A DNA stretch of 64,000 nt. Origin: Tubiluchus corallicola. Lineage: Eukaryota > Animalia > Priapulida. Positions 1 to 64,000 of the stretch are shown in pieces (positions within the stretch are counted from its first letter, which is position 1; each line of letters starts with the position of its first letter). The stretch spans positions 1-64,000 of the forward strand of contig JAQGDQ010000538.1 of assembly GCA_030141605.1 (NCBI GenBank), in the 5' to 3' direction. A program made the position numbers and the translations under genes. The notes under the pieces were generated by a model that had not been told where the DNA came from, did no database searches, and was given only the letters and a program-made list of their open reading frames with translations.

Positions 1-2
1 GT

Positions 3-63
3 TGTGAGTGCATTCATGATCTGTAATATAAGGTGTGAGTTCATTCCATGATCTGTAATATAA
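3..63. repeat. Short tandem repeat, ~31-bp unit x2 (may continue upstream of the window)
   Basis: TGTGAGTGCATTCATGATCTGTAATATAAGG followed by TGTGAGTTCATTCCATGATCTGTAATATAAG. Confidence 0.75.
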
Positions 64-1010
64 GTCCATGAGTTACAACTACTTTTAAGGATATTATGGA
101 TATTGATAATTTTTGCTTATGAGACAAGCGCACTGGCATAAACGTTTAGTGCCCATACCAAAAGTATTTAGGCCCTACCACTTAACTGACAACATTATTA
201 ACAGCATTAATTATAGTGAAACGCAAAATTATTCTGTGGACGACAGCTACATCGAGTAGACGTATCACGTTTGTTCACTTAATTGAGTTTGCTGCCCCTT
301 AGACACTATACGCCTCATTATTTAAAGGTCTTGGTTGAAGTATATATAAAAAAATTTCAACTTGCAGAAGTATTTGTCAATGCACATGCCGCGCTTATCG
401 CTCTTATGCTTTGCACCCACAATAAAGTCTCGCGTGTCACCTACAACATCATTATTTAAATTCATTCTGTGATAGCTGAAATACATGTTGAAGTTGATGT
501 AGCGATGTTCACTTCAGACTGATTCTAAAACACAATGGTGTTTTCACTAAACACTGCTATTAATTACACTAAAGTTGTACAAAGCATAAACTTTACATAA
601 TGAGAAATAGAAAAACAGCGTGTAGAAATCAGAACATAAATCACAATCTGATTTTAGTTAAAAATAAAGAATGAGCTAAAACAATTATTTCATAGACTCG
701 GTCTAATCGATTTGGTATTAATTTATGATGTGCTATTTTTTTGAAGTCTTGAACAATAAACTTCTAAAAAGGTCTATAACGACACACTAGAATTTTGGGG
801 TGCGCAGTGCGCATGGTTTGTGTAAATGTTGAAAAAAACAACTCGCTAAATAGTGATATTTTTTGAAGTATCCAGCAATTGTAATACATACAAAAATCAC
901 GCTATTTTTTATTGCGTCTAGGAGTTGGAGGTGACCAGAATATTTTGCCTGGTCCTTGAGCAGTGCGCCTAGCTACAGGTTTTAAACTAACGAAGAAAAA
1001 GAACAACAAA

Positions 1011-1050
1011 GCATGATGGGTAATCTTCTACACCGGAAGTGGCGGCCATG
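1011..1050 (+). promoter_or_regulatory. Putative ROCK housekeeping-type promoter: ZNF143/Staf-like site, ETS site, YY1-like core
   Basis: GCATGATGGGTAAT (1011-1024; reverse ATTACCCATCATGC, Staf-site-like), CCGGAAGT (1033-1040) and GGCGGCCAT (1041-1049) are clustered. Candidate donors follow at AC|GTAAAT (1133) and GAG|GTTAGT (1218). The ATG exon has its own acceptor at 4338-4339, so an upstream non-coding exon is needed. Confidence 0.55.
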
Positions 1051-4000
1051 CAGGAAAATAGCGGTTTCTAAAAGCGATTAGATGTCTGTTCCTTGAGATT
1101 GAATTTCTTGTGTGTTATGCACTCAAACGAACGTAAATAGAAAACGAATTGTACTCATGTGTTTTTTGATACTGTCGTTATGCGGAACACGTTAAATAGA
1201 TCGCAGTTTCGAGTGAGGTTAGTAGGTTCAGGAGTTATATTCTTACCTTTTGACTAATTTTGAGGTTTTCATCTTTTCGGTTGTAAATTTACTTAGATTT
1301 AAATTTTAGACGTAGAAATAAATATAAAGCTTAGTTTTTGTTCATGATGTTCTAATTGTGGCTAATTGGGAAAACTATATTTTTGGTACCGGTATGCCGG
1401 TAAAACTAAAAGAAAGCTAAAATTTCGCTCTGTAGCTTGGGTACCTGGTAGTGGTAATCTTTTAACCTGAAAAATTGTACTAAAGTTTAGACTAACGTTT
1501 CAAATTAGTTACTTTGAGTCTGAAATATAAGTCTAAGATTGTCTTAATGGGTTAACATTTTAACCAATTTATTACCGGTATCTTGTAACTCTACTTTTGA
1601 ATTCTGTTTTATGACTGCTCTGTGCATCTGTGTTTATATTTGCAGCAATATTTTTTCCTATCTATACGAAGTACCAGTATGCAAATACTAATTGTTGTAC
1701 TGGATTGGCAGAGACATGATCTAAAGGAAATAACACCTTATTACTTTTTTGCTATTATCTCCTTTATTACAGAATAGCTACCAGGTCAGAGAACTGAGTC
1801 AAAAACTGTGCAGTTATCCTCAAACCGAAATGAAAATTGCCGATAATTGTATTTTTGGTTCCATTTCATTTTTGTCAAAATGACTTGATAATTTTCGGTA
1901 GTATTTTTCTGAGGTTTTAGTAGTATTTATCCAATTTAAGTTTTCATTTCTCTTAGATGTTAAAAACTGCTGTGAAATCTTGGCTACAATAGCTAGCATG
2001 CATGCTAAAGTCAGTTTTTTAGTGCAACGTGCCACCGAAATATTTAAAAACCCAAGCTTAATTTTATTATTTACGAAACATAGGCTTACCGTAAAAAAAA
2101 TTTGGATTTACAGTGTTTTGCGTTTACCTGTTTCACGTTTTACTAGTTTGCGTACTTGTTTAATAGCTATACTATAAGTACTGCAAATTGAAGTTCTGAG
2201 ATTGTAGTTCTAGTTGCGGTTCTAAAACTGAACTGTAAATTGAATTTTAGGGTTCTAGTTCTAGTTCAGTTTTTATGCAATACAAATTTTCGTTGGCTAG
2301 CTATTTCGTCAAGTTAAGTTTGTATCGGAGTAAACGAAAGCAAACAACCAAAAGCAAAGTATTTTACTAATTTCAGATTTTTCTTAGTTTTTGCTAGTAG
2401 TTGGTTTTACAGAAATGATTCTGTCTCATTTTGGTATCGGTTTCCTGTTTCAAAAATTTTGGTTTCGGGTTATGATACGGATAATTGCAATCTGATCATG
2501 AATTCCTGATATCAGGATAGCATTTTGTATGTATTTCATTGTCAATGCGACGCAGCAGTGATGCACATGACAGATTGTTGCCAAAGGATAACTGTACGCA
2601 ATGGCAACGTTATCGCTAACTGCACCTGCAGTCCGCTAATTAAATTACTAAGCTAAAATCAAAGTGCCATATGTAATAAACAGTTTGGCAGTTATTTTCT
2701 GTAAATAATAAAATGCATGTAGCCTATTTTAGAACTTATTCATAATCTCCATAAAATCATCCTGTTTATCTTTCAGCTTAAATAGATAAATAGTTAAATC
2801 TTTTAATCGAGACATCTGACGAAGAGCGCACTCTGTCAGGCCACAAGTATAACATTTCTGCAGTTTATACCTTTGGCTGAAAATGAAAGAATGTCGCTAT
2901 TAGGCGTGATGTCTTGTCTAAATTTTGTTGTACCAGTATAACGCAAACTTTCATCTTGTAACTGACTCTAATTGTGGTGCAGTTTTTAGACTGTAATTGT
3001 GCTATGCAACATCTTGTGGCCAAATTACCTTGTATAAACCAAACATCCATCTTATAAATAACCCCACATACGTAGGTGTGTTTACATTGCAGGTTTTGTG
3101 TGTTTTTTCCAGTGCTTAGTTATACTTACTTTAAAAAGCTTTTGCGTCCCTTTCCGACAGACGATTTCAGTCATCGTTACTCTACTTGGGAAATAATACT
3201 AATGGGGAAAATTTGTAGAACTTTATACCCCAGAGAATTACGCAAAAAGTTTAGAAGTAAATCACTTCACAGCTTACACAATTGATAAGAATGTTTGTAA
3301 AGTAGTTAATTTCACAATGTTATACTAAAAATCATTTTCTGAAAATGTGACATTCTAAATGAAAAATCAACTAACTTTTATTGAATATTAGCATGATGGT
3401 CACTGACTTCTTAAGCTAGTTTTTCTTAAACTTCACGTGTAGGTCTGTCATAAGACCAACTATGTGCAAAACATAGCAGTTGAGTTGTCACATCTTTAGA
3501 ACCAAACAACTTTCAATTACTTCAGAATGATTTTATAAAGGTGATGATGACTCGTGGTAGAGTCAAATAATTGATAAATGTAAAAAAAATAAAGTTGCCA
3601 GGAAGTTACAGTTTGCTATAAAAGCTGAACATATGCATCAGAAATGGAATTTGATACTCTAGTTTTGTAAATGACAATCTCATTACTTCAGTTAAGTATC
3701 TAAAAACATTTGCCATCGGACGCTGATATCTTATATCAGATCGATTGTGCTTGTAAATGTACATCATAGATGCCCTGCAAAAAGTACTCCTGTATCCTGG
3801 CATCAAAAGAAATTAATTATTTATATTAGAATGAAAATTGGACCCAGAATACTACACTACTCTGCAATATTTCACTATTGATTTCTATTTGGGTTAATTT
3901 ATTGTCATACTTACCATTTTTCTAATAATTTTACATGTAACACTAGTTACAGGCATTGCTCAGTACATATAAATGACATTCAATCTTGGACGTAATATTT

Positions 4001-4095
4001 CTTTGAGAGACCTACTTTGAAAGCTAGTTTCAGACACACTGTAGCATCATTAGCAACTCTTCCAATTTTTGCGCACATTGTGTATGCGGTATATA

Positions 4096-4182
4096 CATGC
4101 ACACGCACACACCTGGATGCATGCACGCATGTACACACTCACACACCTACATGCATGCACACACTCACACACCTGCATGCAT
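4096..4182. repeat. Degenerate (CA)n/GCAT microsatellite
   Basis: catgcacacgcacacacctggatgcatgcacgcatgtacacactcacacacc...; explains the spurious His/Thr-rich ORF 4097-4321. Confidence 0.75.
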
Positions 4183-4359
4183 GAATCAAGCGTTAAAAGT
4201 CATTTACTCCTTCGTTAAAGTCATTTCATTGCAGTTGCATCTTTTAGTTTTACATTTAAGTTTGTTTGTTTGTTACAATAATTTTGTTTGTTATTGTGAT
4301 TCTGTATGGAACCAGCACTAACTAATATATGTGTTCTAGGTGACAAAGGTCTCTGAATA

Positions 4360-34964
<30,605 letters not shown>

Positions 34965-37244
34965 GATACAATGATTGAGAATGTGGATGATTTTCATTCC
35001 GGTGCTAACATGAAACATGGGGAAACCGCACAACTTGTAAAGAATTGCTTGCCGAGTAACAATGTCTGATACACGCTAAACTGGATACCTTGCCATATTC
35101 TTTAATAGTGTAAATTGTTTCTGACACCTGTTGGCAAGAACTTTTTTGTTGTCCTTGAAAATGTTTTTGCACTGCTGACAGGAAAATTGCGAGGTCTTTT
35201 TCCCATACCGCACTTGCCATATTAATTTTTTGCAAAAAAATGCACCTATAATCGTGTAACGGTATGAAGCTGTTACCAAGTTGTAAGTATTATTGAAAAT
35301 GGCTGGGCCTAATTGCTTTCTGAAATTTCGGGAAATAAAGCATATCAATTGTTACATTTAGCTAAAAATCTGGCTCAAGGTAGAATCGGTGCCTTATTGA
35401 ATGAGGTTAAAGTGATCATGTGCAAATTGGCAATGATTTTAATCTGTTGTCTTAATTGCAATTATGTTTGAATCATCTGAGTGTTTGAGTGCTGAGGCTA
35501 CTGTTTTATAATCAGTTTCAAAAATGTCGATCTTCTATGCATCACTGCATAGTACAAATTCTTTTGTTGTTGTTGTACATTATACAATTGGAAAAATTGT
35601 TATGTGTTTATAGTTTGGGGTGGAGGGTGGAACTGGCCTATGTGTATTTATCAGATTAAGTAATTAATGTCACATATTTATTATGTATTATATTAAATAA
35701 GACATTTTTCAGAGATTTGATGCTCTAATTTTGCTGGATTGTTGTGATATAGTCTTGATATTCTAAACCCTTGTAAAAATAATATTTAAAAACAGCATTA
35801 CGTGGTACCCTGCTGTGTTATTGATACTAATGGTGAATGGTGAATGCAGCTATATTACTTGCTCTTCATTTTTCCGCATTATAAGGTATAGGGTTAACTG
35901 GAATGAACAGTGTCCTTTTTTACTTTGTGAAGAAATCTTCAGTTTCACTAACTTAATTTATTGGCTTCATATGTAGTTGTAGCAACAGTGATTCTGTTTC
36001 TTTCAGTTGTTAAATATGAGTGATGATTGGTAGCCTTTGGCTGCTGACACACATTAACTTCTAGTTAAAATAACTTCAGTTATATGAGAAGGACACACAC
36101 ATTCATGACTGTAGCTGAACCACTCAGAGTCAATGTGTAAATTTGTCCATCAGTGAGAATGATTTTAACAGACTTCTGAACTTCTGTGACATACTAAGAA
36201 TGCTATATGTAAACTGTTGTTTCTGCTTTAGTAACCTGAATTATCCATGCATGTTTTGTGCTATAGCAAATTATTATGGGAGACGTTCAAAATGCTTGTA
36301 GAACCTCCACTTTCCATTGATGATATGGCCTACACGGCAGTTCTTAACCTTTGCAAACAGCATGAGTAAACTATTTGGTTGCACCAGTTATTCTTACTTA
36401 AGGGGTGAGAAAAGCGAAGTTGTATAGGTGCTCCTGTTGGACAAAGCGCCAGTGCACAGATTGTATTCTACATATTGATGACTTTCTAACACCCACTCTA
36501 TTCACCATTTATAATCTCCCAGCTTCCCAATCTTTAGATAGCCGCTTCTCTTTATTCTCGAATGTGTAGCCTTGGTGGAAAATATTTACGGGTCTTTGAT
36601 GAAGTCAGTCTGAAGTGATTGTTCTTCAAGAAGACTGTAGACTCAGCTTCCCTCCTTTCTTAATCTTAACTGCCTGATACTGCCAGGCAACTTTGTACAT
36701 GCCGTTTTCTGAAGGTCTACTAACCATTACATGACAGTTCTCTTAAGGATTGTAGCTTTGCTTTACACTGGTGCATCTATGATTCTTTTTATTCTATGCC
36801 TCTCCTGAGATGTACAGTATATTACTGAAATTCCGTTCAACTGTAATTAATTTTATTACGGTGACTGATATGGAAGCCTGCCATACATATCAGTGGACTG
36901 TATTATTACTATTAAGATTGAATGTCAGTAATTGTTTCAATTGTAAAGTGTGGGACGTATATTTCGTTTGACTTTGTTTTTGAAACTAATGCGGAAATTT
37001 CAATATTAATACAATTATTCAGTATAAAAGTCTGCAGTGTCTTTGTTTCTCTCACATTTTTGAGTTGGTGATTTCTGTCTAGAAGTTCTTTCCGAATGAT
37101 TATTTATAATAACTTAATCTCACTGTGTTACAACAAGATTGTAACTGTTTTGCAGAGATTTAAAACTGTACAATTGACAGCTTTGTAGCCTCCTCAGTGT
37201 AAATTATGCTTTACCACGATGTAGGTATGATTATTTTATATAAT

Positions 37245-37250
37245 AATAAA
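37245..37250 (+). terminator. Candidate ROCK polyadenylation signal (3' UTR ~2.3 kb)
   Basis: AATAAA followed about 25 nt later by GT-rich GTTGTTTGTGTATT; lies ~800 bp before the EPT1 start codon. Confidence 0.45.
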
Positions 37251-38025
37251 ATTAGCTGTTATTCCTCATTGGCGTTGTTTGTGTATTAGTATATTTCGAC
37301 ATATTGTTTTTTTTACATCTGCCTCTTGACGAAGTAGTAGTAGTATGCATTTGTGTAACAATTATAGATTTTAGCTGTAACTGAAATATTTTACTTTAAT
37401 ATAGCTATTTACAAAAATTGTCTTGAAATTTAAATAAGTGGAAAGTTTCTGTTCATTGTTACTATTGCTACTGTTCAATGCAATGGTGATAAACTAATAA
37501 ACTTACTGCCATTTTTATCACTTGCAGTGGTTTAATGGTTTCATTAGCATGGCTTCATTCCATAGTAGGAATTTCCGATGACTAACGCAAAAAAGTTTAC
37601 CGTTTGTCTAATATTGTTTTATTTTTACCCTACTGTTTAACAAAATTTAATGACAGAAGGACGAAACCCTGTGCGTCTCTTGCAAAAAGTTTGACTTTAG
37701 TTATAATTTTTGATGCCTTGAAATAGTTTTGTTGGTGCCACGACACGAAGCTTAGCAAGGTTTAGTATTCGCAGCAAGCGAACTTCTGGGCATTTTAAAA
37801 TAAAGTATTTATTTATCTGTTCGTACAACTGCCACATTTCTTGTATGTAACCTGTGCAACATCTGACGAATTCAGTTCTCACATTTAGAATTAAGTAATC
37901 GTAAATGATAACACAACTGTTTTCTGGGCTTTGTGTTGGTTTTTGATTTTTGTTCTTCTGATTAGGTATTTTCATTCAATGTGTAGCAGTCCTTGTAAAA
38001 TAGGATTCGGATAAAGTTGAGAAAG

Positions 38026-38073
38026 CCGTCTCTAGATGGCAATAAAACATCCGGTGCATTTTGCAAGATGGCG
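38026..38073 (+). promoter_or_regulatory. Putative EPT1 promoter: ETS site and YY1 motif overlapping the start codon
   Basis: CTAGATGGC (38032-38040), ACATCCGGT (38047-38055, reverse ETS ACCGGATGT), CAAGATGGCG (38064-38073, contains the ATG). Confidence 0.55.
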
Positions 38074-41000
38074 ATCAAATATTTAAATACTCTTCAGCTA
38101 GAAGGATTTGATAGCTATAAAGTAAGTTGTTTACGTAAATTAAGCTGTACAAGTCGTTTAAATTCTGCCATATGGCTGTTTGATTGTTTCCCATAACATT
38201 CTGAGATAATTAGTTAAAATCTTAGGCTCTCACTCACTATATTGCAGTCACTTGTCAAGCTGCCAGTGCCAAGCCCATGACGGGTCATGAGTGATTTTTA
38301 GTGGCTCGTAGTGAACTGATCTTACTCTTTCCGAAGCTGAGTAACAATCACTCTAACTTTGATTGATTTGGTTTCTAACTTGATCTTAATTGTGACCTGC
38401 TTTTTATAAATAATCATGAAGCTGTACGTCGACATTCATCTAATACTAAGTAATAGCTTTTCTACACTATACTCTAGACTATGAGTATAGTATAGGATTT
38501 TATGATGATAATGATGAACTCGTGAAGCCATCTTATCCGAGGAGCAGTTTTTTGGTTGTAAAAAATGTGACCACAGTTTGCCAAAGTTGTCTAACAATAT
38601 TTTTGTTAATTACGTTTAAAGAAACGGATTATAAACTACTGTGACTTACCTTTTCATTTTGGTATGGACTTCAAATTCAAACCGATTTATCTTATATCAT
38701 AATCACGTTAAACTGTCAGTAACAAGCAGTTACGTAAAATGATTATGTGAATTTTGTGTAATAAAAAATAATTAAAATTACTTGAACTGATACTCAAGTT
38801 CATTGTTGACAACAAAGTCTCACATCTTCCTCAAGTTTTTCCCAATAATCTTATCTTAGTTTTACTTTGCAGTATAGCTGTGTTGACACCTCGCCACTGT
38901 CACAGTATGTGATGCATCCATTTTGGAACCAAGTGGTAAAGGTAAGCAGTTGTATGACAAGTTAATTTCTACAAAATTCTTTGGTGTGCTATTTTTAGCA
39001 TCTGAGGCTTATTACATCATTGCAATAGAGCAGATTGAAATCCATTTCAGATATAAATCACTCCAAAGTTGCACATTTCTAGCAATATATGGGTCCTTTG
39101 CTGCTTGTTCCTACTCATTATTTTTATGTCTTAACTGTTAAGTCAAATCAAAAATAAATATGTAAATTGTAATATGAACTCAAGTGCTCTATGTGTCCAT
39201 CATTTTCATTGCAACCTAGGTGAAGGCAGTTTTTCTAATATAGTTTCTCACTTCTTTAAGGAGTATTTTGTTCCGGTGCTCAGCAATTTTTGTCTTTAGT
39301 TCCTTTGCACCAAATAGCTCTGTGCAACTGTTGTATGTACCGTTGCCTCTCTTTAAAGAATCCAGAGTTCGTAGTCCAGACGTATTATAATGTCATACTG
39401 TGAAATTTCGACTTTGTAGGACACTGCTAATATTATTGTAATTTAAATTTCGGTACATTTTTCTGTGCCTCTCAATATAAATGTTATATTATATATTATA
39501 GGTACATATAATACTATGTATACTATATAAGTGGAATATTATATACATATAATATATCAGTCGTAACTGTACCAATATACTAATAGCGATATAGAAGAAA
39601 TTTAGTTTTTAAACCTAATTAAATATCATTTATTTTTCAGATATTACCACTATGGTTGGCTCCAAATGTTATGACTTTTACTGGGTTTATTTTACTAGTC
39701 ATCAATTTTCTATTGTTATCGTACTTCGATTATAGCTTCTATGCAAGTTCCGACGACAAACCTCAATTCCCGCCAGTGCCTCACTGGGTTTGGTTGTTTT
39801 GTGCTTTTAGCAACTTTATGGCTCATACATTAGGTGAGTGATTAAAAGCTTATTAGTAGTTATAGAATTGGACAGTTGGTACTAGGGATGTTCAGGATAG
39901 CGATATGTATCGATAATTATAGGCATAACTAGAGCAATGACACCAGAAAATTCTTCTAAGGCCAAGATATTAAAAAAATGAGAAATGATAAGCCTTTATC
40001 TCATTAGTGAATTAATTTGTTAAAAAATTGTTGATAATGTGCCAACGTTTTGAAAATCTGCTTGTACAAGGGGCGGTTGTTCCTCTATTAGCTACACCAC
40101 TGCAGCAATCACAGAAATGAACTAAAACATATAAGGCATCATTAGCAATAATGATGCATTGCCTTCAAAAATTTATTTGTTTAGTCTGAGCAGTTTTCTA
40201 AATTAAGAATTAAAGTCAGTAAAATTTAACACTTTCCCAAACTCCCATTCTAATTGTTTCCAAAAATGACTTTTTCTTGACTCCCAGTTCCAAGTCCACA
40301 GCTCTCAGTATGATTTAACCTTCTTACTAAAGTGACTAATCAGATCTATTGATATATCAGATCTGTTATTTGCATTTAAGCATTCTGTACAAATACATGT
40401 TTGCCTACAATCACACAACTTTCAGCTTGCGCTTTATGCTGCTGATTCAGAAAAATAAATCTAAAGGCCAGGAAATATTTTATTCTGGAGATTGTCAGAG
40501 GGCATATTACTTTTATTTAGTTGTTGTCTAAGACTAAGGCTAAGGCTATTTTTCATTGTTAGTTCTAGAAAGGAACATATTTGAGGGTTTCGAAGTTTCA
40601 GAAAAAAGATAGTCATATTTCTCATTGTGTAGCAAATGACTTTATTATAAATATTACTTATATAATGTGCTATATAAATAACTGCCTTTTTGAATGCTTT
40701 GTTTGAACCCAATATCAGTATTGTTTTAGAGAATTATTTGAGCTTGTGATTGCAGATGGCGCTGATGGAAAACAGGCCAGACGCACACAATCTAGTAGTG
40801 CACTAGGAGAACTTTTTGACCATGGACTAGACAGCTGGGCCACGTTCTTTCTACCAGTAGCCATGTATTCAGTATTTGGTAGACTCGATTATGGGATGAA
40901 TCCGTTAAGGTTAGTGTCGGCGTTTGTTCTTTAATGCACCACATACAGCTAATTTGTAATTATGTGTAGGAAAGTTTCCCTTTCTTAAATTGTTTTGTTA

Positions 41001-44000
41001 GCTTATCGCTTCAGAAAAAAATTTCAGTATATTTATTGTTTTTCTAAAATAACTAAACATTACAAAATCAACCTTTTCGTAAAAATCGTAAATTCTGTTT
41101 TCTACTTGCTCTGCATTTACTTTATGTCATTACTTGATTGTTAAAATGTTGTTTAACCAATTTTCACTAGTATGTGTCTAATTTCACTTTTGTTTAATCT
41201 TAGCGGTATGAAGATTTAATAAAAGCAAGTACAGATAAGACAAGACGTTATAATATATACAGTTTTACGAGACTTATTTTTATTAATTTTTCAAAACACC
41301 AAACTCCATACCTTCTATGGAATATGAGGTTGTTTTAAATACATTTAAAACAGTTTAGGATGCAAAGTGCACTGTAGTTGTTCAGTTAATATATGATACA
41401 TTATGAACATGGGGTCCAGTACTCCGAAACATCAATAAATATAATGTCTTGTAATTGTATATTAATGAAGATAATACTGCAAAAAATTCTAAAAAAATAG
41501 TGCCAATGTTTTTGTGTGACAAGAATTTATGCAACAAGTTCCTGTTCACTCAGAGGGCATCCTCATTTACTCAAATTTCTTACTTGTAAGCAACAAAATA
41601 CTTGTTGAACCATTTTAGGTAAATGATTTAAGTTAAAGGGGAAGAAAAGGCAATTATAAGGTTCTAATCATCTAATGTTTCAAAAAATTTCTATACAGTT
41701 ATATTATTTAGCATTATGCTTACCTGTTTGAAAGAGATGTTTAACTTGAAAAGAAAATTCTTAATAATTTAAAATGTTCATGACAACTAGTAAAACATCA
41801 CTGGCTCACTATCCTGGTGTGCCCCTAAAAACATTATCAGCTAACCAGAGGATATATTATTAATTTTATTAAAGTGATAAAGTAATTTATACTTTTGCTT
41901 AGACAATGAAGTGTACACTACAAGTGCTCTGAATATTTTTTTGAACTTTACACAGTTTTATCTAAATTTCTTACCCAGGAACTGTTGGTTAAAATAGCTA
42001 CTCCTAAGTGTCAGCACCTGAGTTAAAATTTCAAGTTTGAAACAGTATTGCTGCTAATACAAGCCTTGTATGTAGTAAGACAGCATGTACATGACACAAA
42101 GTTTCAAAAGGAAGAATTTAAGTTGTATGTAATAATTCTTTTTCCTTGTTTTTTTAATGCATGAGATATTTGTTTCCTGTTTTGACACTATAAAAACTAA
42201 CACCTTTAAGAAACTAGGAAAAAACTACAAAATATGTGCCAGATAAAGTTGTACATTTGTGGTAATTGGTGATTATCTTGTTTTAGGGTGTATTTTATCA
42301 TATGGGCAGTGCAGCTAACATTCATAGTTTCTCATTGGGAAAAATACCTAACAAAAGTACTTTTTCTTCCATGGGGCTATGATATTAGTCAAGTTGTAAG
42401 TATTTTTTGCTCTGTAAATGTATACATGATATATGTAATAAAATATGTTCTGGACAGTACATTTCGTTTGACAAATTTTTTATATTGTGTTTGCTAGACA
42501 GTTGTGCATATAATGTAGTATAAGTAATCATATGTGTATGTATAAGTAGTCAGTGATTTTGTGCACTTGGTTACAAAATATCTGCAAGCACGGTTAAAAA
42601 CTGGATGAGTGACCATTGAGAAAAAGATTTTGCAGCTGTTAGTTATAAAATATCTGCAAGCTCAAACATTCAGAAAAATATTTTTGGGTTGTTTCATTCG
42701 TCATGTTGTGTTTGGTTTTTTTTTATTTGAGGAAACATGTATACACATCTAGAAGTGGATAAGATACCTCTGCGGTTATGTGTCTAATCTTTGAGGATTA
42801 TTACTAATAATGAACAAAGTTTGCTGTTCTACTACACTATGGACATTACATTCGCAAAGCAGTACTGTTGGCTGTCTGTAAACTTTATAAAAAATGCTTT
42901 CCAGAAAGTTGAAAGAACGTGAGTTAGGGTCAGAAGTATTATCGCAAATGTTGCTAAGACATATTAATGGAAGACGAAATAGTTGAGTGGCTAGATGGAC
43001 GTACCATTTGTTTAACATAGTTTCAATTAAGTTAACAAGAATACATAATAACGCTGCAGTCCTGTCTTCAGTCCACTATTGACTTGCCACAATGTCACTT
43101 CACAGAAATGAGACCTGATATTTTTAACTACATTGACCGTCATCATTTTGATGTTTTTCATTTTTTAGGTGATGACTGGTGTCTACTTGATAACATTTAT
43201 AAAAGGATACTCTTTATGGAAAGTCAGTATTCATGTTGGCGCAGTAGAACTTACAATTCCATTAGTAGCTGAATGTGGAGTTTATGGTAAGTTGGCAGTT
43301 CAATTTTATCTCTGTTGTAGAAAATAGGAAAGAAATATTTTCTCAGTAAAGGCAAAAAGCATACCTGTCTTGAGTGTCAGATTCAGGCTACATGAAATCG
43401 GAAAATAATCGGAGATCAGAAGTTATTTGCTTGTTAAATAAGAAATTGCTTATCTGCCCTAAATGTAAAGCAGTTACATTAACTTTTTTCTAACGAACAC
43501 AAAGCTATAAGACTATGTTCACAGGCTAGGTGGCTGACAACAGCAAATTTCAAATGAGCTCAATATCCATGGTGGTGTTTCTTTTTTCTTTTCTTTTTGA
43601 AATAGCGGTTCATGTGTGGTGAATACTGTGACATTTTTAGTTCGTTTTTGGGTTGATGCCAGCAGATAGTTTACACTTAGGATATCCAATGATGTTTGAT
43701 CGCTTATAAATATTAACAGTTAGCAGTATTAGCACTAACTTGTTATTAATTACTACTTTCATCAGCATTGCATCAGTTATACAGTTTTTAAATGTATAAC
43801 ATAAGAACATGAAGCAAGTGGCTGTTTATTCGTTTGACGATGACGATATATATTATTCATTCATTAATATTAAATTTTATATGTAAATTCCTACATAAAT
43901 ATTTTCTAATAAATAAATTAATTAATCCGGTGTGCCATACGTTTGTCCTGTGAAATGAAATTATAAGTTGTAATGCAAATTTTTTTTGTATTTTTGTGTT

Positions 44001-47000
44001 TTGCAGTTTTCTCACTTGGTCTTAGTTTGGGCCAGAGTGCATGGAATATACGAAAGTAAGTTTATTATTAGTTACAATACGTGGACATTTGAGATTTTAA
44101 GACTTTGGGGCAACTATACTACAGTGAAAAGTAAATTTTCGGTTTTCGTTTTGGTTTTGTGTCACTTGCAGCTGACAGCAGTGGTCATCACATATTGGGC
44201 AAACACCTACCCCGTCTATACTTATGTACAAGTCGAATTTTCGGGTCAACTTACAATATGTATTTGGAGATGTTGCTAAAGAGTCGTCTACAATACGAAT
44301 ATGGGAAGAAATAATCCTGCATTATACCCTGGACTGAATGAACACTCATACTGTGATGCTTCACAAAATTAACAAATATTACTGTAATTTATTTTAATGT
44401 ATGTGAAATTAAGTTAAAATTTATATATTACTGGTAAATAAACTAGCGACGGAGCAGTCGATCAAAACATGAAAATCCCCAATGTTGTACAAGTGCTGCT
44501 GCCTGTCGGCTTCTGCAGGAAGTTTTACATTGGCCTTGTATATGCGTGTTTTGTTGACAAAATATCGATTACCAGCATACACGCGTATATAAAACACAGC
44601 TACGCAGAGGTATTGATTTTAGTAAATTGATTTATTACTCAGCCATTGTTGACATCATTTACTCTGGAAGATCTTAATATTTTATGGTCGACTTGTACAC
44701 AGCTAATATATAAAATGATGCAATTATTGGTCTTAAAATGCACATCGACTTGTACATAAGGTCGACTTGTAGACACATATATATGGTATTTTTCTATTGG
44801 ACAGACGCGTTTTCTTCGTCACTCGAATTGCACCTTGCAAAAAGTGCACATTTCAAGCTAGAAGCTGATGTAAATTATTTACTACACTCCTGTGCTTATC
44901 ATTTCACTGCTTATTAAAAGTAAAATCATTTGCTGTTTTATGTAAACTTTCTTGTGAAGTTATCTATAACCTAACATTTCCATATGAAAAATTTCGATCA
45001 AATTTAATGAACGAACAGTAAGAGCTTTTCAATGTAACTAAAATTGATTATTTTGTGGTGTTATTTTATCTCTAATTAAAGCAATTGCTGTACTTCATTA
45101 CTTGTACTCTTCTTCTAGGTCATATAGAGATAACACGGGCAAAATGCTTGGTGCATATGAGGCAATTGTTCCTCTTATTCCTGTAACTAGTTTGTTTATA
45201 ATTAGCGTTGTGTGGGCTTTTCTATCACCAAGCAACATCATAGACTCCGACCCGCGGATATTTTTCTTTTTAACAGGAACTGTTTTTTCTAATATTACGG
45301 TAAGTCAGTTACAGAATCTCAGTTGAAATTTTGATCAGTTTATGCCAGTGTAAAATGTATTTGGAATAAAGATTTTAACATGTATAAATTATATGTTCAC
45401 GTTTGATAATTAAATATCATGCGCTTTCTTGATTAATTGAAATTCTGCGAACAGGCCAAAAGCTTGTCATTCTGAAATTTTACGATTGGAGTTCATGCAT
45501 TATTGTGATATGATGATGTGAGTGAATGATATGAATTCTAGCAAGAGCCAAGGCACAGGCACAGTGTGAGTGATACGTTTCTATTTGTCTATGGTTTTTC
45601 TAGTGTTTTTAAGGGTGTGAATACATTTTGCTCAGACTGCTGAATTTAAAATTGTTTGTTTGACCTGATGCTCTTCTACAGCAGCTCAGTACAGATTCAA
45701 GATATCTTTGAAGCAAGTGCGATATCTTTAAGGAGAAATTAGCATATACAAGCCTTAATATTAGTTCACTATAGTTCATTTTGAGATAGTAAACACAGTT
45801 TTTTGCCTTTTTATTAAGGTGCTTTTGTGTAGCACTTGTTTTTTTTTGTATGTGAAATCAGTTTCTAAAAGCGTGATGTTTTAAAACGTTTTTAACTTTA
45901 ATAGGGGCTGCACTTGGCTTTTTGAAACTTTTACAATTTGGCTGCAACTTTTTGATATTTTTTGTGTATTATATTATAGATATATTATTAATAAAATACT
46001 ATTTTGTGTATGGTACAATAATATAGAAAACTTTCATATGGTCAAAAGAAAGCTAACCCATAACCTTGATAGATCAATTGTCTTGTTTAAGATTTACTGT
46101 GTAAAAAAGAGATTTTTTTAAATTATTACTGCATCCAGCAAAGATAAAATGATTTTTTTGCTTATTTAGTGTCGTCTAATAATAGCTCAGATGGCAAGCA
46201 CACGAGCAGAATTGTTCAACTGGTTGCTGATACCTCTAATCGGGTGCTTACTGGTGGTATTCTTTGTGCCAAGTTTAAGTCACTGGGAAAAACCCATACT
46301 CTATGCACTTATGGCATTTTGCACCCTGTGTCACATTCATTTTGGTGTAATTGTGGTAAGTGGTGCCAGCTTTAGCATAATGCATTGTGTTATAGAGATT
46401 TTTGTCTTCTCTGTGCTATAGCCTGCCCAATGTCAGCAGAAATGTTTATTTTGTTTTCATGTACAAATTGTTAAGCCTGCATCACCAGGTACTCTCACAA
46501 GTTTTGATCAGATTCTTAAAAAACTTCTTATGTAGCATGTTTTTTTAACTTTTTGCAATTTAATAAGAAGAATTGGGTAAAGAAATCCTATTTGAAGCGA
46601 GTTCAAACATTGTTGCATCTGAGATAGGTGCATCATTTTTTGGCTGCTAGCAGACTATCATCCAACACTCATGCAAAAAATGCAACTTTGTACTTAAGTT
46701 CAGTGTTGAAGGGTTTACATCTTCTGGGAAAATGAGAAACGGTAACAAAAAATCTTCATCTATCAAATTGTTTCTCCCCTTTAAAGCTTCTCCTAGATGT
46801 ATTACAGAAATTGTGATTCTCAATAGAGTTAGACATTTGCGTGTACAAGTTAGCTTGCATGTGATTAGCAATAGCAGCATATTTTAGTCATTGGAAGACA
46901 GTAACTTGAACTAGGTTTGGACATCATCATTTCTGACTCTTGGAAAAAGATTACGGTTATAAATATTATATCTAAGCAGTAATTTAGCAAAACTAAGAGA

Positions 47001-47486
47001 TGTAACCCTCAATATATTTTGTAATTTGAGGGTAAATTTTGTATATCGACTTAGTAAAAAGCTTTTTGACCTCAGTGGAGTAGGCCTATTTAGTTTTCGT
47101 GAGTATAAACAATGCCATGACAGGCACTATGTTTGTGCTTCTCATTCACGCAAGCAACAAACAGGCTTCTAATCTGAAAATTGTCTAGTTTCATGACTTT
47201 GTTTATGTCCATAAGAATTGTAAAATAGCAAACTGCACAGGTTATATTTTTATTTCCAAACTAAACCTAAATCCAGTTTCCAAAAACTAGTTAATCCTTT
47301 GCAATGAAACAGACTTTCAAATTTGCATTTGTCTTTTGACAACTACAACAAAGTGGATGCTGACAGTGTTTTGTAAACAGTTGCCAACCAGAGTTAATTT
47401 CATGTTTTTTTTTTCATTTCCAGGTAAGACAAATGGCTCAGCACTTAGGAATCAATGTATTCACACTTAAAAAAAAAGAAGATTGA
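38068..47486 (+). CDS. SELENOI: Ethanolaminephosphotransferase 1 / selenoprotein I orthologue (CDP-alcohol phosphotransferase), 10 coding exons; 391 aa to the TGA, 399 aa if TGA 47484-47486 is recoded (next stop TAA 47508-47510)
   Basis: Exons: 38068-38121, 38873-38941, 39641-39833, 40756-40909, 42287-42395, 43169-43286, 44007-44055, 45119-45299, 46170-46355, 47424-47486(47510). Motifs: [37 protein letters not shown], catalytic [49 protein letters not shown] (EPT1-type rather than CEPT1/CHPT1), [35 protein letters not shown]. Confidence 0.95.
44212..44786. mobile_element. Tc1/mariner-type (CCGT-ended, Tc2-like) MITE remnant
   Basis: CCGTCTATACTTATGTACAAGTCGA versus TCGACTTGTAGACACATATATATGG (19/25 inverted), TA on the right, three subterminal TCGACTTGTA repeats. 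Confidence 0.6.
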
Positions 47487-47630
47487 CAATTACTAGACAA
47501 TGCATGTTAATCTCAGGTGGGGAACAATGCGTTACCATGGAAACGCACTCATCTTGCTTTTGAGTAAACTGCGAAATGTTTGCCAGTTTCTGTGGTAACA
47601 TTTATTGCACCCAGTATTGCCATGAGAACA
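47484..47630 (+). promoter_or_regulatory. Candidate stop-codon recoding element: TGA-CAATTA plus downstream stem-loop
   Basis: TGA CAA TTA at 47484-47492; 14-bp helix 47531-47544 / 47586-47599 (two G-U pairs) with further inner and outer pairings. Confidence 0.6.
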
Positions 47631-50600
47631 AAATTCCTACAATGATCTATTCCAAATTTAAAAGTTATTTGATTTTTAGATTTTTCTTCGTTGGAATTAG
47701 ATTTTCAAAGTGATAAATTGGTACTATTGGGTGCAACGTCACTTCTGTCTATCAATGGGCAAAATGCCTTGTCTTTCACAACCTCAACCACGTTTAACTG
47801 TCAGCAAAATTTTTATTTGACTTTTATGGTTGTGTCAGGTCCAAAGTCCAGTTCTGCTCTTTTCTGTGCTTCTTACATGTCCAGAATAGATGTCAGTAAC
47901 GTTGCTTTGCTTTATGGTGCTAAATTTGCATTCTTTGATTGCAGAATTGTAATCATTTCATTCGCTCCTCATGTTTAATCGGGTTAAAAGGAAATCTGTG
48001 TGTTTAGTGCAATTGTGTGACAGTTTCTTAGCACTAAATGAAGATCTTGATGTAATGGTAAACAAAGACTAATAATGCTAACTTTCTGACATGCTGTTGC
48101 AGTCTTCATAACGGTAATAATGTTCCATAGTGTCATTATTTGCTTTGAATTATTGAATGTAATTATAACATGTGTTGTTTGATGCCATGTTAAAATGTTT
48201 CTTGTTTTTCAAATTTGGCTTTCGCAGTAGTAGTAAGTATGATAAGTGTTGTTTGCAACTTTTTACCACTTGTTGTTATCAGCTGTCTATCGATTTCTGT
48301 TTTCACTTTTTGCACTCTGACATCAGCATCCATTTGAACAAATATTGGCTAGTCATAAAGAAACCAAAGAACTTTTCTCAATATGTGAGTTTCGCACTCT
48401 TTACTATGATTTGTTATGAATTGTTGAGTGAGCTTATACATGTTTCTTATGTACTTCTTTCCATAAACTTGTTTTTTTTTTGGAAATTTGTTTGCTTTCG
48501 TTGTGGTTAGTGTACGTATTACTTTTTGCTCTGTTGTATTACAGTGTTTGTTGTTTCTGGCATCTTTCAAATTGGTATCCAGCATCAGTGTTGTTCGTAC
48601 TTTTCTTCTTCCATTGATGGTTGAGTTTGTTTAGATTCTGATAGATAGTTGTGGTACATTGTTGTTCCTTGGGATAATCATGCATTGTCTGAGACCGTAC
48701 AGCATGTAGATAATTGTGTTTTGCATTGTTTCCAACAACAATGCCAATGTTGATTGATAAGCTACCCATAAAATATGTACAAGTTCTAGAAATGGAGAGG
48801 TTTAGCAATATTAGTAATGTGGGTGTAATTGATTGATAATGAGTGCAAAATACTAAACAGTAGTAGAAATTACATTATTTTATATGCTCTGACTTAGCTG
48901 TATTATTATGGTATTTCTCAACTTTGCCACAAGTTAAAAATATAATTTTTGGAAACAATAGCTAAGTTATACTGTATTCTTTGCCTGTAATCTAGACACT
49001 TTACATACTAAGATTTTAGCTGCACATTCAGATAATTATTGTGCAACAACGAACTCTTCAGCCGTTTAAATATTTACCTATTGCTACAGAGCTATAGAAA
49101 TTCTTCAATTTTGTTAAACTTATAAGGTCTTAAAATGGATATAAATTAGGAAAATTAGAAGAAAATTTTTGTGTATTTTTTGTGATGTTCTAAAATATGA
49201 TTACCCGCACTAACAAAGACTTATAAAGATTAACCATGTATATTGCAGCAACTATGAATTACTAATTATGTATCATGTACATTCCGCAGAAAACGGTATG
49301 CTTAATCATTTGATGTGCATTGCTTTGTTTTTGGAAATGTGCATGTTGATGCTCATGCTGTGAAATATTCTTACTTTAGTAAATGTTTTGTACAAACATT
49401 GTACATTACAATGTACTTAATTATGTGAATTAGGTTACTTACCTATGTGGTTAGGTGCTTGCTGAGTTGTGAAATTTGACTGTATCATTAGCGCAGAACA
49501 TAACGAAATGGTTTAATTTAAACAGACTGAAACAGTTTTATGTTAGATAGTCATTATTAATGCCATTATTTTATTTTGGGATGAATAAGAAAATATCAAA
49601 CAATATGGAGAATTGTTTCTGGAAATATGCTAGGCAAAATTGTCTCTAAATCAGTTTTGATGTAAGCCTTGAATGTAGTCTTGTAGAGCAGCTCTCATTT
49701 TGCATATTTCGTAATTTGCAGTTTAATTTGCGCAGACAAAATCTGATACTTGCACAAGAATGAATGAAAGGAAGTGATCCTTGTGACTTTATAAACCACC
49801 AAAGCGATTATTATCTGTGAGTCAGTTATAAGTGCTGATTGTAAAAATGTCGATCCTTTGATTATTCTATTTTTATTGATATAATAACTTGTTATTAGAG
49901 AGAATCTGATGTTCTTACAAGTATGAATGGAATGATGTGTTATTCACGAATATATGCTGTGTTCCCAAAGCAGTGTATTATCAGTTGTAAAAATGCCCAT
50001 TTATTGCATTTTGATTGATTTTATTCACATTTGTATTTTTTGTGTTGAAACAGTATTAGCCGTAATAATTGTCTTTGTAAACTTGCATTAATTTGTCCTT
50101 TCTGTTATGCATATGACTTAAGTTATAAAAATTTGTAATGTTTTTGTTTTGAAAGTCATAGATAATTGATTTACTTATCTTGGCGGTAGATATCTGGTGC
50201 TTTTAATTAACTACACATTAGTTTTTAAGATGTATAGTGTACTTCGCTGTTTTAGCATTACTCTAATCAAAATTTATTGCATTTGTTTACTTTTTGGTAG
50301 AATCTGTAAATTTTGGTTAAAAGTTTCAGAAAAATTTGTTGTATAGTGCTAGTTTTCAACATAAGCATACAAGAATCGGATAAAGACTTGTGTTTATAAT
50401 GTTGCTTATAAACACACACACGCACGCGCGCACCATACATATATGCTTGTAATAATAACACATAAAGTGACAATTCTATGTACATGTATAAGCATTATCT
50501 CCTACTTTGCATTTTGAATTTTACAAGTTTTGAAAATAATCTTATACACGAAAAGCTAAGTTAAGAACCTTGCAGTGCTGTGCACAACAGCTGTTGTTAA

Positions 50601-51945
50601 AGTACAATCAACTGTGCTGTGAAATACAGTTATATTTATTTGAATGCAATAATAATTGTTACATTATCAATTAGTAAGCCTCTGAATCAACATTTGATAA
50701 TTCCACGATCGTAGCAGTAACAAACTTCTTCATACTACGCATAAATTTTTAATATTTGTGAACCGTTAAATAAAACTTTGTTGCCTCGCATATCATAAAT
50801 TGTTCTTGGCTAAGTAAGATGATGTAGTTAAGCAAAATGAACTCAGTTCATTAACCTAATAGACAACTTCACATTGTAATATTTTTGATCATGCTTTATG
50901 AACTGCATTGATAGTCTGGTGTGATTTTATAGCTTATTAGAGAGTCATGCTAATTTGAATGTTTTGACTGTGATTTGCAATCAGAATTCATGTTCGATTT
51001 TATTATTTAGCAGTAGTGAGATAACATTGCACACTGCACATGTCAGCAAATTGCTGTACCCGATCTTGTGGGGTACACATTTTCATACCGTGTAACAGCT
51101 TGTCTGTCAGATACTCTGTTGTTCTTTAAATTGGCACTTTAGATCATTGTCTGTGTTCGGAATGTGATCTTGCTTTCGTAGAAGCTGTAGATGAGGGACT
51201 ATATATCGTATGTTTTATATGTACTTCTCCCAAAAGTTTACTGATGAGTTTGCATTTTCAATAAGGCTCGAGTTTTGTATAATATTATGTTGTGTTGCAC
51301 TATGCTGTGCTATGTCATGATGTCATGCCATGTTGTTTGTTATGCTAGTTTATGTGATGCAGAATATGCTGTGTGGACTGCCAAGTTTCTTAACAGTGTG
51401 GTGCATACCACTCATGCTTCTTAGCTGATTGGAGTTGGTTTGTAATTTGATAGCAATCAAAAAAACACTAGCATATCTTTTAGGCAAGCTGCTCTAATAC
51501 ATCTTTTCGTTTCATATCATGATGATAATGCAGCAAATGTAGCAGGCTTTAGTTGAGTTAACTTTTGCAATATTTGGGAAGTTTTGTAGTGATTGTGAAA
51601 ATAAAACATGTTGCACTTTTCTGTCACACTTAATGAGCATTGTTAATTTACCATTATTGTCTTGCTTTTATAATTGTTCTAGTGATTTATGGTTATTTGC
51701 ATGTAATTACGATTGTAGTGACAGTAGAAAATGTTGTGTAGTCAATTAATAATAATATGTACATAATTTACTGTTTCAAAATGATGTGTAATGTGTACAT
51801 GTAATCAGTAGCTCTGTACATAATGTTTTGTAGAAATTTTAAGCATTGCTATATGTGTTTCACTGTGGACATCGTAAAACAAGCAAGTGCTTGTGTATAA
51901 TTTAAAAACATTTCATATGCAGATGTACTTAATAATAAATTAAAT

Positions 51946-51967
51946 TATATATATATATATATATATA
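51946..51967. repeat. (TA)n microsatellite near the EPT1/DEPTOR convergence, flanked by AATAAA motifs
   Basis: tatatatatatatatatatata with AATAAA at about 51934 and 51976. Another candidate EPT1 polyA signal lies at about 51600. Confidence 0.75.
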
Positions 51968-53479
51968 ATAAGGAAATAAATAATTTTTTATACTAAAAGT
52001 GTGTTTGTTTAGCTGTTTCATATTAGAGTTGGTTAAAAAAGGTTCTTGTCTAGTTCCCAATCTTTCACAATACAGTATAAAACTGAACATTTCAAAATCA
52101 TTCGTGTTTGATATCATACGAGTGTTTTTAACTGTGTGATTGTGGTCAACTTGTAATATTCCCCGGAGTACAAAAAAATGAGTAACTAAAATGTTTAGTC
52201 ATTACTGTTATCTTTATAATCTATTTGTAGAAAAACTAGAACAACTACCCTGTTCACAACCCACATTTTGACCTGTCATTTAAATAAAATCTGAGAGGAC
52301 TTTGATCATAAAACATTGTAATATCTATAAATTATTTAGAATCTAATACCTATATAACTAATTTCCTATAAAAATGGTATAGCATTAATGGCAATGTATC
52401 AGTTCAGTACAGAAAGACCTATTATGCCATGGCTTTACCATCACTAGTAGACAAACTAAAGTCGCAGTCGTGTCACCATTGCCAAGTAACTGCACATTTG
52501 AAAACCTGCAAATTATTTAATATTAAAACATCTGTGGCTTGTCTAGCAACTGGCACCTAAACAATAACATCCTGTAGGCTTTTTGTTATTTTTACCAAAT
52601 CCTGCTAACTTGGCTTTGCATTGAACCCATGCACTCTATCAGTGAATTTAATAAAGCTCTAGTTTCAGGCAACAGATGATGCCACATCCATGCAAACAAA
52701 ATTAATAATTTCAAAAATTCAATAATTGTACATTATTTACTTGTCACACAATTGGTCACTCATATATCTAAAAGTAGTTAAACTGAGAGTGCATTGCACA
52801 AAGGCTTCTGAATGTAATTTCCATAGAAGATTTACAAAAAGGATAATTCTCATGTTGAATATATACACACACTATTTACACACATAAAAAACTAATTTGC
52901 TGCAGGTCTCTTTAACAGCAGTTCAAATTTAAGTTGTCAAACCGAACCACTACCAAAACGCTTACATCTTACAGGACATTCCCAAGTTTATGACTTCCAT
53001 GATCAATTCTGTTAAATATACAACTCCATCTAGTGGATCAATAATTATTATTAATTAATAAATCAATATTGCACTTTTAAGTGAGCTTTTTTATGTAAAT
53101 CAACCCTGATTATACATACAGAATAACACAATTTGTTACTTACTTCTTTTGCTGATGTAGTAAATACGAAACAAACTTGACAAAATTTGTTACAAAATAA
53201 ATTTATCAAACAAAATCTTCAATTGGTGTTTACCAAAATTCATTATCGACGTAACATCAAAGCTCCAGGCCCAAAGCTTTCCTCAACAAATCATGCCAAA
53301 ACATCTGCTGTACTTAACAAAGGTCTAGTGTAGCCGCTCATCCCTGTATAACACAAAAATGCACCATAACGCGTGGCAAATTTTCATGTCCACCCTACTG
53401 CACACTTTCAGGGCTAAGTGTATGGCCTGTCATTTTTAACAGTTCAATGTCAAACACAGTCTACTAAACTCACTAATGA

Positions 53480-56400
53480 TCAACTGATAACATTGACAAC
53501 AGTCTTGTTTTTGCAATATACCATAATGGTTAAATTCACAATGCCCATTGGACTGTTGATAATCCGCTTAGCCACCACTTGGTGAGGCTGACGAAGCACA
53601 TTCTCTCCATTCACTTCACACAGGTATTGTCGAATCTGTAAGTAAATAGAATTTAATATCAAAGAAGTTACCAAAGATCTGCAAATATTATGCACACATT
53701 CATCAATAACCTAACACTTTGATTAATCTTTACAGTGTATTATAGAGTGGTAATTTTTTCAAAATTAATGACAATTTTTTCTGAATTTAGTAAAGTAGGA
53801 ATCAGAAAAAACAATCCTTGAATAAACTGTCTAAGCAATTTTACTTTTCCATTAAAAAATCGGGCAAACAATACCACAAAACAACTCAAATGTCAACATA
53901 CCCTGAGACCAGCTTCATAAGCTGGACCTTTAGGATCAACAGTCTGGACAAACGTTGGACCGTTTCCGCGGACTACGAATCCATATCCGACGGAATCACT
54001 GACAACCCGCAAACTCTTTTTTACATACGGTGAATTTGGATTTTCCAGTTCTTTAGCGCTTACTTGTCTAACAACTACAACAGTAGAATATTAATGCAAC
54101 ATTATTATTATTATTATTATTACTATTACTAGATTTATGAACTAGTAAGAAAATTGGAAATAAACTAACTTAGGCTAAAGGATAATGATTGAATCCAAAC
54201 AAATGTCCTTGCGATTTTTATAATTAACAAGTTGCAACCATGAATAACGAATTATTATTAAGTTTATAAATTATTATTAGACCAACAGTGATTAATTATT
54301 AATAATGGGTTATTATTATTTTGCTAAAAGCGTACCAGAATGAGGTAAAACTGCCACCCTATCTGGCTTATTAGACAGAGAAGAACGCTGATGTTCTACG
54401 TCATCAGCATCCTCTCCACTGTCAATGGTTTCGTTGTCATCACTATCATAGGAGCCATTACGGTTATAGTCACCCGACTCGTCAAATGACATACATCTTG
54501 ACTTGTCTAAAAAATGAAATATTCATTAATTTCAAAATAAATTTTATTACTTCAATAAATTAAATTGCAAACTTAAAAAACAAATATCGTAAAACTAAAT
54601 CGAAAGTATTAATGGACGATTAATGATACATTATTACAGAGATCTAATGCTATCAATTCTCCAGGTATATTTATGGAGTTATTGATACAATATGCAATTT
54701 TCTCAACAACAATTGAATGATTTGTGGCAAATTGCATGTCATACGAATCATCAGTCTCCGGTGGTCCCATGAGGTGTTTATTTTTTAATTCGAGACGTCC
54801 AGGAGGCCTTTAAAAATGGGCGTTTTTCACAAACTTATAAAATTGAGGTCCGAAAAGAACAGGTCCTGTGAAAGACAGGATGCTATATATCATTGAAAAA
54901 AGCTTTCAACATAGGGTGTAATAGATATAATTTAGTTTCCTGGAAGATTCATGAGCTACCAACCTGTCACAGTAACTGTTTTCCGGGAACCATCATTCCA
55001 AATTGTTTCAAAAATGCGCAAATGGGATGAGATGGGTCTAAAGTGTAAATGTTTCTTTTAGATACACATTCACTTAAAGAAATGGGAGGAGGGTGTAATT
55101 CAGAATTCTTTTTCAATCTCCCTATAACTGCGTGTTTTTGAAACAGCAACTTGTCTTTCACGACTGTTCCACGACATGGTAGTATACTTTACTTTCATAG
55201 TATATTTTCATTTTAATTTTATTCTCCTTGTAATAGTGTTATTATTGTTGGATCACTTTTGTTAATTTAAATTATAGTTCTGATCACGGTAGAATTAAGT
55301 GCCAATTTTCATTCAAGATTTCTTTTGAATGAGAGTAATAAGTAACTCGTATATGTATACTTACGTATGATGCCTAGACCTATCTATACTCTTTACATAT
55401 ATCCCAAGTAATACACAGTCTTTATAAATTAACTACCTCACATTGCATAGAGTACTGCAGTAACAAGCCGGCTGGCATGCCAACTTGCAAAGCCAATTTT
55501 TTTCCGGGAAAAGTTTTCCTGTTAATTATTGTATACCTCCACCTCAATCACCTGCTTCACAACATTAACAAGTATTTCTGTTGCAAGTAAATTAAAAGCA
55601 ATGTAATTAGTTATAAGAATAAGCCTTTTTAAAGTTTCACTGTATACAAGCACAGTTGCTATACGTCAAAGGTTAAGTGAACCAAGCAATATGTCTTAAC
55701 TACAACTGTCATGTGGCAGGTGGGTAAAGCAAAGTCGTCTGCTGCATCAGTTCAATTGATTTACGTGGAGTTTACTTAATTATTCGTTAAGGACCTTGCT
55801 TGGGAACAAGAAAAAATGCTCGATAAGCTTCTAGCTAGCATTAAAACTGTTACTATTACAATAGCATGGGGTGCGAGTTGTTGTCAAGTGTACACAAATG
55901 CATTCTCTGGTTCTCTTAACCTCTGGCCTTTTTACAATCATCATCAATCACTGGAACTGTGAAAAAGCTTATTCTACTCTTCCGGATATATATATTAATA
56001 TTTTTACTTTTCCACTGTAACCTCTTAGATATAGCAGCCACTTGCCTTATTTCAGATGGGTTTCTTATTCATACTGTAAGAGCAGAATTAATACAATAAC
56101 CAGTCCATATTTACACCTCTGGAAAATTGATTGAGTGAAAGTCAGCTAAAGCATTACTAATATAATCACCTCCATGATACGGCATGTATGGAAAGTTACT
56201 AAGGGAAATCGCAGAGATCTTACGCGTGACGTCGACGCTGCGATCAGGAGACACAATAGATGAAATTCGTCGATCGGTCTTTCTGTCTGGACTATGATCT
56301 GAAAACCGATGAAATGAAATAACAACATCGTTAAAATCATTAGTGAGAATATGTGAAAAACTCTTGCCTTTGTCACTTTTAATTATACAATAATTAAATT

Positions 56401-58066
56401 AATCAAATGTAATAAATTAAATCACAGCTGCGACATTATTAATATTTTTTACTGTGAAATTTCGTATTTCGTGTATCATTGTGTATTTCATGGCTGTACA
56501 ACAAAAGCGGCATTAACTTATCCTGACACTGAAAATCCTATCTGCAAGAATCATTAGTAAACTAGTAGAGCTTCATCTAACTTCACTTCAAACAGTAGTT
56601 TAAACATTATTTGATAAAACAAAACATGGGCCGAAAACAATAAAGCTGATTAGTGAAACTCATTTGAAACAGCAAATATAATTTTGTAAATTATAACTTT
56701 TTGTAAATTATTATCCACTTCAGCACATTATAAAGTGCATGATTATCTTATAACTATTATACACTATAACTAGGAAAGAATCAAATATAGACTTGCAAAA
56801 ATTGTAACAAAACTGCATCAATACACTATTAATAGTATTATGTGCTATAGTTATTAGTTAGAGAAAAAATTTTAAATATAGTTAAAAAAATTTAAAATAT
56901 AGTTAAACTGCAAAACTTCTAGTTACAAATATCAGCATTTTATTTTGCATCGTGAACGTATATATATCACAGCCAAGGAAAATGCACAAAAGTGTACCGT
57001 ATGTGGTTACAGCTTACTTTTAATGAACACCATCTTATACTGTTATTAGCTTAGTGTAACGTTTTCTAAACTAAGTTAATTTAGCAAAACATTTGTATTT
57101 TTGCATATTCTACTAAAATTTAGCTCGGCATAGAGTTCAAGTTCAAACTGCATGTGTTATAAAAATAGTACAATATTAAATTGTGTCAAAATAGAGGCTA
57201 AAATGGTTGTAGAAAGAAAACAAGAAAACAAAATGTTCCATTTTTTGTTAAAACTTGCAAAGTACTGTACATACTAACCATCATCACTAGAACTGAACAG
57301 CAATCCACCTAGAGACATCTGTGAAATTTTACGAATCTTTGACGTGGTCGTTTCCGCGGCTGGCTTGTCACCAGACTCCATGTCTTGTAGTGAGAATCCG
57401 CCACGAACGGCGTATCTCCCCAGTATATCAGAGTATTTCACAGGTTTCTTAAAGTTAACCGAGAACTGATATAATAGTTCCTCATCTTTAAAATGCTTTT
57501 CATGAGCAACTGAAAGGTAAAACATTTTAACAATAATAAAAAATACAACAATTGCTAGCAGAACAAAAACTATATTATTACTTTTCTATACTATAAATTC
57601 TTACATGGCACTAATAGAAGAGAAAATGGAATAACAAAATAAAATGTAGTAATGTAATTTCTGTTTGTATTTTTCATTACAGGTTAGAAATTTTTCCTGT
57701 AATGGACAGCACAACAAAAAAAAAACAATTATTTTTTGAAAAACAACAATGAAATTTTATTTGTTAACTTGATCAGATTTCGAAATAAACTTTCATATGA
57801 ACTGCATATCTCACATTTCCGTGCATTTAATGAATTTAATTCTGTAACCCCACTATCTGTAGGGTTAAGTCACTACTGGCTACTTACCATGATGGATCAC
57901 ATTGTTGACCAACAATTCCCTGCAGTCTTTCAATGCCTGCTGTCGTGTCAAAGCCAAGTGTTCAGATAGGATCCAATCTAGTAACCCACGTCCGGTGAAG
58001 GAATAATCGTAGCTAAGACCGTCCTCTTGTCGTAGCTTCAATACTCTATTGGGCTCGGTGTGTAGC
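53480..58066 (-). CDS. DEPTOR: DEP domain-containing mTOR-interacting protein (DEPTOR) orthologue, 5'-partial: second DEP domain, Ser-rich linker, PDZ domain
   Basis: Minus-strand exons with consistent phases: 58066-57888, 57509-57279, 56298-56170, 54506-54336, 54074-53902, 53635-53480 (TGA). DEP: LHTEPNRVLKLRQEDGLSYDYSFTGRGLLDW…VIHHVAHEKHFKDEELLYQFSVNF. PDZ with DEPTOR-type lead-in: RQVSAKELENPNSPYVKKSLRVVSDSVGYGFVVRGNGPTFVQTVDPKGPAYEAGLRIRQYLCEVNGENVL. No exon for the first DEP domain was found in 58067-64000. Confidence 0.9.
54101..54130. repeat. (ATT)n microsatellite
   Basis: attattattattattattattactattact. Confidence 0.85.
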
Positions 58067-59919
58067 CTGAAAAAACGTATGTAGTTAGCATGTGTATGGT
58101 TATCAACCAGACGCACAGATGAAACAGGTTTTCGCCTGAAGGTACGGGGGATATAAACTGCTTTATGGCTCCTTCAAATGTAGAAAAAACAGCAATTAAA
58201 GTCAGAAACTAGAACAAGATTTGGCCGCGTGCCAAAAATGCTGAACGATGTTCGAAGAAATCATAACATGGGAAGAGCACTGCAATGTTAATAAAACAAA
58301 TGTGACGACCTTGACTTGGATGCGTTTGTGATACCAGTGAAGTAGTAAATTTCAAAACAAGAAAAAACATTAAACTTAACGCAGGCTAAATTTAGCAAAC
58401 ATTTAATTTTAATTCATATTATTTTGTGTAAATGAAAAAATACTATCATTAGCCTAGACTTAAGATAGATAAAATTAACATATTTTAATATTTTTGTTTA
58501 AAACTCACTTATTGTATAGCTTGAGACCTTTGAAAAAGACCCGCAAGTCATTGAAGTTGGCGAATGTTGCATCATCTTTTCGAAAGCGGTAGAAATTACA
58601 GTCGTCCAGAAACCTGATTTGGTCACATACTACAAAATTTACAAAACTGTAATAAAAATATTCATATCTTTATGAATACATAAGACTTTAGAAATACTTT
58701 TAACCTTTCAACTCAAGAAATTCCTTCAAATGAAAAAAAATAAATAGTTCCATTTCCACAACGCGCCAATTGGTAATTGCACAAAGACAAGTATGACAAA
58801 TATCACTGCCTGTCACTTATCTAAACCTTAAACGGGTCAAGTAGTGTTTCACTATCAAGCATAACAGCACACCGTCACTGTGCGCTAATAATAATAAGCC
58901 AACAAAAATGCAATGTAAAAAACTTGTTAACTCACATTCACACAAAGTCTGCACACTGGAAAATGTTCCACTAACCAAGCCTCAAGCCAAACATTGTTTA
59001 TCAGAGATACTTAACATAAGATTAAATTCAGCAAGTCTTCGAGGAAACGGGTTGGTCACAAATAAGCGAGATATTTGCTTCATATCAAACTTCACGTGTT
59101 AGCGAACGTCAGCATTATAAATTTTACTTCCACGCCCAAATCCGGCTCGGCGAAAAAAACGTACACTGCAAAATTTCAACTCGACTTTGACGAAAGCTAT
59201 TCATGTGACCAAGGTGACAGGTCAATTCACCTGCCAAGGTCAAACAGGTAAATTAAAGTCGGAATTTATATATCATGAACAACCTGTCTGCACGTAAAAA
59301 TACAGCACGCGATTGAACAGGTGAAGGTTTTCAGAAAGCAAACCTGAAAATAACACGTGTCAATTGACCTTAGCCCAACTGTGCTTTGCTTAGCAAAAAT
59401 TTGACGTCAAAATATGCGCTGACTTGGTAACTTGTTATCGCAAATAAACCAGACAAGAAATTTTTGTTTACAAGCGGCTATGTAACGTCTACACGAGTTC
59501 ATTGGAGGTACTTAATCTAATTAAAAAATTAACAGGAACAAAAAGTCAAGTTGTTATCAAAAGTGAGTGAATGAATGAGTAAATGACTGAATTAAGAAAT
59601 GAACGAACGAGCGAATGAACGATGAATTAAAATAACACGAACGTTACAAATTGCGAACAATGTTTAAACGTTTTTTCCAAGTTACATCAGGATCAATTAT
59701 ATAATCATAATTACAAATGTGCTTCATATGTAGGTTGTCTACACTTTATATTAATTTTTTAAACAAGCACAGCAAAATGTTTGAAAATCGGACACATTGG
59801 TGTAGATGAATGAAAAAACCTTTGGCATTCTTTTGGCCAGAAAATCTGAGAACTACTGTACTGGTGGGCTTCTCTATTTTCGCTACCTTCTTCAAAGCAC
59901 TTCTGCTAATGATCAACAC

Positions 59920-60162
59920 ATGCATTTCTAACATAAATGCTTGCACAACAATCTCTAATAATTGTTATTTGGAAACACGAAGGACGATTGAAGGTGTCTT
60001 GGTCTTTTTGTATAAATTTTAGCCCATTTGTAAAAAAAAATGCATGAGCATTTCAAGTTAAATGTTTGCACAACAATCTCTAATTCTCATTTCCAGTTCA
60101 TGAAGGTCGATTGAAGGTGACATGGGCTTTTTGTATAAATTTCAGCTTATCTTGTAAAAAAT
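59920..60162. repeat. Diverged ~125-bp tandem duplication within a probable non-autonomous element
   Basis: TAAATG.TTGCACAACAATCTCTAAT…GAAGG.CGATTGAAGGTG…CTTTTTGTATAAATTT.AGC…TTGTAAAAAA occurs twice. Confidence 0.75.
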
Positions 60163-60289
60163 TACAAAATGTCAAAACTGTCAAATCCCAAATTTCAAAT
60201 GGAAAGAGCCCCGGGGACCAATCCGGTGGAAAGTCGGATATCTTACTTTGAGAAAGTCTCTCACCGTTTGTGAGTAATGAGAATTTGCT

Positions 60290-60530
60290 TTACCTTGTTG
60301 CAAAACTACATTGTTAACAGTGAGAGTATCACGAGGGTCATAATATGCAGGTTTGCACTTGCACTGCACGCCAGTTGGCGATCGAAGGGATTGTTGTCGG
60401 GCGGACGAGCTAAGATTTTGCACCTCATTCCTCACTTGGAATGCCTTGCCAGAGGATCTGATTAATGCCCAAAATGTTAGTACCCTCGAAAACAAATTGA
60501 GGGCTCAGCGTCAAAGTCATGTGCCAGCTG
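60290..60530 (+). mobile_element. Decayed 3' end of a CR1/L2-clade LINE ORF2
   Basis: Translation WNALPEDLINAQNVSTLENKL resembles the typical ORF2 C-terminus (WN.LP..VV.A.SV..FK.KL). An upstream frameshifted TRGH-like motif (ACGAGGGTCATAAT) supports this. Confidence 0.5.
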
Positions 60531-61659
60531 CATTGTTACTTTTGAAGATAAATTTGAAGGTAACTTTAATGTCGTTGCCATAGCAATGGAGTTTTAGTCA
60601 AAATTTAAATAAGAGGCGGACCTACCGCATTTAATTAAAGAAACACTTTATAAAAATAGGATAAACGACTAAAAAGAAAATCAGAAATCTAAGTGCCTGA
60701 CTTTAGACTTCACAGACACCATATAGCTGAACAAGAGCTGACTCAACAAATCTAATCTAACTGAGAAGTTAGTTAAGTTAACAACAAAGTTAAAGCAAAC
60801 CCGGACCCAATCTTCAACTGTAAGTCAAAATAAGCTACTCTTTAACAATGTTGAAAGAAAACATACTATTTTTTCCAGAATGTCTGAAAGGATTATCACC
60901 ACCGCACAGATGCAATTTCACGTTCACGCCACTAGCTTTTCGCTGTTACATGCATTCCGCCATTATCTAGTTAGAAGGGCACTAGAGCGCGCATTTCGAA
61001 AACGCGTGGCACAAAAAAAACTGAGTCTGTATCTGTACTTCTCAGTTCAGGTGTGTTCGTTTTTGACGTACTCCACACGCTCGGCAGCCCATGGGTGAGC
61101 ACAGCGGTAAATACGAAACTTGAATTCTTATTTTAAAACTTGTCGAGTTTTATTAGAACACAGTGAATCTCTTACAGTAGCACTGTACTTCAATTTTTTC
61201 TTTCACAAAGACGTGCAACACGCTCGTCTCGTGGAATATTTTAGCTTTTGAAAATTATGTTAGTTTGTGATGTTATCAATAGATGGGCTCGTTCACCATT
61301 AATTAAAATTTAGATCTATTATTTAATTATCAGAAGCGCTTTTGCACTATTATTGGTGTTAAAATGTATACTTTTTACCGTACTTGAAAATGGGATAGTA
61401 TGTGAAAAATCATCTTCTTTTCACGTTGTAATTTTAATGGCCAACAACGAATGAATAAATGAACGAGCAAACGAATAAACAAATCTAAGAACCTGACAAC
61501 TATATTTCAGTGTATTCTTTCAAAATTACTTAATGTCAGGATAAATCCATCAGCCGTAAACATAAATGTGTTTCATGTAAATCTGTGATATTACGTACAT
61601 TGCGGGAGAAAAGCTGGACGAACGGCATGACATGGTGGCTGATAGGGCAAAATATGTTA

Positions 61660-61840
61660 AAAAAGAGGAAGAGAGAAAAACAGATAGGGAGAGAAAGAAA
61701 GAGAACGTGACAGAGACAAAAGAAAGACAGAGAAAGAAAGAGAAAGAGGGAGATAAAGAAAGAAAGAGAATGCGAGAGAGAATAAAGGAGGGAGAGGGAA
61801 TTAAGATAGGACAATAAACAGAGAAATAAGAAAATAGAAA
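61660..61840. repeat. GA-rich low-complexity tract
   Basis: Purine-rich degenerate (GA/GAAA)n; source of the spurious ORFs 61536-61817. Confidence 0.8.
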
Positions 61841-62332
61841 GTTATTTCGTTGACTTACTTTTCACGTTGTTTCTAGGATTTTGTGACACGACAGTAATTC
61901 CTTAATGTAAATTACAATTATCGCACTGCAAGCATTCTACATAATAACACGCCGTTCACTAACATATAAAGTTCACCATTTTCGGGCTACCCAGTGACAA
62001 TCCTATACAGTGGATGGATTCGTCTGAAAATTTACCTCGAAAAAAGTTTCTCATTAACACATCTCAAAATGTGCAGCCGAACAAGTGATTCACAAACCTT
62101 CACACAAACAATAATAACAGCAAAGTCTCAAATGTGGGAACAACATCAGTGATTTCTACAGACGTCAGACTGGTAATTCCGGCGAAACTTATTGGGGTAA
62201 TTTGAGCAAAAAGTAGTTGTCAACCGCAAACAAGCCAAAAACCGGATCTATACACAGCTGACCCTCAAAATTGCCATATTATGCTTAAAGGCAAACAAAT
62301 AACAACTTTCACGTCCTCTTTCAAACACTAAA

Positions 62333-62335
<3 letters not shown>

Positions 62336-62370
<35 letters not shown>

Positions 62371-62390
62371 CTCTCTCTCTCTCCCTCCCT

Positions 62391-62432
<42 letters not shown>

Positions 62433-62690
62433 CCCTCTGTCCCTCTCCTCTGCTTCTTTCTTTCCCTTCGTTTGTCTCAGTCTGTCTCTCTCTCCTGCCC
62501 TCTTTTTTTCTTTCCCTTCGTATCATTCTCTCTCTCTCATTGCTTTCTGTCCGTCTCTGCTTTCTCTTTCCCTCTATCAGTCTCTCTCCCTCTATCTTTT
62601 TATATGTCCTCCTCTCCCGCTATCTCTTTCCTCCCACTTCAATCTTTCTCCCTCCTCTCTCTATTGTCTGTCTTCTCTGTTTCTCTCACA
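62336..62690. repeat. (CT)n microsatellite with pyrimidine-rich extension
   Basis: Near-perfect (CT)n/(CCCT)n at 62336-62430, then degenerate CT-rich sequence. Confidence 0.9.
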
Positions 62691-64000
62691 TTTTTCATAC
62701 ATGCATTCTTTTACCCATCCATCCACCTACAACAGCGACTTTAACCAGTAAGGTAACAAGCACAACTAAAGAGCCCTCAGTAAAGGGACATGCTGCCCCA
62801 ATGAGATCGACATACTTTGACAGAGACTACCGCAAGCTGCAAAGACGAATGTTCAGCATTGACACTTAAATTGACACTAAATTTCTGTGAAAGATCAGCT
62901 ACCGCCATACGAAGCATCGGGTTAGTTGCGAAAGAATTCGATGCAGAGAGAAACGAGAGGTTAAATTTAAATGGAAAAACTTTAAAGGTATCCGAGTTAC
63001 AATACGCGTGCGTTTAAAACATTAAATAAAAAATCCAACTTCAATAATGGCATACTCGAAGGCTGTAAGAAACACAGGCCAACCATATCCTGCGGGTTTA
63101 AATTAAGCAACGTACATGGGCAAATTATCAAAAAAATGGAAAACGAATTCAAATCTGCGTTAGTTGACCTTAAACTTTACAACCTCCAAGCTTAAACCAT
63201 GCCCTACCATTGTGCAAGGGGTTAACTTCGTAGATTACTCCAATGTCGATAAAAAGTGGAGTTTTTTTACTCCAACAACGAACAGACAGGACTGGTAACT
63301 CTACAGGGTTTCGGGCTTGAACCACATCCTAACTCTGTGTCAGGTATCAACTGCCTACATTATTCCAGGGCCGAGAAAAACTGGCGAAAGATGGCCCGAC
63401 AGACAGATTAAACTGGAAATTCTGTAACTGCCCCGTTAGTTGGGCCATTTGGGTAATATTCCAGGGGTGACAAAAATAAGACGGACAGATATGATAACTA
63501 GCTATCCTGGCAGTCATGAGTGGTGACTGACAACTGAAACAGGATTGATAGTTTTTTAATAAGTACTTTTTATATCCATCGTACATCTATAACATTAAGA
63601 GGCAGAGCCAGTCACACCATTAAACAAAAACTGCCCAAGGTAAGCTCTGCTTCAAGGCCGCAAAATGAATAAGAAATTAAGCAATATCTGCTGTCTGGTC
63701 GAATAAAAACGTATTTAAGTAAACACATGTTTTATGATGCGCCCATTTATCAAAAATTACCTACACTTCAGTTTTCTCTTAAACTACAAATGAAAGCTAG
63801 CTAAAGTGTATAACAATGACAAGAAATACATTATGTTCAACAGATTCAATTTTCTTGAATGGGTGCAAATGCTAAGCTTGTTTTTTAGGTAAAATTACTC
63901 GTTCTTATGGATGTTTCAAGAAAGATACGGTTTACTTATGTAGTAAATTTGTTCGATTAATGTTAAATCATTTCTTTTCTGCATTTTTCGCAATGCATCA

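Follow-up and report, generated by a model that had tools for sequence, protein, structure and literature searches.

Stop-codon readthrough stimulated by RNA structure has been described in alphaviruses and in Drosophila kelch, where a stem of 10 to 14 bp follows the stop codon after a spacer of 8 to 9 nt and encloses a loop of variable length (PMC3159437). In a luteovirus, a distal readthrough element lies 700 to 750 nt away (PMC3159437). Abundant readthrough is described only in Pancrustacea in the study of insect genes by Jungreis et al., the main text of which does not contain the string "priapul" (PMC5100048). For the selenoprotein SELENOI, a 2012 survey called the function of the tail unknown and listed no Cys forms (PMC3316567), and according to a 2026 survey no homologue outside vertebrates includes the selenocysteine (Sec) position (PMC13134290).

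Here we describe the EPT1/SELENOI gene of the priapulid Tubiluchus corallicola, found in a stretch of 64,000 nt (GenBank assembly GCA_030141605.1, contig JAQGDQ010000538.1, positions 1 to 64,000), which we call the window and to which all coordinates refer. The gene has a UGA in a leaky-type context, followed by 8 bases and then by a predicted 12-bp stem with a partner 1.17 kb away. We consider it probable that EPT1 undergoes SECIS-independent programmed readthrough at this UGA and that the event is conserved across Ecdysozoa; from sequence comparison, the arrangement is real, conserved and likely a functional readthrough cassette. It would be a very old cellular readthrough event outside Pancrustacea. 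The long-range stem predicted at the EPT1 stop is new here. A literature search, mostly at title level and with few subscription journals, returned no title on readthrough in invertebrate EPT1, and neither the enzyme name nor the fly gene names tried turned up in the 687 rows of supplement text searched for the Jungreis et al. study (PMC5100048).

The EPT1 gene of Tubiluchus corallicola

Translation of the joined exons yielded an EPT1/SELENOI gene of ten GT-AG exons on the plus strand (38068-47510), with an open frame of 391 codons followed by TGA, seven further codons and TAA. Coding exon 1 (38068-38121) contains the ATG and matches the N-terminus of Priapulus caudatus EPT1. It is followed by exon 2 (38873-38941), exon 3 (39641-39833), exon 4 with the CDP-alcohol phosphotransferase motif (40756-40909), exon 5 (42287-42395), exon 6 (43169-43286), exon 7 (44007-44055), exon 8 (45119-45299), exon 9 (46170-46355) and the coding part of the last exon, including the TGA and the tail (47424-47510), which has a polypyrimidine-CAG acceptor upstream and is in phase 0. 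The joins of exons 4-5, 7-8 and 8-9 are each present as one record in the RNA-like run X6.

The closest protein found was EPT1 of P. caudatus (72% identity), which ends FTIRKKED, and in a quick tree built from 68 rows the two grouped together with a support of 100. By this identity and by the tree the gene is an EPT1 orthologue, and it carries an in-frame UGA at the Sec position. Exon 4 alone scored 20.9 bits against PF01066, just under the cut-off of 22, and a protein search with exon 3 alone gave no match among longer proteins. No SELENOI was present among solved structure chains, where the matches were CEPT1, CHPT1 and CPT1 only.

A run of A just upstream of the TGA is nine long (47469-47477), as originally given, and the reading frame across it is confirmed by P. 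caudatus EPT1, which ends in the same frame. The last exon is also covered by DNA contigs of run X2 (45058-48983, gap-free) and run X1 (45841-48983, with two gaps whose places are not given), both of which may come from the window's own sample and are not necessarily independent. A homopolymer at this place and confirming reads of possibly the same origin would be what an assembly slip, or a merely chance context, needs; such an explanation is nevertheless already contradicted by the shared frame of P. caudatus and by a tail and stem conserved in distant arthropods (see below), and we regard its probability as negligible.

Several further features were observed around the gene. The last exon begins CAG|GTAAGA (47421-47429), so that the spliced exon 9 junction resembles a strong 5' splice site; re-splicing there could conceivably take out the stop region. 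High-copy repeats occupy intron 4 (~41650-41900, depth about 200x single-copy) and intron 7 (~44300-44800, about 500x). A Rho-kinase-like gene with kinase and C1 domains (~16900-34300, plus strand) ends about 3.8 kb upstream of EPT1, and a DEP-domain gene (~54300-58200, minus strand) is convergent with it. The GC skew changes sign near 52 kb, consistent with a meeting point of two long 3' UTRs.

The UGA lies one residue off the vertebrate Sec codon

The protein-coding end reads KKED-TGA-CAATTA, with the TGA at 47484-47486, and the tail codons CAA TTA CTA GAC AAT GCA TGT lead to a TAA at 47508-47510. The TGA follows F-x-L at +5 residues in the window and at +6 in all 52 named vertebrate proteins truncated at the UGA, a count made without unnamed records, without four entries running past the UGA (P0282, P0295, P0298, P0303) and without the alternative ending P0364. 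The four longer entries continue with Leu. The original prediction, using a human SELENOI sequence, had aligned the TGA with Sec to within a one-residue gap; both the position and the register were borne out by the vertebrate sequences. The in-frame extension of eight codons that it described, X-Q-L-L-D-N-A-C to the TAA, is also present, with the 391-codon frame upstream open.

We surveyed named proteins for a D/E end located 5 to 7 residues after F-x-[ILV]. Such an end was found in 45 of 49 pancrustaceans and myriapods, in all six non-mite chelicerates (two of them ticks), in Priapulus and in the 52 of 52 vertebrate entries stopping at the Sec codon. It was found in 2 of 25 lophotrochozoans and in none of five ambulacrarians, seven mites and two sponges, and the named matches included no amphioxus or tunicate sequence. 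The ends of P. caudatus, chelicerates, annelids and vertebrates were compared as proteins only. At this protein level, chelicerate-type ends (FTMKKPSSD) are near-identical to the vertebrate FSLKKPSSD (P0175, P0179, P0173, P0328, P0352 set), and two unnamed proteins outside chelicerates and vertebrates likewise end in SD.

The stop codon context had been interpreted as leaky on account of TGA-CAATTA, with CAATTA as a CARYYA readthrough hexamer. What stood was the leaky type starting with C, which is kept in orthologues; the hexamer itself is not conserved (orthologues have CTA or CTG). Moreover, CAR-YYA is described with UAG, and UGA-CUA is the usual type for UGA (PMC3159437). TGA followed by CARYYA occurs at 4 of the 1288 plus-strand TGAs in the window; this rarity and the conservation of the tail in arthropods speak for more than a chance context. 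When leaky contexts are taken as UGA-CUA/CGG or CAR-YYA, they include TGA-CAATTA of the window and, in relatives, TGA-CT(A/G/T).

The stop codon and a short tail are conserved in arthropods

A scan of metagenome contigs with alignment of the C-terminus gave 33 EPT1 loci, of which L028, L032 and L033, being without the last exon, were dropped. The remaining 30 had a readable end, and 12 of them end D/E-TGA-CT(A/G/T). Eleven of these 12 carry a matching tail, LLAD[SND][AT](C); the mayfly-like locus L027 has TGA-CTT and a different tail. The arthropod tails read LLADSTC, LLADSAC, LLADDAC, LLADSA, LLADNA or LLADDA, and that of the window QLLDNAC, which together with the second stop TAA occupies 47487-47510. 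In the tree of EPT1 loci, which is a quick tree and not a full search, the matching-tail loci were placed with Daphnia (L001, L003, L013), with springtails (L002, L004, L010, L014) and with ants, next to Temnothorax with support 98 (L023, L024), while L012 is loosely crustacean. L025 is a near-duplicate of the ant loci and absent from the tree; the three ant loci are near-duplicates of each other, and the matching-tail arthropod loci represent about four lineages.

Nucleotide identity between the window and the 11 loci was 0.56-0.72 over the 18 bases 3' of the TGA, compared with 0.29-0.56 across the 45 coding bases upstream of it and 0.23-0.40 farther along (an unaligned comparison, in which L012 is one codon out of register upstream). 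Across the 11 rows, the tail codons vary synonymously (CTA/CTG, TTA/CTT, AGT/AGC, AAC/AAT, GCA/GCT/GCC, TGC/TGT), with the TTA to CTT change found in ants. Of the seven columns for each codon position, 4 vary at the first, 3 at the second and 6 at the third position. The six rows that keep the Cys all have their second stop, a TAA or TAG, at one and the same codon. Synonymous variants together with a fixed second stop may point to a second reading frame under coding constraint, over only seven codons, four of them inside the stem described below.

The remaining 18 of the 30 loci have other, longer or different ends. With regard to the original prediction, for which freely varying stop codons in orthologues would have counted as refutation, the TGA is constant within the D/E-CT type (12/12) and the tail is kept in 11, while CAATTA varies and the other 18 loci end otherwise. 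An in-frame LL is present in the tail of 7 of 16 other-end loci (pooled shuffle p 0.0008; the rows are not independent), and the mite-like other-end locus L031 carries HLLADD. The other-end loci with in-frame LL give the impression that the tail became a constant part of the protein. Loci L005, L008, L009, L018 and L031 (a crustacean-like clade, likely copepods, plus mites) have no early stop, an in-frame LL and often acidic runs after it.

In five loci, L002 (922-924), L004, L010, L014 and L012, the Cys codon of the tail is a second TGA that lies within the helix. Sec can be indicated by a TGA in line with a Cys codon, but the downstream sequence of these five loci is not conserved and yielded no shared SECIS.

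The bases after the stop are complementary to a distant site in the inferred 3' UTR

The bases +9 to +20 after the TGA (47495-47506) are the exact complement of 48679-48690, located 1.17 kb downstream in the inferred 3' UTR, and form with it a predicted stem of 12 Watson-Crick pairs. No other exact complement of the 5' arm occurs on the plus strand of the window. Between the TGA and the stem lies an 8-nt spacer starting with CAATTA (47487-47494). In a fold of 1827 nt of the window, the helix had pair probabilities of 0.95-1.0 and the spacer was unpaired; a second stacked helix (47510-47517 with 48668-48675) was predicted after a 3x3 internal loop in the window only. The predicted 12 bp fall within the 10-14 bp about 8 nt after the stop by which such stems are recognized.

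A search for partners of the post-TGA bases gave strong results in three loci within 400 nt, and the partner in the window was found over 2000 nt. When the search was anchored at +10 to +21, a register picked after an exploratory unanchored scan, a partner with at least 11 of 12 pairs was present in 12 of 12 sequences compared. In the anchored helix test with 200 shuffles, no shuffle (0/200) equalled the window or 9 of 11 arthropod loci, and 4/200 did so for L012. The predicted helix was present in 10 of the 11 arthropod loci tested, the exception being the mayfly-like L027 with no helix in 469 available bases, and in none of 15 loci with other ends, for which the best result was 11/200. Control 12-mers, two upstream per locus and purine-rich, reached 8/200 at best. 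The helix test left out L025, L019 and L022, and L009 was too short for it. In the unanchored scan only 8 of 13 rows reached at most 1/40 shuffles: it was weak for L003, L012, L023 and L024, and the best site of L025 was not the helix.

The pairing is maintained through compensatory changes at +13 (A-U/G-C), +14 (A-U/G-C, even within springtails), +15 (U-A/C-G), +16 (G-C/A-U) and +18 (A-U/U-A/C-G). Across ten sequences, 118 of 120 pairs are kept between a sequence's own arms, and in a permutation test that took one sequence from each of five lineages only the true matching of arms reached the observed score (1/120; three choices of rows). Full-context folds cut 40 nt past the arm gave the helix in 10 of 10 sequences, starting at +8 to +10. 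A local hairpin adjoining the stop was considered as well and rejected (z of -1.25 to +0.94 in 11 of 11 sequences).

These folds also bear on the idea that the duplex guides A-to-I editing of the UGA to a Trp codon, for an exon pairing with a distant complementary site resembles an ADAR substrate. In the predicted fold of L004 the UGA is indeed included, a pairing absent from the window fold; yet the stop lies outside the conserved helix, which starts at +8 to +10, and the five intronless contigs have TGA at this place. We consider editing a highly improbable explanation.

A piece of run X6 covers 48474-48713, with 23 differences, and the region of the 3' arm is therefore likely transcribed; its DNA depth is single-copy. 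Run X6 contained no piece over the last exon and no RNA contig joining the last exon to the 3' arm. Between the gene and 50769 there is no AATAAA or ATTAAA, and the first AATAAA (50769-50774), a presumed poly(A) signal, lies 2.1 kb past the 3' arm. Loci L001-L004 and L012 are single-piece intronless matches holding both arms, for which reason the two arms likely share one transcript there. For the window species, we predict that both arms are on one mRNA and that the stem forms in the cell.

Partial extra copies of the arms were noted at 48723-48744, 47524 and 51637. The first of these is a predicted 8-bp hairpin (probability about 0.6-0.7) located 32 nt past the 3' arm, the strands of which could pair with the stem arms instead, a possible switch. 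In 8 of 11 arthropod loci (e.g., L001:1670-1680), but not in the window, the 3' arm is followed by a short CCTCG motif.

The stem overlaps tail codons 4-7, and part of the peptide conservation may therefore reflect RNA pairing. This overlap is what a different explanation builds on, namely that translation really ends at the UGA, the stem acts in mRNA control (by folding a long 3' UTR back to the stop against decay, for instance, or by protein binding) and the tail is conserved only through the pairing bases. The high nucleotide identity at those codons would be explained, and the UTR is probably longer than 3 kb, given the first AATAAA at 50769. Pairing does not account, however, for the codons outside the stem, which stay Leu (CTA/CTG, TTA/CTT), or for the second stop, a TAA or TAG of constant position that is largely unpaired in the window. 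With the TGA constant in all 12 loci of the D/E-CT type and no such helix in the 15 other-end loci, we consider a true stop unlikely.

No SECIS element was found downstream of EPT1

An Rfam search found no SECIS in 47400-54500 (7.1 kb after the gene) or in the 12 loci, and a relaxed SECIS pattern had no match in 5214 bases of the window in a scan run without a positive control. Eight hairpins from a first pattern scan, also run without a positive control, were rejected, as all were without the unpaired AA. A SECIS-like hairpin at 48638, which overlaps the 3' arm, was discarded too: it has no unpaired AA, is weak and has no counterpart at the arthropod arms. Weak pattern matches in 4 of 11 loci (L004, L012, L014, L023) have no common position.

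The ant loci keep the TGA, the tail and the stem. Hymenoptera are without Sec machinery and cannot make selenoproteins (PMC4561486), so the EPT1 cassette can persist without Sec, an argument that does not strictly exclude Sec in the priapulid. The window tail QLLDNAC is also unlike vertebrate tails (e.g., LEEEEKIG...), with which only the first Leu is shared, and in arthropods only. Given that the searches found no SECIS and that the tail has no homology to that of vertebrates, we do not file this EPT1 as a selenoprotein.

It could still be argued that priapulid EPT1 is an unrecognized selenoprotein with a missed SECIS, in which the stem acts as a helper and the terminal Cys as a redox partner. 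The UGA is within one residue of the vertebrate Sec codon and follows an Asp, stems beside Sec codons are known (SRE; PMC4561486), the pattern scans were run without a positive control and the end of the UTR is presumed. Yet neither the Rfam search (47400-54500; 12 loci) nor the relaxed pattern (5214 bases) gave a hit, the eight first-scan hairpins all lacked the unpaired AA, and ants keep the cassette and its Cys while springtails lose the Cys. We therefore hold a Sec form to be quite improbable. Of the two branches of the original prediction, a Sec form or SECIS-independent readthrough, the evidence from the TGA, its C-context, the tail, the covarying stem and the ants favors readthrough, and the Sec branch is left without a SECIS.

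Discussion

In our preferred reading, SECIS-independent readthrough, some ribosomes would insert an ordinary amino acid instead of selenocysteine at the UGA and thereby add a tail of seven residues. Near-cognate tRNAs at UGA are those for Trp, Cys or Arg. By analogy with known readthrough sites, a stem 7 to 9 bases past the stop may slow termination, such that a near-cognate tRNA is accepted.

The purpose of the tail may lie in sorting, which is our best guess. A C-terminal di-lysine (KKXX) is a COPI-type sorting motif. The short form ends KKED (47472-47483), which fits both KKXX and KXD/E and could act as a COPI-type ER/Golgi retrieval or retention signal; KXD/E confers Golgi retention through COPI (PMC4642860). 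The C-terminus of EPT1 is probably on the cytosolic side, judging from the ten helices of CEPT1 (PMC10156783). Readthrough would then bury KKED and, in the most tentative step of the model, might expose a dileucine motif (E-D-X-Q-L-L) and a terminal Cys, so that a fraction of the enzyme would change location. The KKED end is present in the window and in Priapulus; of the 49 named pancrustaceans and myriapods, 47 end in D/E, but the lysine varies. The sorting model is a loose one because the KXD/E lysine is not conserved in arthropods (ends such as RAD and HSE) and because the spacing from the acidic residue to LL varies.

The original prediction further suggested that readthrough at this codon could be the ancestral state from which the vertebrate Sec extension arose. 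This is plausible and unproven: the D/E end is common to ecdysozoans and vertebrates, but it was found in only 2 of 25 lophotrochozoans and 0 of 5 ambulacrarians. As the sampled molluscs, annelids and ambulacrarians are mostly without a matching end, the site may or may not share its ancestry with the vertebrate Sec codon. We weighed three histories, by judgement and not by computation. Possibly, a D/E-UGA-Leu readthrough site was already present in EPT1 of the ecdysozoan-vertebrate ancestor and vertebrates later added a SECIS; ecdysozoans may, in the same tentative reading, have kept a selenium-free switch with a kilobase-range stem. A Sec-first history, with a later loss of the SECIS in ecdysozoans like that seen for SPS1, appears less likely to us. 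Readthrough-first and Sec-first both require losses, owing to the gap of the D/E end in lophotrochozoans and ambulacrarians. It is just as possible as readthrough-first that the two recoded ends arose apart at an already short terminus.

If readthrough came first, SELENOI would have become a selenoprotein by capturing an older readthrough site, and the Sec might serve tail control more than catalysis. A recoding site at the Sec codon in priapulids and arthropods would offer a concrete route for selenoprotein gain or decay by plain readthrough. Additionally, a stimulatory stem with its partner more than 1 kb away in the UTR would be missed by local-window searches; here, the stem arms are mapped to the base.

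By sequence tests, the EPT1 site is a putative structure-stimulated readthrough site of the kind found in alphavirus nsP3/4 and Drosophila kelch (Firth et al. 2011, PMC3159437). It shares with them the UGA, the leaky-type context, the 8-9 nt spacer, the stem of 10-14 bp, a long variable loop and compensatory changes. In EPT1 the loop measures 171-1170 nt, compared with 101-268 nt for the stems described in PMC3159437. Unlike in those systems, the 3' arm is located in untranslated sequence, the extension has no more than 6-7 residues and the range spans from priapulid to ant. With the abundant insect readthrough of Jungreis et al. (2016, PMC5100048), the site has in common the preference for TGA-C and a short second frame that appears conserved. 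Vertebrate SELENOI (PMC3316567, PMC13134290) is the orthologous enzyme and similarly has an in-frame UGA after D/E at a near-equal distance from F-x-L, with Leu after the recoded codon in vertebrates and arthropods. EPT1 described here differs from it by the lack of a detected SECIS, by a different tail sequence and by its presence in ants without Sec. Among known cases of non-Sec readthrough at a Sec position, insect SPS1-UGA comes closest (Mariotti et al. 2015, PMC4561486): there, a UGA at the Sec position is kept without SECIS in Hymenoptera and is likewise accompanied by a leaky hexamer and RNA structure. SPS1-UGA has an internal UGA and a local clover structure and stems from duplication of a Sec gene, from Sec to non-Sec (PMC4561486), whereas the EPT1 site lies near the C-terminus with a distant partner, and the direction of change may be the reverse.

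Follow-up and report, generated by a model that had tools for sequence, protein, structure and literature searches.

A probably leaky UGA codon and a conserved seven-codon extension at the end of a priapulid-like EPT1 gene

The window, that is, the whole 64,000-nt stretch of DNA analysed here, harbours on its forward strand a gene that sequence comparisons identify as an orthologue of EPT1/SELENOI, a CDP-alcohol phosphotransferase. Its coding exons were delineated by tblastn using EPT1 of Priapulus caudatus (P0004) as the query:

38068..47486, + strand: EPT1/SELENOI orthologue, 10 coding exons, 391 aa
38068-38121, 38873-38941, 39641-39833, 40756-40909 and 42287-42395, + strand: EPT1 exons 1-5
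43169-43286, 44007-44055, 45119-45299, 46170-46355 and 47424-47486, + strand: EPT1 exons 6-10

All introns have GT-AG borders, the 391-codon frame is open from the ATG at 38068, and the last coding exon starts at 47424, with a CAG acceptor upstream. The encoded protein harbours the PF01066 catalytic motif and is 71.9% identical to Priapulus EPT1 over 391 residues. Its best named matches are EPT1 rather than CEPT1/CHPT1 proteins, and Priapulus EPT1 is its sister with a support of 100 in two trees, both computed with EPT1-like rows only; this placement points to a priapulid-like animal as the source of the DNA. Contigs of run X2 span three internal exon junctions, and positions 47196-48017 are covered by no contig of either X1 or X2. 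A homologue search with the exon at 45117-45296 returned no match. Upstream of EPT1, at about 20300-34300 (+ strand), lies a multi-exon, Rho-kinase-like gene; it has exons encoding coiled coils, a match to PH_MRCK at 31998-32147 and, at 33718-33957, a C1 domain. An exon of a convergent gene at 53893-54090 (- strand) appears PDZ-like by eye, with no Pfam match at an E value of 0.001.

The following features were identified at the end of the EPT1 coding region:

47469..47483, + strand: K-K-K-E-D, C-terminus of the form ending at the stop, a KKxx/KxKxx motif predicted to mediate COPI retrieval (compare R-K-K-E-D in Priapulus)
47484..47486, + strand: TGA, likely leaky stop; TGA is also found in 15/15 distinct readthrough-type loci (see below)
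47487..47492, + strand: CAATTA, a CARYYA readthrough hexamer; the +1 codon of the orthologues is CTA (14/15) or CTG (1/15)
47487..47510, + strand: extension Q-L-L-D-N-A-C with the second stop TAA, seven conserved codons

An earlier, sequence-only reading of this DNA proposed that the TGA is read through and acts as a sorting switch. The lysines that it described at -3, -4 and -5 are indeed present, at 47469-47477 (its interval, from 47472, omits the first of them), and the tail of Priapulus EPT1 is T-I-R-K-K-E-D. Downstream of the TGA, the codons CAA TTA CTA GAC AAT GCA TGT precede the TAA at 47508-47510. The combination TGA-CARYYA alone is found at 7 of the 2,503 TGAs of the window. When we scored the window with a 24-nt post-stop profile trained exclusively on 15 other loci, the 24 nt following the EPT1 stop obtained 16.6 bits and ranked first among the 2,503 TGAs and first among 127,952 24-mers. 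An error in the length of the A run before the stop is unlikely, as the frame matches Priapulus upstream of the stop and the other loci downstream of it. A -1 frameshift on the same A run was rejected as well: the stimulatory structure of such events usually lies 5-9 nt downstream, and structure is absent within this distance.

The 15 loci come from metagenome contigs, which were scanned once with a degenerate pattern of the last exon. This yielded 50 loci, 29 of which are EPT1 last exons, and the other 21 were dropped as chance matches. In 20 of the 29 EPT1 last exons, a D/E-TGA-C sequence is found at the homologous codon (two codons later in L018), followed by a matching tail. Removal of five duplicates (four identical over 100 nt, and L007, one base away from L006) left 15 distinct readthrough-type loci that belong to five lineages, the window adding a sixth. 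Loci with enough sequence were placed among insect and crustacean EPT1s with supports of 94 and 97; six loci of one lineage, which consist of the last exon only, are absent from this placement. The arrangement is absent from 9 of the 29 EPT1 loci, including five in the pancrustacean-like clade. The extensions of the loci read L-L-A-D-S-T-C, L-L-A-D-D-A-C, L-L-A-D-S-A, L-L-A-D-N-A, L-L-D-D-S-A-Y, L-L-P-D-S-T-C and L-T-A-D-S-T-C.

Sequence conservation is highest just after the stop. Between lineages, identity is 0.65 for the first 24 nt after the stop, compared with 0.47 for the last 24 nt of coding sequence and 0.32 for nt 25-48; the corresponding values between the window and the loci are 0.62, 0.49 and 0.23. 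Both TGA-C and the Asp codon GAC at +4 are invariant in the window and the 15 loci (16/16). Codon pairs differing by a single base are synonymous in 12 of 23 cases, against 25% expected (binomial p 0.004, with non-independent pairs and with 7 codons and 6 lineages only). The second stop lies at codon 8 in 10/10 sequences devoid of an earlier TGA (TAA in 7, TGA in 2 and TAG in 1). The final Cys is present in the window and 8/15 loci, and it is lost in the other seven, once to Tyr and six times to TGA (L009, L016, L018, L036, L042 and L048), codon 7 being TGY elsewhere. These six TGAs were also considered as Sec codons, but the codons beyond them are not conserved, and they are thus probably plain stops.

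Two observations might point to a conserved 3' UTR RNA element that is not translated, or to an alternative splice acceptor, rather than to a translated extension: identity after the stop exceeds that of the coding flank, and the +4 codon is always GAC and never GAT, which hints at a constraint at the nucleotide level. However, the excess of synonymous differences argues against this explanation, as do the presence of an in-frame second stop that varies in identity and the end of the conservation at that stop. An acceptor downstream of the first stop was rejected, since AG occurs at no shared position (L006 and L019 have none close to the stop) and there is no polypyrimidine tract. In addition, L016 aligns with residues 1-390 of P0004 in a single HSP, with the same stop and tail, indicating that splicing does not remove the stop at that locus. 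We therefore hold an untranslated element or acceptor to be very improbable. In reporter assays, UGA-CUA and UGA-CARYYA are both leaky, and a direct test of the single CAAUUA-to-CUAUUA change has been made within the OPRL1 context (PMC4132726). Given the conserved stop context, the coding signature of the tail, the fixed second stop and the first rank of the window in the profile search, programmed readthrough of the EPT1 UGA is likely, and on this point the sequence-only reading is supported.

Two hairpins were predicted in the proximal 3' UTR:

47531..47599, + strand: hairpin 1, with a 14-bp core stem (47531-47544 / 47586-47599); z -3.06
47605..47736, + strand: hairpin 2, with AUGA at 47622 and GA at 47712 atop its basal stem, in a SECIS-core-like arrangement; z -4.80

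The 47484-47760 segment folds with a z score of -4.79, and the proximal 3' UTR contributes two of the three tiles with the lowest scores among 99, the two hairpins making it the most structured part of 38000-53800. Neither hairpin is common to the 15 loci, where no stable fold was found (z between -1.1 and +1.5). Stimulatory stem-loops have spacers of 6-12 nt from the stop (PMC3159437), whereas the core stem of hairpin 1 starts 45 nt after the UGA, and the EPT1 sequences thus depart from the pattern of structure-stimulated readthrough. The GC skew flips near 52000, which bounds the EPT1 3' UTR at about 4-5 kb. Contigs of run X2, which we guess to be of RNA origin, match patches of this UTR (48474-48713, 48837-48949 and 49599-49657) at roughly 80-90% identity, and their coding pieces are 92-96% identical to the window, suggesting that they come from a related organism or a divergent allele in which islands of the UTR are conserved.

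In vertebrates, EPT1 is known as selenoprotein I and carries Sec 387 close to the predicted cytosolic C-terminus (PMC8540796). The sequence-only reading overlooked that the UGA of the window appears to correspond to the position of selenocysteine in vertebrates. The vertebrate EPT1 proteins end at S-L-R-K-P-N-S-D (beaver and cat), S-L-R-K-P-T-P-D (bird) or S-L-K-K-M-N-S-E (hagfish), and we take this break-off point as the Sec codon. In a stop-anchored alignment, Lys at -5 and Asp or Glu at -1 are common to vertebrates, the window and most loci, the alignment requiring an indel of one residue downstream of the last Phe; the stop form of L018 ends with K-T-N-S-D. Judging from this alignment, the UGA of the window sits about where vertebrates insert selenocysteine, in a K-x-x-x-D/E-UGA context, with the one-residue indel. 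Of note, a tick EPT1 (P0136, Dermacentor) ends with S-L-K-R-P-P-V-E, eight residues past the last Phe, exactly as in vertebrates. The SELENOI extension is described as having no known function and no Cys forms (PMC3316567), and according to PMC13134290 no homologue outside vertebrates includes the Sec position. Reviews present the Sec tail as vertebrate-only, of unknown function and dispensable for catalysis in vitro (PMC3316567, PMC13134290, PMC8540796).

These data raise the question of whether the window UGA could encode selenocysteine as in vertebrate SELENOI, with hairpin 2, for example, serving as a non-canonical SECIS. Beyond the alignment with the vertebrate Sec codon, the AUGA and GA of hairpin 2 top a 16-bp basal helix, a pattern that occurs three times in the 47.4 kb upstream with helices of at least 14 bp. 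However, the Rfam SECIS models had no match in 47400-53500, in 47480-47800 or in 18 loci with 0.5-2 kb of 3' flank, and our own strict SECIS scan, for which the scanner had no positive control, returned none in 4.9 kb of 3' flank. Furthermore, helix II and the spacing of the apical AA of hairpin 2 are non-canonical for a SECIS, the structure is not common to the loci, and strict maintenance of a CUA/CAA context is what one typically sees at near-cognate readthrough sites. We favour near-cognate readthrough over selenocysteine insertion, for which we see very little chance in the window. Lepidopterans are not known to have Sec machinery.

We then considered the form of EPT1 that ends at the UGA. 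The AlphaFold model of P0004 (mean pLDDT 96.8) superimposes on human CEPT1, CHPT1 and Xenopus CHPT1 with TM-scores of 0.78-0.85 over about 390 columns, and both termini of xlCHPT1 were assigned to the cytosol by the positive-inside rule (PMC10182977). By homology only, the C-terminus of EPT1 is thus predicted to be cytosolic, as the sequence-only reading had assumed. That reading also proposed a C-terminal KKxx-type signal for COPI-mediated retrieval to the ER. Strict KKxx or KxKxx motifs are present in the window and in Priapulus; they are found in 9/84 distinct protein tails and in 0/15 loci. If one considers the known variants of the COPI motif (PMC5798408, second-hand after Ma and Goldberg 2013), the picture is different. 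Variants are present in 12/15 loci (HxHxx in 6, KxRxx in 5 and KxHxx in 1), against 1.6 expected from shuffling the last seven residues, and in 15/18 distinct tails that share the seven-residue D/E ending, against 1.7 expected, bearing in mind that the shuffle control accounts neither for common ancestry nor for the positive-inside bias to which juxtamembrane tails are subject, and that many tails are lepidopteran. The residues at -5 and -3 thus swap between K, R and H with the position kept. Elsewhere, variants are found in 2/9 non-readthrough loci, 12/60 other tails and 0/5 eight-residue tails, the latter including those of vertebrates. They are absent from L018, L019 and L047, and two of the five lineages are wholly devoid of them. 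After readthrough, none of the 15 loci matches a COPI variant. The position-dependent motif of the sequence-only reading is therefore kept among the loci as variants, and its strict form is not. We regard the conservation of COPI variants in readthrough-type tails as suggestive only, and infer from the motif that the stop form may bind COPI. Acidic residues at -1 and -2 may weaken dilysine signals.

With respect to the readthrough form, the same reading proposed that the extension creates an acidic dileucine signal. In the window, E-D-X-Q-L-L does fit the [DE]xxxL[LI] pattern, and D-X-Q-L-L fits DxxLL. The Leu pair is found in the extensions of 13/15 loci, the other two having L-T, at +1/+2 compared with +2/+3 in the window. 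Neither [DE]xxxLL nor DxxLL is found in any of the 15 orthologous loci, where the nearest patterns are [DE]xxxxLL (6/15) and R-xxx-LL (5/15), and the spacing suited to AP or GGA adaptors is thus private to the window. The CAA codon for Gln, which differs by a single base from the CUA found in the orthologues, is most readily accounted for by its place in the CARYYA readthrough motif. The window keeps a Leu pair in spite of Gln at +1, thanks to Leu at +3, which hints at selection for LL. Leu pairs close to acidic residues are also found in the longer main-frame tails of L004, L039, L041, L050 and P0125, which have no leaky stop; the tail of L039, K-R-G-E-H-R-L-L-P-T-E, looks as if sense codons had replaced the stop.

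The exact version of the sequence-only reading, in which readthrough creates an acidic dileucine that AP or GGA adaptors recognize for transport of EPT1 to the TGN or endosomes, would account for the two patterns of the window, for the prevalence and apparent regain of the Leu pair and for its presence in the main frame of these non-readthrough proteins. Nevertheless, it is at odds with the lack of either spacing in the orthologous loci and with the two L-T loci, and a Leu at +1 follows necessarily from the CUA codon of the readthrough context. We consider this version unlikely. Since the acidic spacing of the tail varies, we take loss of the retrieval signal, rather than gain of an AP or GGA signal, as the main switch. 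The sorting switch as initially proposed is therefore plausible in the part that concerns the loss of the retrieval signal, and its acidic-dileucine part is not supported by conservation.

We propose the following mechanism. A near-cognate tRNA would read UGA-CAAUUA in a minority of translation rounds. Upon termination, EPT1 would end with the predicted COPI motif and be returned to the ER. Upon readthrough, the end-anchored signal would be buried and a short tail with Leu-Leu, Asp and Cys added, such that a minor pool of the enzyme might leave the ER and stay in, or pass through, the Golgi. We judge the arguments for the whole switch, i.e., readthrough, burial of the COPI signal and exit of the longer form from the ER to the Golgi, to be evenly balanced. 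An active role of the L-L-x-D or x-L-L-D tail with its final Cys in export or Golgi residence is speculative. Vertebrate SELENOI has been reported in the Golgi, based on an overexpressed tagged protein (PMC8540796). Its stop-form tails are devoid of a COPI motif, unlike that of the window, and we count this as an argument for the retrieval-loss model. Against the model, a 2026 Drosophila preprint predicts relocalization for only 22 readthrough genes (PMC13278127).

It is also conceivable that readthrough is real and that the tail acts in another manner, through its invariant Asp or its terminal Cys (by lipidation, redox chemistry or partner binding), or by affecting stability or activity, the basic residues before the stop representing a mere juxtamembrane patch. 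The strict conservation of Asp at +4, the terminal Cys of the window and eight loci, the presence of Sec, a Cys analogue, in the same tail of vertebrates, and the fact that LL spacing is not among the best-conserved features all favour such a function. Conversely, the Cys is lost in almost half of the loci (7/15), and the pair of basic or His residues at -5 and -3 is kept in 12/15. We regard another tail function as possible though doubtful, and the burial of the retrieval signal as the better working model.

The EPT1 case has much in common with readthrough of the OPRL1, AQP4, MAPK10, OPRK1 and tobamovirus type (Loughran 2014, PMC4132726), namely UGA, C at +1, a CUA or CAR-YYA context, a short conserved extension and a fixed second stop. 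It differs in that the EPT1 family uses both contexts, CAAUUA in the window and CUA in the loci. The evolutionary signature is the same as for the abundant readthrough described in insects and crustaceans (Jungreis 2016, PMC5100048), with orthologous loci among pancrustacean EPT1s. That study confines abundant readthrough to Pancrustacea, whereas the EPT1 event, being common to a priapulid-like animal, would be a single event older than the pancrustacean burst. A further parallel is provided by the peroxisomal readthrough extensions of LDHB and MDH1, in which a minority isoform also reaches another compartment. Readthrough of LDHB and MDH1 adds an end signal, whereas that of EPT1 would mainly remove the end-anchored COPI signal of a membrane enzyme. 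If the sorting model holds, EPT1 would thus represent relocation of a membrane enzyme by removal of such a signal.

Vertebrate SELENOI itself is another related system, an orthologue with an in-frame UGA after K-x-x-x-D/E near its predicted cytosolic C-terminus and a short tail after it; in the window, no canonical SECIS was found, and the stretch from the last Phe to the UGA is one residue shorter. A probably recoded UGA at a matching place in priapulid-like and arthropod-like animals is a candidate ancestral state for the Sec tail of SELENOI. We tentatively put forward a scenario, which we deem possible rather than probable, in which the EPT1 UGA was leaky before the split between priapulids and arthropods, perhaps since early bilaterians, and served as an ER/Golgi toggle by COPI burial. 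A vertebrate SECIS would then have captured the leaky UGA, making Sec mainly a selenium-controlled switch for readthrough into the tail. If true, this capture would explain why Sec is outside the active site and without Cys homologues. Invertebrate EPT1 readthrough would also provide a selenium-free system for probing the role of the tail.

Our literature search brought up no report of readthrough in an invertebrate EPT1. In Drosophila, EPT is encoded by CG33116 and CG7149 (PMC7721134). Neither gene was found in one of the two supplement files of PMC5100048, nor in the text and part of the supplement of PMC13278127, searched by names and FBgn identifiers in tables with some nameless rows. They were not found either in two small files of PMC3840789, a weak search. 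The two genes might still be listed under another identifier. New here are a non-arthropod member of the probable EPT1 readthrough family, the swap between CUA and CARYYA and the COPI-variant pattern. Of note, the Drosophila paralogue bbc is a tier-2 readthrough candidate with a TAG stop (PMC13278127).

Follow-up and report, generated by a model that had tools for sequence, protein, structure and literature searches.

The window, by which we mean the whole analyzed stretch of 64,000 nt from the priapulid Tubiluchus corallicola (contig JAQGDQ010000538.1), contains on its forward strand a gene for ethanolaminephosphotransferase (EPT1), the orthologue of vertebrate SELENOI. The gene and the features at its 3′ end are the following:

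38068–47486 (+): EPT1, 10 coding exons, 391 aa
38068–38121, 38873–38941, 39641–39833, 40756–40909, 42287–42395 (+): EPT1 exons 1–5
43169–43286, 44007–44055, 45119–45299, 46170–46355, 47424–47486 (+): EPT1 exons 6–10
47484–47486 (+): UGA stop following ...KKKED, predicted readthrough site
47487–47492 (+): leaky context CAA-UUA (TMV-type hexamer), read from the sequence
47487–47510 (+): predicted extension QLLDNAC, 7 codons by translation, then UAA (47508–47510)
50769–50774 (+): first AAUAAA 3′ of the EPT1 stop

All nine introns of the gene are of the GT-AG type and the reading frame is open. Exon 4 gives a Pfam CDP-OH_P_transf match, and the protein carries the CDP-alcohol phosphotransferase motif and is placed in the EPT1 clade. 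Among 123 homologues the closest is the EPT1 of Priapulus caudatus (P0089, 72% identity; the next best shares 57%), to which the window protein is sister in a quick tree (SH-aLRT 99). The identification as EPT1 made in an earlier note on this DNA is thus well founded. The CEPT1/CHPT1 structures are much farther from P0089 (E 1e-25 to 1e-34); a solved structure of EPT1 itself was sought and none was found. The 3′ UTR apparently exceeds 3 kb, judging from the position of the first AAUAAA. Two further genes are recognizable in the window: a multi-exon kinase gene with a coiled coil at ~13650–34290 (+), read as a Rho-associated kinase from its ORFs and giving a Pkinase match, and a convergent gene at ~53900–58170 (-) with a DEP domain and, by eye, a PDZ-like exon.

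The place at which the window protein ends is a common one, being shared exactly by 62 of the 118 homologues that could be anchored; 56 of these 62 end on D or E, and in 53 the positions -5/-4/-3 hold basic residues or His. The vertebrate records truncated at selenocysteine (Sec), namely those of the beaver (P0273, with P0167) and the blue tit (P0133), also end on D, one residue beyond the window stop when counted from a common anchor. As judged from these protein sequences, the window UGA aligns within one residue of the vertebrate SELENOI Sec site. No homologue with Cys at the first UGA is present among the proteins compared, and the EPT1 proteins of amphioxus, hemichordates, echinoderms, molluscs, and annelids mostly stop elsewhere. 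In human SELENOI, according to PMC8540796, Sec is residue 387 and dispensable for activity in vitro, the tail is predicted to be cytosolic, and the tagged protein was reported to be mainly in the Golgi. Two selenoproteome surveys describe the Sec position as being without a homologue outside vertebrates and the function of the SELENOI extension as unknown (PMC13134290, PMC3316567).

The elements downstream of the stop, with +1 taken as the U of the UGA, are the following:

47494–47529 (+): proximal arm of the predicted long-range stem; conserved core 47495–47506 from +12, overlapping extension codons
47531–47599 (+): core of the hairpin (14-bp helix and the helices inward of it), one base inside the end of the long-range stem
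47600–47627 (+): outer pairs of the earlier note, 3′ strand; folding of the whole UTR predicts their displacement
48166–48181 (+): weaker, G-U-rich alternative partner of the proximal arm
48657–48691 (+): distal arm, with 12 Watson–Crick pairs at 48679–48690

The earlier note had described the hairpin as an extended stem-loop that might stimulate readthrough of the EPT1 stop. All of the motifs that it quoted are present at their coordinates, and 47531–47544 pairs with 47586–47599 over 14 contiguous positions, which include two G-U and five G-C pairs. The local fold of 47480–47640 has an energy of -43.6 kcal/mol (z -2.94; 0 of 200 shuffles equally stable), and tighter windows give z values of -3.6 to -5.6 on the + strand and -2.5 to -3.7 on the - strand. 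For the 14-bp hairpin the corresponding values are -26.5 kcal/mol and z -5.6 on + versus -19.8 kcal/mol and z -3.7 on - (200 shuffles each). Because z is more extreme on + than on -, a structure of the + strand RNA is favored, as had been suggested. The + strand of the window has 14 ungapped helices of at least 14 bp in all, and this one contains the most G-C pairs. When ~710 non-overlapping 90-nt stretches of the window are compared, the hairpin ranks second by raw energy and eighth by composition-adjusted energy, that is, within the top ~1%. The hairpin is therefore real and uncommon in the window, yet not unique.

A 100-nt hairpin of comparable strength in the last EPT1 intron (47075–47175, +; -29.7 kcal/mol, seventh by composition-adjusted energy) illustrates how often folds of this kind arise as background. 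The strongest composition-adjusted fold on the + strand belongs to a palindromic, TTCGAA-rich intron repeat at 24195–24300, which is probably a satellite or small mobile element. A second, A-U-rich hairpin, which starts with AUGA and has a geometry that is not SECIS-like, follows directly at 47644–47707 (+). A transposon-type repeat was considered as the source of the hairpin at 47531–47599 and ruled out, since the hairpin is single copy in the window. A search of its locus against Rfam gives no match and no miRNA; in particular there is no Rfam SECIS match, in accordance with the statement of the earlier note that it is not a SECIS.

The pairs proposed around the 14-bp helix fare differently on its two sides. 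The inward ones (GCA/UGC and CAU-C-UUGC/GCGA-A-AUG) and the outward ones are both present in the local minimum free energy fold, but the latter are lost in the context of the UTR: the outer and basal regions CAAU/AUUG, GGUG/CACC, UCUCA/UGAGA, and CAAUGC/GUAUUG pair only when the region is folded alone. When the UTR to 48.7 kb is included, the two outer sets measured fall to a probability of 0.00, while the 14-bp core stays at 1.00 and bases 47494–47529 pair instead with 48657–48691. The distal arm is thus predicted to displace the proposed outer pairs and to leave the core untouched.

The distal arm emerges also from a search of +7..+40 against the downstream UTR. The best partner lies ~1.18 kb downstream and has an energy of -30.7 kcal/mol, to be compared with -22.5 ± 2.0 kcal/mol for 200 shuffled UTRs (p 0.005). 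Bases 47495–47506 form 12 Watson–Crick pairs with 48679–48690, and the extended duplex 47494–47529/48657–48691 reaches -40.6 kcal/mol. The UGA itself is not part of this conserved helix. A global fold over 1.26 kb, and one over 2.08 kb in which the arms are away from the ends, recover both the stem and the hairpin core, although folding predictions across 1.2 kb are unreliable. It should be mentioned that an initial strict 12-pair selection had pointed to 48166–48181 as the distal arm; this was rejected, its energy being -17.9 kcal/mol versus -40.6 kcal/mol for the arm at 48679 and its ensemble probability 0.00. Since the first AAUAAA occurs only at 50769, the distal arm plausibly lies inside the 3′ UTR.

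A contig from run X6 (~90% identical to the window) has 20 differences in 48514–48617 (104 nt) and none listed in 48618–48713 (96 nt), which contains the distal arm. In the worst case of two unlisted contig-end differences falling in the arm stretch, the Fisher p is 7e-5; that X6 is RNA is a guess, and the stop and the distal arm are not joined by any contig. In run X5, three other UTR stretches (47747–47938, 48050–48389, and 48736–48891) are kept at ~85–90% identity. At a likeness of 80%, the hairpin is covered by none of the runs X3–X6, a result without diagnostic value. Runs X5 and X6 are labelled as the same species as X1 yet diverge by 10–15%, so the label or the species limits are perhaps loose.

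Loci with the same arrangement were found in a metagenome scan with a C-terminal alignment of 12 proteins, which confirmed 145 stretches, the best 80 of which were taken. Nine of these best 80 of 145 EPT1 loci share the UGA, its context, and a matching extension; six came from a walk to the stop, and a motif search added three that contain introns. By their positions in the tree they are the following:

L001, L002: cladoceran-like
L003, L004, L044, L046, L049, L050: collembolan-like
L028: other crustacean-like branch

All nine read D-UGA-CU[AG]-UUA-GCC-GAC and encode extensions of 6–7 codons (LLADSTC, LLADSAC, LLADSA, LLADNA, or LLADDA). Together with the window they make ten loci, which represent four lineages and not ten independent events. 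In all ten the UGA is followed by C, and in all ten an in-frame extension of 6–7 codons leads to a second stop, the codon signal being limited by the overlap with the stem. In the other 71 of the best 80 loci, which include copepod-like, mite-like, and annelid-like sequences and one hemipteran-like sequence, the leaky motif is absent as far as the stop could be located; many of these are genomic or cut loci whose true stop is unlocated. A motif match in L053 was dropped, as it is far from the end of EPT1, and a scan of a viral collection for the arthropod stop context gave 0 matches.

Some further observations on these loci can be noted. At codon 7 after the stop, L003, L004, L028, L044, L046, L049, and L050 have a second stop UGA where L001, L002, and the window have a Cys codon (UGC/UGU); the first two bases of this second UGA pair in the stem. 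In L001, L002, L004, L049, and L050 a UCA 8–15 nt past the distal core, absent in the window, could pair with the UGA of the EPT1 stop itself. L049 has at 789–939 (-) a weak match to a SNORD15-like C/D snoRNA (E 0.0006, under the gathering score).

The stem arms lie 171–1,172 nt apart over the ten loci and 171–1,111 nt apart in the arthropod ones. At +13..+24, 118 of 120 cells pair, against 23–57 when the arms are slid by 1–3 positions; the former count is inflated, because the arms were chosen by complementarity. Relative to the window, both sides have changed at +16, +17, +18, +19, and +21, and further two-sided changes occur at +12 and +24, as counted over four lineages only. Arms swapped in from other lineages still form 9.7 of 12 pairs on average. 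Three lines of evidence are free of the bias of arm selection, one being the X6 differences given above. In the second, the best duplex of the fixed 14-mer +12..+25 was compared between real and shuffled UTRs (100 and 60 shuffles), with 32 controls taken from the other 71 loci (stop located, ~250 nt or more downstream, near-duplicates excluded). A p value of at most 0.05 was obtained for 9 of the 10 loci versus 3 of the 32 control EPT1 loci; L028 does not reach this level (p 0.089), and L003 reaches it only just (p 0.0495), with 11 of 12 pairs and a partner that is repeat-like. The third is provided by the flanks of the distal arm, which were not used in picking it: GCCUC recurs in four of the six collembolan-like loci and CCUCGG in both cladoceran-like ones. 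Since the stem overlaps the extension codons, the conservation of the peptide may be imposed by the RNA stem rather than by protein function.

The hairpin at 47531–47599 behaves otherwise. It has no positional counterpart in any of the nine arthropod loci that share the leaky stop, where +42..+125 folds with z from -1.85 to +1.25 versus -4.06 in the window, and no match to its sequence was found in the best 80 of 145 EPT1 loci. L028 does have a strong hairpin at +61..+145, but an unrelated one; the hairpin of L044, at +25..+110, is of moderate strength. Folds of 150–220 nt in six arthropod loci revealed no shared local hairpin. Lacking such a counterpart, the hairpin is not the shared stimulator. 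Of the proposal in the earlier note, readthrough aided by a 3′ RNA structure stands as the best reading; this hairpin as the stimulating structure is not supported, since it starts at +48, lacks a positional counterpart in the nine arthropod loci, and is outcompeted at its base. The caveat attached to that proposal, that the hairpin is farther from the stop than typical stimulators, was appropriate, and the conserved helix at the textbook position of +12 is another, long-range one. We take it as likely that the hairpin is an inner helix specific to its lineage, placed within the loop that the long-range stem closes. It may stack on that stem and shorten its loop, and it is probably accessory to readthrough, not required.

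A stronger version of this role would have readthrough in priapulids depend on the local hairpin, as a stimulator or co-stimulator in its own right, e.g., through coaxial stacking on the long-range stem. The hairpin is strong and strand-biased, only about 1% of the stretches fold as well, and a single unpaired base separates it from the extended stem; L004 and L044 likewise fold a helix beside the proximal arm. Its start at +48 and the missing counterpart in all nine arthropod loci, whether in position or in sequence, speak against such a requirement, as does the dispensability of the loop in alphaviruses (PMC3159437), and we regard it as unlikely.

The long-range stem, in contrast, resembles known elements. 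Extended 3′ stems stimulate UGA readthrough in alphavirus nsP3/4 (VEEV, SINV) and in kelch and headcase of Drosophila (PMC3159437; Firth et al. 2011). Such stimulators have a 10–14 bp stem, an 8–12 nt spacer, and a long loop, and those of alphaviruses, coltiviruses, and MoMLV start at +12 (PMC13517186; PMC3159437). The EPT1 stem starts at +12/+13, i.e., 8 bases after the UGA, and falls within these limits, whereas the reported hairpin alone lies outside the 8–12 nt spacing. The four sequence-level features of the type described by Firth et al. (UGA-C, stem spacing, compensatory changes, and extension) are all found at EPT1. The likeness to alphavirus, kelch, and headcase thus comprises UGA-C, a spacer of 8–9 nt, a stem of 11–14 bp with compensatory changes, and a long variable loop that possibly holds its own helices (PMC3159437). 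There are also differences: the loop is 171–1,172 nt in EPT1 versus 52–268 nt in those systems, the distal arm lies in the 3′ UTR rather than in the extension ORF (PMC3159437), the extension has only 6–7 codons, and the cassette is common to a priapulid and arthropods.

Readthrough elements of long range are described for barley yellow dwarf luteovirus (about 700–750 nt; PMC3159437) and for carnation Italian ringspot virus (more than 3.5 kb; PMC13517186). As in EPT1, a proximal element pairs with a far distal one in these plant viruses, but EPT1 is a cellular mRNA with a UGA stop and a single simple helix. The window has the TMV-type context UGA-CAA-UUA, and the arthropod loci have UGA-CUA-UUA, of the UGA-CUA type; both types of context are given as leaky in PMC13517186. 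TMV is listed there without a downstream structure, while EPT1 has context and stem together.

On the basis of these sequence comparisons, we consider it probable that the EPT1 stop is read through by a near-cognate tRNA with the aid of CAA-UUA and the long-range stem, the hairpin being a lineage-specific inner helix. Since the stem starts where viral stimulators do, it would likely meet the mRNA entry channel of the ribosome while the UGA is in the A site. Stem and leaky hexamer would then slow termination, as in alphaviruses and kelch, and let a near-cognate tRNA compete with eRF1, and a minority of the EPT1 made would be longer by 8 residues. The sequences themselves show the gene structure, the stop context, the matching extensions, and the complementarity with its two-sided changes; the formation of the stem in cells, its contact with the ribosome, and the minority extended product are what we infer.

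The normal end of the protein, KKKED, fits the dilysine rule (KKxx/KxKxx) and could act as an ER-retrieval signal, which the extension would mask; the longer form of EPT1 could then reach the Golgi. From the fit to the rule, the frequency of basic tails among the homologues, and the Golgi report for SELENOI, the masking of ER retrieval is the role that we prefer to propose for the extension. No report of readthrough in invertebrate EPT1 or of this stem was found in the literature searched; supplements, theses, or subscription papers may hold one. The fly EPT1 gene presumably goes by the name CG33116. This name is absent from the searched parts of PMC5100048 (text and supplement), PMC3840789 (two supplement files), and PMC13278127 (text and one supplement file).

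The position of the UGA at the vertebrate Sec387 site raises another reading, in which it is decoded as selenocysteine, the stem is a Sec-redefinition element (SRE) working with a non-canonical or distant SECIS, and EPT1 is an overlooked invertebrate selenoprotein. The likeness to SELENOI comprises an orthologous enzyme, a UGA (recoded in SELENOI and predicted to be so here) that follows the equivalent D in the corresponding place, and a short C-terminal extension (PMC3316567, PMC13134290, and PMC8540796). SREs, such as those of SELENON and SELENOT, occur downstream of Sec codons with a helix a few bases 3′ of the recoded UGA; however, they are short local hairpins working with a SECIS, whereas the EPT1 stem is long-range (PMC8704476). 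Vertebrate SELENOI depends on a SECIS, and none was found for the window EPT1: Rfam at E up to 10 gives no SECIS in 47400–53000, a pattern scan of the same range gives 9 loose matches, at a background-like rate and with none convincing by eye, and no RUGA...GA quartet with an apical AA was found in the 3′ UTR, all these searches being without a positive control. Nor was a SECIS found in the nine arthropod loci by Rfam or pattern scan, where some contigs may end early and a positive control was likewise absent. In the seven loci the second UGA does stand where L001, L002, and the window have Cys codons, but past this UGA no conservation is seen, and pairing in the stem dictates its first two bases. 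As the leaky hexamer contexts are enough for plain readthrough, we hold decoding as selenocysteine to be quite improbable.

The stem could also be real and serve mRNA stability, localization, escape from NMD on a long UTR, or ADAR editing, the stop not being usefully read through. It could by itself account for the conserved codons at +13..+23 without translation, and the UTR is indeed long. Such roles do not account for the fact that UGA-C is invariant, that UUA occupies +7..+9, that the start at +12 is fixed, and that ten of ten loci have an in-frame second stop at codon 7–8. Against editing in particular, the conserved stem does not include the UGA, and an A preceded on its 5′ side by G makes a poor ADAR site. 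We give these roles little credence. We regard it as very improbable that the hairpin represents a pre-miRNA, or an inverted repeat in decay, unlinked to the stop. Its dimensions (84 nt, ~31 pairs, MFEI 0.85 when folded alone) and the hairpins of like strength in introns of the window would agree with such an origin; against it stand the absence of an Rfam miRNA match, its single copy, the several internal loops near its apex, and the displacement of its lower stem in the UTR context. A neutral origin of the hairpin is in any case compatible with stem-assisted readthrough.

Readthrough assisted by the long-range stem would be a cellular case of a kilobase-range RNA stem at the position of viral readthrough stimulators, present in a priapulid and in arthropods, groups whose split is of Cambrian age. 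Elements of this range would be missed by local folding and by short reporters; here, a key part of the cassette lies 1.2 kb outside the coordinates of the reported hairpin. A recoded UGA at the SELENOI site in invertebrates would also offer an origin and a candidate function, i.e., the choice between ER and Golgi location, for the vertebrate extension. It is conceivable, although we put this forward tentatively and from sequence comparison, that the EPT1 UGA was a structure-driven readthrough site in the bilaterian ancestor, switching off an ER-retrieval signal, and that vertebrates later captured it via a SECIS. As most of the amphioxus, hemichordate, echinoderm, mollusc, and annelid stops differ, a single origin needs several losses, or else the likeness is convergent. 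If the proposal is true, SELENOI would have become a selenoprotein by way of a leaky stop codon, and such an origin would explain a Sec residue that has neither a cysteine homologue nor a catalytic role.
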